Assembly (NCBI GenBank): GCA_033551855.1
Contig: JAWSUI010000025.1
Coordinates: 1-53,160 of the forward strand
Direction of reading: 5' to 3'
Source: Deferrisomatales bacterium
GTDB lineage: Bacteria; Desulfobacterota; Deferrisomatia; Deferrisomatales; JACRMM01
DNA length: 53,160 nucleotides
Of the stretch, positions 1 to 53,160 are shown one piece after another. Numbering within the stretch: the first letter of the stretch is position 1; the number at the start of each line of letters is the position of its first letter. A program made the translations under genes and the position numbers. Under the pieces are notes generated by a model. That model did no database searches. It had not been told where the DNA came from and was given only the letters and a program-made list of their open reading frames with translations.

Positions 1-7
1 ACCCATC

Positions 8-1159
8 TTGGAGGGCACTTTGCATTATCGAGGTTCCCCTCTCGGCTCGCTCGCCAGTTTTCCGCGTCAAATCAGCCTCTCAGACCTTGTGACGAATCGC
101 ATTTTGGACGGTAGTGGTTACGACCCGTCGGTGGATCGCGGATTGGCATACTTCGCTTTTCGGGATCAAGACGGCCGGTCTCTTTGGGATTTTCGAAACC
201 CACAGGGAACGGACGGATTCCATGTGAATGGGCACAATTTTTCGATAACGCTGTTCCCTTTTGTTGCGCCGAGAAATCTGATTCCATCGACGTTTAGAGT
301 AGACGTGTCGGAGGAGAGAGTCGGTCGAGTGATTGCCCTGGTTATTGACGTAAGTGGATCGATGGCCTGGAGGCTGGATTCAGATCAACCGGCTGGGCTT
401 GGAGAAACATCCAGAATGGATGTGGCAAAAGAAGCCGCAAAGTTGTTCGTGGATTCGATCCTTGGCGATGATCAAACGGATGATCTCATCGCCTTGGTGT
501 CCTTCAGCTCAGACGCGAGAATTCTAACGTCATTGACCAACGACGGAGAGCTCTTGAAGACCAGGATCGATGGGCTGGCCCCCCAAGGTGCAACGAATTT
601 CGGTGCCGCTTTTTCCGAAGCCGTGAAGGCGGTTGGGATCTACCCAGGCAAGCGGGCGGTGGTTTTCCTCACGGACGGGGAAGATACCGTGGATCTTGGA
701 ACGGACACGCTGCCCCTCTTCTCCTGGCCCGACTGGGGCACGGCTGCGAAGAGGAATCACAGCCTGCGGTGGGAGGCTCTGCACAAGTTGCTCGACTACG
801 AGCTCGTCTCGTACACCATCGGCTTCGGGCCCGTCGCGTTCGATGTCGATGCGGCGGAGGACCTGCGGGCCTTTGCGGGAGACCCCACCCTTGCCGTGCC
901 GCCTCCGGAGGGATACCCGGTGGGCCGGTACTACTCCGCGCCGACCGCTGAGGACCTGCTGGACGCCTTCGACCCACAGTCGCCGGACAGTATTCCTGCG
1001 AGGATCGGAGTGCTGCCGGGCATCCGGTCCCCCTATGTGAGCTTTGTGAATGACTACCACGATCCGGCAGGTCCTATCGATGCGATCGTGACGCTTTGGT
1101 TCGAGAATGCGAATGGGAATCTATACAGTAGTGCCCGCGGAACGTACATCGTCCCTTGA
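8..1159 (+). CDS. von Willebrand factor A (vWA) domain protein, probably 5'-truncated by the window edge
   Basis: MIDAS motif LVIDVSGSM, plus GATNFGAA and VVFLTDGED; the ORF starts at a TTG 8 nt from the edge. Confidence 0.8.
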   Translation: MEGTLHYRGSPLGSLASFPRQISLSDLVTNRILDGSGYDPSVDRGLAYFAFRDQDGRSLWDFRNPQGTDGFHVNGHNFSITLFPFVAPRNLIPSTFRVDVSEERVGRVIALVIDVSGSMAWRLDSDQPAGLGETSRMDVAKEAAKLFVDSILGDDQTDDLIALVSFSSDARILTSLTNDGELLKTRIDGLAPQGATNFGAAFSEAVKAVGIYPGKRAVVFLTDGEDTVDLGTDTLPLFSWPDWGTAAKRNHSLRWEALHKLLDYELVSYTIGFGPVAFDVDAAEDLRAFAGDPTLAVPPPEGYPVGRYYSAPTAEDLLDAFDPQSPDSIPARIGVLPGIRSPYVSFVNDYHDPAGPIDAIVTLWFENANGNLYSSARGTYIVP

Positions 1160-1193
1160 TTTCGCTTCTGCGAAGCTGAGGAGTATTGCGGCC

Positions 1194-1856
1194 ATGACAG
1201 CGAAGAGATGGATCTGCCTCGGGACCGCCGGCTTCATCGGCGCTCTGGCCCTTGGTTGCGGCGACAATCCGGACGACGCGGGGAATCGCCTCGTCGTCGC
1301 GGAGATCCAACCTGCGGACCCGGACCATCTGGGCTTCATCTTCCCCGCCGTGGAAGAGGTCACGGCAGACGTGGGTTGTCCGGAGGGCGATCTCGTCACG
1401 GCAAACAATCGTTTCTGGGACGGGTGTGTGGACGAGACCTATGTGCCAATGAGCGCCGACTTCGTGAACATCACCTTCCGCAACGAAACCCGCCCCGGGG
1501 TTTCCGAGGGGCGACCCTTGGAGGTCACGGACATCGTGGTAAACTACTTTGATCCGGGCGGGAACACGCCGCTGTATGCGCCGACGAACCATGCCTGGTC
1601 GGGGTCCTTCGAGGTTCCCCCGGACGGGAGTGCCACTCTCGTGGGGGTTCCCATTACCACTCTGGCCATGAAGGCCGGTGATGGGACGGCTCAAAGCGGA
1701 TTGCGAGGCCTCTTCTTCACCCAGCAGGTTGCGTCATCGGTGAGGTTGACAGCGGTGGTAGACATCTTTGCGCGGGACTCCCTGAACAAGGAGTCCGTTT
1801 CCACCCAGACCAGGGTGCAATTGACCTTCGTGAATCCGAATCCGGTCCCCGAGTAG
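1194..1856 (+). CDS. Putative lipoprotein of unknown function
   Basis: GAGGAG RBS at 1178-1183, ATG at 1194, signal peptide ending in lipobox LALG-C; beta-rich mature part. Confidence 0.7.
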   Translation: MTAKRWICLGTAGFIGALALGCGDNPDDAGNRLVVAEIQPADPDHLGFIFPAVEEVTADVGCPEGDLVTANNRFWDGCVDETYVPMSADFVNITFRNETRPGVSEGRPLEVTDIVVNYFDPGGNTPLYAPTNHAWSGSFEVPPDGSATLVGVPITTLAMKAGDGTAQSGLRGLFFTQQVASSVRLTAVVDIFARDSLNKESVSTQTRVQLTFVNPNPVPE

Positions 1857-1878
1857 GCGCTCGCACGGCAGACGACGG

Positions 1879-2418
1879 TTGGTCTTGGGGGCAGACAGGA
1901 ATACGCTTTTGCCAGATGGTCTCGCTTTGCTGCGAAGCAGCGGCCGGCCGGCGCTCGCTCCCCTCTGGATCGAGGCCCTGCCGCTTGAGGAGGCGCTTCC
2001 GGAGCTCTTTGGGCGGCACGAGCCCCTGTGCCGGCTCCAGCGGGCGCGGCTCCTCCTGCTGGGGGGGCGGCCCAAGGCGGCGCGCGACATCCTCGAGGGG
2101 CTCGAGGAGTTGCCCGCGGGTCTCGAGGCGATCCGTCGCGAGCTCCTGGACGAGGCCGCGGTGCAGGCGGAGGAGGGCGGCCCGGAGCCCGACGACGGCG
2201 GCCTCGCGTCCCGGACCCTCGCCGAGCTCCACGCCGCCCAGGGGGACCGGGCGACCGCCGCGGCCATCTATCGCGAGCTGGTATCCCGGGACCCGGAGGA
2301 CGAGGAGGCCCACAGGAGGCTGCGAGAGCTGGGCCGGACGGAATCCCGGGACCCCGCCGCGCGCCTGGAGCAGTGGCTGAGCCGGGTGCGGCGCTGGAGG
2401 GATGCGGACCGCGCCTGA
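1879..2418 (+). CDS. Small TPR-like helical protein (start uncertain)
   Basis: TLAELHAAQGDRATAAAIYRELVSRDP is TPR-like; C-terminal LEQWLSRV; lies upstream of aroQ. Confidence 0.6.
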   Translation: MVLGADRNTLLPDGLALLRSSGRPALAPLWIEALPLEEALPELFGRHEPLCRLQRARLLLLGGRPKAARDILEGLEELPAGLEAIRRELLDEAAVQAEEGGPEPDDGGLASRTLAELHAAQGDRATAAAIYRELVSRDPEDEEAHRRLRELGRTESRDPAARLEQWLSRVRRWRDADRA

Positions 2419-2469
2419 CGGCTGCCCTCGGTCTTCCCTTTCGTCGTCCCGGCTGCAGGGGGTTGCCTG

Positions 2470-2910
2470 GTGAAGATCCTTGTCCTCCACGGTCCCAATC
2501 TGAACCTGCTCGGCCTCCGGGAGCCCGGGGTCTACGGCTCCGAGACCCTGGCCGGCGTCGAGGAGCGCCTTCACGCCGCGGCGCGCGAGCTCGGCGCGGA
2601 GCTGGAGCTCTTTCAGTCCAACTCCGAGGGCGCCCTCGTGGACGCGATCCAGCAGGCGCGGGGTCGCGTGCAGGGCATCGTGATCAACGCCGCCGCGTAC
2701 ACCCACACCAGCGTGGCCCTGCGGGACGCCCTGCTGGCCGTGGCGCTGCCCTTCGTCGAGGTGCACCTGTCGAACGTCTATCGTCGGGAGGGCTTCCGGC
2801 GCCGTTCCCTTCTGGCGGACGCGGCGGTGGGGGGGGTCTGGGGCTTCGGTCCGGAGAGCTACGTGCTCGGGCTCCGCGGCCTGGTGGGCCACCTCTCGGC
2901 CGGGCACTGA
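2470..2910 (+). CDS. aroQ: Type II 3-dehydroquinate dehydratase
   Basis: [39 protein letters not shown]. Confidence 0.97.
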
Positions 2911-2918
2911 AGGGGGGC

Positions 2919-4028
2919 GTGGTGGCGACGCGTCCGGCCGAGGGGTACACCGAACGCGCCGCCGCGGCCCTCCAACTACTGGCCGGGGAACGGCTCGATG
3001 CTCTGCTGGTCCTGGATCTCCTGAACGTCCGTTACCTCTGCGGTTTCACCGGCTCCAACGGGCTGCTCGTCCTTCTCGGGGACCGGCGGGTCTTCTTCAC
3101 GGACTCCCGTTACACCCTGCAGGCCCGGGAGGAGACCGTCGGCGTCGAGGTGGTCGAGACGGCGGACCTGGACCGGTCGGCCGCCGGCGTCCTCAGCACC
3201 GGCGGTGCGCGCTACGTGGGCTTCCAACCAACGAGCATCACGGCGGCCCGGCGGGCTCGACTGGGCCGCCTCCTGGAAGCCGATCTGGTGGACGTGGGGA
3301 CGGGGGTAGACCGCCTCCGGGTCTGCAAGGGACCGGACGAGACCCGCCGGCTGGAGGCCGCGGCGCGCCTGGCAGAGGAGGCCCTGCGCTTCGTGGCCCC
3401 GCTGCTGTGCCCCGGCCGAACCGAGCTCGAGGTGGCCCGGGCGTTCCACGTGGCCTGCCTGGAACGGGGGGCGGAGGGGCTGTCCTTCGACACCATCGTG
3501 GCGGGGGGGCCGCGCGGGGCCCTGCCCCACGCGAAGCCGACGGGTAGACCCTTCGAGGCGGGGGATCTCGTGCTAGTGGACTTCGGCGTGCGGCTCGACG
3601 GATACTGCTCGGACCAGACCGTCACCGTGCCGGTGGGGCCCCCGGCCGAGGACGCCGCCCAGGTGTACGGGGTGGTTTTCCAGGCCCAGCGCGCGGCCCT
3701 CGAAGCCTTGCGGCCGGGGGTCGCCCTGGCCGAGGTGGATCGGGCCGCCCGCGACGTCATCGCGGCGGCGGGCCACGGGGAGCGCTTCGGCCACGGCACG
3801 GGGCACGGGGTCGGGCTGGCGGTGCACGAGGCCCCGACCGTGAGCTCGCGATCGGGGGATGCCGCTCAGGAGGGTGCGGTGGTCACCATCGAGCCGGGCA
3901 TCTACCTGCCGGGTCGCTTCGGCGTGCGGCTGGAGGATACGGTACGGGTCACCTCCCACGGTTACGAGAGGATCACCTCGGTGCCCAAGGGGCTCGGGGC
4001 GTTCTGGGATTGGGTAGGGGGGCGGTAG
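2919..4028 (+). CDS. Xaa-Pro aminopeptidase/prolidase (M24 family)
   Basis: Creatinase_N-type NVRYLCGFTGS; catalytic DFG...YCSDQT, HGTGHGVGLAVHE, TIEPGIY, GVRLED; GTG at 2919/2922 within the 2028..4028 ORF. Confidence 0.93.
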   Translation: MVATRPAEGYTERAAAALQLLAGERLDALLVLDLLNVRYLCGFTGSNGLLVLLGDRRVFFTDSRYTLQAREETVGVEVVETADLDRSAAGVLSTGGARYVGFQPTSITAARRARLGRLLEADLVDVGTGVDRLRVCKGPDETRRLEAAARLAEEALRFVAPLLCPGRTELEVARAFHVACLERGAEGLSFDTIVAGGPRGALPHAKPTGRPFEAGDLVLVDFGVRLDGYCSDQTVTVPVGPPAEDAAQVYGVVFQAQRAALEALRPGVALAEVDRAARDVIAAAGHGERFGHGTGHGVGLAVHEAPTVSSRSGDAAQEGAVVTIEPGIYLPGRFGVRLEDTVRVTSHGYERITSVPKGLGAFWDWVGGR

Positions 4029-4121
4029 GCCAGGGAACGCTGCTGACGGGGTGGACATCCCCCTGGGGGCGCGGAGCCAGGGGCTGCGACTCTGCAGGGA
4101 GGCCATGTTTCGGGAGGAGCC

Positions 4122-4505
4122 ATGCGCGTGCCGGAGGACTTGAGATACCACCCCGAGCACACCTGGGTGCGGGTCCAGGGCGGGGAGGCGACCGTGGGGA
4201 TCACCGACCACGCCCAGAAGGAGCTGGGTGACATCGTGTTCCTGGAGCTCCCCGGGGTCGGGCGACATCTCTCCCCGGGAGAGGTCTTCGGCTCGGTCGA
4301 GTCGGCCAAGTCCGTCTCGGAGCTCTACAGCCCCGTCGCGGGCGAGGTCGTGGAAGTGAATGCCCAGCTCGAGGACTCCCCGGAGCGGATCAACGACGAC
4401 CCCTACGGCGAGGGTTGGATGCTGCGGGTGCGTCTCGCCCCCGGTTTCGATGTGTCCGGGCTTCTCTCCCCAGAGGCCTACGTCGCCCACGTGGGAGGAG
4501 GATGA
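4122..4505 (+). CDS. gcvH: Glycine cleavage system H (lipoyl carrier) protein
   Basis: HTWV...VGITDHAQKELGDIVF, lipoyl-Lys motif VESAKS, INDDPYGEGW; GGAGG RBS. Confidence 0.95.
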   Translation: MRVPEDLRYHPEHTWVRVQGGEATVGITDHAQKELGDIVFLELPGVGRHLSPGEVFGSVESAKSVSELYSPVAGEVVEVNAQLEDSPERINDDPYGEGWMLRVRLAPGFDVSGLLSPEAYVAHVGGG

Positions 4506-6496
4506 GGGAGCCGATGGCCGTGGACAGGGACAAGATCGCCCGCGCAGCCCAAAAGTTCAAGCAGGCCAAGCAGTTCCAGCGGGCCATCGACGAGTACAAG
4601 AGGGTGCTCGCCGCGGACCCTCGGGACATCCGCACCCGGCAGAAGCTGATCGAGCTCTACGCCCTGGCCGGCAAGCGGCCGGAGGCCCTGGAGGAGTGCC
4701 TCTCCGTGGCGGAAGCCTATGCCGACCAGGGCTTCTACCTCAAGGCGATCGCCGTTCTCAAGCAGGCGCTCCGCTTGGACCCGGAAAGCCCGGCCCTCTG
4801 GCAGCAAGCGGGCGAAATGTACGTGAGGCAGGGCCTGGTGGGGGAGGCCCTCGCTGCCTTCAAGCGGGCGGTGGGCCTGTTGCGCCAGCAGGGGCGGTCG
4901 ACCGACGCCGGGAACCTCCTGGCGCGCATGGAGCAGTTGGCCCCGGACAACGCCGCCATCAAGGTCCACCTGGCCGAGCTCTACCTGGAGGACCGGCGGT
5001 ACGAGGACTTCTCCGCAGAGCTCTCCCGGCTCATGCAGCAGCTTCGCGCCGAAGGGCGCTCCGGCAAGCTCCTGCACGCCCTGGAGGGGTTCTACGAGAA
5101 GTCCAGCCGCCATCCGTCCGTGCTCCGTCCGTTGGCCGAGCTGTACATCGATCTCGGGGAGACCGCCAAGGGAACCGAGATTCTCGAGGAAGGCCTGTCG
5201 CGGGAGCCGGGGGACCGGGAGCTTCGGCTCCTGTCCCTCCGGGCGCACCTGGTGGCGGAGCGTCTGCCGGAGGCCCGGGCCGTTGCCCGTGCCCTCCACG
5301 CCGAGGACCCCGACGATGTCTTCATCCTCGAGCAACTCGCGGCCATCGCCCAAGCCGAGGGGGACCGGGACGAGCAGGCGCAGGCCTGCAAGGCGCTCGC
5401 CAGGGCATACGGCCGCCGGGGGATGCGCCAGGATGAGGAGCGCTGCCTCCGAAGCGCCCTCGAGGCCGATCCCACCGACGCGGAGGTCCGGCGGGCCCTG
5501 GCCGGGGCGCCTCCAGGACGGGCCCCCGAAGAGACCGCGGTCGTTGATGCAGAGGGTGTGTCGGGCTTCGGGGATCTCCTCGAGGCTGGGTCGGATGACG
5601 GGGCCTTCGGCGCCGTCCAGCGGGGCTTGGTGGAGGCCGAGCTTTACCTCAAGTACGGAATCGAGCAGAAGGCGGCGGACAAGCTCCGCGAGCTCGCGGT
5701 CCTGGCGCCGGGGGTCGTCGAGATTCGACAGAAGCTCCGGGACCTGTGCCAACGCCAAGGAGATCACCGGGGGTGGGTGGAAGAGCAGCTCGCCATCGCG
5801 GGGCTGTTTCTCGCCGGGGAGCGGGAGACAGAGGCTCTGCGGGCGTACCGTTCGGTGCTCGAGGTCGAACCGGACAATCCGTCAGCGCTCCAGGGCATCG
5901 CCCGACTCATGCCGATCGACGAAGCGGAGCAGACTGAGGCTTCTTCCGGGCCCGCGGCCCGGAAGAGCGAGGTGGGCCCCTCCGACCGCCGGGCCGTGGG
6001 CGGGGAGTCGATCGACCTGCACATCGGCAGCGAGTTCGAGGGATTCGCGGACTTCGAAGTCTCCGAGCTCGACGACATCGTGCGGGAGTTCAAGTCGGGC
6101 ATTGCGGAGCGGCTCGACGAGGGGGACTACGACACCCACTACAACCTGGGGATCGCCTATCGGGAGATGGGGCTTCTGGAGGATGCTCTCCAGGAGTTTC
6201 AGGTGGCGGCCCGCGGCCCGGACAAGGCGCGCGATGCCTACGCCTCCCTGGCACTGGTATATCGCGACCTCGGTCGGTACGGTGACGCCGCGGCGGCCCT
6301 GCGGATGGCATTGGCCGCCCCGTCCAACACGGCCGAGGACCGGGCGGCCATCCTGTACGAGTTGGGGGAAACCGCCGAGGCGGAGGGCGCCTGGGATCGG
6401 GCCCTCCAGTCGTTTCAAAAGGCAGCGGAGCTCGATCCGACCCACCGCGATGTGGGGGGGCGGATTCAGAGACTGCGCGCGCAAGTGGGGGGGTAG
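4502..6496 (+). CDS. Large TPR protein, SgmX-like (type IV pilus/polarity-associated candidate)
   Basis: Many TPR repeats, acidic linker, C-terminal DYDTHYNLGIAYREMGL motif; followed by an ExeA-like gene; ATG overlaps the gcvH stop. Confidence 0.75.
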   Translation: MREPMAVDRDKIARAAQKFKQAKQFQRAIDEYKRVLAADPRDIRTRQKLIELYALAGKRPEALEECLSVAEAYADQGFYLKAIAVLKQALRLDPESPALWQQAGEMYVRQGLVGEALAAFKRAVGLLRQQGRSTDAGNLLARMEQLAPDNAAIKVHLAELYLEDRRYEDFSAELSRLMQQLRAEGRSGKLLHALEGFYEKSSRHPSVLRPLAELYIDLGETAKGTEILEEGLSREPGDRELRLLSLRAHLVAERLPEARAVARALHAEDPDDVFILEQLAAIAQAEGDRDEQAQACKALARAYGRRGMRQDEERCLRSALEADPTDAEVRRALAGAPPGRAPEETAVVDAEGVSGFGDLLEAGSDDGAFGAVQRGLVEAELYLKYGIEQKAADKLRELAVLAPGVVEIRQKLRDLCQRQGDHRGWVEEQLAIAGLFLAGERETEALRAYRSVLEVEPDNPSALQGIARLMPIDEAEQTEASSGPAARKSEVGPSDRRAVGGESIDLHIGSEFEGFADFEVSELDDIVREFKSGIAERLDEGDYDTHYNLGIAYREMGLLEDALQEFQVAARGPDKARDAYASLALVYRDLGRYGDAAAALRMALAAPSNTAEDRAAILYELGETAEAEGAWDRALQSFQKAAELDPTHRDVGGRIQRLRAQVGG

Positions 6497-6500
6497 GTCC

Positions 6501-7334
6501 GTGCTCCACGGTTTCCTGGGACTTTCGAGGGACCCTTTCCAAGAAGGTTGCGACGACGAGCTGTACTTGGAGGATCCGGGCCGGTACGGCCTCCGCCAGC
6601 GGCTCGAAGGGTCGCTCCGGGAAGGAAAGAGCGTCTGGCTCCGGGGACGCCTGGGGTCCGGCCGGCGGACGTTGTTGGCCCGTGCGGCGGCGACCCTGGC
6701 TGCGGAGGGACGCGCCGTGGCCTGGTGCGGGGAGCCCTGGCTTCCGGCGGAGGAGGGGGGCAGGAGGGTCCTGGAGCTTCTCCTGCAGGTGACCCGCGCC
6801 GGCGCCCGGGCGAGCGGTCCGACTGCCTTGGAGGCGGTCTGCGAGGAGTTGCTCTTCGGCTTCTGTCGCGGGGGGCCCGTCATCGCGGCATTGGCGGGCG
6901 AGGGGCTCGCACCGGGAGATCAGGAGGAGTTGGCGTTTCTCTCCAGCTTGCGGCTGTTGGGGAAGCCCCTGGTCTGTATCGCCCTGTGGGGCGAGCGTTC
7001 TTCACCGCTGGAGGGGCTGGAGGAGGTCCGGGTTCCCCCTTTTTCGCCGTCTGCCCTCCGGGAGTTGCTCCTCCACCGGGCCACGGCCTGTGCCGGGCGC
7101 GATCTGCTGGCGCCCGACGTGCTGGAGCGGATTTCCGAGGAAGCCCGGAGTGCCTCCCACGCTTTGGAGCTGGCCCGGACGGAAGTGGCGCACCTCGTCT
7201 TCCGGGGGGGGCCTCAAAGCGAGGCCGCCTGCCAGACCGCCCCCCCGCCGGACGGCGGGGTGCTGGACCCCTCGGCGCTCGCCGAGGTCAACCGGCTGCT
7301 CCACGCCCTGGGTTCCGAGTCGTCGCCGAGATAG
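6501..7334 (+). CDS. ExeA/GspA-like P-loop protein with degenerate Walker motifs
   Basis: ExeA-type N-terminus FLGLSRDPF; P-loop-like GRLGSGRRT; GTG 4 nt after the upstream stop. Confidence 0.65.
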   Translation: MLHGFLGLSRDPFQEGCDDELYLEDPGRYGLRQRLEGSLREGKSVWLRGRLGSGRRTLLARAAATLAAEGRAVAWCGEPWLPAEEGGRRVLELLLQVTRAGARASGPTALEAVCEELLFGFCRGGPVIAALAGEGLAPGDQEELAFLSSLRLLGKPLVCIALWGERSSPLEGLEEVRVPPFSPSALRELLLHRATACAGRDLLAPDVLERISEEARSASHALELARTEVAHLVFRGGPQSEAACQTAPPPDGGVLDPSALAEVNRLLHALGSESSPR

Positions 7335-7439
7335 GGACGCCGAGGTGTCCGGCGGGGCTCACGGGCAAGGCACGCCGAGCGCAGGAGCTCCTCGGCCCCG
7401 AGCGCGCCGTAGCCGGTGGATTTTGGACTTGGGAACGCT

Positions 7440-7468
7440 TTGACTCCCCCCAGGCCGGGTGTTACCAT
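7440..7468 (+). promoter_or_regulatory. sigma70-type promoter for secA
   Basis: TTGACT-N17-TACCAT upstream of the secA ATG. Confidence 0.6.
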
Positions 7469-7601
7469 CAGCGGTCCGGCGGAGCTCTGGGGCATCCCCC
7501 ACGCCCACATCCCCGGTTGGGTCCTGCCCCGCCCGCCTTCCCTCGAGACGCCTCCCCGCGTTGAGACCACGCCGCCTCCGGCGGCTCTCGGAGCCAGTTC
7601 C

Positions 7602-10270
<2,669 letters not shown>

Positions 10271-10274
<4 letters not shown>

Positions 10275-11446
10275 CGCCCCGGGGGTTCCGGTTCGCCGCG
10301 GCGGAGGCCGCGGTCAAGAAGCCCGGCCGCCTCGACCTGGGGCTCCTCTTGAGCGCGTCGGAGGCGGCCGTAGCCGGGGTGTTCACCCGAAACCGCGTCA
10401 CGGCGGCCCCGGTGCTCCTTTGCCGGGAGCGGGTAGGCCGGGGAGTTGCCCGGGCGGTGCTGGTGAACTCGGGAAACGCCAACGCGTGCACCGGAGCCCA
10501 GGGCCTGGAGGACGCCCGGCGCCTGACCGCCAGCTTGGCGGAACGGCTTGGGGTGGAGGCCGACGCGGTGTTCCCGTGCTCCACCGGAGTGATCGGCCTT
10601 CCCCTGCCGGTGGTGCGGATGGAGGCGGCGCTGCCCCGCCTGGTCTCCGCCCTCGGGGACGACCCCGAGCCCTTCGCCCGCGCCATGATGACCACCGACA
10701 GCTTCCCGAAGGTCTCCACACGGTCGGTTTCGGCCGGAGGCCGAGAGGTCCGGGTCCTGGGCACGGCCAAGGGCGCGGGGATGATCCGGCCCGACGTGGC
10801 CACCATGCTCGCCTTCCTGGTCACCGACGCACCGCTGGGTTCGGCGGCCCTGCAGGAGCTCCTGGCCGGGGCGGCGGAGGAGACGTTCAACCGGATCACC
10901 GTGGACGGCGACACCTCCACCAACGACACGGTCCTGGCTCTGGCGGGGGGCGCTGCCGGGGGCCCGCCCCTGGAGACCAACCGTTCGGCCCTTGAGGTCC
11001 TGGCGGGGGCGTTCCGGGAGGTCTGCCGGGATCTCTCCCGCATGATGGTGCGGGACGGGGAGGGGGCGACCAAGGTGGTGGACGTCCGGGTCCGGGGGGC
11101 GGCCTCCGACGCGGCTGCCCTGCAGGCCGCTCGGACCGTGGCGGAGAGCCCGCTGGTGAAGACCGCCCTCCACGGCGAGGACCCCAACTGGGGCCGGATC
11201 GCCGCGGCCCTGGGCCGCTCGGGGGCTTACGGCGGCGGCGCCTTCTCGATCGCCATCGGCGGTGTGCCCGTGGTGGAGGCCGGGATGGGCCTGGGAGCCG
11301 AGGCCGAGGCGGGGGCCCACGCCAAGATGCAGGGCACCGAGTACGAGATCTGCGTGACCCTCCAAGAGGGAAGCGGCGAGGCCGTCGTCACCACCTGCGA
11401 TCTGACGGCCGAATACGTGAGGATCAACGCGGACTACCGGACGTAA
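10271..11446 (+). CDS. argJ: Bifunctional ornithine acetyltransferase/N-acetylglutamate synthase
   Basis: [23 protein letters not shown]^ML autocleavage site, [17 protein letters not shown]-terminal INADYRT; GTGA overlap with secA. Confidence 0.97.
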
Positions 11447-11537
11447 GACCCCGCTGCCGAGGCGCGAGGCGGTTCCCGCGCCCCGCCCCCCAGCCCCTCT
11501 TTCCTGACTCTTCCCCTCTTCGAGCGGACCCACTGCC

Positions 11538-12605
11538 ATGGACGACACCGTCTTCGACTTCTTCAAGCGCCTCGCGGACAGCCCGAGCCCGTCGGGCTAC
11601 GAGCAGCCGGCCCAGAGGGTGTGGCGCGCCTACGTGACCCCCCACGTCGATGAAGTGCGCACCGACGTCATGGGCAACTCCTGGGGCGTGCTTCGCGGGC
11701 CGGAGCGCCCCCGGGTGATGCTGGCGGGCCACGTGGACGAGATCGGGCTCATGGTCCAGTACATCGACGACCAGGGGTTCCTCTACGTCGCGTCCATCGG
11801 CGGCGTCGATGCCCACCTGCTCCCGGGCCAGCGGGTCTGGGTGCACGGCCGCAACGGCTCTCTCCGCGGCGTCATCGGCCGCAAGCCCATCCACCTCCTG
11901 GAGCCGGACGAGCGCACCAAGGTGGCCAAGCTCAAGGACCTGGCCGTGGACATCGGCGCCAAGGACCGGACCGAGGCGGAAGGCGCGGTGGCCGTGGGGG
12001 ACCCCATGACGTTTGCCGTGGAGATGGAGCGCCTGGCAGGGGACCGGATCTGCGCCCGGGGGCTCGACGACAAGATGGGGTCCTTCGTCGTGGCAGAGAC
12101 GCTGCGGCGCCTGGCGGAGCGGCGCGCGGAGCTCCGGTGCTCGGTCTTCGGGGTCTCGACCGTACAGGAGGAGGTGGGGCTGCGCGGGGGGCGCACCAGC
12201 GCCTACGGTATCGACCCGGACGTCGGGATCTGCGTGGAGGTGACCTTCGCCACGGACCACCCGGGGGCGGACAAGAAGGCCATCGGTGACGTGCAGGTCG
12301 GCAAGGGGCCGGTTCTCTCCCGGGGCCCCAACATCAACCCCAAGGTCTTCGAGCTCCTCCAGGAGACCGCCCGGGAGGCGAGCATCGCCCTCCAGTACGA
12401 GGGCGCCCCCCGGGCCACGGGCACCGACGCCAACGTGATGCAGCTCAACCGCAGCGGCGTGGCCACGGCCCTGGTGGAGATTCCCCTGCGCTACATGCAC
12501 ACCCCGGCGGAGGTGCTGAGCCTCGGCGACGTAGACGCTGCCGTGGAGCTCCTGGTGGCCTTCCTGCTGCGGGTGGGGCCCGACGCGGACTGGATCCCCC
12601 AGTGA
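11538..12605 (+). CDS. M42 family aminopeptidase
   Basis: SPSGYE, AGHVDEIG, GLDDK, QEEVGLRG, RYMHTPAE. Confidence 0.93.
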   Translation: MDDTVFDFFKRLADSPSPSGYEQPAQRVWRAYVTPHVDEVRTDVMGNSWGVLRGPERPRVMLAGHVDEIGLMVQYIDDQGFLYVASIGGVDAHLLPGQRVWVHGRNGSLRGVIGRKPIHLLEPDERTKVAKLKDLAVDIGAKDRTEAEGAVAVGDPMTFAVEMERLAGDRICARGLDDKMGSFVVAETLRRLAERRAELRCSVFGVSTVQEEVGLRGGRTSAYGIDPDVGICVEVTFATDHPGADKKAIGDVQVGKGPVLSRGPNINPKVFELLQETAREASIALQYEGAPRATGTDANVMQLNRSGVATALVEIPLRYMHTPAEVLSLGDVDAAVELLVAFLLRVGPDADWIPQ

Positions 12606-12729
12606 GCGGGTGCGGGATGGAGGACCGGAGACCCAGGACCGAAGACCGAACAACTGCTCAATCGTCGCCCTGCCCTCCTCATGCGTCACGGCGTAGGGCT
12701 TGGGCGGAGGCCCTTGGTGGGGTGAGACG

Positions 12730-13146
12730 TTGATCGAGGCGAGGGGCTGGGTGGTCGAGGTCCGGCCGGGAAGGGCCCTGGTGGACACGACGGGGGCGGG
12801 CGCCTGCGAATCCTGCGGCGCGGGACGCGCCTGTTCGTGCTCCGGAGGAGGAGGCGGCCGCCGGATCTGGGCGGAGGACCCCGTGGGGGTGGCCCCGGGG
12901 GAGTGGGTGGTCCTGGGCATCTCCGAGGAGACCCTGGTCCGGGCCGGCGTGCTCGTCTACCTCGTTCCTGCCGCGGCCTTGGTCATCGGGGCGGCGGTCG
13001 GGCATGCCCTCGCGCCGGCGCTGGGGTTCTCCCCCGACCTGGGGGCGGCCTCCCTGGGGATCCTCGGTCTGGTTGCGGCGTTGGTTGTCTCCCGACTTCT
13101 GGGAGGCAGATCTTCCGACGGCCCGCGGGTCCTGGGGAGGGTTTGA
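12730..13146 (+). CDS. RseC/MucC (SoxR-reducing system RseC) family membrane protein
   Basis: CESC...C motif, then VVLGISEETLVRAGVLVYLVP and two TM helices; TTG start. Confidence 0.8.
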   Translation: MIEARGWVVEVRPGRALVDTTGAGACESCGAGRACSCSGGGGGRRIWAEDPVGVAPGEWVVLGISEETLVRAGVLVYLVPAAALVIGAAVGHALAPALGFSPDLGAASLGILGLVAALVVSRLLGGRSSDGPRVLGRV

Positions 13147-13147
13147 G

Positions 13148-13612
13148 GTGGGCAAGCGGCCGGAGGGCGTCCACGTGGCCTGCACCAACAAGAAGGCCCG
13201 CCGCGACTATCACATCGAAGAGACTCTCGAGGCCGGCATCGTCCTGCGCGGCAGCGAGGTGAAGAGCCTGCGCGACGGCAAGGCGAACCTCACCGACGCC
13301 TACGCCTGGGAGCAGGGCGGAGAAGTCTGGATCTCGGGCCTGCACATCTCCGCGTACTCCCACACCCGCATCGAAGAGCAGGAGCCCACCCGGGACCGTA
13401 AGCTCCTGCTCCACGCCCAGGAGATCCGCAAGCTCGCCGTCAAGATCCAGCAGCGGGGCTACACCCTGGTGCCCCTGAGGATCTACTTCAAGCGGGGGTA
13501 CGCCAAGGTGGAGCTCGGCCTGGGTCGGGGCAAGAAGCTCTACGACAAGCGCGAGGATCTGAAAAAGGCCGACGCCAAACGGGAGATGGAGAGGGCCCTG
13601 CGAACGCACTGA
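13148..13612 (+). CDS. smpB: SsrA-binding protein
   Basis: NKKARRDY, EAGIVLRGSEVKSLR, RKLLLH, GKKLYDKR. Confidence 0.97.
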   Translation: MGKRPEGVHVACTNKKARRDYHIEETLEAGIVLRGSEVKSLRDGKANLTDAYAWEQGGEVWISGLHISAYSHTRIEEQEPTRDRKLLLHAQEIRKLAVKIQQRGYTLVPLRIYFKRGYAKVELGLGRGKKLYDKREDLKKADAKREMERALRTH

Positions 13613-13631
13613 GGAGGATCGCACGGGAAGC

Positions 13632-13668
13632 AACCGGGGGTTCTGCGCGAGGCGCGGAACCCCCGGTT
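13632..13668 (+). terminator. Strong hairpin downstream of smpB
   Basis: AACCGGGGGTTC...GAACCCCCGGTT perfect 12-bp stem extended by GCGC pairs; no long U tract. Confidence 0.55.
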
Positions 13669-13982
13669 CGCTCTTGGGGGGCCGAGGTGAGGCTCCCGGC
13701 GGCCCAAACCGTAGGCCGGTGCAGAAACAGTTTCTCGAGTTGAAATAGGTTTTGAAAGTTGTTGGTCCTCCGGAAGAGGCGGCTCAAGATAAAACGAGTC
13801 CTCGATTTCGGGACGTTGGTTTTGAAACGGCGAGCTAAACAAATTTTATTGAGTGCATGTTGATACGGAACGTGGTCTACATTAGTCCTCGGTGAGGAGC
13901 GACGCAGGAGATCCATTGGAAGAAGAGATTGGTTGTGATATTCTATATACAAGTTGAAAGGGCGAACGAAAGGCCACCTTCC

Positions 13983-14576
13983 ATGATTCATGGACTCGAC
14001 GTGACGGCCCCGCTTGTCGGATGCGTGCTGTCGGATCGGACCGGGCTCGGGAGGTACTACCTCTTGAGGGGACGGAAGTACCTCGTCCACCCCATCGGCC
14101 CGGGGGAGCCCCGGCGGATCGCCGAAGCGGCGGGAGAGCCCGCGCACGCGCGCGAATTCGCCCCCTCCCGCTGGGTGCTGGGGCTCGCGGCGGCCGAAGT
14201 CGGGGGAGAAGGGGAGGAACCGGGCGTGCCCCTGGGGTTCTATGCCCTGGCCCACAGCGGAGACCCCACCTGCTACGACGACACGCTCATCTTCGTCCGG
14301 CCGGAGGCCCGCGGACGCGACCTGAGCTTCCTCCTGATCTACGCCGCCTACGGGGAGCTCTTGCGCACCTCCCTGTCCTTCCGTCTCCGGGAGGCTACCC
14401 ATCACCCCCGGCTCCGGCTCTTCGCCCGGTGTGGGTTCGCCCCGCCGGTGCGCCCTCTGGTGGACGGCAAGGTCGAGGTGGGCAACTTCGACGTCCACGC
14501 CATCCTCTCCCGCATCGAGTCCGAGGCCGAGATCGTCGACGTCTCGCTGACACCGCTCCCCCCACCGGTACACTGA
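13983..14576 (+). CDS. GNAT-like acetyltransferase (divergent)
   Basis: IFVRPEARGRDLS resembles GNAT motif A and LFARCGF resembles motif B; host-like codon usage from ATG 13983. Confidence 0.55.
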   Translation: MIHGLDVTAPLVGCVLSDRTGLGRYYLLRGRKYLVHPIGPGEPRRIAEAAGEPAHAREFAPSRWVLGLAAAEVGGEGEEPGVPLGFYALAHSGDPTCYDDTLIFVRPEARGRDLSFLLIYAAYGELLRTSLSFRLREATHHPRLRLFARCGFAPPVRPLVDGKVEVGNFDVHAILSRIESEAEIVDVSLTPLPPPVH

Positions 14577-14708
14577 ACCGGGACCTCGTCCCCCGGGGGG
14601 CGACATCCCTCTCCCCGGGAAATGTCGCCCTCACTGCCCGCCCGTCGTCCCGCCTCATCCGCCGGAGTGCTTGCGTGATCCTGTGAATTAATCCTGTGTC
14701 GAATCCTG

Positions 14709-14737
14709 TTGACACCGCTGTTTCGACCCGCTAGGGT
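14709..14737 (+). promoter_or_regulatory. sigma70 promoter of the tungstate operon
   Basis: TTGACA-N17-TAGGGT; predicted start falls at the riboswitch 5' end (~14744). Confidence 0.75.
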
Positions 14738-14743
14738 CACCGC

Positions 14744-14841
14744 ATCTCCGAGCGGAACGGCCTACCGGCTCTCGAGCCCATGGCCGCCCGCCTGTGGGTC
14801 CGGGTGGAAACGCCCTGGCCCCCCGCGCTTGGAAAGGAGAT
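14744..14841 (+). ncRNA. Moco-family riboswitch, P3-less (tungsten cofactor, Wco-type) variant
   Basis: P1 ATCTCC/GGAGAT, CCGAG junction, P2 with CCTA/ATGG internal motif, P4 closed by a GAAA tetraloop (GGGTGGAAACGCCC), terminal TTGGAAAGGAG; upstream of tup genes. Confidence 0.88.
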
Positions 14842-14866
14842 CCGGAAGGTGCCGTGTGCTCGCCAC

Positions 14867-14897
14867 AGGCCCTCCCCCGCGCGGGGAGGGCCTTTTT
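14867..14897 (+). terminator. Intrinsic terminator in the riboswitch leader (expression platform)
   Basis: AGGCCCTCCCC-cgcgc-GGGGAGGGCCT followed by a T run, between the aptamer and the first ATG. Confidence 0.75.
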
Positions 14898-14996
14898 GCG
14901 CCCTCCCCCCCCGCCTCCTTTCCCGCGTTGCGCCGTGGTTCCGCCCCGTCGGGGCATGGCCGCGGGGCTGTGCCCCGCCTAGGAAAGGAGGAGAGG

Positions 14997-16202
14997 ATGA
15001 GAAAGGCTGTCGTTCTTGGGATGGCGGTGGCGGCGGTCGCACTGCTGGCCGCGGCTCGGCCCGCGCATGCCGCGGTGGACCTGCTCCAGCGGCTGGTGGA
15101 GAAGGACATCATCAACGAAGAGGAGCGAAAGGAGCTCGCCAAGGAGCAGGACGTGGTCTCCGCCCACCGGGGGCGGAGCTTCTCCTGGGCGACCCCGGAC
15201 GGCGCGTTCCGGGCCGAGCTCTACGGGTACGGCCAGGTGCGCTACACCTTCGACGACCGGGACCAGGGCGACAACCGAAGCAACTTCTCGGTCCAGCGGA
15301 TGCGGCTCGGCCTGCGGGGCAACGCCTTCATCAAGGACCTCAAGTACCAGCTCCTCCTGAATGTGTACTCCGGCGACGAAAACCGCGTCTCCCTGTTCGA
15401 CTGGTTCGCCGACTACACCCCCCTCCCGGAGATCGGCCTCAAGGCCGGTCACTACAAGGTCCCCTACGCCGTCCAGTGGAACATCTCGGCGGCGAACCTC
15501 CAGTTCGTGGAGCGCACCACGGTGGACGCGAACTTCCGCTTCGACCGGGACACGGGCGTCACGGTCCACGGCACGTTCTTCTCGATGCTCTCCTACGACG
15601 TGGGCGTCTACAACGGCGAGGGCACGAACAAGAACAACCCCGATGACGGGCACCTCTACGTGGCCCGGCTCACGCTCGAGCCCCTGGGCCGGTACGCCCT
15701 GGCCGAGTCGGACATCGCCCGCTCCAAGAGCCCGATCGTTCTCCTGTCTGCTGCCTTTGCCCAGAACAACGACGTGGCTTCCCACACCCGAGGCAACCTG
15801 AACGGGCGGCTCACGGCGCTGGGGCCGAGCGACGTGACGAGTTGGAACGGCTTCGCGGGCCTCAAGTGGATGGGCGCGTCGGCCCAGGCCGAGTACCACC
15901 GCCGGAAGATCGACCCCGAGGACTCGACGTTGGACGACGAGACGGCGGTGGGGTTCTACGCCCAGGGAGGCTACCTGGTCTGGAAGAACAAGCTGGAGGT
16001 GGCCGGGCGCTACGAGTACTTCGACCCCAACGACGATCTGGCCGACAACCTGCGCCAGGAGTACGGCGGTGCCGTGAGCTGGTTCTTCGCCGGCCACCGC
16101 AACAAGCTCCAGGCCGACTTCTTCCGCATCAACACCCAGAGCCGGACCGCGGACTCCGCCAACGACAACCGCCTGCGGGTGCAGTACCAGTTGGCGTTCT
16201 AA
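14997..16202 (+). CDS. Anion-selective outer-membrane porin (OprO/OprP-like)
   Basis: AAGGAGG RBS, signal peptide, FSVQRMRLGLRG, NLQFVER, beta-strand pattern, C-terminal Phe (QYQLAF). Confidence 0.82.
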   Translation: MRKAVVLGMAVAAVALLAAARPAHAAVDLLQRLVEKDIINEEERKELAKEQDVVSAHRGRSFSWATPDGAFRAELYGYGQVRYTFDDRDQGDNRSNFSVQRMRLGLRGNAFIKDLKYQLLLNVYSGDENRVSLFDWFADYTPLPEIGLKAGHYKVPYAVQWNISAANLQFVERTTVDANFRFDRDTGVTVHGTFFSMLSYDVGVYNGEGTNKNNPDDGHLYVARLTLEPLGRYALAESDIARSKSPIVLLSAAFAQNNDVASHTRGNLNGRLTALGPSDVTSWNGFAGLKWMGASAQAEYHRRKIDPEDSTLDDETAVGFYAQGGYLVWKNKLEVAGRYEYFDPNDDLADNLRQEYGGAVSWFFAGHRNKLQADFFRINTQSRTADSANDNRLRVQYQLAF

Positions 16203-16215
16203 GGGAGGACCACAC

Positions 16216-17034
16216 ATGCGACGCAGTTTCTCCACACTGATCCTGACTGCACTGGTGACCCTCGCGCTGGCACTCCCGGGCCTCGCCCAGGAGCGCCTGC
16301 GCCTGAGTACCACCACCAGCACCGAGAACTCGGGACTCCTCAAGGTGCTCCTGCCGCCCTTCGAGGCGGCGAACAACGTCAAGGTCGACGTGATCGCCGT
16401 GGGCACGGGCAAGGCCCTCAAGCTCGGTGAGAACGGCGACGTGGACGTGGTCTTCACCCACGACCCGGGCCTGGAGGACCAGTTCATGGCCGCCGGGTTC
16501 GGGGCCAACCGGGAGAAGGTGATGCACAACGACTTCGTGGTCGTCGGGCCGGCGGCGGACCCGGCCGGGCTCAAGGCCGTCAAGACCGCCGCCGAAGCCT
16601 TCCAGCGCCTCGCCGAGGGCAAGGCGTCCTTCATCTCCCGGGGAGACGAGTCGGGCACCCACCAGAAGGAGAAGGCCCTCTGGAAGGCGGCCGGCATCGA
16701 GCCCAAGGGGGCGTGGTACGTCCCGGCCGGGCAGGGGATGGGCGAGGTCCTGAACATGGCCGACGAGAAGCGCGGCTACGCCCTCACCGACCGCGGCACC
16801 TACATCGCCTACCAGAGCAAGATCGAGCTCCCCATCCTCTTCGAGGGCGACCCGGTCCTCTTCAACCCCTACAGCATCATGGCGGTGAACCCCGCCAAAC
16901 ACCCCCACGCCAAGTACGACCTGGCGAAAAAGCTCGTGGAATTCGTCGTGAGCCGCGAGGGCCAGAAGCTGATCGCCGGCTACGCCCTGCACGGCCAGCA
17001 GCTCTTCTTCCCGGACGCGATACCCAACCCGTAG
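16216..17034 (+). CDS. tupA: Tungstate ABC transporter substrate-binding protein
   Basis: Signal peptide then LSTTTSTENSGLL (TupA TTTS signature), VGTGKAL, FISRGDESGTH, TDRGTY. Confidence 0.93.
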   Translation: MRRSFSTLILTALVTLALALPGLAQERLRLSTTTSTENSGLLKVLLPPFEAANNVKVDVIAVGTGKALKLGENGDVDVVFTHDPGLEDQFMAAGFGANREKVMHNDFVVVGPAADPAGLKAVKTAAEAFQRLAEGKASFISRGDESGTHQKEKALWKAAGIEPKGAWYVPAGQGMGEVLNMADEKRGYALTDRGTYIAYQSKIELPILFEGDPVLFNPYSIMAVNPAKHPHAKYDLAKKLVEFVVSREGQKLIAGYALHGQQLFFPDAIPNP

Positions 17035-17116
17035 GTCGGGTTAGCCCGCAAGGCGTAACCCGACGCGGTGCCTCACCCGAGGGCCCGTCGGGTTACGCTT
17101 GGCTAACCCGACCTAC
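17031..17116. repeat. GTAG-family REP doublet (REPIN-like palindrome)
   Basis: GTAGGTCGGGTTAGC..GCGTAACCCGAC and an inverted copy ending GCTAACCCGACCTAC; supplies the tupA TAG stop. Confidence 0.8.
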
Positions 17117-17240
17117 GACTACTGGTTCGTTGGGATCGGCAGTCGGGTTGGCCCGGCCGCTTCGAGTCTGCACCGGGTTTCCACTCGTCCCTGAGGTCCC
17201 ATACGTCCCATCGGCCCACAACCGACAACGAGAGCAGCCC

Positions 17241-17933
17241 TTGAACTACTTCCTCACTTCCTTCGCCGCCGCCTGGAAGCTCCTGACGACCTTCGACCCC
17301 GAGGTCTACTTCGTGGTCTGGACGTCGCTCAAGATCGCGTCGGTGTCGGCGCTCCTGGCGGCGGTGGCCGGGATACCCCTGGGGCTCGGCCTGGCGCTGG
17401 CTCGGTTTCGGGGCCGTGGCTTCTTGCTCCTGCTCCTGAATACCGCCATGGCCCTGCCCACGGTGGTGATCGGGCTCTTCGTCTACGCCCTCATCAGCCG
17501 GCGGGGGCCCCTGGGGGAGCTCGGGCTCCTCTTCACGCCCACAGGGGTGATCATCGGCCAGCTCCTTCTGGCCCTGCCGGTGGCCGTCCACTACGCGCAC
17601 TCCGCGATCCAGGCCCTGGACCCGCGCCTCTTTCTCACCATCCGCACCCTGGGCGCCCGGGGCAGCGCGGCGGCGTGGAAGATCCTCACTGAGGCCCGTT
17701 TCGGTGTCATGGCCGCCGTGGTGGCCTCCTTCGGCCGCACCATCGCCGAGGTGGGGGTGGCCATGATGCTGGGCGGCAACATCGAAGGCTTCACCCGCAC
17801 CATGACCACGGCCATCGCCCTGGAGACGAGCAAGGGCGAGTTCGAGTTGGCCCTCGCCCTTGGGCTCGTCCTCATGGCAGTGGCCTTCACCGTGAACCTG
17901 GGGCTCTACGTTCTCCAGAGGGGGTCCCGATGA
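17241..17933 (+). CDS. tupB: Tungstate ABC transporter permease
   Basis: LPTVVIGLFVY..SRRGPLG.LGLLFTP, FGRTIAEVGVAMMLGGNI, TTAIALETSKG; TTG start. Confidence 0.92.
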   Translation: MNYFLTSFAAAWKLLTTFDPEVYFVVWTSLKIASVSALLAAVAGIPLGLGLALARFRGRGFLLLLLNTAMALPTVVIGLFVYALISRRGPLGELGLLFTPTGVIIGQLLLALPVAVHYAHSAIQALDPRLFLTIRTLGARGSAAAWKILTEARFGVMAAVVASFGRTIAEVGVAMMLGGNIEGFTRTMTTAIALETSKGEFELALALGLVLMAVAFTVNLGLYVLQRGSR

Positions 17934-18931
17934 ACGCGGCGTATCACTTGGAAAACCTGGGGTTCGCCTACGGGGAGAGGGAAGTCCTGGACGTTTCCCG
18001 CCTGGAGATTCCGGCCGGCAAGGTCACTGCCCTGGTGGGCCCCAACGGGTCGGGGAAGTCCACCCTGCTGCACGTGCTCTCGTTCCTGGCCGAGCCGCGC
18101 CGAGGGAGCCTGCGATTCTACGGCGAGGAGGCCACGGCCGCTCGGGTTCCCGCCCTGCGCCTCCGGGTGGGGCTGCTGCTCCAGAACCCCTACCTCTTCC
18201 ACGCGTCCGTGGCGGGAAACGTGGACTGGGGGCTCAAGGTCCGGGGCATGGAGCGCCTCGAACGGCAGAGGAGGATCGGCGAGGCCCTGGGGCTCCTGGG
18301 GCTCGCCGGCTACGAGGACCGCTTCGCCCACGCCCTGTCGGGAGGGGAGTCGCAGCGCCTGGCCCTGGCTCGCCTGCTCGCCCTGGAGCCCGACGTGATC
18401 CTCTTGGACGAACCCACGAACCATCTGGACGCCGAGACCCGGGTCCGGGTGGAGCACGCCCTCCAGGACTGGGTCGGCCGCCGGGGTACCACGGTGGTGC
18501 TCGCGACCCACGACGTGGCCCAGGCCTACCGGCTCGGCGCGGCGGTCTGGCAGATGGAGGACGGAAGGATCCGGGAAGGGGAGCCCGACAACGTGTTCCG
18601 GGGCAGGCCCGTGACGGGGGAGCCCGGGGTCTTCGAGACGGCCCGCCTGCGCCTGCGGGTGCACCCCCCGCCGGAGGGGGCCGTTTGCCTGCGCATCGGG
18701 CCCCAGGAGGTCCTCCTCTCCCGGGAGCCGCCGTCCACCTCGGCCCTCAACTGCCTCCGGGGCACGGTGGTGCGGGCGGAGCTCGCGGGCCCCGGGGAGA
18801 TTCGTGCCACCATCGACTGCGGCGAGCCCCTGGTGGCCGTCGTCACCCAGGAGTCCTGGAACCGCCTCGGGCTCACCGTGGGCCAGGAGGCGGTGGCCTC
18901 CTTCAAGGCGACGGCCGTGCGCCCGTGCTGA
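17930..18931 (+). CDS. tupC: Tungstate ABC transporter ATPase with C-terminal TOBE domain
   Basis: GPNGSGKST, LSGGE, ILLDEP; TOBE-like TSALN...VTQESWNRLGL...FKATAV; ATGA overlap. Confidence 0.9.
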   Translation: MNAAYHLENLGFAYGEREVLDVSRLEIPAGKVTALVGPNGSGKSTLLHVLSFLAEPRRGSLRFYGEEATAARVPALRLRVGLLLQNPYLFHASVAGNVDWGLKVRGMERLERQRRIGEALGLLGLAGYEDRFAHALSGGESQRLALARLLALEPDVILLDEPTNHLDAETRVRVEHALQDWVGRRGTTVVLATHDVAQAYRLGAAVWQMEDGRIREGEPDNVFRGRPVTGEPGVFETARLRLRVHPPPEGAVCLRIGPQEVLLSREPPSTSALNCLRGTVVRAELAGPGEIRATIDCGEPLVAVVTQESWNRLGLTVGQEAVASFKATAVRPC

Positions 18932-18968
18932 ATTGCTCACACATCGTCTTCAGGAAAAGGAGCCGACC

Positions 18969-19829
18969 ATGACCCGACGACTCGCAACCCTGGCCGCTCT
19001 GGCCTTCCTTTTCGGTGCGACCGCTCCGAGCGACGCCTATGACCGCTGCGCAGACATCTACGGTGCGGCGAGCGGCCAGCGCCTCTCCCTTGCCACCGGC
19101 AGCCCGGGAGAACTGGGGCTCGTGAAGGCCTTGGTGGAGGCTTACAACAAGGTGGAGCCCGTCTCCGTGTGCTGGAAAAAGGCCGGCTCGGGAGCCTCCC
19201 TGAAGCTGCTCGAGGCCAAGGCGGTGGACCTGATCATGGTCCACGCGCCCGCTGCGGAGAAGAAGGCGGTCGCGGACGGGTGGGCTGCCAACCGCACCCT
19301 GATCGGGTCCAACGAATTCTACCTCGTGGGGCCCCCGGAGGATTCGGCGAAGATCGCCGAGGCGAAGGACGCGGCGGATGCCTACCGGCGCATTGCGCAG
19401 GCCCAGGCGAAATTCTTCACCCGGGGGGACAACTCCGGCACCCACATGAAGGAGCTCGCGATCTGGGGTAAGGCGGGGGTGAAGCCCGAGGGGGCCTGGT
19501 ATGTGACCTCCGCGGACTTCATGGCGGCCACGCTCAAGCGGGCGAGCGACGAGGGGGCCTACTTCATGACCGACAGCAGCACCTGGATCGCCGAGGGAAA
19601 GAACGCGCCCAACCTCCGGATCCTCTTCCGGGGCGACAAGTTCCTCGTGAACACCTACCACGCGCTGAGCGTCCCTGAGGGCGCGACAGGCGGTGCGGCG
19701 GCGGCTGCACGGTTCGTGCGGTTCCTAGCGTCGGAGGCGGGGCAGGGGGTCATCCGGGACTTCGGGAAGGACGTGCACGGCCGGGGGATCTACGACGACG
19801 CCGCCTACGCGAGCCAGTACGACGATTGA
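18969..19829 (+). CDS. Second TupA-like (PBP2) oxyanion-binding protein
   Basis: Signal peptide; shares NEFYLVGP, TRGDNSGTHMKE and WY motifs with TupA but has ATGSPGELG in place of TTTS. Confidence 0.82.
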   Translation: MTRRLATLAALAFLFGATAPSDAYDRCADIYGAASGQRLSLATGSPGELGLVKALVEAYNKVEPVSVCWKKAGSGASLKLLEAKAVDLIMVHAPAAEKKAVADGWAANRTLIGSNEFYLVGPPEDSAKIAEAKDAADAYRRIAQAQAKFFTRGDNSGTHMKELAIWGKAGVKPEGAWYVTSADFMAATLKRASDEGAYFMTDSSTWIAEGKNAPNLRILFRGDKFLVNTYHALSVPEGATGGAAAAARFVRFLASEAGQGVIRDFGKDVHGRGIYDDAAYASQYDD

Positions 19830-19837
19830 GGACGGCC

Positions 19838-20125
19838 ATGCACGTCTCCCTTCTTCTCTTTCACTGCCAGGCCTGCGGCGTCTGGGAGCGGGCCGCCACC
19901 GAGGACGCATTGGTCCGGCTGCAGCGAGAGGGCCTGTGCCAGGGGTGCCGGGCGGCCCGTACCCTGGAGCGGCGGCCGGCGCTCCTGCCCCTGTTCGTGG
20001 GGTTCTGGCGAAAGAGCGGGTTTCCCGCCTCCTCGGCCTGGCTTGCGGCAGTCCTGCCCCCAACCGCCCCCGCCGCGGCCCCGGACCGGCCTGCCGCCGA
20101 GCCGGCCCCGGTGCCGTCCCACTGA
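19838..20125 (+). CDS. Small C4 zinc-finger protein
   Basis: CQAC-x20-CQGC; GAGGA RBS; tight operon spacing. Confidence 0.55.
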   Translation: MHVSLLLFHCQACGVWERAATEDALVRLQREGLCQGCRAARTLERRPALLPLFVGFWRKSGFPASSAWLAAVLPPTAPAAAPDRPAAEPAPVPSH

Positions 20126-20147
20126 TCCCGGCTCGGAGGTCTTGCCC

Positions 20148-20888
20148 GTGCGCATCTACGTGGGGTTCGACGACACCGACACCAAGGACGCCGATCGGGG
20201 AACAGGCAAGCTCGCCCGGTGGTTCGAGGGTGAGCTCCCTCCGGCGTGCGCCGTCTGGGGTGTGGTGCGCCAGCAACTCCTTCTGGACTCTCGCATCCCC
20301 TACACGTCCCACAACAGCGCGGCATGCGTGGTGGTGGAGGCCCCGGGCCCGGACGCCGCAGAAGGTTTGATCGCCCGCGCTCGCGACCACTTGGCGCGGC
20401 ACTTCCTGGAGGGAAGCGATCCCGGCCTGTGCGTGGCGGCGGAAGACAATCCGGCGTTGGAAAGGCTGATCGCTTTCGGACGGTTGGCGGCGATCGAGGT
20501 CGTGACCCCGGATGAAGCATGCTCGGCCGCTGGCGGCTGCCACCTGAGTGCCCATGGCGGCACGGGAGACGGCATCATCGGTGCCGCCGCAGCCGTCGGC
20601 CTGACGGCCGACGGCTGGAATGGCAGGTTCATCGAGTACCGGGGGTTGCGCGACCTGCCGCCGCGCGTCTCGATTGCCGGGCTCGCGGGCCGTGGCATAT
20701 TAGCGGTTTCCATGGACCGCGACGCGCCGGTGCCCCGCCCCGAGGATTGGGTGGAGACCAGGGGATGGCTGCGGCCGCGGTTGTGGGGCGGCCGTCCGAT
20801 CCTGCCCGTCCTCGGCGCCGGGGACGGCGTGTGGTGGTCCGTTGGGGAGAAGCGGCGGAAGGCGGATCCGGACAGCATCCAGGTGTGA
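20148..20888 (+). CDS. Stand-alone TiaS N-terminal-like (DDTD motif) protein
   Basis: IYVGFDDTD, GTG, RQQL...IPYTSHNS, SDPGLCV, GDGIIGA; GGAGG RBS before GTG. Confidence 0.7.
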   Translation: MRIYVGFDDTDTKDADRGTGKLARWFEGELPPACAVWGVVRQQLLLDSRIPYTSHNSAACVVVEAPGPDAAEGLIARARDHLARHFLEGSDPGLCVAAEDNPALERLIAFGRLAAIEVVTPDEACSAAGGCHLSAHGGTGDGIIGAAAAVGLTADGWNGRFIEYRGLRDLPPRVSIAGLAGRGILAVSMDRDAPVPRPEDWVETRGWLRPRLWGGRPILPVLGAGDGVWWSVGEKRRKADPDSIQV

Positions 20889-20900
20889 AGGAGGAAGGCC

Positions 20901-21128
20901 ATGGCGGGACAGATCTTCTACCGGGAGCGCACCAAGGTCGGCGAGGGGGAGAAGAAGCCGCGGTTCATGCTTGTGGCGGTGGCCGGCGTGGATCTGAAGG
21001 TCTTCGCCAAGCACCTGCGCAAGAGCGAGCTCGAGGACATCGCTCAGACGGTGAAGGCCGAGCTCGTCCTTCTGCCCCGGCGGAAGGGCTCCGCGGAGGA
21101 GGAGGAAGAGGTCGAGGTCCCCGGGTAG
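20901..21128 (+). CDS. 75-aa hypothetical protein
   Basis: AAGGAGG RBS, strongly host-like codon usage, acidic tail. Confidence 0.8.
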   Translation: MAGQIFYRERTKVGEGEKKPRFMLVAVAGVDLKVFAKHLRKSELEDIAQTVKAELVLLPRRKGSAEEEEEVEVPG

Positions 21129-21160
21129 ACCACACCGGAGGGCACCGCGGCCCGCTGTTC

Positions 21161-21188
21161 GTAGGGACGACGCATGCGTCGCCCCTAC
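21161..21188. repeat. GTAG-type REP palindrome
   Basis: GTAGGGACGACGCATGCGTCGCCCCTAC, a near-perfect 28-bp palindrome. Confidence 0.75.
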
Positions 21189-21230
21189 GGTCAGGGGGGC
21201 TACCACCGATTTCACGAGGGAGGTCCGCCC

Positions 21231-22061
21231 ATGCCCCTGGTTCGAGACCGAGACGGACGCCGCCTGCACGTGAAGAGCCGGCTCATGGGCGAGAGCCTGG
21301 TGAGCCGCCGCTTCCTCGAGGGGCTCGAAGCTCCGGAGCGGGTGCGTCTCTTTCCCGACGTCGACGTGGTCAAGATCGGCGGCCAGTCCATCTGCGACCG
21401 GGGCCACCACGCCCTGCCCGGCGTCATCCGGGAAGTGGTCGGCGTCAAGGACCGGCACAAGCTCCTCCTCACCACCGGCGGCGGCACCCGCAGCCGCCAC
21501 ATCTACGCCATCGGGCTCGAGCTCGGCATGCCCACGGGCATCATCTCCAAGTTCGGGAGCTCCGTGTCCGAGCAGAACGCGCTCCTCGTGGCCATGCTCC
21601 TCTCCCCCTGGGGCGGGGTGAAGATCGGCCACGACGACGTGGTGAAGCTCCCCACCTACTTCGTCCAAGGCTGCATCCCGGTGATGCACGCCATGCCTCC
21701 CTACGACTACTTCTCTCCCCTGCCCGAGGTGGGGCGCCTGCCCATGTACCGCACCGACGTGGGAACGCTGCTCCTGGCCGACCTCATCGGCGCCCGAAGC
21801 TGCATCTTCGTCAAGGACGAGCGGGGCCTCTACACCGACGACCCCAAGAAGAACCCGGGCGCGGCGTTCATCCCTGAGATCAGCGCGGGTGAGCTCCTGG
21901 CCGGCGGCCAGGACGACCTCATTGTCGAGCGCCCCTGCCTCGAGCTCCTCCAGCGCAGCGAGGTCCTCGACCGCATCCAGGTAGTCAACGGTCTGGAAGA
22001 GGGAATGCTCACCCGGGCTCTAGCGGGAGAGCCGGTAGGTACGGTAATCCGCAGGGGGTAG
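21231..22061 (+). CDS. Molybdenum storage protein (MosA/MosB) homologue, amino-acid-kinase fold
   Basis: VVKIGGQSICDRG, TGGGTRSRH, AMPPY, RTDVG, FVKDERGLYT, QVVNGL...LTRALAGEPVGT; recalled as closely paralleling Azotobacter MoSto subunits. Confidence 0.85.
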   Translation: MPLVRDRDGRRLHVKSRLMGESLVSRRFLEGLEAPERVRLFPDVDVVKIGGQSICDRGHHALPGVIREVVGVKDRHKLLLTTGGGTRSRHIYAIGLELGMPTGIISKFGSSVSEQNALLVAMLLSPWGGVKIGHDDVVKLPTYFVQGCIPVMHAMPPYDYFSPLPEVGRLPMYRTDVGTLLLADLIGARSCIFVKDERGLYTDDPKKNPGAAFIPEISAGELLAGGQDDLIVERPCLELLQRSEVLDRIQVVNGLEEGMLTRALAGEPVGTVIRRG

Positions 22062-22233
22062 CAGCGGCGGGGGGCCGAAAGACCGTCACGAGTGCCCTTT
22101 CGGTTGGACCAGCGCCAGGGCGTGCGATACGAGGGATTGTGAGCCGGGGGCCGGCGAAAAGTTCGAAAGGGCTCGTCCACCCCGCGGCGGAGCCAACACA
22201 GGTCTTGCAACCGTGGGTGGGGGTTCTGGAACG

Positions 22234-23022
22234 ATGACCATGGGTGACGAGCCGCGGGAAACCGGCTGTCCCTCTCGGCTCCGCCCCAGCGGAGGGTTTC
22301 GGAAGCTGCGGTCCTTTCAGGCGGCGACTCTGGTCTACGACGCCACGGTCCTCTTCTGCGCCCGCTTCCTCGACAAGCGCTCCCGCACGGTCGACCAGAT
22401 GGTGCAGGCCGCGCGCAGCGGGCGGCAGAACATCGCCGAGGGGAGCCGCGCCTCGGCGGCGTCGAGCCAGACCGAGCTGCGGCTGGTGAGCGTGGCGCGC
22501 GCAAGCCTCGACGAGCTCCTGCTCGACTACGAGGACTTCCTGCGCCAGCGAAAACTGCCGCTCTGGGGCAAGAGCTCCCCGGAGGCGCAGCAGGTGCGGG
22601 AGATCGGGCGGCAACAGGGTTTCGACCGCTCACATCAGACCGATCGGTCCGATTCTGCCGCGCCAGCGAGCCACTTCGGCCCCTACGCCCCCTGGCTCAA
22701 CCACGGCGACCCCGTCGTGGTGGCCAACGCCGTGATCTGCCTCATCCACCAAGCGAACTACCTCCTGGACCGCCAGATCGCCGGCCTCGAGCGCCAATTC
22801 ATTGCCGAGGGCGGCTACAGCGAGAGGTTGGCAGCGGCGAGGATCGCGGAGCGGCGCCGGCAGGGCGGCGCCCCCGGGTCCGATGCCGCTCCCCAGGCCC
22901 CAACGTGCCCCCTCTGCAGCCAGCCCATGGCCCTGCGCACCGCCCGCAAGGGCCCGCGGGCGGGGTCCCAGTTCTGGGGCTGCTCGGCCGACCCCCAGTG
23001 CAAGGGCGCGCAATCGTTGTGA
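22234..23022 (+). CDS. Four-helix-bundle (suffix-domain type) protein with C-terminal topoisomerase-type Zn ribbon
   Basis: GGFRKL, RTVDQMVQAARSGRQNIAEGS, LLLDYEDFL, F.AEGG.SERL, CPLC...FWGCS..P.C. Confidence 0.85.
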   Translation: MTMGDEPRETGCPSRLRPSGGFRKLRSFQAATLVYDATVLFCARFLDKRSRTVDQMVQAARSGRQNIAEGSRASAASSQTELRLVSVARASLDELLLDYEDFLRQRKLPLWGKSSPEAQQVREIGRQQGFDRSHQTDRSDSAAPASHFGPYAPWLNHGDPVVVANAVICLIHQANYLLDRQIAGLERQFIAEGGYSERLAAARIAERRRQGGAPGSDAAPQAPTCPLCSQPMALRTARKGPRAGSQFWGCSADPQCKGAQSL

Positions 23023-23119
23023 AGATCGGACCGGTTTGTCGGATCCGACGGATCGGTCCGATGAAGAGCAACTCTTTATGGCAAGCCTCAAAGTGGGGAG
23101 GCTGACCCCCTCCCCCGGG

Positions 23120-23902
23120 TTAAACCGCTCGGCGGCCCGCGAACATCTCTTGGGCACCGGCGGGCAGCGAGCTGTGAACGAAGGGCTGCGCCTCGAAGGC
23201 GAAGCCCGCCGCCGTGATGGCCTCGGCCCAGGTCGCGCGTGGGAAGAGCCCCAGAACGTGGCGGTCGGCCACCGCCTCCACCGACCCGTCGGTGTGGCGT
23301 AGCAGGTACGCCATGTCGGCGAGGTAGGTGACGTCGCCCGGGTCCGGGTCCCACACCCACTCCAGGTACCGAAGCCCCCGCCCGGCCCCGCCGGCCTCCT
23401 CGCTCCCGCCGTGCTCGGTGCCCGGCCGGAAGTTCTCCCGCACGAAGTCGGGACAGAAAAGCGCCGTGCCCCCCGGCGCGCAGTGGACGAAGGCGGTCCG
23501 TGCTGCCGCCCGCAGATCCTCCTCGGTGGTGAGGTACCCCGCCGCGTCCTGGAGGAGGACGGCGTCGAACTGCTGCCCCAGCCGCACCGTGCGCATGTCG
23601 CCGGCGATGTGCGCACATTCGGGGTTGAGCGCCCTGCTCACCTCCAGCATCTCCGGGGAGATGTCCACCAGGGTGACCTCGAACCGGGCCTTCAGGTGCG
23701 AGGCGTTGTGCCCGCCTCCAGAGCCCAGCTCCAGTAGGTTGTGCGGCCGCCGGGGCGCTGCCAGGTCCTCAAACGCCCGCCTGTAGATCGCTGCCTCCTC
23801 GGCATAGTCCTCGGGAGGCGTGAGCAGCGGAAACCAGCTCGACAGGTCGCGATAGAGGCGGGGTAGACGGTGGTGCGGATCGCGGGATGCGGGACGCGTC
23901 AC
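23120..23902 (-). CDS. Class I SAM-dependent methyltransferase
   Basis: LLELGSGGG, VDISPEML, GDMRTVRLGQQFDAV. Confidence 0.88.
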   Translation of the reverse strand: MTRPASRDPHHRLPRLYRDLSSWFPLLTPPEDYAEEAAIYRRAFEDLAAPRRPHNLLELGSGGGHNASHLKARFEVTLVDISPEMLEVSRALNPECAHIAGDMRTVRLGQQFDAVLLQDAAGYLTTEEDLRAAARTAFVHCAPGGTALFCPDFVRENFRPGTEHGGSEEAGGAGRGLRYLEWVWDPDPGDVTYLADMAYLLRHTDGSVEAVADRHVLGLFPRATWAEAITAAGFAFEAQPFVHSSLPAGAQEMFAGRRAV

Positions 23903-23981
23903 AGGGTCTCCCGGCGGTGCCACGGGGCTTGGCACGGGGTAGTCAGGCCCATCCTTGCTTGGCCCGACGCTCCCGTCGGTG

Positions 23982-24377
23982 TCACGTGCTCAGGAGTGTC
24001 TTGAGCGTCGGCACGCCGAGAAGGCGCGGGTCAACGGTTACGAGGTTGAGATCGTACACCACCGCCGTCGCCGCGAGGAAACGATCGGCCGGGTCCTGAT
24101 GCGGAAGCTCGATCGCCCGGCTGCGCAAGGCAACGTCGCTCGTCAGGGGTGCCTCCCGAAAGGGCACTTTGCGCAGCGCCCTTCGAACCCATTGAGGCCC
24201 GTCGGGTTTTAGAACCACTCGCCCCTTCTCTGCGAGGAGAAGGGTCTCCCAGACGCTGACGGGGGAAAGCCAGCGCTCGTTTTCCGGGGCTTCCAGCGCC
24301 GCGGCCACGACGGGGCTGAGCCGTTCCGGCTCCAGGAGGCTCCAGAGGAAAACATGGGTGTCGAGGAGGAGTCTCAC
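23982..24377 (-). CDS. vapC: VapC/PIN-domain toxin
   Basis: LLLDTHVFLW, SVWE, HQDPADR, LVTVD; start overlaps the antitoxin stop. Confidence 0.9.
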   Translation of the reverse strand: MRLLLDTHVFLWSLLEPERLSPVVAAALEAPENERWLSPVSVWETLLLAEKGRVVLKPDGPQWVRRALRKVPFREAPLTSDVALRSRAIELPHQDPADRFLAATAVVYDLNLVTVDPRLLGVPTLKTLLST

Positions 24378-24616
24378 CGGGCGAGCACCTCCCAGTCAGA
24401 GTCCTCCGACGCGGGCGAGACCACGTCACCGACGATCTTGCCCGAACCCCGCATCGTCCCGAGCCAGGGGGCTCCCTTCTCGGCCTTGCCGAATGGGATC
24501 ACTTCTGCAATAGGCTCTCCCCGCTTCGTCACGACCAGGGGCTCACCCGTGCGCCGGACGCGCTCGAGCAGCTCGAGACAGGTTGCCTTGAACTTGGTTA
24601 TGGACACCGCTTCCAT
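24374..24616 (-). CDS. Phd/YefM family antitoxin
   Basis: SITKFKATCLELLERV...LVVTKRGEPIA; GGAGG RBS. Confidence 0.9.
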   Translation of the reverse strand: MEAVSITKFKATCLELLERVRRTGEPLVVTKRGEPIAEVIPFGKAEKGAPWLGTMRGSGKIVGDVVSPASEDSDWEVLAR

Positions 24617-24647
24617 CAGCTGACCTCCGTTCATTCCATCGCAGAGC

Positions 24648-24676
24648 AAGCTATCATGGTCAAAACAAGTGGTCAA
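24648..24676 (-). promoter_or_regulatory. TA operon promoter with tandem operator-like repeat
   Basis: TTGACC-N17-TAGCTT on the minus strand; TTGACCA occurs twice, 13 bp apart. Confidence 0.55.
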
Positions 24677-25065
24677 CTTGGGTGAGCCCAGGATCCACCT
24701 TGACCCGTGCCCGGGGCCGGGGAGCCCCTCCGCCCCGCCCCGCAATCCGCGGCGATTCGAAGGGGAGTTCCCGCAGCCCACGGTACGCCGGGCTTCACCC
24801 GTTGCGCCGGCTTCGGCGGGTCGATCGAGGCGGTACGGGGCTGCGCTCCAAAGCTCCCCGGCCCCGCCCGAGAATTTTGTGGTGGATCGTGGGAGCACTT
24901 GGGAGTGAGCATGTTTGTGGCTCTGGACCTCGTCTGTCCTCCCCCTGCTCGCCCGCCTTGCCGCGCCACGAGAGAGTGATAGCCTCTCGGGCAGGTGTTG
25001 TGCCCCGGCGCCGGTGCGCGGGGCGGGCACGGTACTTCCTCGGGGGTCTAGACTGGAGGTGTGCA

Positions 25066-25578
25066 ATGAAGGGAAAGGCGAAGTGTTTGGTGCGCGTGTG
25101 CGCCGGTCTGGTGTGGGTGGCGGCGGCCGTGTGTTTCTCGCCTGCCGCAGCGCAAGAATACGCTGCCGCGCTCCAGGGTCTAGAGCGTCTCGACGTGGTC
25201 TTCGACGTGGCACAGGGCAACCCCGCCGCCGCCAACGTGGTCTTCTGGGCCGTCCGCGACGTCTATCAGGCCGAAGAGGTCCGGGCTCTGCCCGAAAAGC
25301 CGCGGGTCGTGGTGGCCTTTCGGGGGCCCGCGGTCAGGCTCCTGTCCACGAAGCGGGAAGGCGTCACGAGGGAAGATGCCGAGGCCATGGACCGGTTCGC
25401 AGCGACGCTGCGGGAGATGAAGAAGGACGGGGTCCGCCTCGAGGTGTGCCTGTACGCGGTGCAGGTATTGGGGGTCGACCCCGCCTCGCTCCTGCCGGAG
25501 GTGGACCGGGTGACCAACGGGTTTGTCTCCGTGGTCGGGTACCAGAACCAAGGGTACGCGGTGGTGGCCATCCCCTGA
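25066..25578 (+). CDS. Secreted DsrE family protein
   Basis: GGAGG RBS, signal peptide, VVFDV, FRGPAV, LEVC, NGFVSVVGYQNQGY. Confidence 0.75.
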   Translation: MKGKAKCLVRVCAGLVWVAAAVCFSPAAAQEYAAALQGLERLDVVFDVAQGNPAAANVVFWAVRDVYQAEEVRALPEKPRVVVAFRGPAVRLLSTKREGVTREDAEAMDRFAATLREMKKDGVRLEVCLYAVQVLGVDPASLLPEVDRVTNGFVSVVGYQNQGYAVVAIP

Positions 25579-25605
25579 CGGGGGTGCCCCTGTCTCACCC
25601 GCCCC

Positions 25606-26148
25606 TCAACGCCAGCCTTTGATCCTCGCTTCCCGCCAGCGGCGGGCGCGGGACTTTCTCTCCTCCTCGGGCGCGAGCACGTTGTCGATGCGCACTGCCG
25701 CGTCGCTCGCGGCCTCGAGGAGGGCGGCGGTGGCCTCGTCCTTCTCCGCGCCGCCGCGCCCTGGAAAGCCGTAGAGCACCTCCTCCCCCGACTCCAGAAG
25801 AAGGGTCACCGCCGCGGGGTCCCGTTCACCTCCCCCCGAGCCGAGGGGGCCGATGACCACCCGGCGCACCGCGGCCCACGGGATGCGGCGACGTCCCAGA
25901 GCCCAGCCCAGGCTCACGCCCTCGGTCCCGAGGACCGTGGTGAGCCGCAGAGGCAGGGTCGCGATCCCTGCGCCCGCAATGGTGAGGGCCGTTCCCGACA
26001 GGCCAAGAAAAGGCCAGCCGTCGGCGCCGGTCAGCGCCGACGCGAGCAGGCGGAGGCCCCCCATGGCCAAGCTGAGGCCGGCGGCGGCGGTAGCCGCCGC
26101 GCGGAGTCCCCGGAGGTGGCGCACCGTCACCGTTCGGCCGGCTGTCAT
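25606..26148 (-). CDS. Hypothetical membrane protein (two TM helices plus a bPH-like beta domain)
   Basis: ATG overlaps the RND stop; two hydrophobic segments then RRIPWAAVRRV. Confidence 0.55.
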   Translation of the reverse strand: MTAGRTVTVRHLRGLRAAATAAAGLSLAMGGLRLLASALTGADGWPFLGLSGTALTIAGAGIATLPLRLTTVLGTEGVSLGWALGRRRIPWAAVRRVVIGPLGSGGGERDPAAVTLLLESGEEVLYGFPGRGGAEKDEATAALLEAASDAAVRIDNVLAPEEERKSRARRWREARIKGWR

Positions 26149-29100
26149 GCGGGCGTCCTCCGGAAGAGCTTGGCCGCGTCCAGGAAGAGACTCAGGACCG
26201 TGGGCACGAGGAAGAGGGTGAAGACCGTGGAGAGGGCGAGCCCGCCGACCACCACGGCGCCGATGCCCCGATAGAGCTCGCTCCCGGCGCCGGGGAAGAG
26301 GACCAGGGGGAGCATGCCGAAGATCGTCGTGGTGGTGGACATGAAGATGGGGCGAACCCGGGTACGCACGCTGTTGCGCAGCGCCTCCCGAGGGTCCATG
26401 CGTTCGTGGCGCATGGATAGGAGCGTGTGGTGGACCACGAGGATGGCGTTGTTCACCACCGTGCCCACCAGGATGATGAACCCCAGCATGGTGAGCATGT
26501 CCAGGGGCTGGGGCGCGATCAGCCGGTTGACGAGCCACAGCCCCAGGAACCCCCCTCCCGCGGCGAGGGGCACGCTGAAGAGGATCACGAAGGGGTACAG
26601 AAAGCTTTCGAAGAGGCTTGCCATGAGCAAGTAGGTGATCACGATGGCGAGGAGGAAGTCCCCCCGGAGCAGCCGGAAGGCCGCGGTGAGCTTGTCCGCG
26701 GTGCCCGCGAGCCGGGTGCGCACCTGGGGGGGGATCGTGCCATCCTCCCGCATGCCGGCCACGGCGGCTTCGATCGTCTCCATGGCGGCTTCCAGGGGCA
26801 CGTCCTCCGGCGGGAGGATCTGGAGGGCGATCGTCCGCTGGCGCTCCACGCGGTTGATCTGCTCGGGGCCGGAGGTCAGCAGGATCTGCGCGACGCTTCC
26901 CAGCGTCACGGCGCCCCCCAACGGGCTCCGCAGGAGCAGGGTCTCCAGGTCCTGCAGCCCGCTCACCGAGGAGGCGTGTCCTGTCACGGTCAGATCCACC
27001 TCGAGGCCGTCGATGAGCACATCCGAGGCCTTGGCCCCGTCGAGGAGGGCATCCACCACGATGCCCAGGTCCCTGGCGGTGAACCCCAGGTCCGCCAGCC
27101 GCACCCGGTCCGGGATCACCTGGATCTCCGGGTTGCCCAGGTCCAAGCTCGGAATCGGCCGGATCTGGGAGCCGGGGATCGCTCGCGAGATGGTCCCGAA
27201 GGCGGCTCCCCCGACCTGCACCAGGGTCTCGAGGTCGTCCCCGGAGAGCTCCAGGTCCACGCTCCGGCCGGCGGTCAGGCCGCGGGAGAACAGGCTGGTC
27301 TGCCGCACCACGGCGATCATCCCCGGCACCCGGCGCAGCTCTTCCTGCATCACCGGCACCAGGTCCCGCACCCGCTGAGGGTCCTGGGTGCTCGCCCCCA
27401 TGAAGATCTGACGGCCCCGGGCGACGTAGAAGAAGTGGCGGATGGCCGGGCCCGGGAGGCCCGGGTGGTCCCCCTCGGCCTCCCACAGGGGGGCGAAGGC
27501 GGCCTCCAGCGACTTGCCGATCTCCTCGAGCTCCTGGACGTTGTACCCGGGCGGGGGCAGCAGGATCCCGATCACCAGGTTGCGGTTCCCCTCGGGGAGG
27601 TACTCTGCCTTCGGGGCGAGCTGCCACGCCATGAGGAGGCTCGCGGCGGTGAGCAGCCCCACCGTCAGGCCCTTCCACGCCAGGCGGCCGCAGAGGAAGT
27701 GGACGAAGTCGGCCAGGAGGTCGTTGGCGCGCCCCAGGACGGGCAGGAGGCCGAAGAGGGCTCGGGGCCCGCGGCGGCCGGCGGTCTTGTCATCGACCGC
27801 GTGCAGGAGCCGCACCGCGGCGGCCGGGATCACGGTGACCGAGACGGCCAGGGAGAGCCCCACCGCGGCCGTGATCGCGATGGCGATGTCGCGGAAGAGC
27901 TGACCGACCTCCTCCTGGATGAACAGGATGGGCAGGAAGACGGCCATGGTGGTCAGGGTGCTCGCCAGCACCGCTCCCCAAACCTCCCGGGTCCCGCTGA
28001 CGGCGGCGCGCCTGGCGGGCTCGCCCATCTGCAGGTGCCGGTAGATGTTCTCGAGGACCACGATGCCGTTGTCGACCACCATGCCCACGGCGAAAGCCAT
28101 CCCCGCCAGGCTCACCACGTTGAGGGAGCGGCCGGCGCCGAGCATGACGATGAAGGTGCCGATGACGCTCACCGGGATCGCCAGGGAGATGATGAGGGTC
28201 GGGGAGAAGGCGCGGAGGAAGACCAGCAGCACGAGCACGGCGAGCCCACCGCCCACATAGAGGTTGGTGACGACCAGGTCGATGGCCGACTCGATGTACT
28301 CGGTCTCGTCGTAGACCTGCTCCATCTGGAGCCCCTCGGCGGCCAGAGCCCCGGCGTTGAGCTCGACCACCGCCTCCCGGATCCCCCCCATGACCTCCAG
28401 CACGTTCGCGCCCGACTCCCGCAGGGCGTTGGCCACGAGGGCGGGCTCCCCCTTCTGGCGAACGGCGGAGACGGGCTTCTGGTATCCCACCTGGGCCCGG
28501 GCCACGTCGCCGACGAAGATCCGGCTTCCCGAGGGGGTGATCAGCACCACCGACTCCACGGCCTGGGGGCTGTCGAGCTCTCCCAGGACCCGTACGAGGT
28601 AGCGGCGCTTCCCCTCGTCGTAGGTGCCCGCGGTGACGTTGACGTTCTCGCGGTCCAGGGCCTGGAGGAGACCGGGCAGGGTGAGCCCCAAGGCAGCAAG
28701 CCGGGCCGGATCGACCACGAGCTGGAGCTCCATCTCCCGGCCGCCGAACACGTTGGCCTGTGCGACGCCGGGCACACGCTCCAGCCGCGCCTTCACCACG
28801 TCCTCGGCGTAGGTCTGGTAGGTGCGGATGTCCCGGTCGTTTCCAGGGCTTGCCTTGAGGACGAACCACGCGATGGGAGTATCGCCGGTGTTCACCGTCG
28901 TGAGGACAGGCCGCTCGGCGTCCAGGGGGAGGTTGCGTACCTGGTTGAGGCGGTTGGAGACACGGAGCAGGGCGGCGTCCAGGTCCTCGCCGGTCCGGAA
29001 GGTCAGGATGACGGTTCCCTGGGAGTCGGCGCTCTCGCTCTTCATCTCCACGACGCCCTGGACGCCCTTGAGCTGATCCTCCTGGCGGCGGACGATCTCG

Positions 29101-29282
29101 CGCTCGACCTCCTGGGGGCTGGCCCCCGCCCACCGCGTCGTAACCGTGATCTCGGGCTGAGCCACCTCGGGGGCCAGCTGCACCGGGATCGCCCGGAGGG
29201 CCAGGGAGCCGAAGAGCACCACGAGGATGACCCCGACGGCGACCGTGGTGCGGCGGGAGACGCTGGCCTCGATGAGCGGCAT
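26145..29282 (-). CDS. RND efflux transporter permease (AcrB/AcrD/AcrF family)
   Basis: 1045 aa, GMVVDNGIVVLENI, ASTLTT, GTVVNNAIL, RVRPIFM. Confidence 0.95.
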   Translation of the reverse strand: MPLIEASVSRRTTVAVGVILVVLFGSLALRAIPVQLAPEVAQPEITVTTRWAGASPQEVEREIVRRQEDQLKGVQGVVEMKSESADSQGTVILTFRTGEDLDAALLRVSNRLNQVRNLPLDAERPVLTTVNTGDTPIAWFVLKASPGNDRDIRTYQTYAEDVVKARLERVPGVAQANVFGGREMELQLVVDPARLAALGLTLPGLLQALDRENVNVTAGTYDEGKRRYLVRVLGELDSPQAVESVVLITPSGSRIFVGDVARAQVGYQKPVSAVRQKGEPALVANALRESGANVLEVMGGIREAVVELNAGALAAEGLQMEQVYDETEYIESAIDLVVTNLYVGGGLAVLVLLVFLRAFSPTLIISLAIPVSVIGTFIVMLGAGRSLNVVSLAGMAFAVGMVVDNGIVVLENIYRHLQMGEPARRAAVSGTREVWGAVLASTLTTMAVFLPILFIQEEVGQLFRDIAIAITAAVGLSLAVSVTVIPAAAVRLLHAVDDKTAGRRGPRALFGLLPVLGRANDLLADFVHFLCGRLAWKGLTVGLLTAASLLMAWQLAPKAEYLPEGNRNLVIGILLPPPGYNVQELEEIGKSLEAAFAPLWEAEGDHPGLPGPAIRHFFYVARGRQIFMGASTQDPQRVRDLVPVMQEELRRVPGMIAVVRQTSLFSRGLTAGRSVDLELSGDDLETLVQVGGAAFGTISRAIPGSQIRPIPSLDLGNPEIQVIPDRVRLADLGFTARDLGIVVDALLDGAKASDVLIDGLEVDLTVTGHASSVSGLQDLETLLLRSPLGGAVTLGSVAQILLTSGPEQINRVERQRTIALQILPPEDVPLEAAMETIEAAVAGMREDGTIPPQVRTRLAGTADKLTAAFRLLRGDFLLAIVITYLLMASLFESFLYPFVILFSVPLAAGGGFLGLWLVNRLIAPQPLDMLTMLGFIILVGTVVNNAILVVHHTLLSMRHERMDPREALRNSVRTRVRPIFMSTTTTIFGMLPLVLFPGAGSELYRGIGAVVVGGLALSTVFTLFLVPTVLSLFLDAAKLFRRTPA

Positions 29283-29297
29283 GGGAGCTCCTGCCTC

Positions 29298-30503
29298 CTA
29301 CTCGCCGTGCCGGAGCACGTCGTAGACGATTTCGAGGGTGAGGCGCTCCTCCTCCCGGAGCACCTCCAGGGGCCCGGTCTCGCCGGGCCGGCGGAGCCCC
29401 ACCCGGTAGGTGACGTCGAAGAGCTCCTTCACGGGCTCCCCGTCGATGGCCGCGATCACGTCCCCCGCCCGGACGCCGGCTCTCTCGGCTGGGCTGCCCG
29501 GCAGCACCCCCCGGACCCGCACGCGTGCATCCTCGTCGGTCTCCAGCTGTACCCCGAGCAGGACACGATCCCCCTCCAGGTCCTCGTACCCCGTGGCCCA
29601 GTACACGTCCACCGCGCGGAGGGGGATCGGGGGCAGATCGACGTTCATGAACCGCTCGCGCTTCGCCTCGGGGACCTCCACGGCAAAGGAGTCGACGATG
29701 GCGTAGGGCAGGGGCACTCGCCGGAAGAGGCGTCGGGGGATCCCGAAGCCGTGGCGCACGTGGTTGCTGCCGGCGAGGATGACGAGGCGCTTCCCGCGGC
29801 CCTCTCCGGTCAGGTACTCGGCCGCCGTCTGCGCCATCGTCTCGTCCCAGAGCACCTGCACCCGCAGGAAACCATCCCGGGCGGCGTCCCCGGCCTCGTG
29901 CCCGCGGAACATCGCTTCGAGGAAGGCCTGGTAGTGGGGGTCGTCGAAGGAGAGCTCGGGCAGGCGCTCCCGCAGCGCGGGGTCAAGGTCCTCCGGCGGG
30001 GCCCCGGCCAGGGCCCGGCGCAGATCCCGTTCGGCGTTGAGGGCCCGCACCGGGATCCCCCGGTCCCGCGCGTAGGCGAGGATGTCCCGGTAGTAGGGGA
30101 AGGACGAGGGGGCCCAGTTCTCCTGCCAGAGTCGCAGGAACTCCTTCTCCTCCATCTCCCCCCGGAGCCACCGGTCCACTTCGGGCTGGGAGGTCCGCTG
30201 GAGCATCTCGAGCCCCAGGGCGACCTCCCCGGGGAGGCGGGTCGAGAGGTCCTGCAGGATGGCGAGCTGGACCGCGTGGGAATCGACGCTGTCGTGGGTC
30301 TCCCCCACGTAGATCACCGGGAAGGCTCTCAGGTACTCCGCCAGCTCGTCACGGGTGAGGAGGCGGCCGGTCGCGGCGTGGAGGATCTGCCCCTTCTCCA
30401 GGGTGGCGGGATCCCGATAGGGGGAGTCCACGCGAAGGTCGGTCAACGGGGCGGCACACCCGGCCAGGAGCAAACCGGCGAGGGCGAGCGGGGCAAGGCG
30501 CAT
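29298..30503 (-). CDS. ChaN-family lipoprotein with C-terminal PDZ domain
   Basis: Lipobox LLAG-C; VIYVGETHD, LGLEM, QVLWDETMA, LAGSNH; PDZ GSPAERAGVRAGDVI. Confidence 0.82.
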   Translation of the reverse strand: MRLAPLALAGLLLAGCAAPLTDLRVDSPYRDPATLEKGQILHAATGRLLTRDELAEYLRAFPVIYVGETHDSVDSHAVQLAILQDLSTRLPGEVALGLEMLQRTSQPEVDRWLRGEMEEKEFLRLWQENWAPSSFPYYRDILAYARDRGIPVRALNAERDLRRALAGAPPEDLDPALRERLPELSFDDPHYQAFLEAMFRGHEAGDAARDGFLRVQVLWDETMAQTAAEYLTGEGRGKRLVILAGSNHVRHGFGIPRRLFRRVPLPYAIVDSFAVEVPEAKRERFMNVDLPPIPLRAVDVYWATGYEDLEGDRVLLGVQLETDEDARVRVRGVLPGSPAERAGVRAGDVIAAIDGEPVKELFDVTYRVGLRRPGETGPLEVLREEERLTLEIVYDVLRHGE

Positions 30504-30516
30504 GGCTGTCCTCTGT

Positions 30517-31275
30517 TCACGGGGAGGCGCGGCGGCCCCGGGCAAGTACCCACAGGCCGACGGAGAAGAGGAGAATTCCGAGGGCCTGGCTCGTGGACAG
30601 CGGCCCCAGGGTGCCCCGCGGGTCGCCCCGCACGAGCTCCACGAGGAAGCGGGCGGTCGGCTCCAGCACGAGGTACAGTCCCAGGAGTTGGCCCTCGAAG
30701 CGTTGCCGGGGGCGGGCGACCCAGTAGAGCACCGCGAAAATAGCGAAGTTGGCCCCGGTACTGTAGAGCTGTGTCGGGTGGAGGGCCACCCCCAGGGGTG
30801 CGAGGCCCCTCGGGTCGGTGAAGGTCACGGCCCAGGGAAGGGCGCAGGGCGCGCCGTAGCAGCAGCCGGCAAAGAAGCACCCCAGCCGGCCGAAGGTCTG
30901 CCCGAGGGCGACGGCCGGCGCTACCACGTCTGCAGTGGTCCAAAGGGGCAAGCGTTTGCGCCGAACATACCACAGGGCTGCGAGAACCGCGCCCCCGAAC
31001 CCCCCGTAGAAGACGAGGCCTCCCTTCCAGAGGGCCAGGATCTCCAAGGGGTGGCGGAGGAAGTGCTCCCACTCCAGGAGCACGTACAGGAGCCGCGACC
31101 CGACGATGGCGCCCACGATCACGAGAACGCCCAAGTCCTGGAGCTGCCGGGGGTCGAGCCCTCGGCGACGGGCCTCCCTGCCGACCAGCCACAGGGCTGC
31201 CAGAAACCCTGCGGCGAGGAGCAGGCCGTAGGTGAAGAGCGTGAGCCTTCCGTGCTGGAACAGGATGGGGTACAT
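30517..31275 (-). CDS. lgt: Prolipoprotein diacylglyceryl transferase
   Basis: GGLVFYGG, GRLGCFFAGCCYG, LHPTQLY. Confidence 0.95.
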   Translation of the reverse strand: MYPILFQHGRLTLFTYGLLLAAGFLAALWLVGREARRRGLDPRQLQDLGVLVIVGAIVGSRLLYVLLEWEHFLRHPLEILALWKGGLVFYGGFGGAVLAALWYVRRKRLPLWTTADVVAPAVALGQTFGRLGCFFAGCCYGAPCALPWAVTFTDPRGLAPLGVALHPTQLYSTGANFAIFAVLYWVARPRQRFEGQLLGLYLVLEPTARFLVELVRGDPRGTLGPLSTSQALGILLFSVGLWVLARGRRASP

Positions 31276-31299
31276 GGTTTCTCGGGGCGGCGGAGCCCC

Positions 31300-31791
31300 T
31301 CAGCCTTTCCCGGTGCGCCGCTTGCCGAGAAGTTCTTCGAGGATCAACAGGCTGACTCCCACGGTGATGGCGGCGTCGGCCACGTTGAAGGCGGGCCAGT
31401 GGTAGGTTCGCCAGAACACGTCGAGGAAGTCCACGACCTCGCCCCAGCGCACCCGGTCGATCAGGTTCCCCACGGCCCCGCCGAAGACGAGGGCCAGGGC
31501 GCCGAGGGTCCAGGGCCGGCCCGGTGGGAGGCGCCGGGCTACCACGGCGATGGCCAGCAGGGCTGCGGCCGTGACCGCCAGGAAGAAAGGCACCCGGAAG
31601 GCTGCGGCCTGGCCCGCGAACAGCCCGAATGCGGCCCCGGGGTTGCGGAGGTAGGTGAGGTGGAAGACACCTGGGATCACGGGGACGCTCTCGTAGAGGG
31701 CGAGGGCCGACACCACCCACGCCTTGGTGGCCTGATCCAGGAGCAGCACGGCCCCTGCCGTGCCGACGAAGGCCCCCAGGCGCCCCCTCAC
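31300..31791 (-). CDS. lspA: Lipoprotein signal peptidase II
   Basis: DQATK, NPGAAF, GNLIDR, VVDF, FNVAD; GTGA overlap with ileS. Confidence 0.96.
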   Translation of the reverse strand: MRGRLGAFVGTAGAVLLLDQATKAWVVSALALYESVPVIPGVFHLTYLRNPGAAFGLFAGQAAAFRVPFFLAVTAAALLAIAVVARRLPPGRPWTLGALALVFGGAVGNLIDRVRWGEVVDFLDVFWRTYHWPAFNVADAAITVGVSLLILEELLGKRRTGKG

Positions 31792-34586
31792 CCTCCGGCT
31801 CCGGCCTCCGCGAGATGGCGGCAGCACCGGCTGCACGCCTGCGGGTGCTCGGCGTCGGCCCCGACGGTGGTCGAGTAGTTCCAGCAGCGCTGGCATTTGG
31901 CACCCTGGGCCCGGGCGACGTCCACGCCCACCCCGGGAAGCTCCGGATCCGCAAACCGCCCTCCGGGCCCCTCCACGAGGTCCACCTGGCTGACGATGAA
32001 GAGGAACGGGAGCTCCCCGGCGTAGGGTGCCAGGAAATCCTCCCATCGATGGTCCACGTGGAGGACGGCTTTGGCGTCCAGGGAGTGGCCGATCTCCTTC
32101 GCGGCCCGGGACTCCTCCGCGGCCTTGGTCACCAGCCCCCGGAGAGCCCGGAGCCGCTCCCAGCGGCCGGCGAGCTCGTCGTCGACCGCCTCCGGGTCCA
32201 CCTCTGGCAGGAGCTGGGTGTGCACGCTCCCGGTGACGCCGGGGATGTGGCGCCACACCTCCTCGGCGGTGAAGGCCAGGACCGGCGCCATGAGGCGGGT
32301 CATCTTGTGGAGGATCTCGTAGAGGACCGTCTGGGCGGCCCGGCGGCCGGGGCTCCCGGCCGGATACGTGTAGAGCCGGTCCTTCAGGATGTCCAGGTAG
32401 AAGGCAGAGAGGTCCACCGCGCAGAAGTTGTGGAGCCGGTGGAAGAGCACGTGGAACTCGTACTCCTCGTAGGCTCGACGGCACCTCTCGACAAGCCGGT
32501 TCAAACGGTCCAGGGCGTATCTGCCGATCTCCCAGAGCTCCTCTCGCGGGACCGTGGCCGCCGCCGGGTCGAAGTCGGAGAGGTTGCCCAAGAGGAAGCG
32601 GCACGTGTTGCGGATGCGCCGGTACGCCTCCACGAGGCGCCGGAGGATCTCGTCCGATATGCGGATGTCGTCGCGGTAGTCCTCGGCGGCCACCCACAGG
32701 CGGAGGATCTCGGCGCCGTATTTCCGGATCACCTGGTCCGGGCTGATGACGTTGCCCAGGCTCTTGGACATCTTCTTGCCCTGGCCGTCCACCACGAAGC
32801 CGTGGGTGAGAACCGCCCGGTAGGGCGCCGCCCCCCGGGTGCCCACCGCGGCGAGCAGGCTGGAGTGAAACCAGCCGCGGTGCTGGTCGGACCCCTCCAG
32901 GTAGAGGTCGGCGGGGCTGGCAAGGTCGGGTCGGCGCTCGCAGACCGCCGCGAAGGAGACCCCGGAGTCGAACCACACGTCCAGGATGTCCTCCTCCTTC
33001 TCGAGGCTCGCGCTCCCGCAGCCCGGGCACGCGGCCCCGGCGGGGAGGAAGTCCGAGAGGGGCCGCTCGAACCAGCTGTCGGCTCCCTCCTGTTCAAAAA
33101 ACTCGGCGGCGGCCTCGGCCAGGTCGCGCCCCATGTAGACGTCGCCGCACTCGGAGCAGTGGGCGGCGGCGATGGGGACGCCCCAAGCCCGCTGGCGGGA
33201 GATGCACCAGTCGGGGCGGTCACGGATCATGTTGTGGATCCGGTCCCTGCCCCAGGAGGGGATCCACTGGACCCGCTCGATCTCGGCCAGGGTCTTCTTC
33301 CGGAGCCCGGTCTGGTCCATGGACACGAACCACTGGCGGGTGGATCGGAAGATCACCGGCTTCTTGCAGCGCCAGCAGTGGGGGTAGGAATGGGTGCAGG
33401 TCTCCTCATGGAGGAGGGCGCCCGCCTCGCCCAGAGCCCGGTTCACCTCCGGGTTGGCTGCGAAGACCTCCTGGCCCGCGAAGCGGCCGACCTCGGACGT
33501 GAAGCGGCCCGCGTCGTCCACCGGCGCATAGGCGTCGAGGCCGTAGAGCCGGCCCACCTCGAAGTCCTCCTGGCCGTGGCCGGGTGCGGTGTGCACCACG
33601 CCGGTGCCGGCTTCCAAGGTGACGTGCTCGCTGAGCACGATCAGGCTGGGGCGGTCATACAAGGGGTGACGGGTCTGGCGGCGCTCCAGGACCCGGGGGT
33701 CCAAGCCCGCCAACTCCTTCCAGGTGGCTATGCCGGCGGCCTCCAGGACCACCGGGGCCAGCCGCCGGGCCAGGACCAACACCTCTCCGGAACCCGTCGG
33801 CGCCTCGTAGGCCGCGTACTCGAACCCGGGGTTCAGGGCGACGGCCAAGTTGGCGGGGATCGTCCAGGGGGTCGTGGTCCAGATGACCAGGCTGACCCTC
33901 TTGCCGGCGAGCTCCGGGGCCAGGGATCCGGGATCCCCCAGGAGCGGGAACTTCACGTAGATGCTGGGGCTGTGCTTCTCCGCGTACTCCACCTCTGCCT
34001 CGGCCAGGGCGGTGCGGCACGACGTGCACCAATACACGGGCTTCTTCCCCAGGTAGACCGAGCCGGTCTCCATGAGCCGCCCGAGCTCCCGGACGATCTG
34101 CGCCTCGTAGCCGTAGCTCATGGTCAGGTAGGGGTTCTCCCAATCCCCGAAGACCCCCAACCGCCGGAACTCCTCGCGCTGCACCCCCACGAACTTCTCG
34201 GCATAGGCCCGGCACCGGCGTCGCAGCTCGGCCTTGGAAAGGAGGTCCTTCTGGTGGCCGAGCTCCTTGTCCACCTGATGCTCGATGGGCAGGCCGTGGC
34301 AGTCCCACCCCGGAACGTAGGGGGACCGGTATCCCAACATGGTCCGGGACTTGACCACCAGGTCCTTGAGGATCTTGTTGAGGGCCGTCCCCATGTGTAT
34401 GTGGCCGTTGGCGTAGGGGGGGCCGTCGTGGAGCACGAAGGTCGGCCGTCCCCGGCGGTTCTCCTGGATGGCGGCGTAGATCCGCTCCTGCTCCCAGCGT
34501 CGGAGCTCCTCGGGCTCCCGCTTGGCGAGGTCGGCCTTCATGGGGAAGGAGGTCTGGGGGAGGTTCAGGGTGTCCTTGTAGTTCAT
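31788..34586 (-). CDS. ileS: Isoleucine--tRNA ligase (type 1)
   Basis: DGPPYANG..HMGT, GWDCHGLPIE, WCISRQR, KMSKS, C-terminal Zn finger CQRC...CSRC. Confidence 0.99.
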   Translation of the reverse strand: MNYKDTLNLPQTSFPMKADLAKREPEELRRWEQERIYAAIQENRRGRPTFVLHDGPPYANGHIHMGTALNKILKDLVVKSRTMLGYRSPYVPGWDCHGLPIEHQVDKELGHQKDLLSKAELRRRCRAYAEKFVGVQREEFRRLGVFGDWENPYLTMSYGYEAQIVRELGRLMETGSVYLGKKPVYWCTSCRTALAEAEVEYAEKHSPSIYVKFPLLGDPGSLAPELAGKRVSLVIWTTTPWTIPANLAVALNPGFEYAAYEAPTGSGEVLVLARRLAPVVLEAAGIATWKELAGLDPRVLERRQTRHPLYDRPSLIVLSEHVTLEAGTGVVHTAPGHGQEDFEVGRLYGLDAYAPVDDAGRFTSEVGRFAGQEVFAANPEVNRALGEAGALLHEETCTHSYPHCWRCKKPVIFRSTRQWFVSMDQTGLRKKTLAEIERVQWIPSWGRDRIHNMIRDRPDWCISRQRAWGVPIAAAHCSECGDVYMGRDLAEAAAEFFEQEGADSWFERPLSDFLPAGAACPGCGSASLEKEEDILDVWFDSGVSFAAVCERRPDLASPADLYLEGSDQHRGWFHSSLLAAVGTRGAAPYRAVLTHGFVVDGQGKKMSKSLGNVISPDQVIRKYGAEILRLWVAAEDYRDDIRISDEILRRLVEAYRRIRNTCRFLLGNLSDFDPAAATVPREELWEIGRYALDRLNRLVERCRRAYEEYEFHVLFHRLHNFCAVDLSAFYLDILKDRLYTYPAGSPGRRAAQTVLYEILHKMTRLMAPVLAFTAEEVWRHIPGVTGSVHTQLLPEVDPEAVDDELAGRWERLRALRGLVTKAAEESRAAKEIGHSLDAKAVLHVDHRWEDFLAPYAGELPFLFIVSQVDLVEGPGGRFADPELPGVGVDVARAQGAKCQRCWNYSTTVGADAEHPQACSRCCRHLAEAGAGG

Positions 34587-34822
34587 GGAATCCTTCCCGA
34601 GCGTCGTTTCCGAAGGCGGTGTACGGTCCCACCGCAAAACGAGTAACTTAGCAGAAATAGGGCGCCGACCGTCAAGCTCCGATTCGCTCCTGGGATACCC
34701 CGTCTCGGAGGAGGGCGGGATCCGGGAGATTTTGCGGTTCCCCTCGGAATCCGCGGCGGGTCGAAACGGTGCTTTCCAGGGGATCGGGTGTGCCGCGCTT
34801 CACCGATCCCAATCGGTTTCTG

Positions 34823-35031
34823 GGTTCTTCCGCTAAACGACCGGGTGGGCCCGCCTCCTCCGGAGGACGATGCCGGACTGCACGGCAGGTGCGCTCCCGC
34901 GCCGCATCCGGAATCCTCGCGGCATCGCGGCTCCCGAAACGGCTGCTCCCGTCGAGCGGCCGTCCGCCTGCGTGGCCGGGGCCACCCGGTCGTCCCTGGA
35001 CACGAGTACCCGGTCATTTCCCGTATGAACC
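34823..35031. mobile_element. MITE copy 1 (209 bp), ISL3-like ends
   Basis: 24-bp imperfect TIRs (19/24) starting GGTTC; perfect 8-bp flanking direct repeat GGTTTCTG (34815-34822 and 35032-35039); second copy at 47068. Confidence 0.85.
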
Positions 35032-35177
35032 GGTTTCTGTGCCTCGGTCGATGCGGGTGGCGGCTGCACCAGGCTTCCCCGATCCAGGCCACCATCTGGC
35101 GGTGGATTGGGGGTGTTCCCGGGACCTGCCGGGATTGCCAACAGCCGGTGCGGGGGCCGCCGGGCGAGGGGGACGGG

Positions 35178-35849
35178 TCACTCGTCGGGCAGGCCTTCGG
35201 CGGCCGCCGCCCGCAGGCGACGGATGGAGCCGCTGTAGTTGCCCCTGCCGAAGACGTAGGACCCGGCGACGAACGCGTCGGCCCCTGCCCGGGCACAGGG
35301 CTCCAGGGTCTGGTCGGTGATGCCCCCGTCCACCTCCAGGATGGTGGCCAGCCCCCGTTGGCGGATTGCCTCCCGCAGGGCCTTGATCTTGTCGAGGGTG
35401 AGCGGGAGGAACTCCTGGCCCCCGAACCCCGGGTTGACGCTCATCACGAGCACCAGGTCCGCCGTGTCCAGCACGTGTTCCACGGCACTGACGGGGGTCG
35501 CCGGGTTCAGGGAAACCCCCGCCCGGATCCCGAGGGACCGGATCTGCTGGAGGTTGCGGTGCAGGTGGGGGCAGGCTTCGGCGTGGACGGTCAAAATGTC
35601 CGCCCCCGCCTCGACGAAGGCCTCTGCGTACCGTTCCGGCTCCGCAATCATCAGGTGCACGTCCAAGGTCTTCTTGGTGGCGGCTCGCACCGCCCGCACC
35701 ACCAGCGGGCCGATGGTGAGGTTGGGCACGAACCGGCCGTCCATGACGTCCACGTGGATCCAGTCGGCGCCGGCTGCGTCGACGGCCTCCACCTCCTCGG
35801 CGAGGCGCCCGAAGTCGGCGGAAAGGATACTCGGGGCGATGATGGGCAT
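35178..35849 (-). CDS. rpe: Ribulose-phosphate 3-epimerase
   Basis: [36 protein letters not shown]. Confidence 0.98.
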
Positions 35850-35903
35850 GGGGTCTCCTGCGTCGGCGTCAGACAGCAGCCTGTGGGACGGGAACCGACG
35901 CCC

Positions 35904-36839
35904 TCACGGTTCCTCGTCCACGTCTTTTCCGTCAATTCTCAGAAGCACCCGCTCCCCCGGCCGCAGGAGGACGGAACGGCGGAAGGTGGCCCCGGCATCG
36001 ACCCACTCCTCGGCGGCCACCCAGGTCCGGTCGGCGCCCTCCACCAGGACCTCCAGCCGGTATCTGCCGAACCCGGGGGGCATGGTGCGAGAGATCCAGA
36101 CGGTTCTCTGAGGCAGCCCGGCCGGGGTCGTTCCCGTCACGGAAAGGGTGACGGGGGAGCCCCTGGGCACGGGAAACCCGCCCAGGGGCTCCTGGGTCAG
36201 CACCCGACCCGGAGGATGGGTCCCCTCCCGCGCCACCTCTTGGATCCGCTCGAGGCGCAGGCCCAGCCGGTCGAGCGCCGAGAGGGCATCCTCCAGGGTT
36301 CCACCTTCCAGGCGGGGCATCCGCAGGAGGACGGGAGCGGGGCCCGAGCTCAGGATCAGCGGCACGCCGGCCTCCCGGGGGAGCAAACGGCCGGGATCCT
36401 CCCCCTGGGCCACCACCTGCCCCGGGAGGCCGCGGGGCAGGCGCAGGGCCACCTCCGGCTTGACCCCGGCCTCTTCCAGGAGGATCCGGGCGTCTTCCAG
36501 GGGGAGCCCCCGAACATCGGGTACCGGGTGGCGCTCCGGCCCGCGGCTCAGGACGACCCCGACCCCCCGGCCCGCCTTGACGACCCGTCCCGCCTCGGGC
36601 CGCTGGCGCACGATCTGGTCTTCCGGCACGTCGTCGGAGTAGACGAACCCGCGCACCTGCAAGTCCAGGCCCGCGGGGGCCAGCACGTCCAGGGCTCCCG
36701 AGAGGGTGAGCCCCGCAACCGGAGGGACCGAGACCTCCGGCGCCTTCTCCACGACCAGGGAGACCGCCAGGTAGCCCCCCAGGAGGGCGACCCCGGCGGC
36801 CAGGACCGCATAGAGGAGACCGAGACCGAGCCGCTTCAT
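35904..36839 (-). CDS. Membrane-anchored PASTA-domain protein (three repeats)
   Basis: N-terminal TM; VPPVAGLT, VPDVRGLP, MPRLEGGT repeats with VxxQxPxxG; ATG overlaps the rsmB stop. Confidence 0.85.
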   Translation of the reverse strand: MKRLGLGLLYAVLAAGVALLGGYLAVSLVVEKAPEVSVPPVAGLTLSGALDVLAPAGLDLQVRGFVYSDDVPEDQIVRQRPEAGRVVKAGRGVGVVLSRGPERHPVPDVRGLPLEDARILLEEAGVKPEVALRLPRGLPGQVVAQGEDPGRLLPREAGVPLILSSGPAPVLLRMPRLEGGTLEDALSALDRLGLRLERIQEVAREGTHPPGRVLTQEPLGGFPVPRGSPVTLSVTGTTPAGLPQRTVWISRTMPPGFGRYRLEVLVEGADRTWVAAEEWVDAGATFRRSVLLRPGERVLLRIDGKDVDEEP

Positions 36840-38200
36840 GGCCGGTCGCTCCGTCGCAGGCGCGCCGCGAAGAACCCGTCCAGGGCCTCTGCCCCTTCCC
36901 CCGCCTGGAGCTCGGGGTAGGTGCGCAGGTGCCCCTCCGGTGAGAGCAGCCTCTCCCAGGGAACCTGCCCTTCGGGGGGGCGCTCCGGCCGAAAGTCCCT
37001 CCGGCGGGTCAGAAAGGCGTTCACGACCTCCTCGTTCTCGGCCCGCAGCGTGGTGCAGGTGGCGTAGACGAGCACACCGCCCGGCCGGACGGCGTCCGAC
37101 AGGTTTTCGAGCAGGGACAGCTGGAGCGGAGGCAGCTCCGGGAGGCTCTCGGGGGTCCGCCGCCACTTGGCCTCGGGGTTTCGCGACAGCACCCCGAGCC
37201 CGGAGCAGGGGGCATCGACGAGCACGGCGTCATAGGGCTCTTCGGCCCGGTAGGTCCGCGCGTCGGCCACCACGACGGTCACTCCCGCAGACTGCAGTCT
37301 TCGCGAAAGGTCTTCGATCTGTCGTGCTCGATGGGCATGCACGTCCAGGGCCGTGACCCGCGCCCCTGGCTGCGCCAGGGAGGCCAGTTGGGTGGTCTTG
37401 AGGCCGGGGGCCGCGCAGGCGTCGAGGATCCGCCACCCGGGCCCCGGCGCCACGAGGTGTGCCACGAGTTGGCTCGCCTGATCCTGAACCACGGCGAGCC
37501 CCTCGGCGACGGCCGGGAGGGCCCGAGGATCCCCCGAAGGGGGAAGCCACACGGCCTCCGGGGCGAATGCACCGGGCTGTGTGGGCAGCCCGGCGTCCTG
37601 GAGTCGAGACAGGATCGCCTCCCGGGAGCAGCGAGCGGGGTCTACCCGGAGCCAGAGGGCCGGGACGCGGGAAGCGCCGCGGCAGAGGACCTCGGCGCCG
37701 TCCAGGCCCAGTTCTTCGGCCCACCGTCCCACCAGCCAGGGGGGGCACCCGAGCTCCAGCGCGAGCCGGCCCACGGGGTCCGACGGGAAGTCCAGGCTCG
37801 TCTCCCGGGTTGCCACCTTGCGCAACACGGCGTTGACGAAGCCGGCGGCGTGGCCCTGCCCGGCGGACCGGGCGAGCTCTACCGATTCGCTCACCGCGGC
37901 TCGGTCGGGGATCCGGTCCAGGAACAGGACCTGGTAGGCTCCGAGCCGCAGAATCTGCAGAAGCCGCGGGTGCATCCTGGCGGGGGCGCGCGCCGACGCC
38001 AGGGCCACGTGGGCGTCGAGGCGATTGCGCCATCGCAGGACACCGTAGACCAGGTGGCTGACCAGGGCCCGGTCCCGCTGGGTGATCCCAGGATGGCGGC
38101 GAAAGAGCCCGTCGAGCACCGCGTCGGCGAACGCATCCCTCCGCTCGAGGGCCTCGAGCGCCTGCAGAGCCAGGCTTCTGGGGTCGGACGGGCGCTTCAC
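36836..38200 (-). CDS. rsmB: 16S rRNA m5C967 methyltransferase
   Basis: NusB-like N-terminus, VQDQASQ, LDACAAPG.KT, DAPCSGLG, VYATCT. Confidence 0.95.
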   Translation of the reverse strand: MKRPSDPRSLALQALEALERRDAFADAVLDGLFRRHPGITQRDRALVSHLVYGVLRWRNRLDAHVALASARAPARMHPRLLQILRLGAYQVLFLDRIPDRAAVSESVELARSAGQGHAAGFVNAVLRKVATRETSLDFPSDPVGRLALELGCPPWLVGRWAEELGLDGAEVLCRGASRVPALWLRVDPARCSREAILSRLQDAGLPTQPGAFAPEAVWLPPSGDPRALPAVAEGLAVVQDQASQLVAHLVAPGPGWRILDACAAPGLKTTQLASLAQPGARVTALDVHAHRARQIEDLSRRLQSAGVTVVVADARTYRAEEPYDAVLVDAPCSGLGVLSRNPEAKWRRTPESLPELPPLQLSLLENLSDAVRPGGVLVYATCTTLRAENEEVVNAFLTRRRDFRPERPPEGQVPWERLLSPEGHLRTYPELQAGEGAEALDGFFAARLRRSDRP

Positions 38201-38224
38201 GCAGGTGCCTCCGCGGGAGCGCGC

Positions 38225-38253
38225 ATGATACCGTCGGCGAGGGGCCAAGTCAA
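38225..38253 (-). promoter_or_regulatory. sigma70 promoter for rsmB-PASTA-rpe
   Basis: TTGACT-N17-TATCAT on the minus strand. Confidence 0.7.
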
Positions 38254-38698
38254 AAAGGCGAATGCTGTCACTTGTGGGCGAAAAACGAGACGTGATTTTC
38301 TTTCTGTGAATACGAGCTCAGTCCTACAAGAGGAGAGACGGGTCACTCTTCCCACAATGTGACAAAACTCTTTCATTCCAGGTGGAGATTTTGTTGGGCT
38401 GCCGAGACCCCTGCAGTTTTGTGGATCGTCACTTGCGTCTTGCAAGGTCTCCATTTGCCTGTTGCCTGACCGGTCGGCGATCCATCTGCTCTCTCCGTAT
38501 TCGGTCTGTCGGCGAAGGTCTTGCAGTGGTACAGTCCGATTCGGGGCTGGGTGCCGAGGGAACCCGGCCGCCGGCCGTACTTGCTCGACCCTGACTCCCA
38601 CTCCCGGAGGGAATCGTGGCGTCTCCGAAAGCGCGCGCGACCGCGGACCTGACCGCATCCCTCGTGTGGCCCCTTTACGGAGCAGGGCCGCGGTCGCC

Positions 38699-39922
38699 GT
38701 GAACGGACGGCGTCCTCACTACGGCCACGTCATCGTAGCGGCCGGCGCCGCCATCCAGGCAGTCGGCGTGGGGACGTACGTCGCCTTCGGCGTCTTTTTC
38801 GGGCCGCTCCTCGCCGAGTTCGGGTGGTCCCGGGCCGTGCTTTCCGGGGCCCATTCCTCTGCGTTTCTCGTGGCGGGCGTCGTCGGCATACTGATCGGGA
38901 GGTTGAGCGACCGGTTCGGTCCTCGGCTCCTGATGACGGGGGCCGCCGCCCTGTTCGGCCTCGGGCTCGGACTCCTGTCGCAGGTTCGTGCGCCGTGGCA
39001 GCTGTACGTGTCCTACAGCCTCGTCTTCGGGATCGGATTGGGTGCGGTGGATGTGATTGCCCTCACCACCACCGCACGCTGGTTCGTGCGGCGGAGAGGG
39101 GCGATGACCGGCATCGTGAAGATGGGAACGGGCGCGGGACAGCTTGCCATGCCCCTGGTCGCAACCGCGCTCATCACCTCCCTGGGGTGGCGCCTGTCCT
39201 ATCTCATGCTGGGGGCGGCAGCAATGCTCCTGCTCGGGAGCGCCGCGCAGGTCCTGAGACGGGACCCGGCCGCGATGGGGCTGCTGCCCGATGCCGGGAT
39301 TCCCGAGGCTCGGACGGAAGCCGCTGCGCCGTCGGAAGGGGGCTCGAACTTCCGTCAGGCGCTCTGGACGCGGCAGCTCTGGACGATCCTCCTCGCCAAC
39401 CTGGCTGCCGTGTTCGCGTTGATGATCGTCATGCTCCACATCGTTCCCCACGCCATCGACCTAGGGGTCGCGGCTCCCGCGGCGGCGGGCCTCTTGTCGA
39501 CCATCGGCGGTGTCAGCATGCTCGGCCGGTTCACGGTGGGAAACGCCATCGATCGCATCGGAGCTCGGCGTTCCATGGTCGCGTGCTTCGCCCTCTTGAT
39601 TGGGGTGCTCCTGTGGCTGCAGGCGGCGCGGGAGCTCTGGATGCTCTATCTCTTCGCGGCCGCCTACGGGTTCACCCACGGCGGTTTCTTCACGCTGATC
39701 TCACCGATCGTGGCGGAGTACTTTGGGCTCCGCTCCCACGGGCTCCTGCTGGGCTTGCTGGTGTGCGCGGGAACGGTGGGTGGGTTCGCGGGCCCGCTCC
39801 TGGCCGGCCATATCTTCGACGTGACCGCGAGCTACCGCCTGGCCGTCTGGATGGGCACGGGGAGCGCCGCCGCCGGGCTCGCGCTGGTGCTGACCCTGGG
39901 GCCCGCCGAGCCCTGCGCCTGA
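38699..39922 (+). CDS. MFS transporter (OFA/monocarboxylate-like)
   Basis: About 12 TM helices, GRLSDRFGPR, WFVRRRG, GNAIDRIG; start uncertain. Confidence 0.88.
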   Translation: MNGRRPHYGHVIVAAGAAIQAVGVGTYVAFGVFFGPLLAEFGWSRAVLSGAHSSAFLVAGVVGILIGRLSDRFGPRLLMTGAAALFGLGLGLLSQVRAPWQLYVSYSLVFGIGLGAVDVIALTTTARWFVRRRGAMTGIVKMGTGAGQLAMPLVATALITSLGWRLSYLMLGAAAMLLLGSAAQVLRRDPAAMGLLPDAGIPEARTEAAAPSEGGSNFRQALWTRQLWTILLANLAAVFALMIVMLHIVPHAIDLGVAAPAAAGLLSTIGGVSMLGRFTVGNAIDRIGARRSMVACFALLIGVLLWLQAARELWMLYLFAAAYGFTHGGFFTLISPIVAEYFGLRSHGLLLGLLVCAGTVGGFAGPLLAGHIFDVTASYRLAVWMGTGSAAAGLALVLTLGPAEPCA

Positions 39923-39980
39923 CCCGGTTCCGCCTGACGGTCCCGGGTTGCGGCCGCGGGGGCCGGCCCCTTCTCCGCCC

Positions 39981-40370
39981 CTAACCGAGGCCCGGAGGTG
40001 GCCGGGACGGGTCAGTCGCCGCATTCCCCCCGAGGAGGGAGTCCCCTGCGGCCGTTCCGAGGAGCGCTTGGAGGCCCCACACCAGGGCGCTCCAGAGCCC
40101 TGGGATGGAGACGTCGACGGCCGATTGGTCCGGTGCGAGGCCCAGGGCGGCGGCGGCTGCCTGGTTGTGGACGGTGAAGCTGACGTCCAGCGACCAGAGC
40201 GCCGGAAGGTAGAAGCAGTCGAGTGCGGCGAAGACCGGTACCAGGAAGACGAGAGCCCGTCGCCGGGACGGGAGCCGTCCGAACCGCCGTGCCAGGGCAT
40301 AGGCCGTCGTGCCGACCAGCACGGCGTCCAGCATCTTTCCGAGGAGCAGGTTGACCAGCGCAACGGCCAC
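39981..40370 (-). CDS. Hypothetical membrane protein
   Basis: Three hydrophobic segments; GGAGG RBS; follows the RSH gene. Confidence 0.5.
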   Translation of the reverse strand: MAVALVNLLLGKMLDAVLVGTTAYALARRFGRLPSRRRALVFLVPVFAALDCFYLPALWSLDVSFTVHNQAAAAALGLAPDQSAVDVSIPGLWSALVWGLQALLGTAAGDSLLGGNAATDPSRPPPGLG

Positions 40371-40415
40371 CGCGTGCCTCCTCCGGTCGACTTCCGCGGG
40401 CCAGGAGCCGGGAGT

Positions 40416-42485
40416 TCAGACGACGGAGCGGAAGACCCGGATCTCCTCGACCAGGCCGTTCCTGCGAAGCGAGCGCAGCAGGCGGTTGAGGGTTCGGTCC
40501 GAGCCCGGGTCGAACTGGATGCTCAGGGTCCGGTCCCCTTGCCTCGGCAGCCGCAAGTTGCGCACTTCGAGGCTGAGCTCCTTGAACGGCGTGAGGAGCG
40601 AGTAGAGAATACCCGGGCCGTCGATCAGGCGAAGCTCCATCTCGACGGTGTCCACGTCCCGGGGAGTCCCCTTCTCTGCCCGATCCCAGGCCAGGGGGAT
40701 GCGGTGGGTGTCGGAGAGGAGCGGGCACTCCTGACGATGCACCAGGAGACGTCCTTCCTCCGGGACGCCCTGGATCTCGTCGCCTTCCAGGGGGACGCAG
40801 CGCGGACAGAACCGGATGTGGGGGTCCCCGAAATCGTAGCGCCGCACCCGGCGGCGCCCTTCCTCCCGGCCCCTCCACCGCCGGAGCAGGAAGCCCCCCG
40901 GGAGTCTGCGGCCGCGGTCTTCCGGGAGCCCCAGGATGCTGCCGATGTCCTCCTGCCCGAGGCAGATCCGCCGGTACAGCTCGTCCTCCGACAGACCGGT
41001 CGCCGAGCTGCGGCGGCGCAGCGGCTCCCCCGCCTGGGCGGGGTCCAGCCCCTGGTCGCCGGCAGCCTGCAGGAACCATTGACGGCCGGTGGCAATGGCC
41101 CGCTCCGCCTCTCTCCGGTTCATGGTCCGGCGCAGGCTGGCGAGGGCTCTCCGGGTGTGTGCCCACGTCAGGTATCGGTCGTCTGCAACCGTCTGGTCGG
41201 CGGCAACGATCTCCACCCGGTCGCCGGGGCGGAGAACCGTGGCGAGCTCGACCTCGTGGTTGTTGATCCGGGCGGCCAGAGCTCGCAACCCGAGCTGCTC
41301 GTGCACGGCGAACGCGTAGTCCAGGGCGGTCGCGCCCTCTTCGAGGCTGAACACGTCGCCCCGTGGGCTCGTGACCTGGATGGCGTCGGGCCTGTGGAAG
41401 CGCAGGAAGTCCTGGATGTCCATGTCCTCGTTCTGCAGGAACTCGCGCAGGTCGTCCATGTACTCCAGGTTGAACTGGGGGCTGGTGATGTCCATGGACA
41501 GCAGCCCGAGGCGGTTGAAGCGGTCCGCCGTCCGACTGGCCAGGTAGAAGCTCACGATACGACCCTGGTAGGAGACGCGGGTCTCGATGGAACGGAAGCC
41601 GTTCTTCAGGGGAACGCTCAGGGTGTCGGCAAAGGTGCCGGGCAGCGCCGGAAACGCCAGGTGTATGCGGCCCAGGGCCCGGTAGGCGTCCTCGCCGGTT
41701 TCCGTGACCAGACGCACCGTGAACAGGTTCTCGGGCGCGGGGGGGAGATCGGGCCGGAAGCGGGTCCAGCGGTGCTCGACCCGGACTCCCAGGTCCCCGG
41801 GGAACAGGTCCGCCAGTTTCGTCCGGAGCTCCTCCATGGGCCGTGTCCAGCCCTCCTTGAGGTCCAGCTGGGCGCGCTGGAAGATGGCGAACTTCTCGGG
41901 CGTCAGGATCGGGCCGATCTTCTCCGTCAGGCGCTCGGCGAGGTCGAGCATGCACAGGCGCCGGCAGATGTTGGCGTACATCTCCGCGCTTTCTCGGGCG
42001 ATCCGGAGCTGCTTGTCTCGCTTGAAGACGGTGAGGCTCTCCAGGTTGTCGAGGCGGTCGGCGAGCTTTACCAAGAGCACGCGGATGTCTTGCAGCACGA
42101 ACCGGAAGAGCTTCTGGTAGGTGTGGACCCGGCTGTCCTTGATCTTGGTCAGTGCGAGGACGAGCTCGGCGGCCTCCGGAAACTCGGCCTGGAGCTGGGG
42201 GTAGGAGTAGGAAGTGTCCTCCAGCGTGTCGTGGAGCAGGCTCGCCTCCACCGAGGCCCAGTCGATGATCCGTCCGAACCGGCTCACCTCCATGGCGGTG
42301 CGCACCGTATGCCAGATGTACTCCTCGCCTGTTTGGCGCCGTTGCCCCGCGTGGAACTCGTCGGCTCGCGCCAGGGCCCGGTCCAGGCGCTCGGAGAGTA
42401 CCCCGACCTCGGCATCGTCCACTTCGTGGTGGATGATGTACTGACTGAGGATCTGTTCCTTTTCCCGGGCAAAGCGGTCCGACAC
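40416..42485 (-). CDS. Long RelA/SpoT homologue (HD-pseudoSYNTH-TGS-ZFD-ACT), predicted hydrolase-only
   Basis: HAGQRR..GEEY, LLHDTLED, KLADRLDN; TGS GATALDYAFAVH; CPRCVP...HRQEC; ACT-like end. Confidence 0.85.
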   Translation of the reverse strand: MSDRFAREKEQILSQYIIHHEVDDAEVGVLSERLDRALARADEFHAGQRRQTGEEYIWHTVRTAMEVSRFGRIIDWASVEASLLHDTLEDTSYSYPQLQAEFPEAAELVLALTKIKDSRVHTYQKLFRFVLQDIRVLLVKLADRLDNLESLTVFKRDKQLRIARESAEMYANICRRLCMLDLAERLTEKIGPILTPEKFAIFQRAQLDLKEGWTRPMEELRTKLADLFPGDLGVRVEHRWTRFRPDLPPAPENLFTVRLVTETGEDAYRALGRIHLAFPALPGTFADTLSVPLKNGFRSIETRVSYQGRIVSFYLASRTADRFNRLGLLSMDITSPQFNLEYMDDLREFLQNEDMDIQDFLRFHRPDAIQVTSPRGDVFSLEEGATALDYAFAVHEQLGLRALAARINNHEVELATVLRPGDRVEIVAADQTVADDRYLTWAHTRRALASLRRTMNRREAERAIATGRQWFLQAAGDQGLDPAQAGEPLRRRSSATGLSEDELYRRICLGQEDIGSILGLPEDRGRRLPGGFLLRRWRGREEGRRRVRRYDFGDPHIRFCPRCVPLEGDEIQGVPEEGRLLVHRQECPLLSDTHRIPLAWDRAEKGTPRDVDTVEMELRLIDGPGILYSLLTPFKELSLEVRNLRLPRQGDRTLSIQFDPGSDRTLNRLLRSLRRNGLVEEIRVFRSVV

Positions 42486-42539
42486 GCTCAGGTCTCTCCG
42501 GGGGCGCGGGTTCGGGTGGCTGCGCCGCTTCGGCGCAGA

Positions 42540-43436
42540 CTATACCGTTTTTTCGGGGAACGGTAGGGCAAAGCCTCCGGGCCGAAGGGCGGTCCGGCCC
42601 GCGATCTCTCGGGCCGCGTGCAGGGCGGTGCGCCCCGACCGGATCCCCCGGGCCATCGCCCAGCGCAGCGCCTCGGCTTCCCACCCGGCGGGCGCCGGAG
42701 TCATCAGGCAGGCCAGGTGGCGGCGCACCGCTTCCAGGTAGGTGGGCTCGTCGAAGGGGTAGAACCCCAGGGAAAGGCCGAAACGGTCGGCCAGGCTCAC
42801 GGTCTCGGCCACCGACTCCTCGGGGTGGATCTCCCCGTCCGGGGGAAATGCCTCGGGAACCAGGTGGCGGCGGTTGGAGGTGGCTACCACCAGGGTGTTG
42901 GGCGGCCTTCCTTCGAGCCCCCCCTCCAGCAAGACCTTGAGCTCTCGATACCTCGACCCGAGACGCCCGAAGGAGAGATCGTCCAGATAGAGGACCCAGC
43001 GCCGGGAGTCCGAGCCGAGGGCGTCGAGGACCCGGGGAAGATCGCGGGCGCGCTGCTCCGGCACCTCGAGGAGCGCCAGCGGTTCCCGGGGCAGTGCGGC
43101 CGTCAGGGAGCACACCAGCGAGGACTTCCCCGTGCCGCGATCCCCCCACAAGAGCACGTCGTGGGCCGGGAGCCCCCGTGCGAACCGCAGCGCATTGGCA
43201 TAGAAAGACGTGCGCTGTCGATCGATGCCGGTGAGCACATCCGGGCCCACCGGCGCAGGGCGGCGCACGGCGCGAAAGCCCCGGGGCCCGTCCCAGACGA
43301 AGGCCCTCCCGTCAAGCGCGGGCGGGTCGGGCACGGTGGCGCGTTGCCGGCCCTCCCCGAGGCTCCCCTCGATCCCCCGGGCGATACGGTCGAGGCGGGT
43401 GAGCAGGGAGGCCAGGAGGGCTCGCTCTTCCTTCAA
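42540..43436 (-). CDS. DUF815-family AAA+ ATPase
   Basis: LLWGDRGTGKSS, LYLDDLSF, ATSNRRHL, SLADRFG, RSGRTA. Confidence 0.88.
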   Translation of the reverse strand: MKEERALLASLLTRLDRIARGIEGSLGEGRQRATVPDPPALDGRAFVWDGPRGFRAVRRPAPVGPDVLTGIDRQRTSFYANALRFARGLPAHDVLLWGDRGTGKSSLVCSLTAALPREPLALLEVPEQRARDLPRVLDALGSDSRRWVLYLDDLSFGRLGSRYRELKVLLEGGLEGRPPNTLVVATSNRRHLVPEAFPPDGEIHPEESVAETVSLADRFGLSLGFYPFDEPTYLEAVRRHLACLMTPAPAGWEAEALRWAMARGIRSGRTALHAAREIAGRTALRPGGFALPFPEKTV

Positions 43437-45259
43437 GGCCGGGGACTCTCCGTCAAGAACTTCTGGCGCTGGCCCAAATAGTATCCCCGGTTTTCGGGGT
43501 TTCGTGCGAGCGCCTCGTCGATGGCCTCCAGCGCCCCTTGCCGGTCGTAGGTCCGCCAGCGGGCTTCCGCCAGTGTGTCCAGGATATAAGGGCTCCGAGA
43601 GGTTGCTGCGGCCAGCTCCGCCAGGGCCAGGGCGCGTTCCGGTCGATACCGGCCCGGCTCCCGGGAGGTGACGTACAGCCAGGCCAGGTTGTTGAGGGCC
43701 TGCGGGTGGCGGGGAGAGAGCCGGAGAGCCTCCAGGTAGGCGCTCTCGGCTTGACTCTCCTTCCCCACTTCCTGATAGAGGCTGCCCAGGAGGAACCAGG
43801 AGGAGGCGTCTTCGGGAGCCTGCGATACCCGGTGCAGGAGGCCCCGCTCGGCTACGAAGCGCTGGAGGCCCCGGTCCAGGGGGTCCGTGTGGAGCGCCAC
43901 CGCGAGGCCCGCAGCGCCCAGGGTACCGAGGACGAACAGGGCCGTCAGGCGCCGTACGCGCCGGTGGTGGGCCTCCAGAAGCCGGGGGTTGCGGGCCGCC
44001 GAGAGGAGGAAATCGACCCGCTCCGCGATGGAGCCGTGATGCCAGGAGGGAAGGTCACGAATGTCGCCGGAGTGGAAACTGACGCGCTCCAGGGCCGAAA
44101 CGAGAGGGCCGGGGCGGCCCGTGGCCTCCAGGGCGTACGCGTCCGCTTGGCGTTCGAAAGCCCGGCTCACCGCGCCGAAGAGGAGGCGGAAATACGCGAA
44201 GAGCAGGGCCAGGAGCCCGACCGTCATGGCCGCCGAGGTGTACAGGCTCGCCTGGGGCTGCCGCAAGACTTCGGGGGATGCGGTCCCCCACCACGCAAAG
44301 GCCGCCTCCGATATTCGGAAGAAGATGGCCGCCAGGCACACGTAGCCGACGAAGAAGAGAAGGTAGAACCAGAGGTGCCGGTGGCGCACGTGGCCGGTCT
44401 CGTGGGCCACCACGCCTTCGATTTCCTCCGGAGACAGGAGCTCCACCAGGGCCGGTGTCAGGAGGAGGTATCGGAAGTGCGGCAGGAGCCCGACGATGCC
44501 GGCCGTCATCACCCGCCCCTCCAGCAGGGGCCAGTACAAGAACTCCCGGACCTGCAGCCCCAGCCTGGCGCACAGGCCCTCCAGGCGGTCGCGCAGGGGG
44601 CCCGGTGGCACGGGCTCGCACCCCCACATGACCTTGACGAGCACCGGAAGAAAGATGCCGACCAGCACCAGGAACACCGGTGCATAGAGGAGCTGCAGGA
44701 GGGGGTTTCCCTCCAGAGCGGCGTATCCCGCCGGCCAGAGCTCCGCCAGGACGTCCAGGAGGCCCATCAACGCCAGCCACGGGACCAGGACCGGGAATTC
44801 CATGCGCCCGTGGGAGCGGACGAACCCTGCCCGGGTCCCGCTGCGCCCGAACAGGACTCCCTGGAGGGGGTACGACTCCCACCACAGCACGCAAAGCAGA
44901 AGGATGAAGGGCAGCACGCCGGCAGCGCTGCCGAGTACCGCTGAGTGCGCCCCGAGAGGCCGGGAAACGAGGCCCGGGTAGTGGGTCGCGTACTGCAGGA
45001 GGGCGAAGGGGACCAGCATCACCCCCTGATACGCTTGAACCGTGCCGGAGAAACCGGCCCGGAGCTCCCGCGCGGCCGTCTCGTTGTGGAGTGCACGGGC
45101 CATGAGGCCCCGGAAGCGGATGCGCAGGGCGGCCCAGGCAGCTAGGGGGTACAGGACTTGGTGAGCGACCTCCACGGCGCTCCAGGAGGGTTCGACGCTC
45201 CGCGGCGCGAGGGCCTGGATGGCGATGGCGATCAGAAAGACGAGGACACTGCCGTACAT
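43433..45259 (-). CDS. M48 family membrane metalloprotease with C-terminal TPR
   Basis: Multiple TMs, HETGH, ERQAD, HHGSIAERV, ALNNLAW TPR. Confidence 0.88.
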   Translation of the reverse strand: MYGSVLVFLIAIAIQALAPRSVEPSWSAVEVAHQVLYPLAAWAALRIRFRGLMARALHNETAARELRAGFSGTVQAYQGVMLVPFALLQYATHYPGLVSRPLGAHSAVLGSAAGVLPFILLLCVLWWESYPLQGVLFGRSGTRAGFVRSHGRMEFPVLVPWLALMGLLDVLAELWPAGYAALEGNPLLQLLYAPVFLVLVGIFLPVLVKVMWGCEPVPPGPLRDRLEGLCARLGLQVREFLYWPLLEGRVMTAGIVGLLPHFRYLLLTPALVELLSPEEIEGVVAHETGHVRHRHLWFYLLFFVGYVCLAAIFFRISEAAFAWWGTASPEVLRQPQASLYTSAAMTVGLLALLFAYFRLLFGAVSRAFERQADAYALEATGRPGPLVSALERVSFHSGDIRDLPSWHHGSIAERVDFLLSAARNPRLLEAHHRRVRRLTALFVLGTLGAAGLAVALHTDPLDRGLQRFVAERGLLHRVSQAPEDASSWFLLGSLYQEVGKESQAESAYLEALRLSPRHPQALNNLAWLYVTSREPGRYRPERALALAELAAATSRSPYILDTLAEARWRTYDRQGALEAIDEALARNPENRGYYLGQRQKFLTESPRP

Positions 45260-45500
45260 GGCCCCTCGGAGGCTCAGGCGGATCAGGCCCGCATTCTATC
45301 GCAAAAGGCGCGGGTCTGCTCGGCACCGGCAGACCCGGATTCCCAGATTCGGAGGGGAGCGGGGGTGGGGTGCGGCGGGATCGTTCCTGCGGTTGTGTGG
45401 CAGCGCCGGCCCTGCCGAACACGGGAGGGGGAACCACGTGGTGAGGGAACCGGCCGCCTTGGCCCTTCATTCCTCGGGGTTGCCGAAGGTCATGGGCCCC

Positions 45501-46127
45501 TCAGTAGGAGTCCTCCCGGCCCCTCGCAGGGCCGGCCGCTTCCCGGAGGAGGTACGCGGTCTCGGCCAGGAGGGGGGAAAGGAAGCGGTACAGCCCGAAG
45601 ACGACGTCCGCATTGTCGCTACCCCCCAAGCCGGCCTGGCACAGGAAGTGATCGATGAACGTGATCAGAGGTTTGGTGCCCTGCGCACTTCTGGCGGCCT
45701 GGGCGTACTGGACGTGCCGCGCCTGGAGAAAATCCCAGTACTCCCGAGGGCTCAGGAGGTTGCCTGGATCGCCGTGGGTGTAGGTGCTGGCGGCAACGGA
45801 CTGCAGGAACAGGGATCGCCGCTTCTCCGTCATGGGGATGCCGGAGGAGAGCACCTTCATGAGCGTGAAGTAGAATGCCGCGACCTCAGGGAGTGAGAGG
45901 TTGGGCGCCGGCATCCCCGAGAGATCGGCAACGGCTGCCAGGGAGTCGTGGAACCGACGGCGCACGGGCTCCCAGGTGTGGGAAACCACGGTCTCGATGG
46001 CGGGCCGTATCGGGTCCCACAGGATCGGGAGAAAGGTCCCGGTCCCAGGCGGACGCGCCAAGAGGCCCGAGGTGCCCGATCCGCTCGATGCTCTTCCGGC
46101 GGTGGCCGGCGTGCCCTGGGCTCCCAT
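45501..46127 (-). CDS. Hypothetical protein
   Basis: AGGAGG RBS before ATG 46127; protein-like composition; no recognised family. Confidence 0.55.
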   Translation of the reverse strand: MGAQGTPATAGRASSGSGTSGLLARPPGTGTFLPILWDPIRPAIETVVSHTWEPVRRRFHDSLAAVADLSGMPAPNLSLPEVAAFYFTLMKVLSSGIPMTEKRRSLFLQSVAASTYTHGDPGNLLSPREYWDFLQARHVQYAQAARSAQGTKPLITFIDHFLCQAGLGGSDNADVVFGLYRFLSPLLAETAYLLREAAGPARGREDSY

Positions 46128-46357
46128 GGGGGTGAAACCTCCTCTCCCTCTCGGCGGTGTTGTCGCGGAACGCAGCGGTCCCGGTCTGAACGGGGCGGAA
46201 CCGTCCTGTGGTCCGGATACCATCGGGTGTCCGGCTGGGGAACTTGAGGCTCTCCCGGCAAACCGCCGGGTGGCCCCGTCCACGTCGATGGGCTGGAGTG
46301 GGGTCGCGTCGTTCGCTCATCCGCGCCTTGCACCCGGGTCTGCTCCCGGCGATTCTT

Positions 46358-47050
46358 TCACGGGCTCTCGGGGGCTGCAGCCTGGTCGGCTTCTCCTCTC
46401 AGGAGGCCGAGCACGTCCCGAGGTCTCTCGACCAGGATCGACGCGCCCCCTTCCCGCAACTCCTGTGCGGGGCGGAAGCCCCACAGGACGCCTACGGCCT
46501 GCATCCCGGCAGACCGCGCCGTGCGCATGTCGGTGGGGGTGTCCCCCAGGTAGAGGACCTCCCGGGGGGTGAGGCCGAGGAGGTCGGCCACCTCCAAGGC
46601 ACCCGCCGGGTCGGGCTTCTTCGGGACGTCGGCTCGGGCGCCGAGCACTGCAGCGAAGCGCCACCGGGGCAGCAGAAGCTTCGTGACTGCCACGGTGGCG
46701 TCATGGGGTTTGTTGGAGAGGATCCCGAAGGGGAGGCCGCGCTCCGCCAAGGCGTCCAAGAGCTCGGGGATCCCAGGGTAGGGGCGGGTCTTGCGGGTGC
46801 AGCGGCGGTCGTACTCCACGCGCAGGGCGGAGAGGGCCGACGCGAAGGTGCGGTCGTCCCACCCGGCGTCGGGAAGGGCGCGGCGGACGAGCACCTCCAT
46901 CCCCTCCCCGACGAAGTAACGATACGCGTCCAAGGGGTGCCGCGGCATGCCCAGGTCGCCGAGAACCTGGTTCATCGCGTCGGCGAGGTCCTCGAGGCTG
47001 TCCAGGAGCGTTCCGTCCAGGTCGAACAGTACGGCTCGGGCTCGGCTCAG
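46358..47050 (-). CDS. HAD-superfamily phosphatase (phosphoglycolate phosphatase-like); start uncertain
   Basis: FDLDGTLLDS, LSNK, KKPDP, YLGDTPTDM, GVLWGF. Confidence 0.88.
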   Translation of the reverse strand: MSRARAVLFDLDGTLLDSLEDLADAMNQVLGDLGMPRHPLDAYRYFVGEGMEVLVRRALPDAGWDDRTFASALSALRVEYDRRCTRKTRPYPGIPELLDALAERGLPFGILSNKPHDATVAVTKLLLPRWRFAAVLGARADVPKKPDPAGALEVADLLGLTPREVLYLGDTPTDMRTARSAGMQAVGVLWGFRPAQELREGGASILVERPRDVLGLLRGEADQAAAPESP

Positions 47051-47067
47051 GGCGCCGTCTCCTTTCC

Positions 47068-47278
47068 GGTTCTTCCGGTAAACGACCGGGTGGGCCCGCC
47101 CCCTTCGGCGGACGACGCCGGACGATACGGTAGGTGCGCTCCCGCGCCGCATCGGGATTCCTTGCGGCATCGCGGCTCCCGAAACGGCTGCTCCTGTCGA
47201 GCGGCCGTCCGCCTGCGTGGCCGGGCCCACCCGGTCGTCTCCAAACACGAGTACGCGGTCATCTTTTCCGGATGAACA
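47068..47278. mobile_element. MITE copy 2 (211 bp), ISL3-like ends
   Basis: About 88-90% identical to copy 1 by manual alignment; flanks TCCTTTCC (47060-47067) and TCCTGTCC (47279-47286), 7/8 match. Confidence 0.82.
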
Positions 47279-47538
47279 TCCTGTCCCGACGCGGATGCCG
47301 CGTGCCGCCCGGCCGCGTTCTCTGCTCCACCGGGAGGAAGCGGAGGAGTGCCCCAGTGTGCCAGGACGGGGCCGCCCATGCCAAGAGCGAGGTATCCAGC
47401 GGCCCGGCTGCCAAAGCACGCGAGGTGAGGGCTCTCGGGGACGGTCCCTTCGAACCCTCACGAATTACAGCGCTTTTCAAGCTCCGAGATTCGGCGCCCC
47501 CTCCCTGGGGCGCAACGCAGGCTGTTTGTCAACACCTG

Positions 47539-48324
47539 CTAAAACTCGAAGGAGAGGGAGGTGAGGGTCCACACCTCCCTGTCCGCGGTGTTGATCGCGT
47601 CGTCGAGGGGAATGGTGTAGACGAGAGCGTTCGAAAGGGAGAACCCGTGCCCGAGGTCGACGTCCACGCCCAGTTGGAAGTTGGCGTCGCTGAATCCTTT
47701 GAAGGCGTCGCCGTCCTCGTCGGTGTAGAAGGCCGTTTCGGGGTCGTCCTCGGTGTAGCTCATGTAGCCCACGTTGGCCCCCAGATTGACGGTGACGGCT
47801 TCGGAGAGGGCCCGGGAGTACCCCAGCCCCAGGTTCGCATAGATCCCCTTGCCGTTGTCGTAGTCGTAGTAGACGGTCAAGTCCGTGGAGAGGTTCGCGG
47901 GCAGTCCGACGCTCACCCCGAGGAAGATCTCCTTCGTGTCGTTGACGTCACTGCGCTTCGGGCCCCGCGCCGTGGGGAAGTGGTAGTAGATGTGTCCCAA
48001 GGAGAGCGACACCCTGTCACTCAACGCATAGTCCAGGGCCAGGGTGTAGTCCACCTCGTCCCACTCGTTGGCGCTGTCGGGTTCCGAGACCCCGTACGAC
48101 GCCCACACGTTGAAGGAGAGGGTGAGGGCGTCGGCCGGGGTGAGCGAGACCGTTGCCGAAGGCTGAAAGGCAGGACGGTTGTCCTCCACCAGGTCGTAGC
48201 CTCGCCAGATGTAGCGGCTGGCGTAGTCGGCGCCGAGCCCGAGAGTCACGGGGCCCAGGGCCCAGGCGGGTCCTGCTGCCAGCAAGGCGAGCAGCAGGGC
48301 GGGGAGAGTCCACTTCTTCAACAT
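47539..48324 (-). CDS. TorF/Gcw_chp-like putative outer-membrane porin
   Basis: Signal peptide, SRYIWRG...PAFQ, EVDY, YYHFP, terminal Phe; downstream of amt. Confidence 0.7.
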   Translation of the reverse strand: MLKKWTLPALLLALLAAGPAWALGPVTLGLGADYASRYIWRGYDLVEDNRPAFQPSATVSLTPADALTLSFNVWASYGVSEPDSANEWDEVDYTLALDYALSDRVSLSLGHIYYHFPTARGPKRSDVNDTKEIFLGVSVGLPANLSTDLTVYYDYDNGKGIYANLGLGYSRALSEAVTVNLGANVGYMSYTEDDPETAFYTDEDGDAFKGFSDANFQLGVDVDLGHGFSLSNALVYTIPLDDAINTADREVWTLTSLSFEF

Positions 48325-48417
48325 CGTTTCCTCCTCTCACGGTCGGGGAAAGGGCCGGGACCGGCCGGTGGGGCCGCCCAGGCGTCCGGTGGGCCGGCAC
48401 GAGGCGTGCGCGGCCGT

Positions 48418-49698
48418 TTACTTGGTGGTGAATTCGGGGTAGGCCTCCATCCCGCAGTCTGCGAGGTCCATGCCCTGGTACTCGTCCTCTTCGCTGACGC
48501 GGATGCCGACCACCGACTTGAGCGCGGCCCAGCCGGCCAGGCTCACGCCGAAGACCCACACGAAGATGGTCAGGGCGCCCACCGCTTGACCGAAGACGCT
48601 CGACTCCGGGTTGGTCACGGGGACGAGGAGGAGCCCCAGGAGGCCGCAGACCCCGTGCACCGAGATGGCACCCACCGGGTCGTCGATGCGCAGCTTGTCC
48701 AGGCACACGATGCTGACCACCACGAGCAGCCCGCCCAGGGCTCCGAAGACGCTGGTCTGGAGGGCAGTGGGGGTGGCGGGCTCGGCGGTGATGGTCACCA
48801 GTCCGGCCAGGGCGCCGTTCAGGAGCATGGTGAGGTCGGCTTTGCCGAAGAGCAGCCGTGCCAGGATCAGGGCGGCAACAGCGCCGGCGGCGGCGGCGGC
48901 GTTCGTGTTGAGGAAGACCATGGCGACGGCGTTGGCGTTTGCCGCGTCGCCGAGCTTGAGCACCGAGCCTCCGTTGAAGCCGAACCAGCCCATCCAGAGG
49001 ATGAAGGTCCCCAGCGTGGCGAGGGGGAGGTTGGCGCCCGGGATCGCGTTGACCTGTCCCCCGGGCCCGTACTTGCCCCTCCGGGGTCCGAGCAGCAGGA
49101 CACCGGCCAGGGCGGCCGAGGCGCCGGCCAGATGTACGATCCCCGAGCCCGCAAAATCGCTGAACCCCAGGTCACCCAGGTTGAACAGGCCGAAGACGTC
49201 CTTGCCGCCCCAGGTCCAGGACCCCTCCATGGGATAGATGAAGGCGGTCATGAGGACGCAGAACGCCAGAAAGGACCACAGCTTCATCCGCTCGGCCACG
49301 GCCCCCGAGACGATCGACATGGCGGTGGCAACGAAGACGACCTGGAAGAAGAAGTCCGACGCGTCTGCGTACACGGCGTCCCCGGCGAAGCCGGCCTCGG
49401 CCGAGGCGGCCAGCACGTGGGCCGTGAAATCGTCGAGACTGGGCGCGCCGGACAACTCGATGCCCCGGAGAAACCACGTGCCGTCGTACATGATGGCGTA
49501 GCCGCAGACCAGGTACATCACGCACGCCACGGCGAACAGGGACACGTTCTTCGCCAGGATCTCGGTGGTGTTCTTGGCCCGGACCAGTCCTGATTCCAGC
49601 ATGGCGAACCCCGCCCCCATCCACATGACCAGGGCCCCGCACACGAGGAAGTAGAAGGTGTCGATGGCGTACTTCAGCTCGAAGATCTGGTTTTCCAC
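48418..49698 (-). CDS. amtB: Ammonium transporter
   Basis: GFAMLESG, SGAVAER, DFAGSGIVH, WMGWFGFNGGS, IDDPVGAISVH (twin His). Confidence 0.96.
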   Translation of the reverse strand: MENQIFELKYAIDTFYFLVCGALVMWMGAGFAMLESGLVRAKNTTEILAKNVSLFAVACVMYLVCGYAIMYDGTWFLRGIELSGAPSLDDFTAHVLAASAEAGFAGDAVYADASDFFFQVVFVATAMSIVSGAVAERMKLWSFLAFCVLMTAFIYPMEGSWTWGGKDVFGLFNLGDLGFSDFAGSGIVHLAGASAALAGVLLLGPRRGKYGPGGQVNAIPGANLPLATLGTFILWMGWFGFNGGSVLKLGDAANANAVAMVFLNTNAAAAAGAVAALILARLLFGKADLTMLLNGALAGLVTITAEPATPTALQTSVFGALGGLLVVVSIVCLDKLRIDDPVGAISVHGVCGLLGLLLVPVTNPESSVFGQAVGALTIFVWVFGVSLAGWAALKSVVGIRVSEEDEYQGMDLADCGMEAYPEFTTK

Positions 49699-49717
49699 GG
49701 TCTCTGCTCCACGTTAG

Positions 49718-50554
<837 letters not shown>

Positions 50555-50718
50555 GGCCTGCGGCCCTGGTGGAGTGTGCAGGGTTAGATCCGCGGCCGAG
50601 GGGTACCGTGCTGTCCGGGTGCGGCCTCCGGGGGGGGGTGCCCCGCGGTAGGGCGCCACGGCCGTGCGGAGGACGGAAGAGCCGGGAGGCAACCGAAAAC
50701 AGCCGGCGGCCAGGGCTC

Positions 50719-51741
50719 TCAGTCGTCCCGAGCGACCGCGTCCAGCTTGAAACCGACGAAGGCGATCCGCCGAAAATCGTCTTCCCGTGAAAAACGAATA
50801 CCGGGCTCGACTTCGAAGAACAGCCAGTCTCGGTAGAGGCCCCGCCGGTACCGGATGCCGACCACGTGGTCCGTGACCTGGGTCCTTGGGTTGGTTTCGC
50901 CGAGGACGGTGTAGGAGTACGTCAGGGCGTCGCGAGCGCTGAGGTGGTGGTACACGCCGAAGCTCTGGGTGAGTTCGAAGTTGCTCTCGTCCAGGAGGAA
51001 CGTGGCGCTGGACGCACTGCGGAAGAGAACGGTCGGCGATAGGGAGCGGTCGAGGTCCACGGCCGTGGTCTCGCCATACCCATCCGAGCGGAACCAGAAC
51101 AGGCTCTGGGCGAACCGAACGCGCCAGGAGGCCACCGGGAGGACCTGCAAGCGCCCCCGCAGGCGCACGAACGGGTCCGGCGGGAGGGGAAACCTCACTC
51201 CCCCCGTCAGCGAGACCCGCCAGCGCCTCGTCTCCTGAAGGCGGCCCTCCAGTCCGAGCAGTGTGCGCCTGCTTTCGGAAGGCGGGGGAGGGGCCGGCCG
51301 CTCCTCATCCGCGGGTTGGGTCTCCTCGGGTTCACGCTCGCTCTCGAGGACGAGTCGGAAGCGCTTCTGGGTTCGGGGCAGGACGAGTCGGAGGCGGATC
51401 CGGTCGTCGAACTTCCAATCCCCCCCTTGTTCCCAGAGAGCGGAGCCCCCGATCTGTAGGTAGCTGCCGGTCGCTTCCAGATAGGCGAGGTCTCCGGCAA
51501 AGAAGTCGTCCAGGCGGCGGGCCAACGCCTCGACGGTATCCCCCACGTAGTCCTGGACCCGGTCCACGGTCCCCTCTTCGGGGGAGTCGTGATCGTCTCC
51601 TGTGCCGCCGGCCGCAAGGGCCGGCGCCAGAAACACCAGGAGACCCAGGGCAGCGATCCGGAGGAGCCCGGGTCCTGGGGGCGGGCGAGACACTGGAAGG
51701 GGACGCCGACGAAAAGGCTGGCGGACGAGGAGTCGGGGCAC
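50719..51741 (-). CDS. Hypothetical outer-membrane beta-barrel protein
   Basis: Signal peptide-like segment, LDDFF, amphipathic strands, YRDWLFFEVEP; start uncertain. Confidence 0.6.
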   Translation of the reverse strand: MPRLLVRQPFRRRPLPVSRPPPGPGLLRIAALGLLVFLAPALAAGGTGDDHDSPEEGTVDRVQDYVGDTVEALARRLDDFFAGDLAYLEATGSYLQIGGSALWEQGGDWKFDDRIRLRLVLPRTQKRFRLVLESEREPEETQPADEERPAPPPPSESRRTLLGLEGRLQETRRWRVSLTGGVRFPLPPDPFVRLRGRLQVLPVASWRVRFAQSLFWFRSDGYGETTAVDLDRSLSPTVLFRSASSATFLLDESNFELTQSFGVYHHLSARDALTYSYTVLGETNPRTQVTDHVVGIRYRRGLYRDWLFFEVEPGIRFSREDDFRRIAFVGFKLDAVARDD

Positions 51742-52091
51742 GGGCGCACACCGATGAGTGGGTTGTGGGAGCCGGATGGGTTCCCTTGCCGGGAACCACG
51801 ACGGCCCCGCGGCAGGCGGCCGCGGTAAGTGCGCCGCCGGCGACCCAAGGGGTACCCTGAGCTGAGCAGCTTATACGTGAGGCGAGTTCCGGGTTCCAGG
51901 GGATTTTCTGCTCGGCCCTGGACACGGGAGCCTGGTGCCGGGGGGCGCCCCTGGGGTTCACCGGAGCACGGCAGGGGTGGGCCCCGCGGGGTCTCGGGCC
52001 CCGTTGCACGCGTGAGCCCCTTCGCGCGGTGGACCCGGGGCGCCGGCGGGGATATGATCTTGCCCCGGCTGCCGGAGAGAGAGGAGGGGCC

Positions 52092-53126
52092 ATGGTCATC
52101 GGTGTCCCCCGCGAGATCAAGGACAACGAATACCGGGTGGGGATCGTGCCGTCCGGGGTTGAGGAACTGGTGACTGACGGGCACACCGTCGTCATCGAGA
52201 CGAATGCCGGGGCGGGGAGCGGCATCGGCGACGAAGAGTTCCGGGCGGCGGGTGCCGAGATCTTGCGCAGTGGGGAAGCGGTGTGGGGCGGTGCCGACCT
52301 GGTGATGAAAGTCAAAGAGCCCCTTGATTCGGAGTACGCTCTCCTGCGGCCGGGCCAGACTCTCTTCACGTTCCTCCACCTGGCCCCCCTTCCCGAGCTG
52401 GGACGGGTGCTCCTGGAGAAGCGGATCCGCGCCGTCGCCTACGAGACGATCCAACTGGAGGACGGCAGCCTCCCGCTCCTGGCTCCCATGAGCCAGGTCG
52501 CCGGAAAGATGGCGGTGCAGCTGGGGGCGACCTTTCTCCAACGGGAGAAAGGGGGGATGGGCATCCTTCTGGGGGGGGTCCCGGGGACCAAACACGGGCG
52601 GATCTTGATCCTGGGGGGCGGGGCCGTGGGGATCAACGCCGCCAAGGTGGCCTACGGGCTCGGGGCCGAGGTGGTGATCATCGACGTCAACCACGCACGT
52701 CTTTCGTACATCGACGACGTTTTCGACGGCAAGGTCGTCACCCTGATGTCCAACCGACGGAACATCCGGGAGGCGGCGGCCTCGTGCCACATGCTGGTGG
52801 GTGCGGTCTTGGTGGTGGGTGCGAAGGCGCCCCACTTGGTGGACCGCGAGGTCCTCAGGGGCATGCGGCAGGGCAGCGTGTTCGTCGACGTGTCCATCGA
52901 TCAGGGGGGTATCAGCCCCACCAGCCGGCCGACGAGCCACGCCTCTCCGGTGTACCGGGAGGAGGGGGTGCTTCACTACTGCGTCCCGAACATCCCCGGG
53001 GCGGTGCCGGCCACCAGCACCTACGCGCTCACCAACGTCACCCTCCCCTACTGTCGGAAGCTGGCGGCGACAGACCCGGCGAAGGCCCTCCTCGCGGACG
53101 CGGCCCTAGAAGTCCTTGGGGGGTGA
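52092..53126 (+). CDS. ald: Alanine dehydrogenase, possibly C-terminally truncated
   Basis: GVPREIKDNEYRV, KVKEP, FTFLHLA, PMSQVAG, GGGAVG, DVSIDQGG, HYCVPNIPG. Confidence 0.93.
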   Translation: MVIGVPREIKDNEYRVGIVPSGVEELVTDGHTVVIETNAGAGSGIGDEEFRAAGAEILRSGEAVWGGADLVMKVKEPLDSEYALLRPGQTLFTFLHLAPLPELGRVLLEKRIRAVAYETIQLEDGSLPLLAPMSQVAGKMAVQLGATFLQREKGGMGILLGGVPGTKHGRILILGGGAVGINAAKVAYGLGAEVVIIDVNHARLSYIDDVFDGKVVTLMSNRRNIREAAASCHMLVGAVLVVGAKAPHLVDREVLRGMRQGSVFVDVSIDQGGISPTSRPTSHASPVYREEGVLHYCVPNIPGAVPATSTYALTNVTLPYCRKLAATDPAKALLADAALEVLGG

Positions 53127-53160
53127 AGATCTTGAAAGACGAGTCAAGTTTTTACGCTGC

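What the first reader, a model, noticed from the sequence alone, without database searches (positions are those of the whole stretch)
14709..22061. Candidate riboswitch-controlled tungsten uptake-and-storage operon
Seen in sequence: promoter, riboswitch and terminator, then nine co-directional genes (porin, tupA, tupB, tupC, tupA-like, Zn finger, TiaS-N-like, 75-aa protein, MoSto homologue). Gaps are 37 bp or less except two that contain REP elements. Established: TupABC imports tungstate, and MoSto stores Mo as polyoxometalate clusters (characterised in Azotobacter). Inference: a complete outer-membrane-to-cytoplasmic-store tungsten pathway with three uncharacterised accessory proteins. I do not know of such a system being described.
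Basis: partly seen in the sequence, partly recalled or inferred. Interest (0 to 1): 0.9.

Follow-up and report, generated by a model that had tools for sequence, protein, structure and literature searches.

The report
Tungsten importer with one-gene storage cage
A tungsten-type riboswitch sits ahead of a tungstate importer and an unstudied three-gene module (a one-gene relative of the Azotobacter metal-storage cage, a tiny unknown partner protein and a TiaS-like predicted kinase) that likely lets anaerobes capture and bank tungsten or molybdenum in a way not yet described.

Summary
In detail: a promoter-like site, a Moco/Tuco riboswitch (Rfam RF01055, 59.6 bits, lacking P3, so the tungsten type), a terminator and nine co-directional genes. 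The stretch joins two modules. The front (riboswitch-porin-tupABC) is standard for this order and a known kind. The tail (TiaS-kinase-like gene, 75-aa gene, MoSto-like gene) is the interesting part. The genome has one MoSto-like gene, not mosA plus mosB. Its product keeps the alpha N-terminal arm and the beta Lys42/Met149 residues but lacks all three alpha cluster ligands. Among 301 sampled genomes of the phylum, all 22 with the 75-aa gene have a single MoSto-like gene beside it, and none of the 5 two-gene genomes has it. All 28 genomes with a MoSto-like gene encode tungsten-type AOR enzymes; nitrogenase-fold genes occur in only 5 of 27. The full nine-gene operon was not seen intact elsewhere, and a same-genus genome lacks the tail. 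Best reading: a single-chain, ATP-driven W/Mo store with a small accessory protein (about 55%). Metal binding, W selectivity and co-transcription are untested. This scan has noted the module seven times on other DNA. Verdict: new variant of a known kind.

The parts
14709..14737 (+). Predicted sigma70-type promoter (-35 TTGACA, 17 bp, -10 TAGGGT)
   Evidence: Sequence; TTGAC and a TA..T -10 box recur in 5 relatives' leaders; not called by the scanner
14734..14855 (+). Moco/Tuco riboswitch aptamer, P3-lacking (tungsten-associated) type
   Evidence: RF01055, 59.6 bits, with the P3 columns deleted in the alignment; only copy in the genome
14868..14897 (+). Predicted intrinsic terminator (10-bp GC stem + T5), the likely expression platform
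   Evidence: Folds; recurs in 5 of 5 family-level leaders
14997..16202 (+). Outer-membrane porin, OprO/P family, 401 aa; predicted oxyanion entry
   Evidence: PF07396 2e-18; homologues in 9 of 23 order-level loci mapped, mostly directly before tupA
16216..17034 (+). TupA tungstate-binding protein, 272 aa, with TTTS motif
   Evidence: PDB 3lr1 2e-100; NF041772 248 bits, below its cut-off of 400
17030..17117 (.). Long GTAG...CTAC hairpin (REP-like), no U tract
   Evidence: Fold and genome BLAST with 2 partial copies elsewhere
17241..17933 (+). TupB permease, 230 aa (TTG start inferred)
   Evidence: NF041773 4e-69
17930..18931 (+). TupC ATPase with C-terminal TOBE domain, 333 aa
   Evidence: PF00005, PF03459, NF041774 over full length
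18969..19829 (+). Second TupA-like binding protein, 286 aa, lacking the TTTS motif; ligand unknown
   Evidence: PDB 3lr1 2e-41, 3cvg 4e-19; 63-67% homologues in G152 and G306 tup loci
19838..20125 (+). 95-aa CxxC...CQGC Zn-ribbon-like protein of the riboswitch regulon
   Evidence: Homologues in 5 of 40 relatives, all of the same order; four invariant Cys; directly behind its own riboswitch in G235 and G211
20148..20888 (+). TiaS kinase-domain-like protein, 246 aa; predicted ATP-using enzyme without the tRNA-binding domains
   Evidence: AF2 pLDDT 89.6; 3amt Z 20.0, rmsd 2.2 over 147 residues 1-158; DDTD and Thr19 invariant in 34 of 34
20901..21128 (+). 75-aa basic protein of an unnamed family, near-obligate partner of the one-gene MoSto-like form
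   Evidence: No Pfam/NCBIfam family; 178 cluster representatives; co-occurrence
21161..21188 (.). GTAG-family REP palindrome, no U tract
   Evidence: About 80 BLAST hits in the genome
21231..22061 (+). Single-chain MoSto-like protein, 276 aa, amino-acid-kinase fold
   Evidence: MosB 6e-64, MosA 3e-44, UMP kinases 3e-6 or weaker; single copy; motif mapping

Best explanation
The riboswitch-led front half is a tungstate importer (porin, TupABC) that is predicted to be switched off when tungsten cofactor is plentiful, and the appended three-gene tail likely builds a one-subunit, ATP-driven cage that captures tungstate (and probably molybdate) with the help of the 75-aa protein. Shown: gene identities and order, the P3-lacking aptamer and hairpin, the single gene copy, residue mapping, and the co-occurrence patterns. 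Inferred: (1) Low Tuco lets transcription pass the terminator, and one transcript runs through the two REP gaps. (2) The MoSto-like protein forms a homohexamer in which each chain supplies both the alpha-type arm that closes a neighbour's ATP site and the beta-type pump site; in two-gene genomes these features are split between paralogues. (3) The 75-aa Arg/Lys/His-rich protein supplies something the alpha/beta pair provides for itself, such as asymmetry, gating or oxyanion hand-over. (4) The TiaS-like protein is an optional ATP-dependent helper in metal uptake. The purpose would be to bank a pulse of scarce W for the six AOR-family enzymes.
For: MoSto structures are by far the best PDB matches. 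Beta Lys42, Asp108 and Met149 map to K48, E114 and M155, with K48 in 82 of 83 and M155 in 83 of 83 aligned homologues. The alpha arm aligns from residue 13 with an annotated Azospirillum MosA, and H13 is kept in one-gene and alpha-like forms but lost in beta-like forms. One-gene forms lie on one side of a 98/92 branch in an unrooted 38-row tree. The 75-aa gene occurs in 77 of 80 GTDB loci. A MoSto-like gene follows it in 67 of 67 informative metagenome loci, out of 80 fetched. In the 301-genome sample it is in 22 genomes, 21 directly upstream and 1 convergent, and in 0 of 5 two-gene genomes. Both genes have decayed together in G191. AOR family: 28 of 28 MoSto-like genomes versus 233 of 301 overall. 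TupA: 19 of 22 versus 174 of 301. Nitrogenase-fold: 5 of 27. No stand-alone TOBE/Tub store was found in the own genome. A. vinelandii MoSto binds W in vivo and in vitro (PMC6448029, passages).
Against: The alpha residues that bind clusters covalently are replaced: Glu129 by G133 and His156 by D159 (PMC4504029 passages; mapping), and His139/140 (recalled) by Y143. An OFF switch would express a store only when W is scarce, whereas A. vinelandii MoSto accumulates at all Mo levels. In several loci the module lies upstream of, or divergent from, the riboswitch (L164, L100, L080). 23 of 41 well-flanked loci have neither TupA nor ModA nearby and 5 have ModA, so W selectivity is not implied. The genome also has 7 xanthine-oxidase-family (Mo) matches. 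Two one-gene loci lack the 75-aa gene (L041, a short contig, and L078). The tail is missing or reduced to a remnant in close relatives and broken in G114, G141, G191 and G265, so it is dispensable. Kin are not independent, so the Fisher p-values overstate.
Confidence: 0.55

Rival explanations
1. The module is an oxyanion-activation and delivery system, not a store. The UMP-kinase-fold and TiaS-kinase-fold proteins would activate or hand imported tungstate to cofactor insertion, with the 75-aa protein as carrier.
For: Cluster ligands are missing while ATP-site residues are near invariant. The module sits behind an OFF-type riboswitch here and, for the TiaS-like and MoSto-like genes, in Synergistaceae L003, which fits a scavenging role. 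There are two kinase folds in one module.
Against: Gate Met155 and the cage-closing arm are kept. Most AOR-rich genomes do without the module (22 of 233). No Moco-biosynthesis gene was among the recurrent neighbour families that I identified, though not every family was annotated.
Confidence: 0.2
2. The cage is a molybdate sink or a general Mo/W buffer that improves metal sorting in cells using both metals, rather than a tungsten store.
For: The genome has both AOR-family (6) and xanthine-oxidase-family (7) matches. ModA lies next to the module in 10 of 80 loci. MoSto itself takes both metals.
Against: TupA linkage (21 of 80) is twice as common as ModA linkage. Here the gene follows a P3-lacking riboswitch, and Mo uptake is encoded elsewhere with its own TOBE regulator.
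Confidence: 0.15
3. The tail is merely parked behind the tup operon and is transcribed or regulated separately, so the riboswitch-controlled uptake-and-storage operon is not one unit.
For: The module occurs in many arrangements, often upstream of or opposite to tup genes. Two hairpin-containing gaps interrupt the run. G301 lacks the tail cleanly.
Against: Gaps from tupB to the 75-aa gene are 37 bp or less, neither hairpin has a U tract, and the scan found no internal promoter. G152 keeps riboswitch-porin-tupABC-tupA2-tiaSN up to a contig end, and G303 keeps a MoSto remnant 30 bp after tupC, so the link predates this genome.
Confidence: 0.1

Closest known systems
Azotobacter vinelandii molybdenum storage protein MoSto (MosA/MosB; PDB 2OGX, 4F6T, 6GU5)
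   Same: Amino-acid-kinase fold. Full-length homology to both subunits. Beta Lys42, Asp108 and Met149 equivalents and the alpha N-terminal arm are kept.
   Different: One gene rather than two. Alpha Glu129, His140 and His156 equivalents are replaced. It has a near-obligate 75-aa partner and often a TiaS-like gene. The host is a non-diazotroph rich in AOR genes, and the context is tup genes and a riboswitch.
P3-lacking Moco (Tuco) riboswitch upstream of tupABC (Regulski 2008, PMC2408646; Eubacterium limosum, PMC11725836)
   Same: Same Rfam family, no P3 stem, upstream of tupABC, terminator-type platform as described for two E. limosum operons.
   Different: Here it also leads a porin, a second binding protein, a Zn-ribbon gene and the storage-like module. 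Ligand and direction of switching are untested here.
Tub (tungbindin), TOBE-domain W store of E. limosum (PMC11980592)
   Same: Proposed function: W storage in an anaerobe that has TupABC and WOR enzymes.
   Different: Unrelated fold. Tub binds 8 tungstates per hexamer in a TOBE fold. No stand-alone TOBE protein was found in this genome.
TiaS, archaeal tRNA(Ile2) agmatidine synthetase, N-terminal kinase domain (PDB 3AMT, 3U02)
   Same: Fold of residues 1-158 (Z 20.0) and the DDTD motif followed by a Thr.
   Different: 246 aa, without the OB-fold and zinc-ribbon tRNA-binding part. It is bacterial and found beside metal-uptake genes.

Membership tests
MoSto (MosA/MosB) | Sequence homology to MosA/MosB well above UMP kinases | tested here: met
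   6e-64 and 3e-44 versus 3e-6 or weaker for UMP kinases
MoSto (MosA/MosB) | Two paralogous genes encoding an (alpha-beta)3 heterohexamer | tested here: not met
   One match in a genome scored 100% complete; one-gene forms group apart from alpha-like and beta-like forms
MoSto (MosA/MosB) | Beta-type ATP/pump residues (Lys42, Met149; roles recalled from Brunle 2019, not read) | tested here: met
   K48 in 82 of 83, M155 in 83 of 83
MoSto (MosA/MosB) | Alpha cluster ligands Glu129, His156 (PMC4504029) and His139/140 (recalled) | tested here: not met
   G133, D159 and Y143 by alignment to Azospirillum MosA, numbering offset by 6
MoSto (MosA/MosB) | ATP-dependent deposition of 70-100 Mo/W as polyoxometalates in a cage | not testable with these tools
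   Needs purified protein
Moco RNA motif RF01055, Tuco type | Score above the gathering threshold | tested here: met
   59.6 versus 36 bits
Moco RNA motif RF01055, Tuco type | P3 stem absent | tested here: met
   P3 columns gapped in the Rfam alignment; same short junction in 6 other leaders
Moco RNA motif RF01055, Tuco type | Response to tungsten cofactor | not testable with these tools
   No RNA data; my folding did not resolve a clear anti-terminator
TupABC | TupA, TupB and TupC homologues in one run; TupA TTTS motif (motif recalled) | tested here: met
   NF041772 and NF041773 are the best NCBIfam hits of TupA and TupB, and NF041774 covers TupC over its full length, but all score below their curated cut-offs, as did all 301 genomes for NF041772
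TiaS | Kinase domain fold and DDTD motif | tested here: met
TiaS | Full 420-aa architecture with OB-fold and zinc-ribbon tRNA-binding domains | tested here: not met
   246 aa; match limited to residues 1-167 of 422, 27 bits versus a cut-off of 600

The most novel reading that the evidence does not exclude
The three-gene tail is an undescribed tungsten-handling machine of anaerobes: a homo-oligomeric cage with six pump sites and new cluster chemistry (conserved H134, H153, D159 instead of the alpha ligands), gated or loaded by a new 75-aa protein family and fed by a TiaS-derived oxyanion kinase. It would be W-selective and spread across Thermodesulfobacteriota, Synergistota, Spirochaetota and at least one methanogen lineage.
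Probability: 0.3. Interest if true: 0.8.

Novelty: new variant of a known kind. Interest (0 to 1): 0.6.

Why it matters
Physiological tungsten storage was first shown only in 2025, for a small TOBE protein; that paper treats the cage-type store as a feature of some N2-fixers (PMC11980592, introduction). A one-gene cage relative in about 7% of sampled genomes of a W-dependent anaerobic phylum (22 of 301) would be a second, possibly high-capacity route. It matters for syntrophs and sulfate reducers, whose AOR and formate dehydrogenase enzymes need scarce W. It also makes a mechanistic question testable: how a cage that needs alpha/beta asymmetry works with one chain, and what the 75-aa protein replaces. 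Cultured carriers exist among the named records (Syntrophus buswellii DM-2, Desulfonema magnum, Desulfogranum marinum, Desulfoprunum benzoelyticum). My nine paper searches listed no description of the one-gene form or its partners. The library lacks most subscription papers, and databases already label many of these proteins 'molybdenum storage protein'.

Tried and rejected
Complex prediction of two MoSto-like chains with two 75-aa chains gave no verdict (score 0.00). Fold searches for the 75-aa model found no match: Foldseek best E 0.45, VIA best Z 3.8. A PDB profile search gave only a non-significant TiaS hit (E 0.82), and the ESM Atlas gave only unnamed clusters below 0.9. No fused form appeared among the best 150 of 178 representatives; the longest, 215 aa, has an unrelated-looking tail. 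Constrained folding did not give a clean anti-terminator. Three fragment searches failed to display an A. vinelandii MosA alignment, so an annotated Azospirillum MosA was used. Brunle 2019 was not held, and a guessed PMC id returned an unrelated paper. A pair count on the leader alignment failed on a length slip and was not repeated. Rejected: (1) UMP kinase as the identity. (2) A tRNA-modification role for the TiaS-like gene (domains missing, metal-uptake context). (3) My early note that the tail was recently acquired: G152 and G303 show it was present earlier in the family. (4) The count of TiaS-like genes in 19 of 22 module genomes as proof of W specificity: only 14 are adjacent, and the 33-36% homologues examined sit beside PF01497-type ABC, ECF-like or TonB-receptor genes. 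The tree is unrooted, so no claim is made on which form is ancestral.
Full report
OBSERVATION. Rfam RF01055 matches 14734-14855 at 59.6 bits, and the alignment lacks the P3 stem. Regulski 2008 (PMC2408646; passages and section 11 read; its supplementary figure and table body not seen) ties P3-lacking RNAs to tungsten cofactor metabolism. The consensus scanner called neither the promoter nor the terminator at these positions. The sequence shows TTGACA, 17 bp, TAGGGT, and a 10-bp GC hairpin followed by five T. The -35 box, aptamer and hairpin recur in all five family-level leaders that I aligned. The second gap holds a palindrome with about 80 genome hits; the first holds a long hairpin with two partial copies elsewhere. 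Neither has a U tract.

FRONT MODULE. The riboswitch is found in 20 of 21 genomes of the order and TupA in 20 of 21. Porin homologues occur in 9 of 23 loci mapped, mostly directly before tupA. Tuco riboswitches before tupABC are published for Eubacterium limosum (PMC11725836, passages). This half is a known kind; the porin as a tungstate entry is inference. The genome has 6 AOR-family matches, 6 molybdopterin oxidoreductases, 7 xanthine-oxidase-family matches, no nitrogenase-fold match, a separate ModA-like operon and no stand-alone TOBE protein. It therefore likely uses both metals and lacks a Tub/Mop store. TupA2 lacks the TTTS motif (motif recalled). The Zn-ribbon ORF is a real gene: homologues occur in 5 of 40 relatives with four invariant cysteines, in two cases directly behind a riboswitch.

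TAIL MODULE. The last gene matches MosB at 6e-64 and MosA at 3e-44, far above UMP kinases, and is single-copy. In the 80 best GTDB loci, tblastn found the 75-aa gene in 76 and an HMM added one, giving 77. The exceptions are a two-gene locus (L082) and two one-gene loci (L041, L078). The TiaS-like gene was in 53 of 80, and porin and Zn-ribbon genes in 0 of 80. In the reverse test, 67 of 67 metagenome loci with at least 400 bp downstream had the MoSto-like gene next; 13 of the 80 loci were too short to count.

UNBIASED SAMPLE. Because those sets are the best hits, I sampled 301 genomes of the phylum. The 75-aa gene was in 22, always beside a single MoSto-like gene (21 directly upstream, 1 convergent). 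MoSto-like genes were in 28: those 22, five with tandem alpha/beta-like pairs and no 75-aa gene, and one truncated copy. The TiaS-like gene was in 23 of 301, adjacent to the module in 14 of 22, and in none of the five two-gene genomes. AOR genes were in 28 of 28 versus 233 of 301, TupA in 19 of 22 versus 174 of 301, and nitrogenase-fold genes in 5 of 27. Kin are not independent, so the p-values overstate. Physical linkage to a transporter is common but not the rule: of 41 loci with 8 kb on both sides, 15 have TupA, 5 ModA (2 both) and 23 neither. A 75-aa homologue is annotated in Methanoplanus; its neighbours were not checked.

ANATOMY OF THE PROTEINS. The one-gene form combines features that two-gene genomes split. 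It has the N-terminal arm of alpha (aligned from residue 13 to an annotated Azospirillum MosA) and the beta residues Lys42, Asp108 and Met149 (K48, E114, M155). Their roles in ATP-driven pumping are recalled from Brunle 2019, which I could not read. It lacks the alpha ligands Glu129 and His156 (PMC4504029, passages) and His139/140 (recalled), having G133, D159 and Y143; H134, H153 and D159 are conserved in 72, 70 and 78 of 83. In an unrooted tree of 38 rows the 28 one-gene forms lie on one side of a 98/92 branch, and the window's nearest row is a Synergistaceae protein (78%), which suggests transfer between phyla. That locus also has a riboswitch directly before its TiaS-like and MoSto-like genes. 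The 75-aa protein has a basic core (median pI 9.9), invariant R8, R10, H38 and E43, a beta-beta-alpha-beta model at pLDDT 73.5 and no family name. The TiaS-like protein models at pLDDT 89.6 and matches the TiaS kinase domain (3amt, Z 20.0, rmsd 2.2, 147 residues), with DDTD and Thr19 invariant in 34 of 34. It lacks the tRNA-binding domains.

IS IT ONE OPERON? Within the family, G152 has riboswitches-porin-tupABC-tupA2-tiaSN up to a contig end. G303 has riboswitch-porin-tupABC followed by a remnant of the MoSto-like gene. Same-genus G301 goes from tupC straight to the same downstream gene. No other genome of the order among the 20 searched has an intact MoSto-like gene. The link is thus older than this genome but dispensable, and the exact nine-gene form was not seen elsewhere. 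In other lineages the module often has a TunR-like regulator nearby or lies upstream of the riboswitch.

MECHANISM. Most likely (55%), W scarcity lets transcription pass the terminator, porin and TupABC import tungstate, and a one-subunit ATP-driven cage, helped by the 75-aa protein, banks it. Every step after gene identity is inferred. Against this reading stand the missing cluster ligands, the OFF logic (A. vinelandii MoSto accumulates at all Mo levels; PMC6448029, introduction and passages) and the ModA-linked or unlinked loci. These leave room for an activation/delivery role (20%), a Mo sink or general buffer (15%) and a separately expressed tail (10%).

NOVELTY. It works like MoSto but fails two membership tests (two subunits; alpha ligands), so I file it as a new variant, not a member. 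Nine searches listed no paper on the one-gene form or its partners. The library omits most subscription journals, and I opened no supplementary files, which could hold such gene lists. The Tub paper (PMC11980592; abstract, introduction and passages) mentions the cage only for some N2-fixers. JGI already labels many homologues 'molybdenum storage protein'. This scan noted the same module in seven other genomes. I consulted those notes after forming my reading; they agree but are not independent support. What this window adds is the P3-lacking riboswitch, the porin and Zn-ribbon context, and the family-level record of retention and loss. Interest 0.6.

Noticed in passing
G235:C84:35931-36377 (L198); G211:C59:17497-17970 (L199): Homologues of the 95-aa CxxC...CQGC protein sit directly behind their own Moco-motif riboswitch, and after tupA or tupA2 in G306, G307 and G310. 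It looks like an unnamed small member of the W/Mo regulon of this order.
   Followed up: partly
L221:7408-8151, L225:5322-6065, L224:6091-6831, L227:7087-7821: A more distant (33-36%) subfamily of the TiaS-kinase-like protein lies beside PF01497 metal-chelate ABC genes, ECF-like genes and TonB receptors, suggesting a wider role in trace-metal or cofactor uptake.
   Followed up: partly
G000:C46:510-3721 (L218): A separate ModA-like ABC operon is led by a PadR-HTH + TOBE regulator.
   Followed up: partly
L021, L022, L034, L081, L144, L155: Two diverged tandem copies of the 75-aa gene precede the MoSto-like gene.
   Followed up: no
L089:8799-10745 (G245): A divergent one-gene MoSto-like form (51%, Ile at the Met155 position) follows a porin and converges on tiaSN and the 75-aa gene; it has a large family of its own.
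   Followed up: partly
L200:10056-11039 (G301); L201 (G302): In two same-genus genomes TupA and TupB are 93-95% identical to the window's but TupC only 55-57%, suggesting recombination at tupC where the tail is missing; the G301 porin matches only residues 1-187.
   Followed up: no
G307:C76:4262-4539; G310:C56:32026-32304; G017:C1:2444706-2444983: Tandem Moco-motif riboswitches precede porin-tupA in several genomes of the order.
   Followed up: no
L029:1911-2825; L110:1513-2460; L101:4726-5619: An HTH_17 + PBP_like regulator (TunR-like, name recalled) lies near the module in 20 of 80 GTDB loci; in the loci scanned that carry it, no riboswitch was found.
   Followed up: partly
window 22213-23022: A four-helix-bundle protein with a Zn ribbon follows the operon and marks the same junction in G301.
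   Followed up: no
L183:5052-5945: The ORF upstream of mosA on Azospirillum brasilense plasmid NZ_CP033317.1, annotated hypothetical, is mosB-like only in its C-terminal two thirds, which suggests a frameshift in that record.
   Followed up: no
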